From the NCBI RefSeq assembly GCF_009914755.1, contig NC_060940.1: a stretch of 64,000 nucleotides of DNA; one strand, given 5' to 3'. The DNA comes from the human T2T-CHM13v2.0 reference genome, Homo sapiens. The position numbers and the translations under genes are program-made. Below, piece after piece: positions 1-64,000 of this stretch (within the stretch, counting starts at the first letter, position 1; each line of letters opens with the position of its first letter). The notes beneath the pieces were generated by a model. It saw nothing but the letters and a program-made list of their open reading frames with translations, was not told the origin of the DNA and searched no databases.

Positions 1-1482
1 CGCTAAACAAAGTAGAAATGAAGTGTGCTCACCAGCAGCATTGGAATGACCGGGGAGTGCAGAAGCACTTTTGAAATAAAAAAGGTTGCACAAGCGGACT
101 GGAGGCAGGGCTCAGGAGTGACACATCACTCAGTCACACTCTGGTGGCCCCAGGAAGCTGCGTCTGCCCTCACTTACCTGTAAAATGGGGCTGCAACAAC
201 ATTCTCACAAGGCAGAAAATAAAGATCTCATATATCCAGGTCCATCAACCCAGTTTTATTTCCCCTTTCCAGCTCTAGTTACATTGTTCTGGCAGCCAAT
301 CTTTCTTCTTAGGTAGCATGCAAAGGCATGGATTTGTTTTTAAGCATGAAGGAAAACAAAACGTGCTCTCAGACTGAGGCTAGCGTTGATAAGACACCAC
401 AATTGGGTGCATGGTTTTAAAACTGGTTTATTTATTTATTTATACCTTTGCCTCACCGATAGAAGGCAGTTCACCACCCAAACCACAAATGATAAAAACA
501 AAAACTCTGGACAAGAAAAAAGGAAGCTGCAAATAGGGCAACTATAAGGCTCATTTTGTTTGCTACCATTGAGCTTTGAAATCTGACTCACAGCTTCCTG
601 GCAGCAAGAGTGAAAAGGGGATGACGATTAATGACAAAGCCTCACTTCACTGGAGTATACAGTTCTTCAAAGGAGAGAAGAATTTTCCAGATGCTTCATT
701 TTCAAATAAATTCTGCACTCAGGGCTCTTTATAACGGGTCAATGAGAACAGAAGTTCGCTGTCAACTGTGAGAGCAAACAGAGCTGCAAAATTGCCAGGG
801 CCAGAGCAAAAAAGTGAAGCAAAGGGGCACCTGTCTAGTGCCCATTCCAGTTGTCTGGTGGTGGGCTCACAAAGTCTTATCTTGAGAAGGATTCAAGACC
901 ACATCTAAGCTGGGCAAAAAAGAGGCTACACTATGTTAGAGATGCCTGCCATAGGCAGAGGGCAGATGATGGCCCACACGTGTGCTGAATAACTCCTAAC
1001 CTTGGCTAAATAAATACAGCACAAATGAGCAGGTTTCTGGTCTCCAACTTGATCCAAAGATAGAGCTCTAGGGGTTTAGTAGACTGGATGGCAATCAGGA
1101 TTTTTAGATGTCCCTGAATAACACTTTTCTCAGCTGGGACTCTGAGAGGAGGTAGAAGGCTGATTGGAGTTTCTATCAATGCTTTGAAGGCAAAGCAAGC
1201 AGATGGTGGGCTTGACAGCTGAAACTGTAGAAGCCTGAGCTGCAAACACACCCGATTCAGGGCTGTACCACCTCCACACAGGCATGGACCAGATACTCTT
1301 TTTTTGTAATTTGTAAGATATTTTTTCCTATAGGATACACTTTAGGGAATTTCCTCTTTCTATATTTCACATTTCTCTATTATTTGAACTTATAACACAA
1401 ATCAGAGAAGAGTATACTTATTTTAAATATTTAGATATTAAAATATTTAATATTAAAATAATTTAGACATTATTTTAAATTA

Positions 1483-1746
1483 GTCTTCCCTTTTTTCTTT
1501 CTTTCTTTTCCTTTTCTTTCTTTCTTTCTCTTTTTTCTTCTTTCTTTTCCTTTCTTTCTTTCTTTCTTTCTTTCTTTTTCTTTCTTTCTTTCTTCTTTCC
1601 TTCCTTCTTTCTTTCTCCCCTTCCTTCCTTTCTTACTTCCCTTCCTTCCTTCCTTTCTCCCCTTCCTTCCTTCCTTCCTTCCTGCCTTCCTTCCTTCCCT
1701 CCCTCTCTCTCTCTTTTTCTTTCTTTCTTCCTTTCTTTCTTTCCTT
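1483..1746. repeat. (TTTC)n/(TTCC)n polypyrimidine microsatellite
   Basis: Continuous C/T-only tract; explains the K/E/R-rich ORF 1475..1837. Confidence 0.95.
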
Positions 1747-4589
1747 CACTACAAGTATGCCAACAACCTGTAAGGACTATCTTTAGAGTGCAGTAAAGCA
1801 AAAATTTGATCAATAGGAACTCATCTAATGGTTTCATTCACTCTACCCTTGGAAAGGAACAGATAATAAGAAAAGAAGCTCAGAGTCTATGGTGGCCACA
1901 GATCTTTCACAGACCCTGAAAATTCACTCCCTCTTACCCCGTCTTCAGGGTCTCTACTTGGACAGGACAACAGTCAACAGGGTATCCCGAAGGCCTGTCG
2001 TCAAGAAAACAAGTTAACAAACAACAACAACAAAACCATTCACTTCATCAATAATCAAGGCAGGAAATACAAAGTAATACCCTGGAACAAAAATGGTTCA
2101 AAAATGAAATGGGTTGTGCAGAAGGCAGAAAGTCCAGGTATCTTGGCTAGATCCAGAGGCACTGCCCTTTGTGCACCTAGACCTCAAATTCTCTTTTAGT
2201 TGCAAGACTCTGCCATCCTGAGAGTGTCTGAACACGTTTTTCAGAAGACTCTGTAACAACAGTGAATTTTTCAAAGCAGTTTTCTGGTGAGGCTTCAATT
2301 AACCAGAAAATCAGATTAATTGTGCATGAACTTCTATTTCTGGGAACAGTTTGACCCATGGAATATGCAAGTAAGACGTGTAAAAGTAAGACGTGTTAAA
2401 ATGGGGCTCTCTGGTATTTGCTTTAGAGCATGGAAGAATGGGAAAACAAGACAGTGAGGGCTGGGGGCCAAAGAAAATGCTATATTTAGATGTGCAGGGC
2501 TTTGTTTGGCCCTGATACCATCGTAGACACAGTTAGTCGGGAACAAGGGGGCCATTCAATCAATCCACCTGACACGCTGTCGCCGGCCCGTGCGTTCCAC
2601 AGGCACAGAGCTCAAAACCATCCTGAAAGAGGCTGTCGACTGAGAAGAGGTAACAGCTGCTCTGTGGCAATTAACCAGCAGTTTCTGTTGCTGAAGGAGA
2701 TTATTTTGGATGGCGTAAAGAGATTCAAATAAAAATGTCAACGTGCCCATTATGGATGAAAGTTAGAAAAACTTAAGTGGCCCTGAATTAATCACTATTT
2801 GACAGGAAGGCACGTAAACGAGTACTAAAAATCCCCCACAAATCTATTTTCCTGCCTTTTTGGTGATTGTAAAGAAGCTCACTGGGGGTGGGGAGGGCAT
2901 TTCTTGGCTGCAACCTTAATTCATCTTGGAGTGAAGATTTAATGACAAAGTTACAAGCCCTTAAAGTAGCATTTATTGAGGGGCTAATGAGAGTTCCTAA
3001 GAACTCTGAAAAAAAAAAAGAAAAAGAAAAAATAGCAGCCACTAACACAAGAGGCCTTTGAAAATACCGAAGAGAGGGGAGTTCATTAGTCTTTTTTTTC
3101 TTCCCCTTTCTCAACAATGAATGTTTCTGCTGCCAAACCTTCAGGAATAGGGTTGGTTTCCTTTCAAGTAATTGATGCAGACTTTGCTTGTGCATCGGAG
3201 TCCAGACACTCTTTCCAACAAGAAGCAGGAAATCTCACCGTCAAAGGGAAACTGTGCATTCCTTCCTCTCTGGCTGGGTCGGGGCCTTGCAAACAGTGGA
3301 TTTATGCTGCCCTTGCCAAAAACACCGCCGATTTCCACGCCCTCCCATGGCTAAGATAACGAATGCTGCCTTCGGCCTCTGAGAGCTGCACTTATTTAAA
3401 ACTCCAGCTATGCTGTAACAAAACCGGCTGCTGTCACCCCAAATCGAGCAAATGAGCCCCTGTCCTACAGCATAAAGGCTAAGAGAGTTATTGAATGTCC
3501 CCTGCGGAGAAGGCCCCATTTGCCCCTGCCGTCCCTTAGCATTCCCCCTCACCCCTCTTCTCGGCCCTCTCGCCTCCACTCCTCCATTCCAGGAGCACAG
3601 GAAGGAATAGCTGTGGCTGGTCTGTTCCGAAAGGATCGAGTTTTCTTAAGTCAGAATTTTTTTCTTTTAAAGAAAAAGCAGAAGTGGAAAGGAATGTTGT
3701 GAAGAAAATGGAAGCTGGCAAAGTGTTTTAACTTCAAATAATCTTCCCGTCAATGCTGACACCCAAACGTAATGCTCTTTTGTAAATGTAAATATAACTG
3801 AACAGTTATAGGAAGTGGAGAAGGAAGGAGAGGGGCTGTAAACCGCCAAATGTAAAACAGGTATCGTGACTTCTGGTCGCTCAAGACAGAGAGAAGCATT
3901 GCTTTTGGAGCTATTATCCCCAAGGAGTCTCAAAAATGATCTACAACATGTAATTAAACTGACATGCAGAAAACATGTGTATTTAGAAAATGCTCTCACT
4001 GTTGTTTATGCCTAACCAAAACATTCCATTTCTCTCAGGATACAAAAGGAAGGTTTTGCAATAAAAGTGCCTCCATTTGGAGAATACATTTATTAAAATG
4101 CTATTTTCCACGTCTGCATTAATCTGAGATCTGGGAGATGATTCCTATTTGTACAATACCCTCCTGCTTGGGAAGGTTTATGCCTCGTGGCACAATATCA
4201 ATGGTTTAGTAGCCAGATTGCCTAATTCTCAAAGAACTGTTTGCTTGACATCACCTAGGGAGGAACTCAGACTAATTCACCCCTCATTGGGACACGTGCA
4301 TATTTCTGAGAACATCTCTTTAAATACAGTCACACCCTGAAGGCTGCACATCATACGTTTTAATTCCTAAGGGTGACAAAATTCAGCACAGCTTAAATGG
4401 ATTTTTTTCAGCTGCATATAAATAGTCTTCAGTTCCAAGGGTGAAGCTAGGTGCCAACTGTTGGCTAAAATCACAAGGGAGAAAACACACCTTGCTGTCT
4501 TCAGGACTCGTGCTGTTGGGACTGAGAATACTAAGGGTGACTATAATAAGAAGAATATTAATAGTAACCATACATAATGTTATTATCAT

Positions 4590-4830
4590 AGTAGCTTTCA
4601 TCTATGTACCAAATAACGGGGGAATACTTTGTATTCATTTTCTCAGTTAAATCAGGCAACATCCTTTCAAGACTGGTAGTATTAGCTTCACTGTAAAGAT
4701 GAGAATTCAGGAGCTCAGAGAAGTTAATTAATGGCCCATGTTCACACAGTGAGTAGATGGAAGAAGGAGAATTCAAACCAGAACTGGCCTAAATACAAAG
4801 CTTTCTTTCGAATCACTACCCTAGTCTGTT
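4590..4830 (-). mobile_element. MIR SINE fragment
   Basis: MIR-type core ('gatgagaattcaggagctcagagaagttaattaatggcccatgttcacacag...aattcaaaccag'). Confidence 0.7.
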
Positions 4831-4934
4831 CTTTCCACAGCTACCTGCGTGCACATATGACTGACTTTGTAGCCATCCTTTCTTCCTTATAAACTCTGGT
4901 CTGCCCAACATATAACCCTGTGCTTCACAAGGGA

Positions 4935-5140
4935 GGCTGTGTAATCTAGTGATTAAGAGTGCATGGACCAGTGTTAGATTGCTTGGCTCTGAAACCTGAT
5001 TCTATCACTTACCAGCTGGGTGATCTTGTGCAAATTTCCCAGCCTGTGTCTTTACCTCTAAAATGGGAATATCAAACATTCTTATATAATATGGTTGGTT
5101 GTCGTAAAAATAAAATGGGATAATGTACTTAAATGTAGCA
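4935..5140 (+). mobile_element. MIR SINE fragment
   Basis: 'agtgattaagagtgcatggac...tctatcacttaccagctgggtgatcttgtgcaaattt...taaaatggga' resembles MIR consensus. Confidence 0.7.
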
Positions 5141-5177
5141 TAATTTCTAGCACATACTAATTACTCGCTTAGTGTTC

Positions 5178-5340
5178 GGAGAGAAGAAAAGAAAGAAAGA
5201 AAAAGGAAAAAAGGAAGGAAGGAGAAAAGATAAAGGAAAAGAATAGAAAGAGGGAGAAAAAAAGAAGGAAGAGAAAAAGAAAGGAAGAGAGAGGAGAAAA
5301 AAAGAAAGGAAGGAAGAAGGAAGAAAAAACAAAAGCAAAC
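5178..5340. repeat. GA-rich low-complexity tract
   Basis: Purine-only degenerate (GAAA/GGAA)n. Confidence 0.9.
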
Positions 5341-5904
5341 CAGAGGAAGGGGACACGTTCTCACAGCCACAGAGGGAAACCATTACCAACAGGGGATGCT
5401 GGAATACAGACAGCACCTCAAGGCTTCAGACAAGCCTAGTGGGCAGGACCCAGGGCCAGTCATACTATTTATTGGCTCTACTTCCTTGGTGTTGGCTCTA
5501 TTCAAAGGCTGACTCATCCCAGCAGGCTCCCAAGACTATGCTTACAGTTTTCCAGCTTCCCAGGAAGTGAAACCTGCAGGAGAAGTGAAACCACCTTGCC
5601 CCAGCATTCTCAACTTTGATCAGGTCACATGCTCACTTCTCAGCCAATCTCCAAAGCTTGTGGAATGCCACATGCTGATTGGCTTTCTCCCATCACATGC
5701 TTCTCTTCCGGCTCAGGAAACAGAGTCCAGTGTACCAGAAGCCCAGAGATGGAAAATGGAAGAAGAAATCATTTCCTAGAGGGAAATGGGGGTGCAATTA
5801 CCAGGAAAAGAATAAATGCAGAAATGACAAGCTGATGTCTACCACAAGCAAAATTTGCCTTCCGAGTGCATAACCTCTTCTTGGCATTGCTTGTGTCAGT
5901 TGAG

Positions 5905-6130
5905 TCGGTGTGGTCAAGAACTAGTGTTCTAAGATCTGTTGACTTTGGCTTGAGCCCTGGCTCCATTATTTACTAGCTGTATGACCCTTGGCAGGTTAAC
6001 CCAGCTCTCTCTGCTTCAGTTTCTTCATTTGTAAATGTGGTTAATAATATTACTCTTCTCATGGTTTGCTAAGTATTATATATGTATATATAAAGCACAT
6101 AACATGATAACAGTACATGCTAAGCCCCCC
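5905..6130 (+). mobile_element. MIR SINE fragment
   Basis: 'tttactagctgtatgacccttggcaggttaac...cagtttcttcatttgtaaa'. Confidence 0.7.
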
Positions 6131-6147
6131 AAATTTTAGGCATTTAA

Positions 6148-6720
6148 CATTCAACAGATATTTGTTGAGCACCTACTACATGCCAACTACGTGTTAAGTA
6201 CTTGGAATACACTGGTGAACCAAACAAAAGGATAACAACAAAAATCCCCTGACTTTGTGGAGTTAACATTCTAGTGTAGAAAGACAAATAATAAAAAATA
6301 AACAAAATAAGAAAATATATGGTATGTTAAGTGAAAACAGTGTAAAACAAAAGTAAGTCAGTGTAGAGGGGATTAAAGTAGTGGTGGTAAGAAAGGACAG
6401 GGTAGTCAGGGTAGGACCCGTTAAACTGGTGACATTAAAGCAAAGATTTGGAGGGGTCGAGTGAATTAGACAATAGGATATGTGGCGGGAGGGTGTTCCA
6501 AGCAGAAGGGCTAGGCAGTGCCAAGTCCCAAGGTGGGAACACACCTACAGTGTCCCAGGAGCAGCAAGGGACCAGTGTGGCTGGAAGGTTAGAGGTGACA
6601 TCAGCAAGATAAGACAAGGCCAGATCAGGAAGAATATGGGAACCCCATGAAGACTTTGAATTTGACTCTGAGGGACATGGGAGGAGGGTTTACCTGAAAT
6701 GACTTATTTTGTGCAAGGGC
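6148..6720 (-). mobile_element. L2 LINE 3' fragment
   Basis: Starts with the reverse of the L2 3' end ('cattcaacagatatttgttgagcacctactacatgcc'), followed by typical L2 body. Confidence 0.75.
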
Positions 6721-6859
6721 ACTGTGTGTCAAAAAATAGAGTAACTCCTGATGATGATGATGACATATGCATTCACCTGTTAAAGAAGCAAGTGCGTTGC
6801 AAAGCTTACTGTGAAATACACCCAGAGCAAATGCCACCGGTGTGCTGTTTGGTTCCTAC

Positions 6860-6997
6860 CTGAAGGTGAAGATGCACCTGAGGTGCTCCTGTGGCACATC
6901 TTCTTTTCCGCCAAAGCGATAAGTCACCGAGATTTGCAGATTCTTGACATTTCGTTTGCACTTGCTATTGTAAATGACCCCTTGGAAGAGGTCTCCT
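6860..6997 (-). other. Candidate 138-nt internal exon (phase 2/2), host gene unidentified
   Basis: Minus strand ...ttttgcttgaacag|AGGAGAC...CTTCAG|gtagga. Length divisible by 3. One frame is fully open (GDLFQGVIYNSKCKRNVKNLQISVTYRFGGKEDVPQEHLRCIFTF). Non-repetitive sequence, but the polypyrimidine tract is weak. Confidence 0.35.
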
Positions 6998-7699
6998 CTG
7001 TTCAAGCAAAACTTCTGTCAGGAACACCACTGGTCTCACGGAAACCATGGTTTTCTGAATCAAGAGCCACAGTGAGAGCTTGTTGAAGATTTAAATGGCT
7101 TCTGATTTCGGCCCAGTAATTCCATTTTAACGTAGGTATCTGGCAGTTTTGGCATTCAGCTTGTTTAGCATACCTTACAGCATCAGAAATTCTAAGAACT
7201 GCCAGGTGGAGCCTAACAAATAAGTCCCAGCAAGTAGATGAAGAGTGTCTATGGTGATTCTCAGGAGTGGATGGACTGTGTTTCAGAGGGGTGGGGCCAG
7301 ATGGAAGGTGATTTATATGACAGGTTGTTTTAGGTAATTTAATGCAATCTCTTAGAAACTTCATGCTGCCTTGGTAAGGTTTGGGCTTTCTTTGCAGAGA
7401 TGAAGAGAGAAGTTTCCCTCTATTAAACACCTAGCTAGAAGCATAGGACACAGTGACTGTAACCCTAGTTAGACTTGTAGATAGTTCACTGTGCTGTAAG
7501 GATGAGAGATCCCAGGAGACCATTCAATGGAGAAAGATGCCTATTCAAGTGTTTAGTATCCCCAGTCTCTTAGAAGCCATTAAGAAATCTCATTTGCGAA
7601 TTGTCTAAAACCTTTTGGGATCCACTGAAGCTTTCAGTTAGTATTGTCTGTAAGACTAATAATTTCCTATGTTTGTTTGTCTACCTTTCGGTCTTTTTA

Positions 7700-8668
<969 letters not shown>

Positions 8669-8983
8669 AACTATTATCTTGAAAATCAACTATTAAGCAT
8701 TTTTGGATTCCTGCTCTGTGCTAGGTACTACATTAGACATCTGAACATACTTTACTTCATTCTTATGAAAACTTTAGCAGGCTCTGAGGCTTTATCTGAT
8801 TTAGTAAGATCACACATAGGATGACCAATTATCCCAATTTGACCAGGACACAGAACATTCAGTGCCACAACTAGGAGAGTGTCAGAAAACTAGGATGGTT
8901 AATAAGCTTACAGGTAGGAAATGCCAGAGCAAATAATTAAACAAAGATTTCCTCACTTTTAGTCTCTCATTCTCTCTCTCTCT

Positions 8984-9353
<370 letters not shown>

Positions 9354-9384
9354 TAGTTTAAAGCATTTAAAGATTTAGATAGAT

Positions 9385-10715
9385 CAAAGATGGCCGAATA
9401 GGAACAGCTCCAGTCTGCAGCTCTCACTGAGTTCAATGCAGAAGGTGCGCTATTTCTGCATTCCCAACTGAGGTACCTGGTTCATCTCACTGGGACTGGT
9501 TAGACAGTGGGTGCAGGCCACAGAGGGTGAGCAGAAGCAGGGTGGAATGTCATCTCACCTGGGAAGCACAAGGGATCAGGGAACTCTCTCCCCTAGCAAA
9601 GGGAAGCCATGAGGGACCGTGCTGTAAGGGATGGTGCTGTCCAGCCCAGATACTATGCTTTTCCCACGGTCTTCATAACCTGCAGACCAGGAGATTCCCT
9701 TAGGTGCCTACACCACCAGGGCCCTAGGTTTCAAGCACAAAACTGGTCAGCCATTTGGGCAGACATCAAGCTAGCTGCAGGAGTTTTTTCCCATACCCCA
9801 GTGGTGCCTGGAATGCCAGTGAGACAGAATCATTCACTCCCCTGGAAAGGGGGCTGAAGCCAGGGAGCCAAGTGGTCTTGCTCAGCAGATCCCATCCCCA
9901 CAGAGCCCAGCAAGCTAAGATCCACTGGCTTGAAATTCTCGCTGCCAGCGCAGCAGTCTGAAGCTGACCTGAGATGCTCGAGCTTGGTGCGGGGAGGGGT
10001 GTCCACCATTACTGAGGCTTGGATAGACAGTTTTCCCCTCACAGTATAAACAAAGCCTCTGGGAAGTTAGAACTGGGGGGACCCCACTGCAGCATGGCAA
10101 AGCCACGGTAGTCAGACTGCCTCTCTAGATTCCTCCTCTCTGGGCAGGTCATCTCTGAAAGAGGCAGCAGCCCCAGTCAGGGGCTTATAGATAAAACTCC
10201 CATCTTCCTGGGACAGAGCACCTGGGGGAAGGGGAGGCTGTGGGCACAGCTTCAGCCGACATAAATGTTCCTGCCTGCTGGCTCTGAAGAGAGCAGTGGA
10301 TCTCCCAGCACAGCACTCGAGCTCTCCTAAGGGGCAGACTGCCTCCTCAAGTGGGTCCCTGACGCCTGTGCTTCCTGACCGGGAGACACCTCTCAGCATG
10401 TGTCAACAGATACCTTATACAGGAGAGCTCCAGCTGGCATCTGGTGGGTGCCCCTCTGGGACAAAGCTTCCAGAGGAAGGAGCAGGCAGCAATCTTTGCT
10501 GTTCTGCAGCCTCCACTGGTGATACCCAGGCAAACAGGGTCTGGAATGGACCTCCAGCAAACTCCAGCAGACCTGCAGGAGAGGAGGCTGACTGTTAGAA
10601 GGAAAACTAACAAACATAAAGCAATAACATTAACATCAACAAAAAGGATGTCCACGCAAAAACCCCATCCGAAGGTCACCAATATCAAAGATCAAAGTGA
10701 GATAAATCCACAAAG
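9385..10715 (+). promoter_or_regulatory. L1 5'UTR (internal sense promoter, putative antisense promoter)
   Basis: YY1-type 'aagatggcc' at 9387-9395. Sequence resembles L1PA7/8 5'UTR. Largely CpG-decayed, activity unknown. Confidence 0.7.
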
Positions 10716-10817
10716 AAGAGGAAATACCAGTGCAAAAATGCTGAAAATTCCAAAAACCAGAATGCTTCTTCTCCTCAAAAGGATCACAACTACTTACCAG
10801 CAAGGGAACAAAACTGG

Positions 10818-11735
10818 ATGGAGAATGTGTTTGAAAAATTGACAGAAGTAGACTTCAGAAAGTGGGTAATAACAAACTCCTCTGAGCTAAATGAGCATGT
10901 TCTAACCCAATGCAAGGAAGCTAAGAACCTTGATAACAGGTTACAGGAACTGCCAACTAGAATAACCAGTTTAGAGAAGAATATAAATGACCTGATGGAG
11001 CTGAAAAACACAGCACGAGAACTTCGTGAAGCATACACAAGTATCGATAGCCGAATTGATCAAGCAGAAGAAAAAATATCAGAGATTGAAGATCAACTTA
11101 ATGAAATAAAGCGCGAAGAGAAGATTAGAGAAGAAAGAATGAAAAGGAATGAACAAAGCCTCCAAGAAATACGGGACTATGTGAAAAGACCAAACCTACA
11201 TTTGACTGGTGTACCTGAAAGTGACTGGGAGAATGGAACCAATTTGGAAAACACAATTCAGGATATTATCCAGGAGAACTTCCCCAACATAGCAAGACAG
11301 GCCAACATTCAAATTCAGAAAATTCGGAGAACATCACAAAGACACTTCTTGAGAAGAGCAAGACACATAATCATCAGATTCACCAAGGTTGAAATGAAGG
11401 AAAAAATGTTAAGGGCAGCCAGAAAGAAAGGTCAGGTTACCCACAAAGGGAAGTCCATTAGGCTATCAGCAGATTTCTCTGCAGAGACCCTACAAGCCAG
11501 AAGAGAGTGGGGACCAATATTCAACATTCTTAAAGAAAAGAATTTTCAACCCAAAATTTCATATCCAGCCAAACTAAGCTTCATAAGTGAAGAAGAAATA
11601 ACATCCTTTACAGACAAGCAAACGCTAAGGGATTTTGTCACCACTAGGCCTGCCTTACAAGAGCTCCTGAAGGAAGCAGTGAATATGGAAAGGAAAAACC
11701 AGTACCAGCCACTGCAAAAACATACCAAAATGTAA
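10818..11735 (+). CDS. LINE-1 ORF1p, open for 305 aa from the second in-frame Met
   Basis: Coiled coil, RRM and CTD recognisable (YVKRPNL, ARREWG, YPAKLS). The ancestral ATG appears mutated to AAG at 10716-10718, in frame and with no stop before 10818. Confidence 0.85.
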   Translation: MENVFEKLTEVDFRKWVITNSSELNEHVLTQCKEAKNLDNRLQELPTRITSLEKNINDLMELKNTARELREAYTSIDSRIDQAEEKISEIEDQLNEIKREEKIREERMKRNEQSLQEIRDYVKRPNLHLTGVPESDWENGTNLENTIQDIIQENFPNIARQANIQIQKIRRTSQRHFLRRARHIIIRFTKVEMKEKMLRAARKKGQVTHKGKSIRLSADFSAETLQARREWGPIFNILKEKNFQPKISYPAKLSFISEEEITSFTDKQTLRDFVTTRPALQELLKEAVNMERKNQYQPLQKHTKM

Positions 11736-11798
11736 AGGCCATTGACACTATGAAGAAACCGCATCAACTAATGTGCAAAATAACCACCTAGCATCGTA

Positions 11799-13260
11799 AT
11801 GACAGGATCAAATTCACACATAACAATATTAACCTTAAATGTAAATGGGCTAAATGCCCCCATCAAAAGACACAGACTGGCAAATTGGATAGAGTCAAGA
11901 CCCATCAGTGTGCTATATTCAGGAGACCCATCTCACGTGCAAAGACACACGCAGGCTCAAAATAAAGGGATGGAGGAATATTTACCAAGCAAATGGAAAG
12001 CAAAAAGAAAGTAGGGGTTGCAATCCCAGTCTCTGATAAAACAGACTTTAAACAAAGATAAAAAAAAAAAAAAGACAAAGAAGGGCCTTACATATGGTAA
12101 AGGCATCAATGCAACAAGAAGAGCTAAGTATCCTAAATATATATGCACCCAATACAGGAGCACCCAGATTCATAAGGCAAGTTCTTAGAGACCTACAAAG
12201 AAACTTAGACTCCCACACAATAATAGTGGGAGACTTTAACACTCCACTGTCAATATTAGACAGATCAACAAGACAGAAAGTTAACAAGGATATTCAGGAC
12301 TTGAACTCAGCTCTGAACCAAGTGAACCTGATAGATGTCTACAGAACTCTCCACCCCAAATCAACAGAATATGCATTCTTCTCAGCACCACATTGCACTT
12401 ATTCTAAAATTGACCACATAACTGGAAATAAAACACTCCTCAGCAAATGCAAAAGAACAGAAATCATAACAAACAGTCTCTCAGGCCACAGTGCAATCAA
12501 ATTAGAACTCAGAATTAAGAAACTCACTAAAAACTGCACAATTACATGCAAACTGAACAATCTGCTCCTGAATGACTACTGGGTAAATAACGAAATTAAG
12601 GCAGGAATAAGTAAGTTCTTTGAAACCAATGAGAACAAAGACAAAATGTACCAGAATATCTGGGACACAGGTAAAGCAGTGTTTAGAAGGAAATTTATAG
12701 CACAAAGTGCCCACATGAGAAAGCGGGAAAGATCTAAAATCGACACCCTAACATCACATTTAAAAGAACTAGAGAAGCAAGAGCAAACAAATTCAAAAGC
12801 TAGCAGAAGACAAGGAACAACTAAGATCAGAGCAGAACTGAAGGAGATAGAGATACGAAAGACCCCTCAAAAAATCAATGAATCCAGGAGGTGTTTTTTT
12901 GAAAAGATTAACAAAATAGACCGCTAGCCAGACTAACAAAGAAAAGACAGAAGAATCAAATAGACACAATAAGAAATGATAAAGGGGATATCACCACTGA
13001 TCCCACAGAAATACAAACTACCATCACATAATACTATATACACCTCTATGCAAATAAACTAGAAAATCCAGAAGAAATGGATAAATTCCTGGACACATAC
13101 ACCCTTCCAAGACTAAACCAGGAAGAAGTTGAATCCCTGAATAGACCAATAACAAGTTCTGAAATTGAGGCAGTAATGAATAGGCTACCAACCAAAAAAA
13201 GCCCAGCACCAGATGGATTCACAGCTGTATTCTATCAGAGATACAAAGAGGAGCTGGTAC
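11799..13260 (+). pseudogene. L1 ORF2 5' part (endonuclease), frameshifted
   Basis: MTGSNSHITILTLNVNGLN start; GDFNTPLS and SKIDH motifs; frameshifts near 11890 and 12060-12095; stop at 12927. Confidence 0.92.
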
Positions 13261-13300
13261 AAAAACAAGAAATGGGCAAAGGATTCCCTATTTAATAAAT
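13259..13300 (+). other. 42-bp templated insertion copied from 15923-15964
   Basis: 'acaaaaacaagaaatgggcaaaggattccctatttaataaat' is identical at both positions. Confidence 0.92.
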
Positions 13301-13302
13301 TG

Positions 13303-14652
13303 TTCTGGATTTTCTACTTTATTTTTGTAGAGGTGTATATAGTATTATGTGATGGTAGTTTGTATTTCTGTGGGATCAGTGGTGATATCCCCTTTATCAT
13401 TTCTTATTGTGTCTATTTGATTCTTCTGTCTTTTCTTTGTTAGTCTGGCTAGCGGTCTATTTTGTTAATCTTTTCAAAAAAACACCTCCTGGATTCATTG
13501 ATTTTTTGAGGGGTCTTTCGTATCTGTATCGCCTTCAGTTCTGCTCTGATCTTAGTTGTTTCTTGTCTTCTGCTAGCTTTTGAATTTGTTTGCTCTTGCT
13601 TCTCTAGTTCTTTTAAATGTGATGTTAGGGTGTCGATTTTAGATCTTTCCCTCTTTCTCATGTGGGCACTTTGTGCTATAAATTTCCTTCTAAACACTGC
13701 TTTACCTGTGTCCCAGATATTCTGGTACATTTTGTCTTTGTTCTCATTGGTTTCAAAGAACTTACTTATTCCTGCCTTAATTTCGTTATTTACCCAGTAG
13801 TCATTCAGGAGCAGATTGTTCAGTTTGCATGTAATTGTGCAGTTTTTAGTGAGTTTCTTAATTCTGAGTTCTAATTTGATTGCACTGTGGCCTGAGAGAC
13901 TGTTATGATTTCTGTTCTTTTGCATTTGCTGAGGAGTGTTTTATTTCCAGTTATGTGGTCAATTTTAGAATAAGTTCAATGTGGTGCTGAGAAGAATGTA
14001 TATTCTGTTGATTTGGGGTGGAGAGTTCTGTAGACATCTGTTAGGTTCACTTGGTTCAGAGCTGAGTTCAAGTCCTGAATATCCTTGTTAACTTTCTGTC
14101 TTGTTGATCTGTCTAATATTGACAGTGGAGTGTTAAAGTCTCCCACTATTATTGTGTGGGAGTCTAAGTCTCTTGGTAAGTCTCTAAGAACTTGCCTTAT
14201 GAATCTGGGTGCTCCTGTATTGGGTGCATATATATTTAGGATACTTAGCTCTTCTTGTTGCATTGATGCCTTTACCATTATATAATGCTCTTCTTTGTCT
14301 TTTTTTTATCTTTGTTTAAAGTCTGTTTTATCAGAGACTGGGATTGCAACCTCTGCTTTTTTTTTTTTTTTTTTTGCTTTCCATTTGCTTGGTAAATATT
14401 CCTCCATCCCTTTATTTTGAGCCTGCGTGTGTCTTTGCACGTGAGATGGGTCTCCTGAATATAGCACACGGATAGGTCTTGACTCTATCCAATTTGCCAG
14501 TCTGTGTCTTTTGATGGGGGCATTTAGCCCATTTACATTTAAGGTTCATATTGTTATGTGTGAATTTGATCCTGTCATTACGATGCTAGGTGGTTATTTG
14601 GCACATTAGTTGATGCGGTTTCTTCATAGTGTCAATGGTCTTTACATTTTGG
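13303..14652 (-). repeat. Inverted duplicate of 11725-13073 (ORF1 end, spacer, ORF2 endonuclease)
   Basis: Reverse-complement match along the whole arm. The ORF track gives identical 70-aa translations at 12502..12714(-) and 13662..13874(+). Confidence 0.97.
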
Positions 14653-16983
14653 ATAAGAAAAAGAGGGACTCCTCCCTAACTCATTTTATGAGCCAGCATC
14701 AGGCTGATATGAAAACCTGGCAGAGACACAACTAAAAAAGAAAGTTTCAGGCCAATATCTCTGATGAACATCAATGCGAAAATCCTCAATAAAGTACTGG
14801 CAAACCAAATCCAGCAGCACATCAAAAAGCTTATTTACCACGATCAAGTTGGCTTCATCCCTGGGATGCAAGGCTTGTTCAACATATGCAAATTAACAAA
14901 TGTACTCCATCACATAAACAGATCCAATGACAAAAACCACATAATTATCTCAATACATGCAGAAAAAGCCTTCAATAAAATTCAACACCCTTCATGCTAA
15001 AAATGCTCAATAAACTAAGTATTGATGGAAAGTATCTCAAAATAATAAGAGCTATTTATGACAAACCCACAGCCAATATCATACTGAATAGGCAAAAAGA
15101 ACAAAGAAGCATTCCCTTTGAAAACTGGCACAAGACAAGGATGGCCTCTCTCACCACACCTATTCAACATAGTATTGGAAGTTTTGTCCAGGGCAGTCCG
15201 GCAAGAGAAATAAATAAAGAGCATTCAAATAGGAAGAGAGGAAGTCAAATTGTCTCTGTTTGCAGATGACATGATTGTATGTTTAGAAAATCTCATCATC
15301 TGAGCCCAAAAACTCCTTAAGCCGATAGGCAACTTCAGCAAAGTCTCGGGATACAAAATTAATATGCAAAAATCACAAGCATTCCTATACACCAATAACA
15401 GACAAACAGACAGACAAATCATGAGTGAACTTCCATTCACAGTTGCTACTAAGAGAATAAAATACCTAGGAATACAACTTACAAGGGATGTGAAGGACCT
15501 CTTCAAGGAGAACTACAAACCACTGCTCAGGGAAATAACAGAGGGCACAATCAAATGGAAAAACATTTGATGCTCATGGATAGGAAGAATCAGTATCATG
15601 AAAATTGCCATACTGCCCAAAGTAATTTATAGATACAATGCTTTTCCCATCCAGCTACCACTGACTTTTTTCACAGAGTTAGAAAAAATTACTTCAAATT
15701 CCATAAGGAACCAAAAAAGAGCCCATATAGCCAAGACAATCCTAAGCAAAAAGAACAAAGCTGGAGGCATCACGCTACCTGACTTCAAACTATACTACAA
15801 GGCTACAGTAACCAAAACAGCATGGTACTGGTACCAAAACAGATATATAGACACATGGAACAGAACAGAGGCCTCAGAAATAACATCACACATCCACAGC
15901 CATATGATGTTTGACAAACCTGACAAAAACAAGAAATGGGCAAAGGATTCCCTATTTAATAAATGGCGTAGGGAAAACTGGCTAGCCATATGCAGAAAAC
16001 TGAAACTGGACCCCTTCCTTATACCTTATATGAAAATTAACTCAAGATGGATTAAAGACCAAAATGTAAGGCCTAAAACCATAAAAACCCTAGAAGAAAA
16101 CCTAGGCAATACCATTCAGGACATAGGCATGGGCAAAGACTTCATGACTAAAACAACAAAAGCAATTGCAACAAAAGCCAAAATTGACAAATGGTATCTA
16201 ATTAAACTAATGAACTTAGGCACAGCAAAAGAAACTATAATCAGAGTGAGCAGGCAACCTACAGAATGGGAGAAAATTTTTGCAATCTATCCATCTGACA
16301 AATGTCTAATATCGAGAATCTGCAAGGAACTTAAATTTACAAAACGAAACAAAATAAGACCCCATCAAAAAGTGAGTGAAGGATATGAACAGACACTTCT
16401 CAAAAGAAGACATTTATGTAGCCAATGAACATATGAATATAAGCTCATCATCACTGGTCACTAGAGAAATACAAATCAAAGCCACAGTGAGATACCATCT
16501 TATGCCAGTTAGAACAGGGATCATTAAAAAGTCAGGAAACAACACATGCTGGAGAGGATGTGAGAAATAGGAACGCTTTTACACTGTTGGTGAGAGTGTA
16601 AATTAGTTCAACCATTGTGGAAGAGAGTGTGGCGATTCCTCAAGGATCTAGAACCAGAAATACCATTTGACCCAGCAATCCCATTACTGAGTATATACTC
16701 AAAATATTATAAATCATTCTACTATAAAGACACATGCACACGTTTGTTTATTGCAGCACTATTCACAATAGCAAAGATTTGGAACCAACTCAAATGCCCA
16801 TCAGTGATAAACCAGATAAAGAAAATGTGGCACATACACACCATGGAATACTATGCAGACATAAAATGATGAGTTCATGTCCTTTGCAGGGACATGGATG
16901 AAGCTGAAAGACATCATTCTCAGCAAAGTAACACAGGAACAAAAACTAAACACCTCATGTTCTCACTCAAAAGTGGGAGTCGA
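14653..16983 (+). pseudogene. L1 ORF2 3' part (RT and C-terminal), disrupted
   Basis: [12 protein letters not shown]; FADD codons 'tttgcagatgac' at 15259-15270; KLKLDPFL; several stops and frameshifts. Confidence 0.92.
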
Positions 16984-17569
16984 ACAATGAGAACACATGG
17001 ACACAGGGAGGGGAACATCACACACCAGGGCCTGTCAGGAGGTGGGGGGCAAGGGGAGGGATAGCATTAGGAGAAATGCCTAATGTAGATGATGGGTTGA
17101 TGGGTGCAGCAAACCACAATGGCACATGTATACCTATGTAACAAACCTGCATGTTCTGCACATGTATCCCAGAACTTAAAGTATTAAAAAAAAATATTTA
17201 GATAGATTATGTTCTCTTTAGACAACACTCTCCCAGTCTGAAGCATCCAGCACTGGTCTTTGCTCTCTCCTCACCCTTGTGCCCTCTAAAATCAGCCTTC
17301 TCTAATGCCATTATATCTCTCTTGAGATGATACAGAAAGGTCCTACATAGAAACAATGGCATATTCTAGACCTTCACACAATACAAATGATCATCTTGTC
17401 TGTTGCTAATGTATAAGTTCTTCCAAACCAGTGCCAGTTTTATACAGGTTTCACTGATCCTTTAGAAATTGCCAGTAAAGGTCCTGCTGCTTCCTGGGGC
17501 TGAAGGTTCTCAATACCACCACCTGGATGCAAGCCACAGCCTGGGATGGCCTGCAGGAGCCTCCCCAGG

Positions 17570-19050
17570 TCTCCCCATGTACACTCTAGTGTACCCTTCC
17601 CCAGTCTCTTCTCCGCACAGTGGCCAGAGTGACCCCTTAGGAACGTAAATCAGATGATGTACTTCCCTGCTGAAAGCCTTCCAATGGCTACCATCTCACT
17701 ATGAATAAAACTTTTTACCATGAATAAAGCCTTATATAATCTACCTCTAATCCCCTGTATGCCATGCTTCTTGCTCATTTTAATGCAGGATTTTTCTCGA
17801 CTCCTTCACTGGACTCATAGCAGGGGCATTCCATCTACTCAGTTCACCACACTCAGTCCCTTGCAGAAGGGAGCACGTGAATGAGTGAGTGCGGGATCTG
17901 GCTGGCTGCTCCAGGTGCTGACATAAGAACAAGCTCCATGCAGGGTCCACTGGCAGACCAGGCATATCGCCTTTAGGGGAATGCACCAGTGCCCAGGTGA
18001 GGTTGCCCAGGACCCTGAAGTCCCAGTGCTCTTGTTAGAGTGCTCTTTTAGTTCCACTGTTCACAGAATGATGGACAGCAGTGTGTTAGCAGCTCAGTTG
18101 GCACCTTGTCTGGTCACGTGTGGTGGCTGCCTTTTCTGGTTACCTGTACTCAGTGGGTCCTGAGCTCTTGTCCAACATCCAAGAAGAATGAGGTCATGTG
18201 GATGATTGAAGGATGGTGAAGGCAGAGAATGTTATTGAGTGATGGAAACAGCTCTCAGCAGAGAGGGGAGCTGGAAAGGGGACAGGAAAGGCAGGTCATC
18301 TTACCCAAAGTCAGGCCATCTTCCCTTCTACTGACTGAGTCTGGGTTCTTTGTAGGCACGGGATGGGGAGTGCATGCTGATTGGCTTGTGAGTATGCAAA
18401 AAAGGTTAAAGCAAAGACACCATTCAAAGGTGGGCACAACAGCATAGAAAGCCAATTAGGAAAGGGTAGGTATATGTTAAATAGGTAAGGGGTGGGGATC
18501 CATCAGAGGAAAGCATGCCAAACAGGAAGACAAGTTCTCAATTTGGTCCGAGGATTTAACTTGTAGCTTGGCTTTCAGGCTTTAAACTGTCTTCAGCTTG
18601 GAGGTGGGGTTTCACTGGGGACTCACCCCATCTACCTAGGCATTTTGCTTCCTCCTGTCACTACCAATTTCACTGCAGTCCACATGGGCCTCCTTATTAT
18701 TCCTCAACCATACCAGGCATGCCCCTGCCTCAGGACTTTGCACTGGCTTTTCCATCTTGTTGAAATGCTTTCCCTCCAGATAGACAATAGTTCACGCTTC
18801 TCTTCATCCTGGCCTTTGCTCAGACAGCAACTTCTCAGAGGGTCATGCCCTGACCACTCTGTCAAAAATGGAAACATTAGTTATTCCCTCTCCAGTCCCT
18901 TGTTTTATTTTCTTCATTTTACCTTTGACATCATTTTATATATTTAGTTTGTTATCTATCTCCTTTACCAGTCCTGAGGCCAAAGACTTTGCCCAATGAC
19001 CCACAGGGTTCAGCACAGCATAGTAGATACTCAATAAATATTTGGTGGAT
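17570..19050 (+). mobile_element. L2 LINE 3' fragment split by an LTR
   Basis: 'gccagagtgaccccttag...aaatcagatgatg' before the LTR; ends 'tagtagatactcaataaatatttg'. Confidence 0.7.
17781..18666 (-). mobile_element. ERV1 solo LTR (LTR27/LTR28/MER52-related)
   Basis: Ends 'taatgcaggatttttctc...' and '...cctcctgtcactacca' resemble recalled LTR27/28 termini; 4-bp TSD ATTT at 17777-80 and 18667-70. Confidence 0.8.
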
Positions 19051-19280
19051 GGCTAGATCACACTGCCCTTTCATAATGAAGAAATAGATCAGTGGCTCCT
19101 AAAATTGGGCTGTTTATGTACTGCCTTTATGATTTCTGCTATATCCATACACTCACCTGTGCTACAATTACTTAATTGCTTTCTTTAAATAGGCACGTTT
19201 TTATTTAAAAACAACAGCAATAACGAACTTACACATGGCAATAAATGGAAAAGAAGGTAAACGTTAAAAGTAAATAAAAA

Positions 19281-19590
<310 letters not shown>

Positions 19591-19592
19591 AA

Positions 19593-19917
<325 letters not shown>

Positions 19918-22900
19918 CTAGATTCTGTTGCCTAAGGAAGACTCCTAATCTTCGGCCACTGATCCTTGGTAATGAGGCAGGTTTGCAAGTGTTGGAGGGG
20001 TGTTGAGGACATACCAGCACCCAGATGAGACTTTCTCAGATGTAAGTAGAAGGATTGATGAGGCTAAAAAAGGGAGTCACGTTATCACTACAGCAGTCTC
20101 TATTGTTTAATGCCCCACTGCAAATCATTTTACCTACCCCCAGGGGCATGCATTCTGCACTCAGAAGCAACAACACAGGTAATTCCTACTGACCTCAGGT
20201 TATATCCTGGTGTTTGAACCTCTTTTTATTAAAGTTTTATATTTACTTGCTTCATGTTGTTGCTTTGACTCTTTATTCTAAAAAGCAGGATAAAAAAGAA
20301 AACAGTGCAGCTATCTCACAATTCCAAGAGTTTAACACACTCTGAGTGCATCTTGTGGTTTAAGGAGAAAAAAAAAAGATATGAACCTATGTAACAGAAA
20401 GTCAGAACTCAGCCATACAGACATTCCCCAATACCCAGATACTTGACAGCACAGACAAAACACCCACATTATTGACCATTTCTTCTTTTCATCCTAGTGA
20501 TCTAAGCTCACTTAGCTGAAACCCAATTAAAAGCAAGGTTAGGCTAACAGCAAGTGGGCCGCACTGGCTCAGGGGAACACTCACTCAGAGAGCCAGCAAA
20601 TCTTTGCTTTGCAGACCACAATGATTCCACCATGGTTTAACTTTTCAGCACATGCCCTGGTTTCCATGTAAGATGATAAGGCCTCTATGTTCTTTCACAT
20701 GTGGACTAAAGACATCTGAATACTTAGATGAAGAAATCAGGTCCTAGTGATGGCAAAATATTTACACACTGATTTCAGCTTGTCCATGAAATCAGGGATC
20801 AGGAACATTTCCATCAGAGAGGGGAAAAAAAATCAAAGAGATCAGAGCTATGGTGACATTTCAGCAGTATTTATTTGGGTAGAAAAGGCTTTTCCTGCTT
20901 GCTACCCCCCCTTTTTTTTTCCTTTGGATAATTTTGGGAAATCTCAAGTACCCAGTCCAAAAACAACCAGCATTGTATTAGGAAGTGAGTATGTGTGTGT
21001 GTATGGAGGGGGAGAATCCAACAGTCTGGTAGCCGTCTAAAAAGTGGAATCACATCAATTGTCTCAAGACACTTTTCCCCACACCTACAAATCTTCTCAG
21101 TCTGTGTCACATTATGATATGCTGTGATTATACAAAGGGATTTGGAATTTGACTCATTATTTGCCATTGTTTGCAAAGGCGGGTTTGTTCTATTTCAAAA
21201 TAACATTGTTTTGGAACAAATTCTCTCCTGTTTAAAATTTACAATATACAGTATTTTTTAAAGACTTACAAATGCTAAGAAGAAGATTGACAGAAGCATC
21301 TTTTAGGCTTTAGTAGGAGACATTATAGTCAAGCATTACTATAAGAATTTACTATTTGTTGACATCCACCGAGTGCATACTATGATCCAAGACTGCCCTG
21401 AGTACTTTATATATATGAGCATATTTATTTCCAAAGCCTAATAATAAATGTGTTATTATTCACCCTTTACAAATAGAAAACTGAGTCATGCAGTTAATAA
21501 TTGGTGGAAGCAGGATTCAAAGCTAGACTCTGGTGCCCAAGCCTGTGACTTTCTGGGTTTTGGCCCTGGAAGTCCTAAGTCCTGGGCACCCACACTGGCA
21601 AACCAGGACAGTTAGTCATCCTACCTGTAATACTAACCACTATACTTGACCTCTTCCTGTAAACAACTTCTTAGACTTAGAATATATTCATATACTTGCA
21701 ACCTCAAGTACTAACCTCACTGTCCAATTTGATAGGCATTTTCAACCAACAGCTATGATCAAAGACCAATGCCAGGTGCAGTAGAAATACAGAAACAAAT
21801 AAAAATGTAAACCCCACTCTTAAGGCCACTCATAAGCAACCTAAGGGGAAGGAAATATATGTTATTTCATCAAGAGATCATGCGATATCTTCTCGGAAGC
21901 ATTGTAACTGTAAAAACACCAAATTTCTGTGTTAATGTGTGTATAACACAAATATTGATTTTCAACTGGCAGCACAATTATTTATTATGACAGCGTAACA
22001 TCTTTTGTGAGAATGCTGTGGGCCTAGGGTGCTTGGAGCTGTTCATTCATGCAAAGAATTCTTGTCAAATATTTTAATGAGAAGAAAAGCATGGCAGTCA
22101 AGATGAAAATCCAAGGTGACCTTTAGCTATGCAACGCATTATAGATGACCTTGTAGTTTTTAAAGTTTTTTTGTGTGATGATGATGATGACGATGACGAT
22201 AATTTCTTTACAGAATTACTCTCTAGGTGAAAGAGAGGAAGAGAAACAGATTCCAAGAGAATCTTACAGAAAGCATCTTTGTCTCAAAATTAACCCCTCA
22301 GTCTAGTGGATATTGGGTACCCAACATCCAAAGTCTTTTTTCTTCTTGGAAGAAATCCCCATTGACTCTGTCATGGTTGGAAATAGGGCTGGCCTCATAC
22401 CGTCCTCTCCTCAATTCACAGAAGGCAGAGTGGAGGCTGAGCCTTGGCCAGCCTGATGTTCCCACCCGGGACTTTGCATCCCAAATGAACATCACAAAGA
22501 TGGGGGCACAGAGGGAAACTATTCACAGTAGTGATGTTCGAACTCTGCAACAATGTCCTCCACAGAAGGTGTCATGAAAGATGGTGGAGGTGTCATCCCC
22601 ACTGCTTGGGTTTCTGAATGTTTCTCCAGCTGGGTACTCTGTCCTCTCACCGAGCCAGTGCTGCTATTCAGCGGGTCTGCCTAGTGAGTCCATGCCAGTG
22701 ACTAAAATGTTTAAGCACTTCTGTTCCCATCAGCAAATAGCCACTGTCCCTGATTCTCAACTGTATCCACCACTGCCCTAGCTTGAGCCCCTCCGTTAGA
22801 ACCTGTTCAGCTTTCCCCATCTTCCAGAAACCTAAAACATAACTCCCAGAATAGCAGGGGCCACCAGGAATCTGCTCCAGCTCCCTTCCAGCTGGACATG

Positions 22901-24064
22901 GCCAGGTCCTGTGAGTTAGTAACCATGTTGAGTATCAATTCTATCCACTCTCATAAATGTTAAATAAATCCCCCTTTCTACTTAAGATAAAAGAGTCCAC
23001 TTCTATGTTTGCAACCGAAAGCTCCGATGGATACATCCACTTAGACATATTTAATTTTATGCAGGCTGCGTGAGAAAAAAAGAAAATCTTTTTTTCTTTG
23101 ACAGGTACAGAAAAATGAGTTATAGAAAGGCATCTTTGTGAGGGATGCATTAGGTGAGAGTACTACATGTTGGCATTAAAGTGTTAAGAAATGGAATTAA
23201 CTTGCTAAAACCTAACATGTATTTAATGCTTTATGGTATGCAAAGGTCTTTTACACACTGTATTCTCATTACAAAAAACTTTGTTATACATGCTCTATTT
23301 GAGTTACAGGTGACTATGTAATATACTTTATATTAGCTCAATTTACAGTGAGAAGACAGATTCAGCAATGCTGAGTGACGCCAATCTCACAGCCATGATG
23401 GGATAGAGCAGAGGTTGCCAGCTGGGTCTCCTGATGTCAATTCCTTCCCTGTTTCCTCTCTACTTTGTTGCTTTTATAGGTGAACTGTTTTCTATGGTTG
23501 AAAAATACAGAAGGCCCCTGCCTGCCATGATCAGAAATCCCATCACTTCTCTTCTTTCTTTGAATTAAGGTGTACTCTTCAGAACATGTTTTTCAAGCTA
23601 TGTTTAAACGACATGAGTCTGAAATATTTCATCAAGGATTACTTGTAAAAATTAGCTAGCTCTTGCCTGAGAAAGCAGAACATTAAGGGTATGGGGGCCA
23701 CAGGGCTTTTGCACATCCTATTTCTCTGTGTGAAAACTAAAATTGGTTCATGAACTCTGTTACAGGTCAGTGAAATTCTATTGTTTTAATTGTCTTTCCC
23801 CACCTACCATCATCAGTAACACTGGCTCCAGAACTTGGTGGAAAGAGGTGGATTAAGGATCAGAGGAAAGTATCAGAGAGAGGGTATAGTTTGAAAATTC
23901 TCCCCTGATGATTTGGATAGAGAATCATTTCCTTCCTTTCCAACTGAGAAACTGTTAACTCTTCAGTCTGTAGAATATACTTGCAGAAATTTTTGGCAAT
24001 GTCTAAAAGTTAGTCTCCTTGAGTGAGCCAAATTAACCACAGTTATAGAAATTAATTTCATTTT

Positions 24065-24644
<580 letters not shown>

Positions 24645-24823
24645 TTATAAAACCATAAAACACAAAACTTACATGTATGCTGACATAAAAGTAGTTCTTT
24701 GGAATAATTTCTTAATCCAAAATTCTAGCTCAGCTAATCAAAGCTGAAATTTTTATTGCATTTCTGTTTTTCTGGTGCCATAGCTACAGGTTTTGTTGGT
24801 TTCTTGAGATCTCTGGTACTCAC

Positions 24824-24969
24824 CAGAAGTCAGAACCTTGTGTCCTGAGTTAACCTCAACATCCTTGAACAAAGGATTCACCGTGTCTATGTGCCTCCCA
24901 CAATAAGATAGGACTGTGGCAGTGCTGGCCAAATGGCAAATGGCTTTACAATGTGGGTTGCTATTAAAT
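24824..24969 (-). other. Candidate 146-nt internal exon
   Basis: Acceptor tctacttctcaccaacctttcag|AT, strong donor CTG|gtgagt; open when entered in phase 2. Confidence 0.3.
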
Positions 24970-25845
24970 CTGAAAGGTTGGTGAGAAGTAGATTGCAGGG
25001 GTGTATTCAATGCTCCTGAGAGCCTGAAAAAATTAATGACTCCAAAATATGGTAATGCCTATGGGGCAATAAGTGGGGGAAACTACAAGGGATTTTTATG
25101 ATGTTTTGAAGAGGGGTTAATTGCAGCCTTGACATTTGCGAGTAAGGTTAGAAAAAAAGTCATTTTCAGTATCAAAACAGCAGGTATTCCATGAACCTAC
25201 AGCCAGAAGTTGGTAGGTGAGAGCCACCAAAAGTTAGAGAAAGACATAGCTCCAGGAAACAGGAACCCAACCTAATACAGACTTCTAGGAAGGCAATCTA
25301 GAGGATAGCCAGTCTGGATTGAGCAGGAGAATGAGGTGGTATTGACGTCCAGAGGATAACTCCTAGAAGAATCCAAAATGGATAAGATGTGCTTAAAAAT
25401 GCTGAGAGGAGAGTGACAGTTTTGACAGGGAGCCTTCAGGTGAATTACTGAACAATACACAGAAAACAAGGCTATTAGCGGCTCCAGGGAAAACAAAAAG
25501 TTGTGCAAGAGGAAAATGTAATCATGCTACAATCAATGGCTCAGCTGTGTGTAATATTTATATGATTTAAACACTGAATATTGAACTCAATACCAATTGT
25601 GACATAACACTACTGGGAGGAAGGTGGCAAGAAGTGGGCCCATGTGTTGCAAGGCATGTGTGTGTTAGAGGCAGTAGTGGGGAAAATGCTTTAAGAGCCA
25701 GGGCCTCATATTCTACGTTAGAAGTTCACAGACAATAGCTAGATTTAAAGATCTAGGAAATGCTATACAAACATTTTGTTTAGAAACAAAGCAATAAGTG
25801 CCTAAAGGGATATCAGAAAGAAATGAGTCACTTCTAGAAAGCAGG

Positions 25846-26180
<335 letters not shown>

Positions 26181-27279
26181 AGAGAGAGAGAGAACAAGAA
26201 TGGGTTGGGTTAATAGGAAGCTGAGAGACAAGTGGAAATCTTTTAGAACTAGACATATGTATAACTTTGGGGGGAGATTTTTAAATTCAAAAGTAAAAGA
26301 GGGAGAATCTGGGCCAAGATAACCAGACAAGACAGTGGTGAGCAGTCTTCAACCACAAACAAGGAGGAATGAAGGGAGAGAGAGCAGCTGTGGGATTGAG
26401 GGCCGCCAGAGCTCTGTTTTGACTCTGTCTTTGCCTGGGAATTAATAGGTTGCAATGAACATCTCTACCTGAGAAAGGCCTGGCTGGCATGCAGGTCAGC
26501 ACTCCACAAACACTGACAACAGCTATAATGAAGCTGCCAGTCCCAGGGGCACACAGGGGACACATCTGCCACAGTCCAGCCTTGTGGACCGTCAACTTTC
26601 CCAAATGCAGGTTGCTGGGCCCCAGGAAGCTGTCACTTGCTCTCCTGGCGTCTGCTTGCTGCTTACTGTGACTGCTCATTTTCATGAATTAGACCCCAGT
26701 ATAGGTTTTCTTTTCTTTTTTCTTCTTTTATAATGGAGAAGGTGCTACTCTGAGTTATGCCAAAATCCTAGGAGAGCTCACTTCTTAATCTGGAAATACA
26801 TTCTTAATTCGGGATCTGGGGAGGAAGATCTTGGGAGTTCTATGAACCCCCTGAAAATTGGTGCAAAATTGTCTATGTATGCAGGCATGCATTTATGTTG
26901 CCAGGGCTCAGCACCTGGCTGTGCAAAGGGGTGGGGTTTGTGACTTGAAGCACTCGACTAAAACTACTGTCTACCAGGCCAGGATAAAGTGATGTCACCT
27001 TTTTAGCGCATCCCATGTATAGAGACTATGGGGAAAGGGGAAACATTTGGGGGATCCCATAGACTTCTAGATGAGTCCTAGCATGGAAGTAGGTAGACAT
27101 GTGGAGGCAGGAATGTCAGCTTAATGTAGCAGGAAAGGTGCAAGGTGTCATGGTCAGCCAGGAAAAAGGCAGAGGCACAGAGCTCTTTTTTAGGGGTTAC
27201 GGGGAGCCTGAGATTCATCAAACACAGGAGGCCAGTAGGGGCACAATGCAGGTATTTGTAGTGAAAGCTTCACAGCTAA

Positions 27280-27470
27280 GTAGAGTGATGGTTAAGAGCA
27301 TTGCTATCTGAGCCACCGGACTTGGGTCCCATTTGTACCATATTAGCAGATTGACTCAGGCAAGTGACTTAACATATCTAAGCCTCAGTTTCCTCATCTG
27401 TTAAACGGGAATCATTTTACCTAATTGATAATTCTTCCCTGATGACTGTATAATGATGTTAAAACATTCG
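27280..27470 (+). mobile_element. MIR SINE fragment
   Basis: 'ggcaagtgacttaacatatctaagcctcagtttcctcatctg'. Confidence 0.75.
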
Positions 27471-27655
27471 ATGCTGGGTAAATGATTATTCAATAGATGG
27501 TAACTAGTATTTTTACTTTTAAAAAATGTGTAAATAAACATCACAAAATCTCACTTTTTATTTTACGGAGAATGTAATTTAACATTATATTTACAATTTT
27601 CACTCCAACAGTAATCCTACATACCTCATGATAATTACCTTTAAGTTTCTTTAGC

Positions 27656-27882
27656 CCAGTTGTTTTCAACTCTGGGAGGAGCTGGAATTTTGTCCCCCAG
27701 GGGACATTTGGCAATGTCTGGAGACATTTCTGGTTCTCACAACTGGAAGGGAGCTCCACTGTCACATACCGGGCAGAGGCCAGCGATGCTGCTAAGCCTC
27801 CTGCAATGCACAGGATGGTTCCCCACAAGACAGACTTGTTCCACTCCAAATGCCAATAATTCCGAGGTGCAGAAAGCCTGCT
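27656..27882. mobile_element. MER20-like hAT DNA transposon
   Basis: 'ccccaggggacatttggcaatgtctggagacatttctggttctcacaactgg' with CAG...CTG termini. Confidence 0.75.
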
Positions 27883-28217
27883 AAAGCATGCTGCTAAATG
27901 TGAAACTTGCATAAGAAAAATATATTCTAAGGACCCTATTTAGGATTCCTTTGTTCTTGGAAAAGACAGTGGCCTGATTTTAGGAGCGGCATTTCCTGCT
28001 GCCCAGCCTGCCATTTCTATCACAATGGTAGTCAGTGAGGGTGAATGTAACATTGCCGTGACTGTGAACAGGAGGTAGCCCCATGCCCCTGAGTTCTCCA
28101 ACAAAGGTGCAGAGAGAGTCACTATTGTCTAAGATTTTTCAAGAAACAAGAGAGTTTTATTAGTTATGATTTTGTCATGAATTTGAACTTTTGTTGAGAA
28201 ATATATATATATATTTA

Positions 28218-28762
28218 CATATTAGTCCACTTTGTGTTGCTATAAATTAATATGAGACTCAGTAATTTATAAAGAAAAGAGGTTTATTTGGAGAGATAGG
28301 GTCTCTCTGTGTTGCCCAGGCTGGTCTCAAATTCCTAGACTCAAGCAATTCTCCTGCCTCAGCCTCCCACAGTACTAGGATTATAGGTATGAGCCATTGC
28401 ACTCTGCCCAGAGGTCTTAAATAGATACTACAGTTCTGCAGTCTGTACAAGAACGGCCACCAGTATCTGCTCAACTTCTGGTGAGGCCTCAGGAAGCTTT
28501 TACTCATGGTGGAAGGCAAGTGAAGAGCAGGCATGTCACACGGTGAGAGAGGGAGCAAGAGAGATCCCAGGGGCTCTTAAACAACCAGCTCTCCTGTGAA
28601 CTGGTAGAGCCCAAACTCACTCATTCTTGCAGGGAGGGCACCAAGCCATTCACAAAGGGTCCAACCCCATGACCAGAATACCTCCCACTAGGCCCCACCT
28701 CCAGCATCGGGGATCACATTTCACCATGAGATTTGGAGAGGACAAACACCCAAACAATATCA
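28218..28762 (-). mobile_element. MSTB-like ERVL-MaLR solo LTR with a 144-bp insert
   Basis: Reverse complement begins 'tgatattgtttgggtgtttgtcctctccaaatctcatgg'; other end '...attagtcc'; interrupted at 28287-28430. Confidence 0.85.
28287..28430. repeat. Copy of 31141-31284 (Alu left arm plus 22 nt of unique flank)
   Basis: Ungapped alignment, 121/144 by eye, including non-Alu 'agagg(t/c)cttaaatagatacta'. Confidence 0.85.
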
Positions 28763-28789
28763 ATATATGCATGAATACATCTGTTGATA

Positions 28790-29273
28790 TGTATCCATGT
28801 TTGTACATATATGTGTACAAATATACACATATGTGTATAAATATACACATATGTGTACAAATATACACATATGTGTATAAATATACACATATGTGTACAA
28901 ATATACATGTATGTGTACATATATGTGTACAAATATACATGTACATATATGTGTACATATATGTGTACAAATATACACATATATACACATTTATACACAT
29001 ATGTATATATGTGTATATATGTGTGTATATATATACACATATATGTACATACACATAAATGTACATATTTTGGAAGCTCTATGTGTATATATATGTGTGT
29101 ATATATATACACATATATGTACATACACATAAATGTACATATTTTGGAAGCTCTATGTGTATATATACACACATATATGTACACACACATAAATGTACAT
29201 ATTTTGGAAGCTCTATGTGTATATATACACACATATATGTACACACACATAAATGTACATATTTTGGAAGCTC
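28790..29273. repeat. Compound TA/CA-rich tandem repeat (20-nt units, then 60-nt units)
   Basis: 'aaatatacacatatgtgta(c/t)' repeats, then 4 copies ending in 'aaatgtacatattttggaagctc'. Confidence 0.95.
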
Positions 29274-30959
29274 CTGAAGTCATCCTGAATAGGCTCTAGT
29301 TTCTACTGAAGGAAATGCCCTCAGAGAAATTGCTTTATTGCACTTTTTGTGTGTGTTTTATTGTATTGAGCAAATTTGTTTTTTAGGAGGTAAATTAAAT
29401 GTTCAGTTTCCTCTTTATATACATCAATGTATATATTCAGGACAATACTTCAGTGTTTGGGTTTTTAATAGAAGAAAAAAGTGGGGCCTAGAAAAATCCT
29501 TAAGCCCTGACATTAATTAGGTAAATGAATGCTTAAGCTTATGTTGAAAGCTCAAGAGTGAAGTTTAGCAAGTGTTACTTTTTAATATTCAAAGAATCTT
29601 TCAGGCATCATTCTAAAATTAGGCTTGCTTTGATGGAGCTTGTGGACATCAGTAATAACCATTTTCATGTCATGGTTTATAAACTGTGGACCATCCTTGC
29701 AAATTACCATCTTGGAAGCCATTGCGCATGGACCACCCCCCTCAAAAAAGGGATCAGTTAAAGGGAGCTCAATTGGGTATGCAACAACACCCTGCCAGTT
29801 TCTGATTGGGCTTTAAAAGATGGAAAGGCTAAATTATAGAAATAATAACTTATGGACCACATTTTCCTTTCTCTTTTATTATAAATCCATATTCAGATAT
29901 GTTAATATAAAGATGTACAATATTACAGAAAGGGCACCCAAAGTGACACGAGGCCTCCAATGGGTGAATGGTGGGTTTTTGTCCCGGCTCCAGGAGCCAG
30001 CCATCTTCCACACCCCTTCTCAGTCTTTTGTGTGTAAGTCTTTGCTAAAAGTCAAGTCTCAACTGATAAGGGCTTGGAGACATAATCATTTTCCATTGAC
30101 AGCACCGTGCAACCAATTCACAAACATTTTCATATTAATATTGAGCAATTTCCCTACATTCTAATCCATCAAAGTAGGCTATTAATCCTTCCTGTACCAT
30201 TCTCTATTCAAATGCTAACAATTTTCTTCTCACAAGCTAAAACATTTGTCCGACAGCCCCTCACACAAAGACCCTGCATTGTTAGTGATGATGGATCAGA
30301 GTGTTAATATGAAGGATGCAATGTAAATTATATCATTGAAACTGTACATACATAGAGGGAAAAAAATCTTTTTAAAAGATCATTTGTATGCTAAAGATAA
30401 TGAAAGTGATCCCATGGTACAGCAACCTTAATTTTCTTTCCTAAGAGAAAAAAAAAAGATTCTTTATGGTAGAGAATATGGAAATCCATCATGATTTATA
30501 ATAGCATGAATGCCATCGTTTACTTCCTGAAAAAAAGATAATATACACTGTTTATTTTAAAGAACTTACTGAAATGATGCATAAGAAACCTTGTTAAAAT
30601 ATCTCTTAAGAATTGTGTACCTCCTGGTTACCAGGAGAACAATGTTGATAACAGGGCTCTGCTTGGGATAAAAACAGATAAATATCTCCATTTGGGGATG
30701 GCAAGGAGGGACTGACAATTTATATTCATTATCGAAAGTCATTGAATGGTCTAGAAACTTGGGGGTTGAATACACTTAGGTCCTCTACACTGAGAGATGT
30801 GTTAAGGAATAGGCTGTAACCTGTAACTGTTAATATTAACACGAGTGATGTTTGCAATAATACCTGTGTTTCACAGCATTACAAATTTCCAAGGACAAAA
30901 GCTGACTATCTACATGGAGTCGTGACTTATGCTTCCAGAATACCTGGCAAGTCAGAGGG

Positions 30960-31262
30960 TTTTTTTTGTTTTTTTTTTTGAGATGAGGTCTCACTCTGTT
31001 ACCCAGACTGGAGTGCAGTGGCACAATCATGGTTCATTGCAGCCTTGACCTCCCAGGCCCAAGTGATCCTCTCACCTCAGCCTCCTGAGTAGCTGGAACT
31101 ACAAGTGTATGCCATCACACCTGGCTAATTTTTTTAATTGTTTGTAGAGAAAGGGTCTTGCTATGTTGCCCAGGGTGGTCTCCAACTCCTAGACTCAAAC
31201 AATTCTCCTGCTTTGGCCTCCCACAGTGCTAAGATTATAGGCATGAACCATTGTATGTGGCC
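30960..31262 (-). mobile_element. AluJ
   Basis: Reverse dimeric Alu with T tract and J-type diagnostics. Confidence 0.9.
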
Positions 31263-31339
31263 TAGAGGCCTTAAATAGATACTAAAATAATTATTTTAAT
31301 GCTTCATTCATTTATATTTACCTTCCACCTACAAGTTTG

Positions 31340-32180
31340 CTGGTCTTCATGGTTTTCTTTCTATGTAAACGGCTGCTCGAAGCCAGAAATCAAGAATTTA
31401 TCTTTGATATCCACCTTTTCTGATCAGTTCCTGCCCCTTCTCTGCAAAATATCTTCCATATTTGTTATTGCACTAGGCACCACAAACACCTTGGGCTGAG
31501 GCACCACCATCTTTCATGTGGACCCCAGCAAAGCTGGTCTCCCTTCCCACTCTGCTCCTTTCTTCTCAGTGCAGTCCCAAGGATATTGAAATACAAATTA
31601 AAATCAAGTCCCTTTCTTGCTTTAAAAAAAGGAAATTTAAAAATTCACTGTTTTCTCTTTGTTCTCAGGATAATGCTTCAATGACTCCATGACTGGCAAA
31701 ATCTTGCTAATTTGGCCTCTGCCTATCTCTTTGATCCCATCCCTACCACCTAAGATGAACAAGCTTTCAGTTCCTTCAGCCACCAAATGTCTTCCCTTCC
31801 AACAGCCCTTGTATTTGCTATTGTTTGCCTGGAAAACTTTTCTCTTGCTCTTTGCTTGGTTAAGTTGCGTATGTCTTCTTCAGACATCAGCTGGAACATC
31901 ATCTCTTAAGAAAAGCTCCTGTGCCCACACCTCCTTGTACCACTCTATTCCACCTCAAATTCAAATCAAATCTCCAGGTACAATCTTCGATTTCCTTCAC
32001 AGCACGTACTGTGACTTATAATAATGTATACACATGTGATTATCTGCTGAATATCTGTCTTCCACTAGATTGCATACTTCCCCAAAGGCACAGATCAGGT
32101 GGATTTTCTTTTCTTTGTACCACCCACTGCCCAGCACAGTAGTAGTTGCACATAGTAGTTGCTCAATAAATAGTTGATGA
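31340..32180 (+). mobile_element. L2 LINE 3' fragment
   Basis: Ends 'gttgcacatagtagttgctcaataaatagttgatgaa'; degenerate L2 body upstream. Confidence 0.65.
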
Positions 32181-33774
32181 AGAGAGGAAAAAGTAAACTT
32201 AATCTTCACCGGTCATTTTTCTAGCAGTTTAAAAAATAAATACCTGCGTAAGACACAGTACCAAGAAATGATCTTTTTAAATTTGAGCACGATTTCAAAA
32301 AATAATGCAGCAGACAAATGTAAATCCCAGACCCCAGACTTGCTGCCTGATTGTATTTGATTTCCTTTAGAATTTAAATAGTTTTACATTTGAAACAGCA
32401 ACTACGATGGTGGCTCTTCTTTCTGTTAAACTCCATTAAACTCTATGATTGCTGTTTAAGGATTAAAACTTGCCCCCAGGGATTAGGGACCCCTGTGCTG
32501 GGCTAAACTGGAAATTGAGTTTCTGAGTCCCTAATCCAGGGAATAACATCCACGGAGTTGCAAGTTCTTCTGGCCATGAAGGAATCAGGCCTAATACGGA
32601 AGCAGGAGAGAAAGGAGAGGAGGAAAAGGGCAGAGGAGAGTGGTGGGAAGAGAAGGCCAGAGAACAAGTGACACAAGAGGAGTCCCAAAATGGGATGCTC
32701 CGTAGGCATGTTCAGATAATGCGTTATGCCCCAGGTCATTGCCTCCTCTACTAGCTTTCCAAAGCACTCCATGTGTCACAGAGAGAAAAGGACTCCTTTG
32801 CAGAACAGAATGAGGCTTGGAAATGTTCAGGAGTAGAAAGAAAACCTCGAATGGGGCCATGGCACCCTAGATCCTCAGCCTTCAGTGTGAGCTGAGTTCC
32901 TGCTTTGATAGGGCTGCACCGGGCTTCCATGCACACAGCCCACTGGTCATCAAGCATTCTGCAAGCAGCTAAAGATTTGCCCTATATTTCTTCCAATGCT
33001 ACATCCTGATACATCCCTGAAGACAACAGGGATCTACATGGTGGGACAAAAGTTCCCATTTGTCTGCACAGGGCACAAAGAGACTGTGATAGGAAGTTTC
33101 ACTCTTATTTTAATTCTTAAGGAAAAGACCTGTTTGCATATGGTGTAAATGCCACCTCTGTTCCCTGCCGAAGATTTGCAGCAAACACCAATCACTGTAA
33201 AACAAGGTATGGGAAATCTGGTAGATTTGCTTTCCAGAATATCACTCTTTTGCTCATTGATTTAATCTTTGTTTTCCTCAAACAAGGTGACTCTCGAAGA
33301 AAATGTTACATAGTTGCAAGAAAACGTGGTTTTTATTTTTCTTTTCCCATCAAGTATCTGAAAAGCTCCATTTTGGAAGTTAAAATAATATAGGATTAAT
33401 GGCTCAATGAGTGACTCAGAACGTTTCCTGTACCTGCTGGTTTACTCTGCAGGCTGGACTCAGTGAAGAAGTGGAGATGTTAGTGGGAAGATGTCCAACC
33501 CAGCATCGTTTAGAATAACCAAACACTGGAAACAACCTACATGTCCATTGTTAGGGGAAAGCTTATGCGCATGATGGTAGAGCTCTGTGGTCATATATTA
33601 TGAAGCCATTAAAGCTTGGGGAAATGCCTTTGAGATAATGGCATGAAAATTGATAGATACAAAATTATTCATCTAGTATTACCTCAGTTATTGAAAAACA
33701 CATGAAAATAAGATCCAAGTTTTCTTTAACTGGGAGACAGGATCATGAACATCCCCCTACCCCTGCACCACTGC

Positions 33775-34273
33775 TGTCTTCTTCTCCTTCTGCTTCTCCT
33801 CCTCTTCCCTCTTCCTCTTCCTCTTGTTGTTGTTCTTCTTCTTCTCCTTCTCCTCCTTCCCCTTCCCCTTCTTCCCCTTCCCTTTCTCCTCCTCCTTCTT
33901 CCTCTTCCTTTTCCCCCTCCTCCTCTTCCTTCTTCCTCCTCCTCTTCCCCCTCCCCTCTTCCCTCCTCCTCCCTCCTGCTCCCTCCTCCTCCTTCTCCTC
34001 CTCCTCCTTCTTCCTCTTCTTCTCCCTCTTCCTCTTCCTTTTTTTCTCCTCCTCCCTCTCCTCCTTCTACTCCTCCTTCTTCTCCTCCTCCCCCTTTTCT
34101 TCCTTTTTTTCCCTTTCCCTTCCCTTTCCCTTCCCTTTCACTTCCCTTCCCTTCCCTTCCCTCCCCTCCCCTCCCCTCCCCTCCTTCCCTTCCCTTCCCT
34201 TCCCTCCCCTCCCCTCCCCTCCCCTCCCCTCCCCTTCCCTTGTCTTCCCTTCCCTTCCTTCCTTTTTCTTTTT
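33775..34273. repeat. ~500-bp polypyrimidine tract (CTT/CCT/CCCTT/CCCCT units)
   Basis: Almost purely C/T; abuts the tail end of a reverse Alu; source of the S/P/L/F-rich ORFs. Confidence 0.95.
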
Positions 34274-34551
34274 ATTGAGAGAGGGTCTCACTCGGTTCCC
34301 CAGGCTGGAGTGCAGTGGCACAATTACAGCTCACTGCAGCCTCGACCTCAAGTGATCCTCCCACCTCAGTCTCCTGAGTAGCTGAGACTATAGGCATGAG
34401 CCACCACACCTGGCTAATTTTTAAATTTTTTTGTAAAGAGGAGGTTTCACTACGTTGCCCAGGCCAGTTTCAAACTCCTGGACTCAAGCAATCCTCCCAT
34501 CTTGGCCTCCCAAAATGCTGGGATTACAGCTGTGAGCCACTGCGTCCAGCC
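34263..34551 (-). mobile_element. AluJ
   Basis: 'gctcactgcagcctcgacc', 'ggactcaagcaatcctccc'. Confidence 0.9.
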
Positions 34552-34644
34552 ACCCTGACTTTTTTTTTTTTTTTTTACAGTTTCATATTCTCTAGACTTT
34601 TTACAAGGAGAAATATATTGCTTTGGTAAACAGAAAAGAGATTC

Positions 34645-34866
34645 CTATCTATCTGTCTGTCTGTCTATCTATCGTTGATCTATCTTTTATCCATCTATTG
34701 ATTATCTATCATCTATCCATCTGCCAAACTATCCATCTATCCATCATCCATCTATTACGTATCTATTATCTATCCATCTATCATCTATCCATCATCTCTC
34801 TATCATCCATCTATCTACCACCCATCTATTATCCACCTACCTACCTACCTATCTAACCTATTTATC
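34645..34866. repeat. Degenerate (TCTA/TCCA)n microsatellite
   Basis: Repeated tatc/catc/tacc tetramers. Confidence 0.9.
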
Positions 34867-36109
34867 TGTCCATGTTCTTTAGGCAAAAAAAGTGTTTTAC
34901 GGCTAACACCACACATTGAACTAGATTTAAAAAGACAACATCAGCCCCAGGCCTATCTCCCCTGCTACTTCCCCCATCTCATCACAGCCCTGTGCTCCAA
35001 AAGATAGGATTTCCAACCATTTTACCCACCATCCTAAATAGTCAGAAGGATACTCCTGAGAAAGCCAGATTTTCTCTGAGTGGCCATAGTGACTAGTGGG
35101 ATCCAGGCCAGTTTAAACAGCAGATATTTCACCAAGCTTTCCGAAAAAACCGGATAGCCATTTTGGAAATTGGAGCAAAAGGAAAGAATGTCAGCACTTT
35201 ATCCTGAAGCTTTCACCAAGGCCTTGTGCAGCTCCACTTTGCACAATTCACACGAGAGTACTTCCTGCGAACACTCACTGGCTAAGGGCGCTCACATTGA
35301 TGGTACTGTCCACACACAACCAGACAGCCTGGGGGAGCTTTTCTGTTCCTGGTGCTGAAAGCCAGTGGGTAGATACTTATTCAAGGTCAGACTTTTAGCG
35401 TTAGATGCCAGGAAAAAAGAAAAAAAAAGCAACCATTAAAGGTTAGCCAGTACTTTGCAAACACTTGTTTAAGGATTTCCTAATTACTCTAAGTGGTTCC
35501 TCCAGCCTTTGCACTTAAAAGGCTAGTGTTTTGTATGATGTCATCCTTTGCCCATTATCTCTGCAGTCAATTTGCAGTATTAGGAGAGGCAGCAAGAAAA
35601 TATTTGCAAACATCAACATTCTCAAGTCTTAAAAGATAATCCCCCTTTCAACTCCCTGTGAGCATATCAGCGGCACAGTTAGGTTTTCAGATTTCTCTAA
35701 ACGGTAACACCACCAGCTGGATTGTACAGAAAACCTTTCTTCTGGGGAACTCAAAGAAATTTCTAAGTGGTATCACATCAATCACTGAGCAAGTCCTCAG
35801 AGGACTGGCCAGGGAAGTAGTTAGAGGGAAATTAGAAATGCAAATTATAACTCCCTTTAAAACAGCTCCCAGAGGTGGCTCTCACCTGAGTCCACCTGGT
35901 GTAAGATTTTAGTTTCAGAATAGCTGGAGAGGTTCAATAGGTTCTGACCCACTGGGCACTGCATGAGTTCATGAATTCTTTGCAATAACAGTATTATCAT
36001 CATCATCTCCATATTGCAGATGGGGAAACTGAGGTAGAAAGAGGTTAAAAAACATACAGGGGTTGGGGGGGCACTCAACTTATTAAGTGACAACCCTTGA
36101 GTTGGAACT

Positions 36110-36472
36110 TGATATGTTTTGGCTCTGTGTCCCCACCCAAATCTCATTTTAAATTGTACTCCCATAATTCCCATGTGTTGTGAAAGGGACCTGGTGGGAG
36201 ATAATTGAATCATGGGGGTGATTTCTGCCATACTGTTCTCATGGTAGAGAATAAGTCTCACAAGATCTGATGGTTTTTATAAGAGGTTTCCGCTTTTGCT
36301 TCTCTCTCATTCTCTCTTGCCACCACCATGTAAGAAGTGCCTTTCACCTTCCACCATGATTGTGAGGCCTCCCCAAGCCATGTGGAACTGTGAGTCCATC
36401 AAACCTCTTTCTTTTATAAATTGCCCAGTCTCAGGTATGTCTTTATCGACAGCATGAAAACAGACTAATACA
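36110..36472 (+). mobile_element. THE1 (A/B-like) solo LTR inside a MIR
   Basis: TG...CA ends ('tgatatgttttggctctgtgtccccaccc', 'cagactaataca'); 5-bp TSD GAACT at 36105-09 and 36473-77. Confidence 0.92.
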
Positions 36473-36957
36473 GAACTCAACCACATCTATTTGTCTTTTA
36501 AGGTCCAGATTCTAAAGCACACATTTTTTTCTCCCTCTTGTAGACAGAAGATTGCTGGGATTTTGACAAATACTGTGTAAAGAAGCATTCCCTTATAAGT
36601 AGAAATCTTGCTCAAGTGGAATGCTTACAAGGTGAAGAATGCTTTAAGGCCAGACTCTGGTTTCAGGTCTTGGCTCCTCCCTTCACTTATTAGTTGGCTG
36701 ACCCTGGACAAATTACTTAACTTCCCTGAAGCTCTGCTTCTTTATCTGTACAATGGGAATTACAGTGGTTCTTATCTTGGAAGGTATAGTGGAGATTGAC
36801 TGAGATAATGCTCACCTAATTAATTATATAATTATATAGATATATAGATATTATACATATTACATAGATACATATATATAGATACATGCAACATGAGGTG
36901 ATAATGAGATGCTTAGCATAGTGCCTGGACACAGTAAATGCTCAATAAATCTCTGAT

Positions 36958-37254
36958 TATTATTATTATTATTTGAGATGGAGTCTCACTGTGTCTCCCA
37001 GGCAGGAGTGCAGTGGTTCAATCTTGGCTCACTGCAACCACTGCCTCTTGGGTTCAAGCGATTCTCCTGCCTCAGCCTCCTGAGAAACTGGGACTACAGG
37101 CATCTGCAATGCCTAGCTAATTTTTTTGTATTTTTAGTACAGACAGGTTTTCACCATGTTGGCCAGGCTGGTCTCAAACTCATGACCTCAGGTGATCTGC
37201 CTGCCTAGGCCTCCCAAAGTGCTGGGATTACAGGCATGAGCCTCCGCACCAGCG
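36958..37254 (-). mobile_element. AluSx-like with (TAT)n tail
   Basis: 'tgacctcaggtgatctgcctgcc'; TSD-like ctga(t/g)tattattatt. Confidence 0.9.
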
Positions 37255-39089
37255 CTGAGTATTATTATTACTAGGATTTCTATTCTATATATTATATATT
37301 AGTATAATACACACATTTATTTATTTTATATTATACATACAAATATAATATTAAAATTATTAAAATATTAAAATTATATTTATATGTACAACAAATTATA
37401 TACATAATAGTTAATAAATTAGCAGAATTATTATTACCATTAGAAAATATCCAGCATGTGGAAAGAAAGCTACCATTACCTCTAAACTCACACTGTGCTC
37501 TTGGAGGACCCCTGTGCAATTAATCCTCAAACTCGCAGTTCTCGCAGAAGGCCTAGTGGGCAAACTCTATCAAGGGGATCTGCTTACCCAGAGCCTTCAG
37601 CTCCTCCAAGGTAGGAGAAAAATATTCCCACATGGGTCTCCCTTCAGCCTGGTTCTCCCATTGCAATCATTGGCCAAGTACTTACTAAGCAAATCCTCAG
37701 TTGAGGAAGCGAGGAAGCTGCAGTTAATTTCATATGCAAACAGACAGCCTAGGGCTCAACATTAGTATCCTAATTTATGAAGAGAGAAATGAACTGCAGA
37801 CTTGGCCAGCTGGTTTAGGTAAGAGGATAATAGAATACCAAGAAACACCAAGCAAAGTAGCTCAAATCGTAGAAAACGAAATGCAGCAATATTTAAAAGT
37901 AATTCAGCTCATTTTGAAGCTCCCAGACTTTCCAAAAACTCAGTAATAACTAAAGCACACAGTGTAATGAATAAAATGAAAATGTGACCTGGGATCTCAC
38001 CGTTTATTTAGAACTGAAAAACTGAAAATTGCTCTCTCAAACCAATAGGCCTAAAGTTATTGCTTCATTCACTTAAGCATTTTACATAAGGTAATTCTCC
38101 GATGATAAATCACATTGAAATTGATTTTGGTTTAAGGATGAAAAAAAGTATATTAAAACGTGAAGCTAAAAGATTTGCAGATCTGAATTATTGGGGTGCT
38201 CATGTTAAGAATGGATGACAAATTGAAAAATAAGCGTGTACTCACTTTGAGAAAATAAATCTGGTCCTCAGAACCACCCATTATGCAAGGGAAAATAAAC
38301 TGTCTCTCCTTTCATTAGGAAAACTCATTTGCATCAACATTTATACTTACATATGTAATAATGCATGGTCCCAGCCTGAATACAAGGTGGTAATTCAATC
38401 AAAAAGCTAGCTTGATATGCTATCATAAACAGCAAAAATGGAAACAGAACCTTGGGAATAAATCACCCTCTTACTATTCAGCTGGGACCATACTGGGCTA
38501 TTTTACACTACATGCATTGGTGCAGTAGTTCACAAATATAAAAAAACTTCATTTTCCTTTTATTTCCTGACACGTAGCTGTTTGAACTGGCAGCTTGTGA
38601 AACTCCAGCAGGTGCTGGGATTTATCCCAGTGGTGGAATCAGACAGCAAGCAGTGAAAACAATAAGGCAATTAACATTTTTTTAATTAAACCAATTTTAA
38701 TCAAAATCTTAAAAACACTTGAAATTTTAATCTGAAGCATAAGGTTTGTACACGCACCACCATTTTGAGAAGAGAAATCCTACTGAAAATTAGCATCATT
38801 TTCAAAGCAGCAATATTTTCAGTGGTTAATTTCACATCCTCTCTTGGCTAATCATATAATTTAGAAAATGGGATATATGGCATTTTACAAGGCTTTACAA
38901 GATTATTTCTTAGATACTGTTGAGTAATCTTGGTGGCTTTGTACTTGCTGTTCCCTTTGCCCAGACTACTCCCCATGTCCTCACGTGGCAGGCTCATCTT
39001 TGTCATTCAGATGTCATTCCTCACTGGGTCTTCCCTGACTCGCTATCACTAACCCTGCTCATCTTTCTATTACATCACTGTGGTTTTTA

Positions 39090-39985
39090 AAGATTTTTAA
39101 TTAGAGAAATGTTCAAGCATTTTTTTTTTAAATGAACAGAATAACACAATGTTCTGTTCTGAGGTCCTCAGCTTCAACATCTAGGAATATTTGACCGTTG
39201 TTCCAATCTTCCCTACCCACCACAGGTCATCCTGTTATTGCATCCGAAAATATTTCAACGTGTTTCCCTAAAATATAAGAACTTAAAAAAAAACTAACCA
39301 TAATACCATTATCACAATGAAAAAAGTTACAATTACTACCAGTATCATCTCATACCCAGTAAACCGTTCACATTTACTCAATTTATTTGAGTTGAGATCC
39401 AAACGAGGCCCATACTTTGCAATTTTCTATGCCACATGTCTCTTTTAACATTTGGGTGCATTCTCTCTCGCTGGCTCTTTCTTGTAAATTGCAATTTCTT
39501 GGGGGAGGGTTGTATTAGGGAAGCCAGGTCATCTGTTTTGTAGCGTCTCCCACAATCTGGATTTACTGACTGCATCCCGTGGGTCATTTAACATGCCCCT
39601 CTGTCCCTTGCATAGCCTGTAAATTCATAGTTAGGTCTAGAGGCTTGATCAGATTCAAGTTCAATATGTTTTGCAAGGTTATTTCATCAATAGCATTGTA
39701 TTCTTCCATAGGGAGGTATATATAATGTCTGTTGTCTCTCTTTTCATGATACTAGTCATTGATGATTATTGCCTACATCCATTGATTCATTTGTGGTTGC
39801 AAGATATTGATGTTCCAATTCCAACATTTCTTTCTAATTTCTTAGCTAGAACATTTCTAGAAAGAAAAAAGAAACTTTCCTTCACCAACTATCAGGGTAC
39901 TCTGAGGTACAGGTCATACAAGAAGGGTAGCCAGTTTTCAAAATACTAAAGGGATTCCCTAGAATTCCCCAAAGGGGTCAATAAT
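39090..39985 (-). mobile_element. Old L1M (L1MC-like) 3' fragment
   Basis: Antisense 3'UTR-type motifs ('aaccataataccattatcaca', 'tcccacaatctggatttactgactgcatccc'). Confidence 0.6.
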
Positions 39986-39991
39986 GTCTAT

Positions 39992-40305
39992 TTGAATTTA
40001 TTTATTTAGAGACAAGGTCTCGCTCTGTCACCCAAGCTGAAGTGCAGTGGCACAATCATAGCTCACTGCAACCTTGAGCTCTCGGTCTTAAGTGATCCTC
40101 TTGCCTCAGCCTCCACAGTAGATGAGGCTACAGGCATGTACCACCATGCCTGGCTAATTTTTAAATTTTTTTTATATGGATGGAGGTCTTGCTACATAGC
40201 CCAGTCTGGTCTTGAACTCCTGGGCTCAAGGGATCCTCCTACCTCAGCCTCCCAAAGCTTTGGGATATTGGGATTACATGTGGGCATGAGCCACTGTGCC
40301 TGGCC
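39992..40305 (-). mobile_element. AluJ
   Basis: Reverse Alu, 'ctcctgggctcaagggatcctcc'. Confidence 0.9.
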
Positions 40306-41119
40306 TAATGATATCTATCTATCTATTTATCTATCATCTATCTTAGACGGGAGTGAACTTGTTTGTAAATACATTTCTACATTTCTTTAGGTAAAAATAT
40401 GAGCTGAGTTAAAAAGAAAATATTAATTAAATAATAGACAGAGTGTGACTAAGATATGTCCAAACTTGGGACAGTCTGAGGTAAGTGACAGGTTTGGAAA
40501 TGCTGCCTTAGACAGCCATTCTCACCAGGGTGGGAGAAGGGGCAGAGAGAACCTTGATGCAGTCAGGTCAACAACACAAACACATCTAGCCAAAGAGCTC
40601 ATCCACCAAAGAAAGGAGGTAGGCTTGGAACTTGGGAAACACACAGACAAGGAGACAGCATATTGCAGGTCCAGGAAAGGAGTCGATGGGCCATATCAGT
40701 TCTAGAATTCTGATGCCCTTGCAGATTCAGTCAGTGGTGGAGACAGGGGTGCTGGACTTTCACTATCTGATGACATCAGCTTTTGGGGCCAGACACACAG
40801 CCACATATCTCAGAGTCCTCCTCTTCCTTGAGATCTCCTCTAGGATGAGAATCCATCCACCAGTTGCCCGTTAATTCTGAAAGTCATTCCCGGGCTCTAC
40901 TTCTTGCCAAGCACTGGGTTAGGTGTCAGAGGCACCGTAGTAAACCAGAATCCCACCATCCACCCAACACGGAAGCCCCGGAGTGTCACATGTTATGATG
41001 GGATGAGCCCAGGCGGGAGCCCAGAGCAAGGGTACCCCCAACACCCAGGGAGGACAATCGGGATAGGCTTCTCCATGGCATCCAAGGTGAATCTCCAAGG
41101 ATGAGACTGAACTAGGTGT

Positions 41120-41478
41120 GATGTGATCATCAGGGCTCTTCACCAAGAATCTGTTTCTCTCCTCCCAGGTCCAAAGGAAGACTGCTCTTCTCCACCCTCT
41201 TTGAGGTTAGATGTGGCCATGTGACTTCCATTGGCCAATAAAATATGAGCAAAAGCAACACTGGTGAGCAATCTCCCATGCTCTTTCCCTCCACCACTGC
41301 AATTTGCAATGTCCCAAAGGAGCCTGGTCCTCAGGGACCATGTGAACTAGAGTCCCCCATCCAACCTGCACTGGACACAGAACATTAGAAAGAAATGAAT
41401 TAATATTTATGGAGTTAAGCTGTTAAGATTTGGGAATGTTTGTTACTGCAAGATAACCTAGCTTATCCTGACTGATAC
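41120..41478. mobile_element. MLT1-type MaLR LTR
   Basis: 'gaggttagatgtggccatgtgacttccattggccaat' ... 'tttgttactgcaagataacctagcttatcctgactgatac'. Confidence 0.7.
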
Positions 41479-41542
41479 TGGTAGGCACAGGTGAGTGGAT
41501 TGGTGATGGGAAGAATTCTCTGGAAAGGGCCGGAATCTAGCC

Positions 41543-41759
41543 CAGAGTTCCTCAACCTTGGCACTATTGACATTTTGGGGCCCATAATTCTTTGTCATGG
41601 GGGAGCTGTCATATACATTGTAGGACTTTTGGTAGCATCCCTAGTCTCTAATCATTAGATCTAGTAGCACCCCCTCCCCATGTTACAACAACCAAAAATG
41701 TCTCTAGGCATTGCCCAGTGTCTTCAGGTGGCAAAATCACCCCCAGTTGTGAAACACTG
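41543..41759. mobile_element. MER20-like hAT DNA transposon
   Basis: 'ctcaaccttggcactattgacattttgggg...accaaaaatgtctctaggcattgcc', opposite orientation to the 27656 copy. Confidence 0.8.
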
Positions 41760-42456
41760 CTCTCAACAAAACATAGCAAGCTGAGCAAATGCAACTGAGT
41801 CAGGGTGGGGCCTGGAGAGCCGGGGATGAAGGCAGATGAGGCAGGAGGAGAGGGAGGGAGTAACTCATGGCCAGCTATTTAGTCTAGGGTCAGACATTGT
41901 CAAATGTGTGCTTTGGAAAGACCATCCTGGCTGTTCTAGGATTTTTCTGAAGTTTACAGGCCTCTTGACAGTGGCCCTGAGCTTCATGAAGTGACATGTT
42001 AGGATTCTGCCTGACTCACAAGTCCTAGTTAGCATAAGCTAACATGAGTCTGGTCCAGAGAAGATCTATCACTGCTGGGTTAAAGACAAGGTTTTGGATG
42101 CTAATCTGAACTGTGGTGACTGCACCCATTTTATAGATGAGGAAGTAAAGGCTCAGAGAACAAAAGTAACTTCTCAACACAGCATGGCTGGGAAACAGTC
42201 TATGTGATAATGGGCACAAAACCCAAGACTTTTCAAACCCAGGGACTTTACCAGACTCCAGTGAGTAGAAAAAAATGAATTTTAGATTAATAGAAGAACT
42301 TTCTAACACTGAGTCATCAGAAATGATATATTTATCATACTTTTACATAGGTTTACACATAGTAGACACTTTTTAAGGAGCTTACTAAATATTCACTCAT
42401 CTAATCCTCAAAAAACCATGTTTGGCAGGGACTATTATTATGCCCCTTTAAAAAAA

Positions 42457-42745
42457 TTTTTTTTTGAGACAGGGTCTCATTCTATTGCCCAGGCTGGAGG
42501 GCAGTGGCGCAATCTTGACTCATGGTAACCTTGGCATCCCAGGTCCAAGCAATCCTCCCACCTCAGCCTCCCAAGTAGTTGGGACCACAGGCATGCACCA
42601 CCATGCCCAACTAATTTTTGTATTTTTACTAGAGATGGGGTTGCACCATGTTGCCCAGACTGGTCTTGAACTCCTGGGCTCAAGTGATCCACTCACCGCA
42701 GTCTCCCAAAGTGCTGAGATTACAAGCATGAGCCACTGCGCCAGG
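42457..42745 (-). mobile_element. AluJ(b) inside a MIR
   Basis: Reverse Alu; TSD-like ctattat...ccc on both sides. Confidence 0.9.
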
Positions 42746-45145
42746 TTGCTATTATACCCATTTTTGGATGAATAAAATGAGACAGAAAGAGTTTAAGTAA
42801 TTCACTCAAGGTCATACAGTTTGTAAGCTGCAGAGCTGTGATTCAAACATGATTGGCTCATACTCTGAATCACTCTACCATGCCACCTCTTAGTACATAC
42901 AGTTTGGCTTGTGAGGCATTGGGCTTCTAGCCACCAGAGTCAGGCAAATGTTGGCAATTTTGCTAGATGAGACAGGACATATGGTAACACAAAGCACAAG
43001 CTTGCTATATATAAGACCAAATGCTCAAAACACGGTGACCAACCCTCCAGGGGTGTCCAGCATGGACACATAAGAGGCCCCTGAAATCTCCCAAGGTCCC
43101 TTCCAACTGTTTTGCCATCAGCGTCCCCAAAAAGGGGCAAGTGCAGGTTTGCATGCCCAAGGTCTCATCTCACCAGGAGAAAGCCAACAGCATGAACACG
43201 CACCACAGCACAGCAATGAGAACAGCTTATTTCAGGCAGCACCTGGCATGCACCTGTCCTTGTTCTGAGCATGTTGCTCACATTAACCAATCAAATCTTT
43301 CTACAGCATATGGCTCAGGTACTATTATCAATCATGGTTCATAGATGAGAAAATAGAGGCTAAGAAAATTATGCAATGTGCCCAAGTTACTTCACTGCAG
43401 GATCAGGAATTAGGTCTAATTTGTTATAAAATGATGCTGCAGCTACAGACTCAACTCCTAATCCTGAAACCACCCTTCTGGTTTAAAATACAACACAGAC
43501 CAGAAGGTTATGGGTTCAAAAGAGCAACTTATTCTGGTGGAGAAAGTCAGGGTCATTCAAGACAAGTGTGTCCATCTGTCAATGAGGCAGTGAGAGGCCA
43601 CTTTGAGCCAGGCTCTGCACCAGGGTCATGGGGGCTGTGGCAACAAGGAGGCTCTGTGTCTGCTTTCAAGGAGTCAAAATCCAGAAAGGCAAAAAGGAGA
43701 CATGGCAAAATCTCTCAGGGAGAAAGGAGAATATAGTTGGTGCCATGAAAGAGTTCAATGGGGCTTTTCTAGAGTACAGCCACTTGGCATTTCAGAGATC
43801 CACTGTCGGTTGATTGCACTTTTCTTTTTCTAACTTTGCAAGTAGCAAGGAACAAGGTCAAAAGTCAACTCTACCAGTTGAGCTCTGAGTGGCCACAATA
43901 ATGTATAGAGGCCTTGAGACCATGGAGAACAAGAAACACTCAGCTTATTTACTATGTCTTCCCCCAAACACACACATGCATGCACATTGGTACGGATGCA
44001 CGCACACTTCCATCTCAGGAAGAGGAATCAGTGGCACTCCCTCTCCCTCAAGAGTTCCACCAGCCCCTGTTTGAGTACCTATGGTGTGCCATGCACAGGG
44101 ATTACATTTAAAAGTAGAGGCTTAAACTAGAGGCATGTCTGAGGTGCTGCGAGAGCTCAGGGAGAAGTGACTGAGCGTGTCTCTGCGGTGCATGCTCAGT
44201 GAAGGCAGGAATCTCTTGGGTGTGTTTGCCTTGCACATCTCCCCAGGGCCCAGCTATGTCTGCTGCATAGTCAGTCAACAGCAAGAGCCTTTCGAATGGA
44301 TAAAAGAAGGGATATGTGACCTTGGCCAAGGTCAGCCTCCTCCTCCTGTCATATGAGGGTCCTACAGCCACTCAGAGCCTTGTGGAAGGATGCAGGATGG
44401 AAGGCACAGGACAGGCCTTGAGGAATGCAAGGCAAGCAGCCCATTGCTAGGAAAAGAATCGCTTTCTGAAAACTTAACATATTCACCAGAGTCTCTGTGA
44501 CAATCGAGGAAAAAACTCGATTTACATTTTTATTTGGAATTTTATTTGGAATTTTTGTCTTGGTTCCAGTAAGCAAGCCAAAGCTTCTTCCTTCTAGAAC
44601 ACCCACCTTGGGGTCTCACAAAGCGTCTCAGAGCTGGCCAAGGGCTCTGTCTGCTGCTCTGCCTGGCATGGGCCCCACGGCTGTGCCGCTTCCCTTAATT
44701 TGCTCACCTCTTCAGCAGATGCAATAAAAACCTTTCACTGGCTGACAACGAAAAGGCAGTGCTGCTCCAACTGCTGGATAATTCAGGAAGCCTCTTTCTC
44801 GTTTTAATTGGTTTCCTAATTGGACTGTTTATGGGTTGTGCAATAGCTTGGGATGAAAAGGTTGGGCGAACAATTATGTGCCTAGCATTTCTATCTGGCA
44901 GGAGTTAATAGTTTAATAACATGAAGGAGAAACCCCTAAAGTTCACTGGAATGCCATGGTTTTCGTGCTCAAAAAATATCTCGCTTGGAAACAATCCTCC
45001 AAGTCTGAACTGATGTCAAGCTGTGATCACCCAGCCGCAAGTTGGTGCTTCCCTGAGAGTCTTCGGGTTCCCTTTTGATTTAAGGGAACGTGAAGTACGG
45101 GGGCTCTCTGGGGCCTGCCAGGTTTTTAACTGCTCACTCGCTCAC

Positions 45146-45318
45146 TGGCTGGAGATAAGGAGGTAAGGAGGACCCTTGATGGGCTGATTGATTCTCTGGA
45201 AAGAAGGTTTGTCTTCCCTGGCGGGATAGATGACTTCATTCTGGTAGATGAGGTCACTCGAGTCAAAGACATAAAGCGTCTGATATTCACATGAAAGCCA
45301 GTTTTCAAAGCAGCCCAT
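45146..45318 (-). other. Candidate first coding exon (MGCFENWLSC...), gene unidentified
   Basis: ATG at 45318, 57 codons plus 2 nt, then CCA|gtgagc; a second gtgagc donor lies 8 nt further. Unique, mildly CpG-containing context. Confidence 0.3.
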
Positions 45319-48265
45319 GAAGAAAAGCACCCCCTTGCCGTTTGCCTACACTCCATCAGTAAAGTCCAGGCTGCACCAGAACCCTTCTTTCCATAGTAAA
45401 ATTTATCCCAGAATCCAATTCGTGCCCCCAAAGCAGACTCTGAAGCCAAATTGGATGGTTCTAATTTACAAAAATTGGTGGGGGACCCAGCGGGGGGTGC
45501 GTTGTGCAGAAAAATGTCCGGAACGACTTGGACATTTGGCTGAAATAAGCTGAGTGACTTTTCCCCAAAGGAAATCATATCCTAATTGTTGCCACATCGT
45601 TGCAACTGGGTCCTTGGTTATTTTAAACAAGCTCACTGGTCTCTTTCAGCTCTGAAAGTCCCTGGTATCAATTTTCTGGTAGAGAAACAGCAGACTTGGG
45701 AACTCGGCTTTCATCTAATCCTGTAGATTACAAGTAACTTTTTCATAATGCTACTGCACTGTGACGGCGTTATCTAAGGCAGCAACGCTAGGGGAGGTTT
45801 GGATTTGGGAACAGACAGAAACGTTGGAGTTTTTATTGCATGTTTTGTTGCAATAAAAGAATAAGATGAGCTCTGCCTATTACTGCAAATTAGAATTCTT
45901 TGCCCAAATAACAAAGTCCGTTTATGACTTGGGTCTTGGACTGATCTTATTTGTCTCCGTTTCATGTGCTTTATCTGGTTTAGCACTTGGAGCTTGATGG
46001 TGGATTTGAGCAATTAGCTAACTTCCTCAAGCTATGGTTTCCTTTACGTGAAATAGTACTGACTCCAAGAATGAATAAGGTAATCCCGTGTTTTGTAGAA
46101 ACTGAGATGCCATCCATTGTAGGATGCTATATTATTTTGTCCCTCCAAAAGGAAAAAGCACTGACAATTAAACCATATCCCAAAGTTTTCTTATCATATG
46201 CTTTGTTGAAAAGTTTTTTAAAAAGATTCAAATAAGCATAGATTTTAGTTATCTATCATCCTTGGCCTGTTGTTCAGAATATTTGTTGAAAACATCTTTT
46301 TAAAGATTTCTTTAGACATAGATTTTAATCATACATCACCCTTGGCATTCATAAAAAATGGAAATGAGATGTATTGGTTAAGGTCATAACCACTGCTTAC
46401 CTAGAGACAGTTGTAAGAAGCCCTCAATTGAAAGACACTGATATCTCTGATTTCAGAAATTCAAAGGGGAAGAGGTGTACATTAGAATAGAGGAAACGTA
46501 CCAGCTTGGGACATAGTAAATACTCAATAAAAGATAGTCGTTATAGCATTAATTATCATTCCTGAAAGGAATTGTAATGTGTGTAATTGCAAATTTTCTC
46601 TTTCTCCACTTTATATCCAATGGAGTTTCGATCTGTTTTGATGTCTGGGTTTCCCTAGTAAAAGGCAGCTCTTGCCAAGGCCTTACACTTGTCCTGGGTC
46701 TGACCACCTGGGGTCTCTGAATAGTTCCACCTAGGTGTCCCCCTTGACCTGGCTTAAGTCACAGGTTCATTTCTAAAGCAGGAGATTGGATGTGTTGTGG
46801 CCAGAACTGGGTCATGTGCCCACCTCTGGGTAGAGTTGGTCCACTTAAGCTACATGGCCTGGGAGTGGGGAAAGAGTGGTTTCCCGAAGAAAGATCAAGG
46901 TGATGTATTACGAAAAAGGAGAAATGGCTGTGGGGCAGTAAAAACCATGTTACTTGACTCAGTTCTCAGACAGCCACAGTTAGTTTAGCAGCTGCCTTGG
47001 GCCCAGACCAACTCAGGGATTCAGGAATCCCCTGACACCCTCAAGTCTCCACAAGGAGCTAAGCAAACTCAGAAGCAGCCTGGCAAACTATAAACAAATA
47101 ACAAAATTTCTGTAAGCAGAAGCCACCTCTCCACACAGGAGTCAGAGGGCTCTTTCTGTAAGGAGCATTGCACCTCTTCTTGAATGCACATGTAAGGATG
47201 GTAGAAGGTATCTGCCAAACTCAGCAAGATCACCCAACGTGCTTGTATTTCCTCTTTCATGTTGCTGGCTACTACAAAAGTGCAGTCAAATACATCTGAA
47301 ACACTTTCATCAAGGTTAAGAATTCTCAGAAAGGACAGCAGCCATCAATTGAAGAGATATCAGTGAGAAAAATTTTCAGCTACTCATTCATTAACCATTA
47401 ATTCTAACTTCATCCCTTCAACAACCCCTCAAGAATTATGCTAGCTTTAGATTTTTCTAGGTTTGAAGCATCTAATTTGCAGAGAATGTGTTCCAATATT
47501 ATCAAGTCTTCTGCAGCCACATTTCCCAAAATGTGGATGTAAATTATTAAGTGTGATGTGAAAAAAAATAATTCCACCATCAAATAAGTTGGAAAAATGC
47601 TGTGATTATTGTTACAGGACTTCTCAGAGCCTTTAATGACAATTTTATTACCTAGTAGTTATTGAATTCCCAACACATCTAAGTGTCCTTCATGAAATAT
47701 TTTAGTTTATTCTCTCAACATTAACATCTCTATGAGGTAAGGATTCAGAACGTGATTGCTATCCTATAGTTAAGAAAAATGAGGCACATGTGTTTAGTGA
47801 CTTGAACAAGGGTGTGGCCAGAATTCAAATCAATGCTAACCCCAGAGCTCGCATTTTTAAAACCCTACACCACACTGGCTCCATTCAAGTGTTGATATGA
47901 GCCTCTGAGACTGAAATTAAAACAAGCAGATTTCGTTCAACTTATTTAACACAAAACCTTCTTTTGTAGGATCTCACGAACTTCAGCTTGCACACATCCC
48001 GTGTTGGAAGATGCCAGCCTAAAACAATTGTCCATTTTTCCAAGCTCCTCTGAACCGATATGTATGGAATATAAACACCTAGCACATTCTAGATGCTATA
48101 TTTGAGGGTGAGGATAGGACAAGATTCCTCCCTTAGGGAAACTCGTTGTCTAGAAGACAAGATGATAGATAGACTCTTTGGTGCTGTGATGGACATGCAA
48201 ATAATGGACTGTGGACAAACCAACTCCACTTGGGGGCACCCTAGAATATCTCCAAGAGGACATGC

Positions 48266-48564
<299 letters not shown>

Positions 48565-48944
48565 GGATAGGTTTGAATTGTGGGCCTTAAAGGATGAATA
48601 GAGCCTGCCAAGCACACACAAAAAAGGGGCAGAGATATTGCAAGCAGAGGAGGCAGCATGGTTACCTATACCTCCCCCAAGGAGTAATGTTCCAGAAATA
48701 ATTAAATGGCATGAGGTGGCCATAGATTTGCTTGTGAACTTTGCTCCCAAACTTTCTATAACCAAGAAAATGACATTACAGGAGATGCTATGAACACCTG
48801 TCTTTGTGAGAAAGAAGCTTTGCCAAAAACCTACTGTCCTTGGGTGGTTTCAAAAGATGCTGATGGAGTTTTGCAGGGTCTTGGACACCACACAGAAGCA
48901 GATCTCACAACCAACAGGGTAAGGTTGCTCCCCACAATGACCCT

Positions 48945-49620
48945 ATGTGGCAGTTTTTAAAAAGGTTTGCAAATTATTTGGCCTTCCTCCTTCCAAAAGG
49001 TGGAGTCTAATTTCTCTCTCCTTGAATGTAGGTCAGACTTAGTGACTTATATTACTTTTCTTTTTTGAGACAGGGTCTTGCTTTGTTGGCTAGGTTGGAA
49101 TGCAGTGGCACGATTACGGCTCACTGCAGCCTCGACTCCCGGGCTCGAACAATTCTCCCACCACAGCCTCTCAAGTAGCTGGGACTGTAGGTGTGCACCA
49201 GCATGCCTGGCTAAATTTTTATTTTTATTTTTGCAGAGACAGGGTCTCACTATGTTGCCCAGGCTGATCTCTAAGTCTTGGGCTCAAATAATCTTCCCAC
49301 TTCAGTCTCCCAAAGTGTTGGGATTACAGGCATGAGCCATGGCATCGGGCCATGACTTACTTTTAATGAATGGAATATGACAAAAGGGATTCTCTGACTT
49401 CCGAGGTTAAGTCATAAAAAGAATACAGCTTCTGCCTAGCGTTCAGTGCTATCTTTTTCTGTTTATCTTTCTTCCTCTCCATTATCCCCATTCCTACCTC
49501 TCTCTGAACACTCACTTTTGGAACCCAGCCACCATGTTGTGAGGAAGCCCAAGCTCCCTGGAGAAACCACTTGGAAATATTTCAGCAGATGGCCGCAGCT
49601 GAGGTCTCAGCCAATGAAGT
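48945..49620. mobile_element. MLT1-type MaLR LTR split by an Alu
   Basis: 'aggtggagtctaatttctctctccttgaatgtagg', 'ggaacccagccaccatgttgtgaggaagccc'. Confidence 0.7.
49056..49351 (-). mobile_element. AluJ
   Basis: Reverse Alu; tgactta on both sides. Confidence 0.9.
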
Positions 49621-50585
49621 CACATGTGGAGTTCGTTATTTGTGCACTTAACTTATCCAAATTTAGCTAGACATCCTTGGTAGGTATGGTGGTCAGAGAG
49701 AAGGGAATCATTCCCCTGCCTTAAAAAAAATAAAAGCCTATTTGTGTATTTCTCTTTTTCTGTATACTCCATGGAAAGAGGAACCACAGTAAAAATGCAG
49801 AGAAGAACAGCACAATTTATATGGGGGCTTTGGGGCTTCAGAGGGCTCAGGTCCTGGAGGTTATAAGAGTCTGCCTTACAGAGATTTAAAAATATTTTTA
49901 GCAGGTACCATGTGAACTCCACTGTCTATAAAGCACCCATGCTCAAAACACAGTAATATTAAGAGTATTCAAGAGACTTGGAGATTTCCATGGCTCTACC
50001 AGGCACTCACCTCCTCTGTTCAACCTTCTAAATGGGTGAGAAGCTTCTATTTACTCAAGACCAGCCACTTCCCTCAAGGAATAATGACAAGGTAGCTCCA
50101 GTCTGTGCTGGAGAAACCCCAAAGATTTCATCTGACAATTCAGAGGCTGCTGCACACCATGCCAGGTGCTAAGTAAGATCTGGACCCAGAAGGGGAAGAG
50201 GGAAGCCATCCACCCTGCACTTAATGAACTTCCAACCAGGCCATCTTCCCGCCCACTATGGGGTAAATGCTGCCTGACGGCCTCTGCCTGGGAGGGGCAC
50301 TGCAAAGCTGTCAGTTTTCAATCATAGGTTGGAAGACTCTTTCCCGGTTTTTCTCATTGGTAAAAGGCAATTGGGTGTACCCATCCTTCAGTGCTTCAAC
50401 AGCCAGGGTTGAAAATTAAAAGGTTTTCTTTTTGACTATCAGTTAAAGAAAAAATGGAGTTAACTGGAAAAGGCCTAAAGCATTCTGAGTTGTTTGTTGT
50501 CCTTATAATTGGGGTGGTGGGTGGGTCTCCTGCCTCCAGGCTCTGTGGAGCTACAGCTGTGTCCAGTGGTGGAGATGGGCTGTAA

Positions 50586-50924
<339 letters not shown>

Positions 50925-52218
50925 TTACTGCAGCAATAAATGTTACGAGAAGTAAAGGGGATTCTGAGGGTATCTGATGGGAGTGGGGGATTCCATGTTC
51001 CCTTCCATTGCTATTTCAACCTTGCTTGTGTGGGTGCAAAAGACTCCTTGTGAGACGGCTTGCTTGGAGGGAGGAAGGTTGCAGCCAGCTCCTTTTCTTA
51101 TAACCAGCATCCATATCATTACCCACGGAGCGCCCTCAGCAGGTGCATGAATGCACTCCCCCACCCCCACCACAGTCCACACAAATAAAATCCTAAGAAT
51201 GGCCAATATATTCTGCAGAAAGTCACAATAGCCCACAAGAAGTAATGCATAAACTCATAACTTCCAGCCCAGGCTATTTAGCATCCCATTAAAAATATTC
51301 AAAATATAAATCAAAATTCATGGGAATAAGTAATATTCAATTTAGAATTTATGGCATTTTAAAATAGGATGATTTCCTCAAATGTGCAATAAATTTGGTT
51401 TTGTGGAATTGCACTCGTCACCTTATCGTGACGGTTGCTTTATCTACACAGCCCACCAAAGCGGAGTCACTTTATAGAATCTAAATTCACAAATCAACTG
51501 TCGTCTTCACTTCACTGATTCACTGCTGATGGGCCTTTCACAAGGTAAAAAAAAAAAAAATCCCTTCCAAGTTGACAAGAGTAATAAATGAGGAGGTTAG
51601 TGCTGCCCATCCATCCGGCTGGCCCGCTGACCTGCCTGTAGTGATACATGGCAGAATAAACTCATAAACGAGCCGCATCTTTTGACCTCTGCAGAGTAAA
51701 TGGAAACAGAAGAGCATTTATGATGATCACGGTGTTTAAGGATTATGGTCTGACCAGAGAATTTTACAAAGCCAAAGGAACACCTTGAAAATAAGAACCC
51801 AGACCAGATAACTGAGTCAAAAATCCTGAAATTTTGGAGAGGTTTTCTCTTTATCCATTTTTACTGCCCCTGTGATCCTGTTGTTTAATAAGGTGAGTGA
51901 GTGCCAGTGTAGGACACATAACTGGGAAGGGGCACCTTTGAGTCTGCAGAGAAAACACCGTTGAAACACTAGGAGGAAGGAGGAAATGAAGTTTACCAAA
52001 TCAAAGGTTATGCTTATGCTGCAGATGTTCTCAGAGCCGCCCATGTACAGCTTTTGTGAATGTCAAGTTCTAGCCCCAAATAAGGTAAGGAAAACCCTTA
52101 CTTTGGCCAGTGCAAGAAATGACTATAATTAACAAATTCACAGCTATGAAGAGTTTTCTTAAAAATGTAAAACTATCTTTTATTAAAAAAATGACTTCAT
52201 TAACTTAAGTGTGGCCTA

Positions 52219-52628
<410 letters not shown>

Positions 52629-53200
52629 TCAAAGCAAAATACAACGATTAACTATGTTTGAAAGAGAAGCAAGAAACAAATTTAGTGGCATCTTAGCCAT
52701 GACACATGCAAGCACGTAGATTTCAATTTTCTGAACTCAACTCTGGGGCAGAAAGAATACCTAAGAACTCAAAATACTAACATGATTTTGAATATCAGCC
52801 GGTATCCAGAAATGAATTTCTGCTTTTAGAAATCCTCAACAGTAGTGACATATTTAAGCAAAGGCTAATTCTGACCTCATATTCAAAGTTTTTACACAGA
52901 TGCTCTTTCGGGAAGATAAATGTTTTAAGGAACTATTTTAAATAATAAAAAATAATACAACATAATTATAGAAAAGTTGGAAGAAGAAAAAGATCAGATT
53001 ATCTGCAATAAAGTCACCCTAATGCAACTATTTTTATGTGTTCACTTTTACTTTTACATATGTGCTCTTGCACATATATAATTTTATATATTTTTTATTT
53101 CATGTTTTATTTTACTGTTTTTTCATGCTAATTTTAATTTAAATGACTATGTAATTATCTATCACATGGATACACTGTAATTTAGCTTATAATTTTTTAA

Positions 53201-53539
<339 letters not shown>

Positions 53540-53599
53540 TAATAGTCTGATTAATGACTTCATATTTATGAAAAATATGCTCACTGACATATACTCATG

Positions 53600-56020
53600 G
53601 ACATATAAAATTTAAAAGACTAGTTAAATTGCAAATTAAATACCACTGAGGAGAGCACTAGTGAACCATAAGAGAGATCTGAGAAAGTTACTCAGAATAG
53701 AGTGACTCTGACTCTATCCTCTGAATCTGTCTTTCATAGGATCTATTTTTCTATGCCTCCACACTCCATTCTAAGTAACTTTCTCAGCTCACTCTTATGG
53801 CTCACTAGTGTTTTTCACAGATGAATATAGGAATAATTTCACAGATGAATATAGGAAGAATGGGGGAGGTCATCATATCTAAAGTATAGATGGAGGCTGA
53901 GAATTTCCTAGAATTGAAGAGTCATGAGTCCTCAAATAAAAGAAGCACATTAAATATTGAGAATAAATTGAAGAAATTTATATTCCTACATATGGTAATG
54001 AAAGTACAGAATACTAAAGACAGAGGAAAAATCCTGAAAGCAAAATCTTAGAAAAAAGAACTGCAATTAAAATGAAAATAGGCTTGCCTGAAGCAATCAA
54101 GGCTAGTAAATAACAGAATAATATCTTCAAGTTTTGAAGGAAACTAATATTCAAAATATACACAGTTAATTACTTAAAAGAGGATCAAATAAAAGTTGTT
54201 CAATAAAGGTAGAGTTTGCTACTCAAAGAACCTTGCTACTAAGGGATAGCTTGGGGAAAGAAAATCTATAAGTAGATCTCAAGAAGTTTGGGGAGCAAAA
54301 TTGGTAAACTACATAGAGACCACATTCCACGACCATAATACAACTAAGTTATAAAAAGCCAATCTTTGCATGTATTTGGAGATTAAACAACAATAAAAAC
54401 AGCCAAAACCTTCTACATAGCCATGGGTCAGGAAATAAAATATAGTAAAAATAATGAAATATTTAGAACTGAATGACAAAAGATTAGTTTTTGAAGCTTG
54501 TACTACAAAAGCAAAATGATAGTAAGTGAAATAACTGTAGCACTGAAGTTACATATTATAGAAGAATTATCAAGCTAATTATCCAACTCAAGAATTTAGG
54601 AAATGAGCAAGTCTAAAGATGGCAGGAGGAAAGATATAATAACAGAAATTAATAAAATGGGAAACAAAATAGTTTGATCAGCAAAATTAAAAGCTGTCTC
54701 TTTGAACAAATGAATAGACAAAACTCTAGCAAGATTCATTAAGAAAATAAGAGAGAAGGTCCAATGAACAATATTATCAAAAAGGAAACACAACCGTGAA
54801 TGCAATAGAACTTTTAAAAATAATAAGAGAAAGGCATGAACAGCTTTATATGAATAAATGTAAAAACTCAGACGGAATGGAAAATTTGTAGAAACATGTA
54901 ATAATCAAAATTGACTCAGGAAGAAATAGAAAACTTACATAGTACATTAAATAAATATGATCGGTAGTCACAAACCATTTTCCAGAAACACAAGGCTCAG
55001 ATGACTTGTTAGGTGAGTGTTATCATCAAAGAACTGATAACCCCAGTTATATACAATCTATATTCCAGAACAGAAAAAGACGGTTTTCCAACTGACATCA
55101 AAACAAGACAAGGACGCTATTTAAAAGTAAAACCACGGAAATATCCTACTCGTGAATTTAGGTTTAATTTTCAGTGGAATTTTATTTCTCCATTTATTAT
55201 GATTATGCTTGTTTTTTTAATGTTAGTGTGTTGAATTACATTAATGCATTCAGAATAATAAGTGCAGAAAGAAATGCAGAAAGAAAATAATAAATGCAGA
55301 AAGAAAATTCCAGTTCAACTCAATTCTTATTCATGACAAAAGCAATTGCAAACAGCAAATAGAAGGGATTTTCTCACCTTGATAAACCATATGTACCAAA
55401 AACTCATAGCAAACACCGTATGTTATGGTAAAACTTGAGGGGTATTACATTCAAAGTCAGTAATAAGAAACAAATGATCTCTATTTCCATTTTTATTCAT
55501 CATTGTTCTGGTGGTTCTAGAAAGTGTAATAAAATAAATCAAATAGGAAAGTAAAATAATTTTAAAGGCAGAAATAACATCACATTACTCATGTGCATTA
55601 TTAATATAATTGTCTACATAGAAAATCCAAAAGAACTCTTATAATAAATTATAAGAAAGTACAAAAAGAGCAATATAAAAGCAGTGAGATGTCTATAGAA
55701 CTATCAAAAATGTAATTTTAAAAAACCTCATTTGTAATAGCAACATAAATTTCTAAGTACCCAGAATTAAATATATCCCAACATGTATAAGTCCTTTACA
55801 ATGAAAATTATAAAATTTTATAGAAGATCATAAAATAATGTCTAAATAAATTCAAAATGTTTTTGGAAGGAAGGTTCAATATCGTAAATGTAGCAATCAC
55901 TCTTAAATAAATCTATAAATTCAATACAATTCCAAGAAAAATTCTAACAGCTCTTTCTCAGAAGGTGACAAGCTGATCCTAAAATTTATATGGTATAACA
56001 AGAGTTGAAAAACATTCAGG
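53600..56020 (+). mobile_element. Ancient L1M ORF1/ORF2 relic with small internal inversions
   Basis: A-rich, with degenerate L1 motifs ('gctgagaatttcctagaattga', 'aaaattgactcaggaagaaatagaaaac', 'attgtctacatagaaaatccaaaagaa', 'gacaagctgatcctaaaatttatatgg'). Confidence 0.8.
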
Positions 56021-56046
56021 TGAGCACTCAATAAACTTTTAGGTAC

Positions 56047-56094
56047 TGTCATCATTTCCATCACCACCACCATCATCATCATCATCATCATCAT
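56047..56094. repeat. (CAT)n/(CAC)n microsatellite
   Basis: Visible directly; gives the poly-M ORF on the minus strand. Confidence 0.9.
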
Positions 56095-56587
56095 TTTGAC
56101 AAAGAACTTCATGTCTCTCTAGTGATACTCAATTTCTGCTGTGATTTTCTTCTGAATAAATGCAACTTGGAAAATGTAATTGCCATTTCATCAGCTGCTG
56201 GAAAGAAGTGTCCCATGACATTGCTTCGCCAGCACAAAGACATTTATTTACTGGAAACATCTAGTAGTTGTTGACTTCCAAGGCTCTGTGAGGCCCTTAC
56301 AAATGACACTTTCTTACTCAAAAAGGATGCCTCACCTGACAAGGTAATGCCAGGAGACAAAAAGACACCATTTGAGTTTGAATTGAGAACAGGGGTCTCT
56401 TTGGAATGAAGCCACACACATAGAGCAAGCATGATCTTGCTATTTTCTCGGGAATTCAGACTGTCCCATGATTTCTGTGTTTGTGACATTTGGTACTCCG
56501 CATGTTTTTCCACATGGAAATACTTTTCTAAGGATGAAGGCTGGAGTATTTCACTCAGTTATTAGGACTATAATTTTATCTACCCAC

Positions 56588-57245
56588 TTCATGAATATTT
56601 ATTGAACATTTACTATGTGCCAGTCAGGGCTCTAAATGTTAGAGATACAGCAGTAAACAAAACTGACAGAAAGGCCTTGACCTCAAGGAGCTTAGATTCT
56701 TATTAGAGGAAGCAGACATAAACAAGGTAATTAAGTAAAAATACACAGTGTGTTACGTAGGGATAAATGCTTAGGAGAAAAACAAAGCAGGAAAAGGGAA
56801 AGCAGTAAATGTGAGGTGACAGTGGCTCAGGACAGAGGGAGGCAGACGGCCGAGAGTGGCCATATTGATAGCTAGGGGAGCAGAGTTCTGCAAAGAGGTA
56901 ACAGCATGTGCACAGTGTCTGAAGTAAGAGTGTGCTTGGCTCATTCAAGAGACATCAAGAGGGCCATTGCAGCTAAAATAAAGTGAGCACAAGGGCAGAG
57001 AAAGAGAAGCGGTCAGAGAAGCAATGGGGTGGAGCCCCGTTGGTGTTGGGCCTTATGCATCCTTGTAAGGAATTGGCTTTTGCTTAGAGAGCAATAGGGA
57101 GCTACAGAAGGGTTTTGCTCAGGAGAGTGACAAGATCTAACATATGTGGTTAAAGGATCCCTCTGGCTGCTGAGTTGTGTGCAAACCGTTCAGGGGCTTT
57201 GGTGGAAGCTATTGCACTACATCCACTAATAGATGCTGGTGCTTG
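56588..57245 (-). mobile_element. L2 LINE 3' fragment
   Basis: 'atatttattgaacatttactatgtgccag', 'aaaggatccctctggctgctg'. Confidence 0.75.
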
Positions 57246-57739
57246 GAGACCAAGGAGGTGGCACAGAAGCACAACTGAAAATGTCCAAGGTATACTCTTC
57301 CCAAGAAGCACAGAAGTTGGAGGAATGCAAGCCTCTCAGATGCCTTCTGTGGCCCCCCTCAGCACACTGTGAGGGGAAATCACATTATTTCAGGGTGAGC
57401 TTCATCAGAAGTACATGGGGACAATAGTCATATGAGGTGGTCACATCTAGGAGTGTGGAATGAGCTCTATTTTGCCCGACCTTAGTTTAAACACAGTCCC
57501 CTAGTAGACTCCTCTCCAGAGCAAGGACTAGAAGGCCAGACCACCAATCTTTTGTAGTAACCTTGGAAAGAAGACTTTTATGATGTGGTTGACATCTCCT
57601 CCAAATGTTTCAGTTCTCATGAACGCTCTGGAATAACTGCAGTTCAGTGATTCTGACATCCTACCTTAGATAACAGATATATGGATGTAGACAGATGTAG
57701 ACAAAAAGAGATGCAATGATAAATCCTTGTTTATTCATT

Positions 57740-57990
57740 ACCATTTATTTATTGACCAGCTACTATGTGCCAGACACTCCATTAAGCCTTTAACATAAAT
57801 TATCCTATTTAATCCCCTAAAACAGCTCAGCATGGGAGGTATAAATAGCCCACTTTTACAGGTGGAGAATTGGGACTTAGAAAAAAAGATACAACTTACT
57901 CACATCTGTACAACTATTAACTGGTGGAGTTAATATTTACACCTGGCCTGGCCTCAAAGCGTTTTCTTCTTTCTACCATCCCATGCTGCC
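57740..57990 (-). mobile_element. MIR SINE fragment
   Basis: 'tttattgaccagctactatgtgccagacact...cccacttttacaggtggagaattggg'. Confidence 0.7.
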
Positions 57991-58122
57991 TTGAATTGGG
58001 TTATGAAGATTGTTCTTTCTGTCAGTGGATTCTGGCTGACTTCAATGGAAGGTTTTTTTGAACACAAACTTTATCTGAGCAGTCCCCATGACTTATTTTT
58101 CCTCTTAAGTAAATAGTATAGA

Positions 58123-58337
58123 GCAGGGGTTGATATGTTTTTTATTAAAGGGTCAGATAGTCAATACTTGGGGCTTTGTGGTCGTGTGGTATCTGTTGCA
58201 ACTGCTCAAGTCAGGTTGTAGCAGGAAAGTAGCTTTGGACAATATGCAAATGAATGGGTGGGGCTGTGTTCCAATACAACTTGCTTTACAAAAACAGGTT
58301 GGATTTGGTCCTTGAGGCATCGTTTGTGGACCCCTGA
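58123..58337. mobile_element. MER58A-like hAT DNA transposon
   Basis: Terminal inverted repeats caggggt / acccctg; 'aagggtcagatagtcaatacttggggctttgtgg'. Confidence 0.75.
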
Positions 58338-60078
58338 TGTCAAGGCTGAAAGAATGGCTTTAGGATCTAGGCCGACTGCATTCAAATATTCTACCACATA
58401 CTGGACATGCAAATTTCAAGTTATTTAACCTCACTATGTAAAATTGGGATAATAGATTATAGGGTTGTAGTGAGAATTAAATAACTGAACTTTTTTTTTT
58501 TTAGAAATTCACAAATAAAAAGTATTATTGTGTGTCCACGTCTACTTCAAAATTCTTTAATTAAAACCAAGATTGACTTATGGCAGACACCAGTCAAGGC
58601 AAGCCAGCTGACTTTAAGATCTCCAAAGAAAGAGCATAATGTTTTGGGTAAGATCAGATAAATTCTCTGAACATACTCTTTATGTGTTCACCCAGCACAT
58701 ATTTACTGAGCACCTACTATGTGCTAGACACACAGCAAGGCTAGAAGGTGTTAATGCCCTGCTGTGCTCTATGCTAATGTTTGAGCTTAGGGGAACACTT
58801 ATTTTGGTTATCAATGAAAAAGAAAAGAACTTTCAAACAAAACAATTGTTATAATTTAGTGCTGTAGTATTTCAAAACCAATCCACTAAGCAGTGACCCT
58901 GAGGTCGGTAAGTACAATTCACATCTGGATTTGACTCCAATTGAGTTTAGTCATTACAGTTTAACCACCAGGGTATTAATTGAAGCACTAGAAAATATCT
59001 CTGATCAGTTTCATTATCTAATGGCATTTGGGTTTTCTAACGCATCTTAATAAGGGCTGCTGCATATGCATAGACTAGCCTGGATTTTATGTGGAACAGT
59101 TTACTTTGATTAAAAAAAAACCAAAAACTAGTCACATTATTCTTAGGCTTACAAGTACGCTTATTTTTCTTATTAACTTTTCAAAATAATGTCTGGATTT
59201 CATTTAAAGCCATTAGTACTTTTTGTTTATTAAATTAATTGCCATAAAAATTCTCTCCTGTTTTGATTTCCATATCGGAATTGAGTTCCCTAATATTACT
59301 GAGTACAAGAGATATATTCTTTCAAGTGTTAAATAATCTCTCAAAAAGGAGTAGCTTTATGCTAGACATAAGATCTCATTTTCTTTAACCTGACTTATTT
59401 TGAGAATTAAGTGTACCATTTGCTGATTAAATTACTCAGTACTGACACTAAAACTTTCTGTTTAAAACCTGATTTGAAAAAAAATTCATTTGAAATGTTA
59501 GTGTACATTGTTCTCTCAGAGTATGGGAATGCAGCTATTCCATGCTTGATACATGATCTGGATTCTGCAAGGTTTTGTTTCTGTTTGAAAGTCTACTGAA
59601 AGCATATTTTAAAATAAAAATATTTTACCTGCAATCATATCAGTTTATTAACTACTGACTGGGTTTAAGTCAAATTTGGGGATGGAGGGGGGAATGAAAC
59701 AAGAAATAACAGAGTCCTAACCTAATAGAAAGGGATTGTAAAAAGACCACTTTTCTCGAAGTTGGCGCTTGTTCAAGCTACATATGGTCACATAATCTTT
59801 TAAAAAGCACAATTCAAGTCTCAATTTAATTATGTAATAGCGTAAATGGAATTACACTACTGATGAAGTTTAGTGCTTCAGCTCAAGCACACACCCACTG
59901 GGTTGGCAGAGTGACTGTGACTCAGTTCACTCGGCCATCATAGCAGCCCAGGATGCCTGCCCTGCTCAATTTCCTTGAACTAAATCGCAGTGGCTGGGCT
60001 GGATGGGCTCCTCCACACTGATGGATCATCAATGCAAGGTTAGTAACTGTTTTACAGGAATACATTATGTGCTCTGTC

Positions 60079-60180
60079 TCTCTTCTTCACATTGTTTTGG
60101 GTAACAGGGATCAGCTCATGGAAACCCTTTCTCTTCTTCACATTGTTTTGGGTAACAGGGATCAGCTCATGGAAACCCTT
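60079..60180. repeat. Perfect 51-bp tandem duplication
   Basis: 'tctcttcttcacattgttttgggtaacagggatcagctcatggaaaccctt' twice. Confidence 0.97.
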
Positions 60181-61646
60181 TGGATCTTGTAGAAGAGATC
60201 CAGGGTGGATGGAGACTGGGTGAACTTCCTAACATTCTAGTCTTCCTGGGTGATGTAATTCTCTCATATCTATCTTGCAGCTTCCACGTGGCTAATCATC
60301 TGCAGGAACCCAAATGACCTTTAGATCAGGCCTCCTTCCTTCTATAGATGAAGCAACTAAAAATACAGATGAATACCTTTGGCCTGGGAAGCTAGGAAAA
60401 AGGAGTCGGAGCCTGGCTCTTTTGATTCCAGTCCCGATCATTGGGTTAACAGCGCCCGCCACTGTGCAGATGGCCAAGCTGGACCCCCTCCTTCTAGGGT
60501 AAAGTCAGCACATGCTTCCATCATGGCACATGCCACAGTAGACTTGGAGTTCTTCAAGGAATTGTATTTTATTCCCTCTGTACTCTCAACACCTAGAACA
60601 GGGCCTATCACCTATTTATAAATGAAACTATGACGTGAGAACAGTTTCTATACACGGACATCGAGGATCTTGAAGGCTTATGAATATTAGCTCAGAAAGA
60701 CTTGTTTCTCAGATGAGAAAATAGAGATTCAACAAAATTAGATTATTTGTCCAGGGTCTCATGACCAATAAGTGGCAAAAGGGGATGTGGACCCAAGTTT
60801 GTCTCCAAAACCCAACCTCTTTGTATCATATCCAGAAATAATGTAAGATGGAGAGAATGGTAAGTTCTTGCAGGAATCATATTTGAGATTTGGAGAAGGG
60901 GTCACCATTGGCCAGGAAAATGCCTTGGCACAGCTACCTTTCAAGGATCTTAAATAACAGCTGAGCCCAAGAGCTTTCTCCCCTGCTGATTTTCCCATGG
61001 GAGTTGGCCCATAGCCCTACCTTTCTGCTATTAGACCTGAAAGCCACAACAGATTAGTCTCGGGAATTTCAGCAAAGGAAGAGAACATGGTGGCTTGGAT
61101 AAGCAGCGAGCTTGCCAAAGTACTTTCAATAAGCCCCAAAGAGCTGTGCTAATGCAGGGCAGGCCACAGCTCATGAGCCACTTAGCAAATTGAGCTTCAG
61201 CCTTTCAGTGGTGGGGAAAGCCAACCATGGTTTCTGCAGAGAGCTCCCTGACAGAAAGCCACTTACTTGTTGGTAGCACTGATGTCCCCTACTTCCCAGC
61301 CTATCTTATTCTCTCTTCTCAAAATCACAGACTGCCCCTGAAAGTTGTGAAGCCAGTGTTTGATCACTCAGCCCCATTCTTGCTAAGTAGGTACTTATCA
61401 CTCATTACACAACACCAACGTAACATTGTCTATGAAAAAACTAGATTTGTGGTGATATTTCTGGCCTTTGAGACTGACATCCTAAGACAGATGTTTTCTC
61501 ACACTTGATAATTTGCTCCTATCAGACCTAAAACTTCTGGTCCAAATGAACCAGGGTAACGTACAGAGTAACTCTTTTTGTGTTTCATACTCTGTAACCT
61601 TAATTTTTTTTTTAACCCCTATGATTGTATTCACTTTCTGACTCTC

Positions 61647-61648
<2 letters not shown>

Positions 61649-61683
<35 letters not shown>
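61649..61683. repeat. Poly(A) run, ~35 nt
   Basis: Visible directly; no SINE body recognised next to it. Confidence 0.9.
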
Positions 61684-61686
<3 letters not shown>

Positions 61687-63114
61687 TCCTAGGAATTAAA
61701 GATCTTCTCTTTTTTATTTTAAATAAGATAATAAGAGGTAATAACTCACTTCTCTTTTTGCTTGGATTGCCAGGAAGCTCAGAGCCAAAATTTGTTTTTA
61801 GTTGCAAACATTTTCCCTTGGATTAGCTCAAACCGCCATAATCATTACCCATCACCCTTGTATGTCTCAGCTTTGGTTTTTTTATGTTCTTTTACGTTTC
61901 TGTCCTTTTGGTCAGGGGCGGGGTTAAGCTACCTTCATTCCTTTTTTGCAAGGCAGAGGGGTATAAATAATTGAATCATTCTTAACCTCAATACACACTG
62001 CAGATAAACATAGCCTTTCAAAAATGATCCTTCTCTTCACTCTGCCAGTCTCAAATTCCCACCGGCGCATACTTCATCTGCGCAGAGAAGCTCTGGCTGT
62101 TTCTGTACCTTCTATTTGGCCTGCAGCCTAGACCGCAGACACAGAAGCTGAGTTAGGGCCCCCTCCCTAAGTGCTAAGGAGGATCAATGTTATTGCCACT
62201 GGCAGCTCCCTGGCCCCTGCCGAAGCCTCCTTCCAACAGGTTATAGGCTCAAGATATTTTGATGGTTGTTATCACTTATTATGGTTGACATATAACCATC
62301 TGAGGATAGCATCTATTTTAATGTCTGAATTATTTTTTTCTAAAATTAATGGGCCACATCCTAAAACTCTCCCTGTTACAAAAGACAATTTGATTAATCA
62401 CAAATAAAACCCCTCTGAGCATAAACGAATAAGGTTTGAGCCACTTCAAGTTATTTTTGCTCTCTGATAGAACCATTATCACATTTACAGCTTTTACAAT
62501 GCCGAACCACATTCCTTTGATCATCTTATAAAATTAATTGATCTTGCTTATCTATTGTTCTATTTTAAATCATTTAATTGAGGATATTAAGAGAAGTAAT
62601 GGTAACAACGAAAGCATTTATTAGTCACTGATGTTTAAACTTGCAGTGTGATTTCCATCATCTAAATTTCTCTATCACCAAACTCTATTCTTGTGGGAAT
62701 TTACATATAGAGCACCTCCAGCCACAAATAATTTGCTATTGCTTAACGTCCTGAAGGACAGCCATACACTGTGGCAAATCACCGCAGTTATACTTAATTT
62801 TAATTATTCTTTTAAATCAGATAGATACCCTGCAGTGAAATTCTTATAATTAAATAGAAATTAAAAGTTTCTAAAAGCCTTAACTTCAAATTTAAATGCA
62901 AATGAATGCACCGGAATCAAAAAGATCCCCCTCTCCCCCACTCCAAAATTACAAGGGATTGTCTAAGACCTTAGACCAATCATGAAACTTTATTTTGGCA
63001 CCAAAGAGATCCTTGGGGCCTAAATTTATTCCATTTTGCAACACCTGGCCAGTGCCACCTGCTAGATAACTCTGGAAGACCCTGTTTTTCCAAGTGACAG
63101 GTGTTTAAGATAAT

Positions 63115-63545
63115 TATTTTGGTTTGGGTTCCCCTAGAAGTAGGCACCAAGATGAGGATTCATGTGCAGATTGTAGGGAAGTGGCCCCAGAAAACAGGAT
63201 GGTAAATGGAGGAGTAAAACAGGGAAAGGAAAGTAGCCAATAAAGAGTGTTATCAAGCAAATCAAACTGGGGCTCAGCACTGGTGGGGAACACTGGGAGC
63301 AAGTATAGAATGCATACACTTCTTGGAACTGTCCTGTCCAAGAGGGGAGGGAGCTGGGGTATTTGTCCACCAACTTTCATCATTCATGAATGTGGGCTGC
63401 TTCCAAAGAGCATCATTTCCCTGCATGTGAGCCCAGCCAGTGCTGCAGCCTGAGAAAGACCCCAGGCAAAGGGATGCAGGAGCTTAGACTTCCTGAAGGC
63501 CCTGAAGTGACAAGGCCTGAGGGGCACCAACAGTGTCTGCTACAA
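63115..63545. mobile_element. Old ERVL/MaLR-type LTR
   Basis: 'tttgggttcccctagaag...gatgaggattcatgtgcagattgtagggaagtggccccag' ... 'caacagtgtctgctaca'. Confidence 0.5.
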
Positions 63546-64000
63546 AAATCTAGCCTAGATGTTTCAGACTAGCAGCTCACTGCCTGAATGCAGCATGTGG
63601 GTGTGTTTTATTTAACCCATGCAAAGTTTACTTTAAAAAAAATGGGAAAGTTTTGCCTAAGAATTGGGATTTCTGCATCCTCTTGAAAAATTTGACCTAA
63701 CCAATCTAAGGTAGGAATGGGGTCTTTAAATCAAACCAACTAGCAAATATTTGGTGAGTAAGTTGTATGTGCCAAGTATTTTATTTACCTTGTAGTAAGT
63801 ACAAAAGACCCTAAGATTAGGTCCTTTTCTTCCAGAAAGTGGCAGACCCTTTGTGGCAACAAAATTGTATCAAGGTCTTACCTGCAGCTCAGAGGGAGGA
63901 TCGGATCCCAGAATTCTAGATAACTGTATGAAGCTTCATTCTCCATCTGCTCCCAAGACAAATCTGCCCTCCACATCTACCGACAGTCCGGCCCTGGTGA

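What the first reader, a model, noticed from the sequence alone, without database searches (positions are those of the whole stretch)
11725..14652. Full-length L1 carrying a 1.35-kb self-palindrome of its endonuclease region
Seen: 11725-13073 recurs as a reverse complement at 13303-14652 (about 98% identical by eye) around a 229-bp spacer, and the L1 continues in sense on both sides inside a single TSD pair. Known: twin priming gives 5'-truncated inversions without kilobase duplications, and long near-perfect inverted repeats with short spacers are unstable and depleted in genomes. Both arms share the same inactivating lesions (short deletions near 11890 and 12920). Inference: this is a post-insertion DNA-level template switch (FoSTeS/MMBIR-like), or the arms were later homogenised. 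It may be a cruciform, fragile or spacer-inversion site.
Basis: partly seen in the sequence, partly recalled or inferred. Interest (0 to 1): 0.8.

Follow-up and report, generated by a model that had tools for sequence, protein, structure and literature searches.

The report
Old L1 with self-copied inverted patch
A decayed full-length L1 retrotransposon on human chromosome 16 had a small piece of its second gene replaced, millions of years after it inserted, by a 1.4-kb patch copied backwards from itself, which is a large but ordinary example of DNA repair or replication switching templates.

Summary
Window 11725-13073 recurs reverse-complemented at 13303-14652: 28 mismatches in 1339 aligned bases (97.9%) and 4-5 indels, around 229 bases. 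It lies in one L1 (9385-17195) with a single 12-nt target-site duplication.

The "spacer" is not foreign. Bases 13074-13258 are colinear L1. Bases 13259-13300 are an exact 42-nt sense copy of 15923-15964 in the same element. So about 26 nt of ORF2 were replaced by a 1392-nt patch from two donors inside the same L1. The junctions show 2, 1 and 0 nt of microhomology and no poly-A or duplication.

The arms share 45 substitutions and three deletions against 23 other copies, and differ from each other by 8 (arm A) and 17 (arm B) private changes. The nearest other copies genome-wide are about 9-10% away. The copy was therefore made late, at roughly 12-25% of the element's residence time.

Best reading: one post-insertion DNA-level event, either fold-back or template-switch synthesis at a break or a fork. 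It is a large, inverted, two-donor case of the known repair-mediated or inverted-duplication class. Interest is low to moderate.

The parts
9373..9384 (+). Left target-site duplication, ATTTAGATAGAT
   Evidence: Exact 12-nt match to 17196-17207. It lies directly before the point where full-length relatives start to align, 9385-9387.
9385..17195 (+). One near-full-length, decayed L1PA-type element. It is 7811 nt long, or 6419 nt without the patch. The ORF1 frame is open for 344 codons and ORF2 is broken.
   Evidence: Colinear with full-length relatives L009, L011, L015 and L022 apart from the patch. ORFs are listed. A short A-run and the TSD mark the 3' end.
11725..13073 (+). Arm A, the original. 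It runs from the end of ORF1 through the inter-ORF spacer and the endonuclease region of ORF2. It was the template of the inverted copy.
   Evidence: Colinear with upstream and downstream L1. It has 8 private substitutions, 7 transitions and 1 transversion.
13074..13258 (+). Inner spacer, part 1. This is L1 ORF2 continuing colinearly from arm A. It is not duplicated.
   Evidence: Relatives align without a break up to 13258-13262.
13259..13300 (+). Inner spacer, part 2. This is a 42-nt templated piece, an exact sense copy of 15923-15964. Its first two bases, AC, are shared with colinear L1, giving 2 nt of microhomology at junction 1.
   Evidence: Direct repeat D1, 42 of 42 identical. It carries a C where 19 of 19 relatives have G or A. 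The 42-mer occurs 5 times in the 3.1-Gb genome, 2 of them here.
13301..13302 (+). TG at junction 2. Either it is filler, or it is the first two bases of the inverted copy with one mismatch.
   Evidence: Junction view. T13300 is shared by both templates. Positions 13290-13300 pair with 13076-13086 at 7 of 11 places.
13303..14652 (-). Arm B, the inverted copy of 13073 back to 11725.
   Evidence: It has 17 private substitutions (7 transitions, 10 transversions), an A-run 10 nt longer than in arm A, and a 4-nt deletion.
14653..17195 (+). L1 ORF2 resumes in sense about 26 nt beyond where it stopped at 13260, and runs on to the 3' UTR and A-tail. Junction 3 at 14652/14653 has no microhomology and possibly one extra A.
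   Evidence: Eight colinear relatives show a 26-nt stretch between the two flanks that is absent here.
15923..15964 (+). Local donor of the 42-nt piece, 2664 nt downstream of the copy.
17196..17207 (+). Right target-site duplication.

Best explanation
A single L1PA-type element inserted by ordinary target-primed reverse transcription and then decayed for most of its residence time.

Much later, one DNA-level event hit ORF2 at about window 13260. This was either a double-strand break with long resection or a stalled fork. The 3' end at ...GGTAC took these steps:
1. It primed on the exposed strand 2.66 kb downstream through a 2-nt match and copied 42 nt.
2. It let go and folded back onto its own strand (or the sister or lagging template) at 13073-13076, through a 1-nt match set in 7 of 11 imperfect pairing.
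3. It copied 1350 nt leftwards to 11725, which made the inverted arm.
4. It was joined without homology to the other side of the break, which had lost about 26 nt.

The product is a 1.35-kb near-palindrome with a 229-nt loop. In the four-point template-switch notation it is a '3-2-1-4' event with one extra hop. In the terms of Pace et al. it is a chimeric, two-donor, proximal repair-mediated duplication.

Shown by the calls: the structure, the junctions, that both donors are local, and that the event came late. Inferred: the order of steps, break versus fork, and which polymerase acted. No function is implied. The locus is intergenic.
For: Structure: three junctions and two local donors.

A post-insertion date:
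- Arm-to-arm distance is 28 of 1339, against 8.6-14% to 23 other copies.
- The best other copies scored genome-wide are 89-90% identical.
- There are 45 shared-derived substitutions, against 8 and 17 private ones.
- Shared deletions of 2, 4 and 3 nt are present, two of them frameshifts.
- In the tree the stem is 0.056, the tips are 0.008 and 0.019, and the median tip of relatives is 0.057.
- The 42-nt piece is identical to its donor and carries its rare C.

Not a retrotransposition. There is no poly-A or TSD at the patch ends, the patch lacks the L1 3' end, and the element has one TSD pair.

Not duplicated elsewhere. Only the locus itself spans junctions 1-2 and junction 3 among the 40 best candidates scored in each search.

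Not an assembly fold-back. Both arms carry their own derived changes.

The class is known:
- Proximal repair-mediated duplications have microhomology of 2-9 nt, deletions, fillers and two-donor chimeras (PMC2671141, sections read).
- There are 277 polymorphic inverted duplications in 1,019 humans, mostly with 1-15 bp of microhomology (PMC12350158, passages).
- The '3-2-1-4' switch type makes inverted repeats (PMC5453318, passages).
Against: - No orthologous empty site or read-level data could be examined, so the pre-event sequence and the exact breakpoints are inferred from other L1 copies.
- The 42-mer is not unique. Three other L1 copies in the genome hold it exactly, so a local donor is the most economical reading but is not proven.
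- The 1350-nt copy is more than twice the longest proximal duplication in Pace et al. (619 bp). The 26-nt deletion exceeds their 1-15 nt range.
- Microhomology at two of the three junctions is 0-1 nt, which does not by itself argue for a replicative route over end joining.
- Differences between the arms are unevenly spread, at 9, 11, 1 and 7 per quarter. Some arm-to-arm conversion may have occurred, and if so the date is a minimum.
Confidence: 0.85

Rival explanations
1. Two steps. A fold-back at the broken end first made a palindrome with little or no spacer. A later centre break then removed the inner ~185 nt of arm B and filled the gap with the 42-nt templated piece. This is stabilising 'palindrome revision'.
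For: The final structure is compatible with it. The 42-nt piece and the TG sit exactly at the inner edge of arm B. Palindromes with short or no spacers are the unstable ones (PMC7999016, passages). The revision pathway itself is recalled and comes from no call.
Against: It needs two rare events at one site. It also needs a strictly one-sided loss that leaves arm A and its continuation intact up to 13258. Nothing in the sequence demands it.
Confidence: 0.08
2. RNA-templated repair. The 1350-nt inverted arm was copied from the locus's own sense L1 transcript by a polymerase with reverse-transcriptase activity, acting at a chromosomal break.
For: A sense RNA has the same sequence as the top strand, so the product would be identical. 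Arm B has more private changes than arm A (17 against 8) and more transversions (10 of 17 against 1 of 8, Fisher p = 0.04). This would fit a low-fidelity copying step.
Against: The 42-nt sense piece cannot be copied from sense RNA and needs a DNA template, so a DNA-only route is simpler. The excess is weak: binomial p = 0.11 for counts, and p = 0.15 for arm B against the spectrum of the shared changes. There is no evidence that this decayed copy is transcribed.
Confidence: 0.04
3. The structure arose during retrotransposition, through twin priming or reverse-transcriptase template jumping, or it is a second, independent L1 fragment inserted in antisense and later homogenised by gene conversion.
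For: L1 copies with inverted blocks are common. Among the 20 relatives first fetched, L021 has a twin-priming-like 5' inversion and L015 holds an inverted 548-bp L1 piece.
Against: - The element is full length with sense L1 on both sides, and the inverted block is a duplicate rather than the 5' end.
- To make sense-strand L1 from 11725 to 13073, the cDNA would need an antisense DNA template that did not yet exist (inference).
- The arms share frameshifts and 45 derived changes and are 2.1% apart, against 9-14% for independent copies.
- L015's inverted piece is only 85.8% identical to its partner, which is what an old or independent piece looks like.
- The 42-nt piece has 0 differences from its donor, although it is too short for conversion.
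- There is no poly-A or TSD at the patch.
Confidence: 0.02
4. An assembly artefact, such as a chimeric fold-back read built into the assembly.
For: Fold-back chimeras exist in long-read data (recalled). No reads could be inspected here.
Against: An artefactual fold-back gives identical arms. Here the arms differ at 28 sites and 4-5 indels, and each arm carries its own derived states relative to 23 outgroup copies. The inner junction also holds a separate 42-nt templated piece.
Confidence: 0.01

Closest known systems
Repair-mediated duplications by capture of proximal DNA (Pace, Sen, Batzer and Feschotte 2009, PMC2671141; abstract and two Results sections read)
   Same: The acceptor interrupts a transposable element at nearly continuous element positions. 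The donors lie on the same chromosome within 5 kb, here 0.2-1.5 kb and 2.66 kb away. There is no poly-A or TSD. Microhomology and a deletion mark the breakpoints. The acceptor is a chimera of two nearby donors; they report 20 chimeras, 5 of them with both donors close.
   Different: The length is 1350 nt, against a mean of 162 and a maximum of 619 bp for proximal events. The deletion is 26 nt, against 1-15. Donor and acceptor lie in the same element and the main piece is inverted, so a near-palindrome results. Their pipeline discarded inserts that are themselves transposon sequence or occur many times in the genome, so this kind of case could not be found by it.
Polymorphic inverted duplications in human long-read data (Schloissnig et al. 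2025, PMC12350158; passages)
   Same: This is an insertion that is a reverse-complement copy of adjacent sequence. Breakpoints have little or no homology. The authors propose a replicative origin.
   Different: Their median length is 284 bp, so this one is about five times longer. It appears to be old and probably fixed rather than polymorphic, though that is not tested. It also carries an extra templated hop.
Short template-switch mutations, four-point model (Loytynoja and Goldman 2017, PMC5453318; passages)
   Same: The switch-point order 3-2-1-4 (11725, 13073, 13260, about 13287) is the type that creates an inverted repeat.
   Different: Their events are tens of bases long, and they explicitly do not model multiple rounds of switching. 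Here the copied fragment is 1350 nt and a second donor is involved.
FoSTeS/MMBIR complex rearrangements and fold-back inversions (model papers recalled; PMC4352052 passages and PMC10164571 abstract were seen)
   Same: There are serial template switches with microhomology, an inverted copy, and possibly error-prone synthesis. Fold-back of inverted sequences occurs in single-stranded DNA.
   Different: Those events usually span tens of kb to Mb or make dicentric chromosomes. This one is a 1.4-kb interstitial patch that rejoined its own chromosome.
Twin priming of L1 (Ostertag and Kazazian 2001; recalled, and cited in passages of PMC12350158)
   Same: An L1 with an inverted internal block inside one TSD pair.
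   Different: Twin priming gives a 5'-truncated element whose 5' part is inverted, and it is made at insertion. Here the element is full length, the block is an extra copy, and it was made long after insertion.

Membership tests
Proximal repair-mediated duplication / templated insertion at a break | The insert interrupts a host sequence whose two flanks are otherwise continuous. Pace et al. accept flanks within +/-30 element positions. | tested here: met
   Flanks 13260 and 14653 are 26 nt apart in eight colinear relatives.
Proximal repair-mediated duplication / templated insertion at a break | A parental copy lies nearby on the same chromosome, within 5 kb. | tested here: met
   Arm A ends 229 nt from arm B. 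The 42-nt donor lies 2664 nt downstream.
Proximal repair-mediated duplication / templated insertion at a break | No poly-A tail and no target-site duplication at the insert. Microhomology, filler or deletion is present at the breakpoints. | tested here: met
   Junction views show AC (2 nt), T (1 nt, or a TG filler) and 0 nt, with a 26-nt deletion and no A/T tract.
Proximal repair-mediated duplication / templated insertion at a break | The parental copy is the only other copy in the genome. This is a pipeline criterion of Pace et al. | tested here: not met
   The insert is L1 sequence with thousands of relatives. The 42-mer occurs 5 times. Parentage rests instead on 97.9% identity against at most 90% for other copies. 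This is a detection criterion rather than a mechanistic one.
Twin-primed L1 insertion | A 5'-truncated element whose 5' segment is inverted and abuts the TSD. | tested here: not met
   Sense 5' UTR, ORF1 and ORF2 precede the inverted block. Relatives align from 9385 next to the TSD.
Twin-primed L1 insertion | The inversion is made at insertion, so any duplicated parts are as old as the element. | tested here: not met
   The arms are 2.1% apart, against 8.6-14% to other copies. The stem is 0.056 and the tips 0.008 and 0.019.
Independent nested L1 insertion | Its own 3' end, poly-A and TSD, and its own mutation history. | tested here: not met
   The patch spans only the ORF1-end to ORF2 endonuclease region. 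It has no poly-A or TSD. It shares 45 substitutions and 3 deletions with the host.
Structure-prone palindrome / fragile inverted repeat | Long, highly similar arms with a very short spacer. Measured breakage, or polymorphism of the centre. | tested here: inconclusive
   The arms are long and 97.9% alike. The central 981 nt fold as one hairpin at -449.6 kcal/mol, against -93.2 for shuffles. However, the spacer is 229 nt. The review passage seen says that a 52-bp spacer already removed frequent fork stalling at Alu repeats in eukaryotic cells. No population or breakage data were available.

The most novel reading that the evidence does not exclude
The inverted arm keeps the error trail of the polymerase that made it. 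Arm B has about twice the private substitutions of arm A (17 against 8). They are mostly transversions (10 of 17, against 1 of 8 in arm A and 169 of 462 in control copies). Arm B also has extra indels. If ape orthologues showed that these changes were all present from the start, the locus would be a germline fossil of kilobase-long, low-fidelity fold-back or RNA-templated repair synthesis. It would give an error rate and spectrum for that synthesis in vivo, at about 7 per kb.
Probability: 0.2. Interest if true: 0.5.

Novelty: new member of a known kind. Interest (0 to 1): 0.28.

Why it matters
- It is a clean, fully resolved example of a repair or replication event that used two templates, both within 3 kb and inside one repeat element. 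It made a 1.35-kb near-palindrome that then persisted.
- It shows that surveys of repair-mediated duplication that discard repeat-derived inserts miss self-templated events inside transposons. Such events can also be much longer than the published proximal maximum of 619 bp.
- The host L1 gives many outgroup copies, so each arm's changes can be polarised. That makes the locus usable as a small natural test of whether the copying synthesis was mutagenic, and of how long a kilobase inverted repeat with a 229-nt spacer survives in the germline.
- No gene or annotated element is affected.

Tried and rejected
- **L1 subfamily ages.** The paper with the subfamily ages and rate (Khan et al. 2006) is not held under its DOI or the PMC id given in another paper's reference list. 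The subfamily was therefore not assigned, and absolute dates rest on a recalled rate and on two ages quoted in PMC3525338.
- **Palindrome catalogue.** GAP-Seq (PMC4057610) was checked for L1 or chr16 palindromes and holds only cancer-cell junctions.
- **The rare C in the 42-nt piece.** I tested whether it marks a private mutation. The exact 42-mer is also in three other L1 copies. Two of them (L041, L043) are 11-12.5% from the arms, so they are not close kin. The third (L042) gave no long match to the arm. The C is rare but not unique.
- **The same kind of structure in relatives.** None of the 34 related L1 loci holds an internal inverted repeat of 95% identity or more. The nearest case, L015, is 85.8%.
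- **Error-prone synthesis.** The statistics are only marginal: Fisher p = 0.04 for arm A against arm B spectra, 0.15 for arm B against shared changes, and binomial 0.11 for counts. With the first 10 relatives the values were 0.043, 0.06-0.09 and 0.05.
- **A conversion tract in the third quarter of the arms.** This is also marginal. The counts are 9, 11, 1 and 7. My own chi-square by hand gives about p = 0.05, and no tool computed it.
- **Not available.** No ape, GRCh38, pangenome or read data can be reached with these tools.
Full report
**Observation**

- The repeat finder reports four colinear inverted blocks that join 11725-13086 to 13290-14652.
- blastn joins them into one alignment, 11725-13076 against 14652-13300. 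It is 96.5% identical over 1363 columns, with 27 mismatches and 4 gap openings.
- A MAFFT alignment of 11725-13073 with the reverse complement of 13303-14652 has 28 mismatches in 1339 aligned positions.
- AT skew is +0.35 to +0.45 in the sense L1, turns to -0.29 to -0.41 over 13250-14750, and then returns.
- The window has no N.
- As single-stranded DNA, the central 981 nt fold into one hairpin of -449.6 kcal/mol. Twenty shuffles give -93.2 +/- 4.9.

**The host element**

I aligned 9000-17600 to 20 related L1 loci fetched from the same genome.
- Full-length relatives (L009, L011, L015, L022) start to match at 9385-9387, and the matches end at 17184-17202.
- A 12-nt direct repeat, ATTTAGATAGAT, lies at 9373-9384 and at 17196-17207, just outside these limits and after a short A-run.
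- There is therefore one L1 with one target-site duplication. It measures 7811 nt as it stands.
- ORF1 is open for 344 codons, and ORF2 is in pieces.

**What the spacer really is**

The 229 bases between the arms are not foreign.
- Bases 13074-13258 continue ORF2 colinearly from arm A. Relatives align without a break up to 13258-13262.
- Bases 13259-13300 are an exact 42-nt direct copy of 15923-15964, further 3' in the same ORF2.
- The inverted arm follows from 13303.
- After 14652, sense ORF2 resumes. Eight colinear relatives show that 26 nt present between the two flanks in normal copies are missing here.

So the event replaced about 26 nt with a 1392-nt patch made of two pieces, both templated within this element. 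The junctions are as follows.
- Junction 1 shares AC between the acceptor and the 42-nt donor.
- Junction 2 shares one T. It is followed by TG, which is either filler or the first two copied bases with a mismatch. The last 11 nt of the 42-nt piece can pair with 13076-13086 at 7 of 11 places.
- Junction 3 has no microhomology and perhaps one extra A.
- Neither end of the patch has an A or T tract or a duplication.

**Parentage**

The 42-nt piece carries a C where 19 of 19 relatives that cover the site have G (18) or A (1). The exact 42-mer occurs five times in the 3.1-Gb genome: the patch, the local donor, and three other L1 copies. Two of those three are 11-12.5% from the arms, and the third gave no long match to arm A. 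The C is therefore rare but not unique, and the donor 2.66 kb away is the economical source.

For the long piece:
- A genome-wide search with arm A scored 40 of 12,675 first-look candidates. The best copies other than the locus itself are 89-90% identical.
- That list did not show arm B.
- Only the locus itself spans junctions 1-2 or junction 3 among the 40 candidates scored in each search.

**When it happened**

I compared the arms with 23 other copies. Ten were chosen for covering the arm among the first 20 loci. Eleven were the best genome-wide hits. Two were holders of the 42-mer.
- Arm A is 8.6-13.6% away from them and arm B 8.9-14.0%. The arms are 2.1% apart.
- I polarised each difference by the state held by at least 70% of the 23 copies. 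This gives 8 changes private to arm A, 17 private to arm B, and 3 undecided.
- Another 45 substitutions are shared by both arms against at least 80% of the copies.
- Both arms share three deletions. A 2-nt deletion after 11890 shifts the frame and is also present in L011 and L024. A 4-nt deletion after 12915 shifts the frame and runs into a stop. A 3-nt deletion follows 12938.
- In a FastTree tree the two arms form a clade with support 1.0, a stem of 0.056 and tips of 0.008 and 0.019. The relatives' median tip is 0.057. The 10-copy tree gave 0.066, 0.008 and 0.020.

The copy was therefore made after roughly 75-88% of the element's residence time had passed.

The 42-nt piece gives a check that does not depend on conversion. 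It is too short to be kept identical by gene conversion, yet it differs from its donor at 0 of 42 sites. An event as old as the insertion would predict about 4 differences (42 x about 10%). This is inference.

Absolute dates are soft. A neutral rate near 1e-9 per site per year (recalled, not from a call) gives about 6-13 Myr. Scaling by family ages of about 18 Ma for L1PA4 and about 40 Ma for L1PA8 (PMC3525338, passages), with the subfamily not assigned here, gives about 4-10 Myr. Either way the event is old enough that fixation in humans is likely. Whether chimpanzee or gorilla share it is open.

**Mechanism**

One break or stalled fork in ORF2 explains everything. With long resection, the left 3' tail exposes the top strand back to at least 11725. 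The right side exposes the bottom strand out to at least 15964. The proposed steps are:
1. The 3' end first pairs 2.66 kb away on the right-hand single strand and copies 42 nt.
2. It dissociates and snaps back on its own strand at 13073-13076.
3. It copies 1350 nt.
4. It dissociates again and is joined to the trimmed right end.

A fork-based switch to the sister or lagging template gives the same product. Neither the order of steps nor break versus fork can be told from the sequence.

A two-step history cannot be excluded, but it needs two rare events and a one-sided loss. In that history a spacer-less palindrome would later be revised at its centre.

A reverse-transcription origin is very unlikely. 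The cDNA would need an antisense DNA template of a region not yet copied, and the arms would be as old as the element. L015 shows what an old or independent inverted L1 piece looks like: 548 bp at 85.8%.

An assembly fold-back would give identical arms, whereas each arm here has its own derived changes.

**Known class**

- Pace et al. (PMC2671141; abstract and the two Results sections on identification and breakpoints read) found 824 proximal repair-mediated duplications inside human transposons. The mean length is 162 bp and the maximum 619 bp. The donor lies within 5 kb. Microhomology is 2-9 nt, deletions 1-15 nt and fillers 1-68 nt. There are 20 two-donor chimeras.
- Their pipeline removed inserts that are transposon sequence or that occur more than once elsewhere, so it could not see this case. 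The word 'inverted' does not occur in their text, and one opposite-orientation example is mentioned.
- Schloissnig et al. (PMC12350158, passages) report 277 inverted duplications outside mobile-element insertions in 1,019 people. The median is 284 bp, most have 1-15 bp of microhomology, and the authors read them as replicative. They also note that mobile-element insertions with internal rearrangements may reflect variants arising after integration.
- Loytynoja and Goldman (PMC5453318, passages) define the '3-2-1-4' switch order that creates an inverted repeat. Here that order is 11725, 13073, 13260 and about 13287.

The present case is thus a long, inverted, two-donor member of a described kind. 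Three full-text searches were run: L1 with inverted duplication and template switching, twin priming with inverted duplication and post-insertion, and long inverted repeats with spacer and cruciform. Their listings turned up no description of this locus or of self-templated kilobase patches inside single L1 copies. That shows only that none was found in the held library.

**Stability**

- The review passages seen say that risk rises with arm length and identity and falls with spacer length. They also say that a 52-bp spacer already removed frequent fork stalling at inverted Alus in eukaryotic cells (PMC7999016).
- In long single-stranded DNA, spacing matters little, and only more than 25% divergence suppresses fold-back (PMC10164571, abstract).
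- With a 229-nt spacer, and with private substitutions built up in both arms, this repeat has evidently been tolerated for a long time.
- In this assembly the spacer has the orientation in which the model makes it, colinear with arm A.

**Weak leads**

- Arm B has more private substitutions than arm A (17 against 8, binomial p = 0.11).
- Arm B is also richer in transversions: 10 of 17, against 1 of 8 in arm A (Fisher p = 0.04). It is not clearly different from the 45 shared changes (16 transversions, p = 0.15), nor from 462 private changes in ten control copies (169 transversions, p = 0.06-0.09).
- Replicative rearrangement is said to be error-prone (PMC4352052, passages), so this could be the trace of the copying polymerase. 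The numbers do not establish it.
- The third quarter of the arms has 1 difference, against 9, 11 and 7 in the others, while its shared-derived count is normal at 14. This may be a conversion tract or chance.

**Verdict**

The structure is an ordinary kind of event in an unusually large and well-resolved form, in an intergenic L1, with no sign of function.

Noticed in passing
L015:4759-5293 and 6070-6617 (G000:C13:55979265-55986265): A full-length relative carries an inverted 548-bp piece of L1 3' sequence in place of part of ORF2. It is only 85.8% identical to its sense partner. This is an old or independent piece and makes a useful contrast to the window's 97.9% arms.
   Followed up: partly
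L021 (G000:C8:134986790-134993790), about 2505-4158: An inverted block matching window 10865-11474 directly abuts a sense block matching window 12236-13260. This layout is what twin priming would give.
   Followed up: no
window 11890 (and 14484-14486 in arm B); L011, L024: The 2-nt frameshifting deletion shared by both arms is also present in 2 of 10 relatives. This is either parallel loss in an A-rich run or a small sub-lineage.
   Followed up: no
G000:C2:189813294-189813335, C6:70088147-70088188, C13:33716018-33716059: Three other L1 copies hold the exact 42-mer of the templated piece. The two that cover the arm are not close relatives of this element, at 11-12.5% distance.
   Followed up: yes
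window 12399-12735 and 13641-13977: This quarter of the arms has a single arm-to-arm substitution and one 4-nt deletion. The other quarters have 9, 11 and 7 substitutions, and the shared-derived count here is normal. It may be an arm-to-arm conversion tract.
   Followed up: partly
window 14366-14375 against 12001: An A-run inside ORF2 is 10 nt longer in arm B than in arm A and in 9 of 10 relatives. The change is either slippage during or after the copy.
   Followed up: no
window 9000-9262: An Alu-like repeat lies just upstream of the L1. It matches at least a dozen other places in the window at 74-80%.
   Followed up: no
L042:1908-2271 and 3235-3601; L025:3338-3588 and 6751-6999: Two related loci hold inverted repeats of 367 and 251 bp at about 91% identity. 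These may be Alu pairs, but they were not identified.
   Followed up: no
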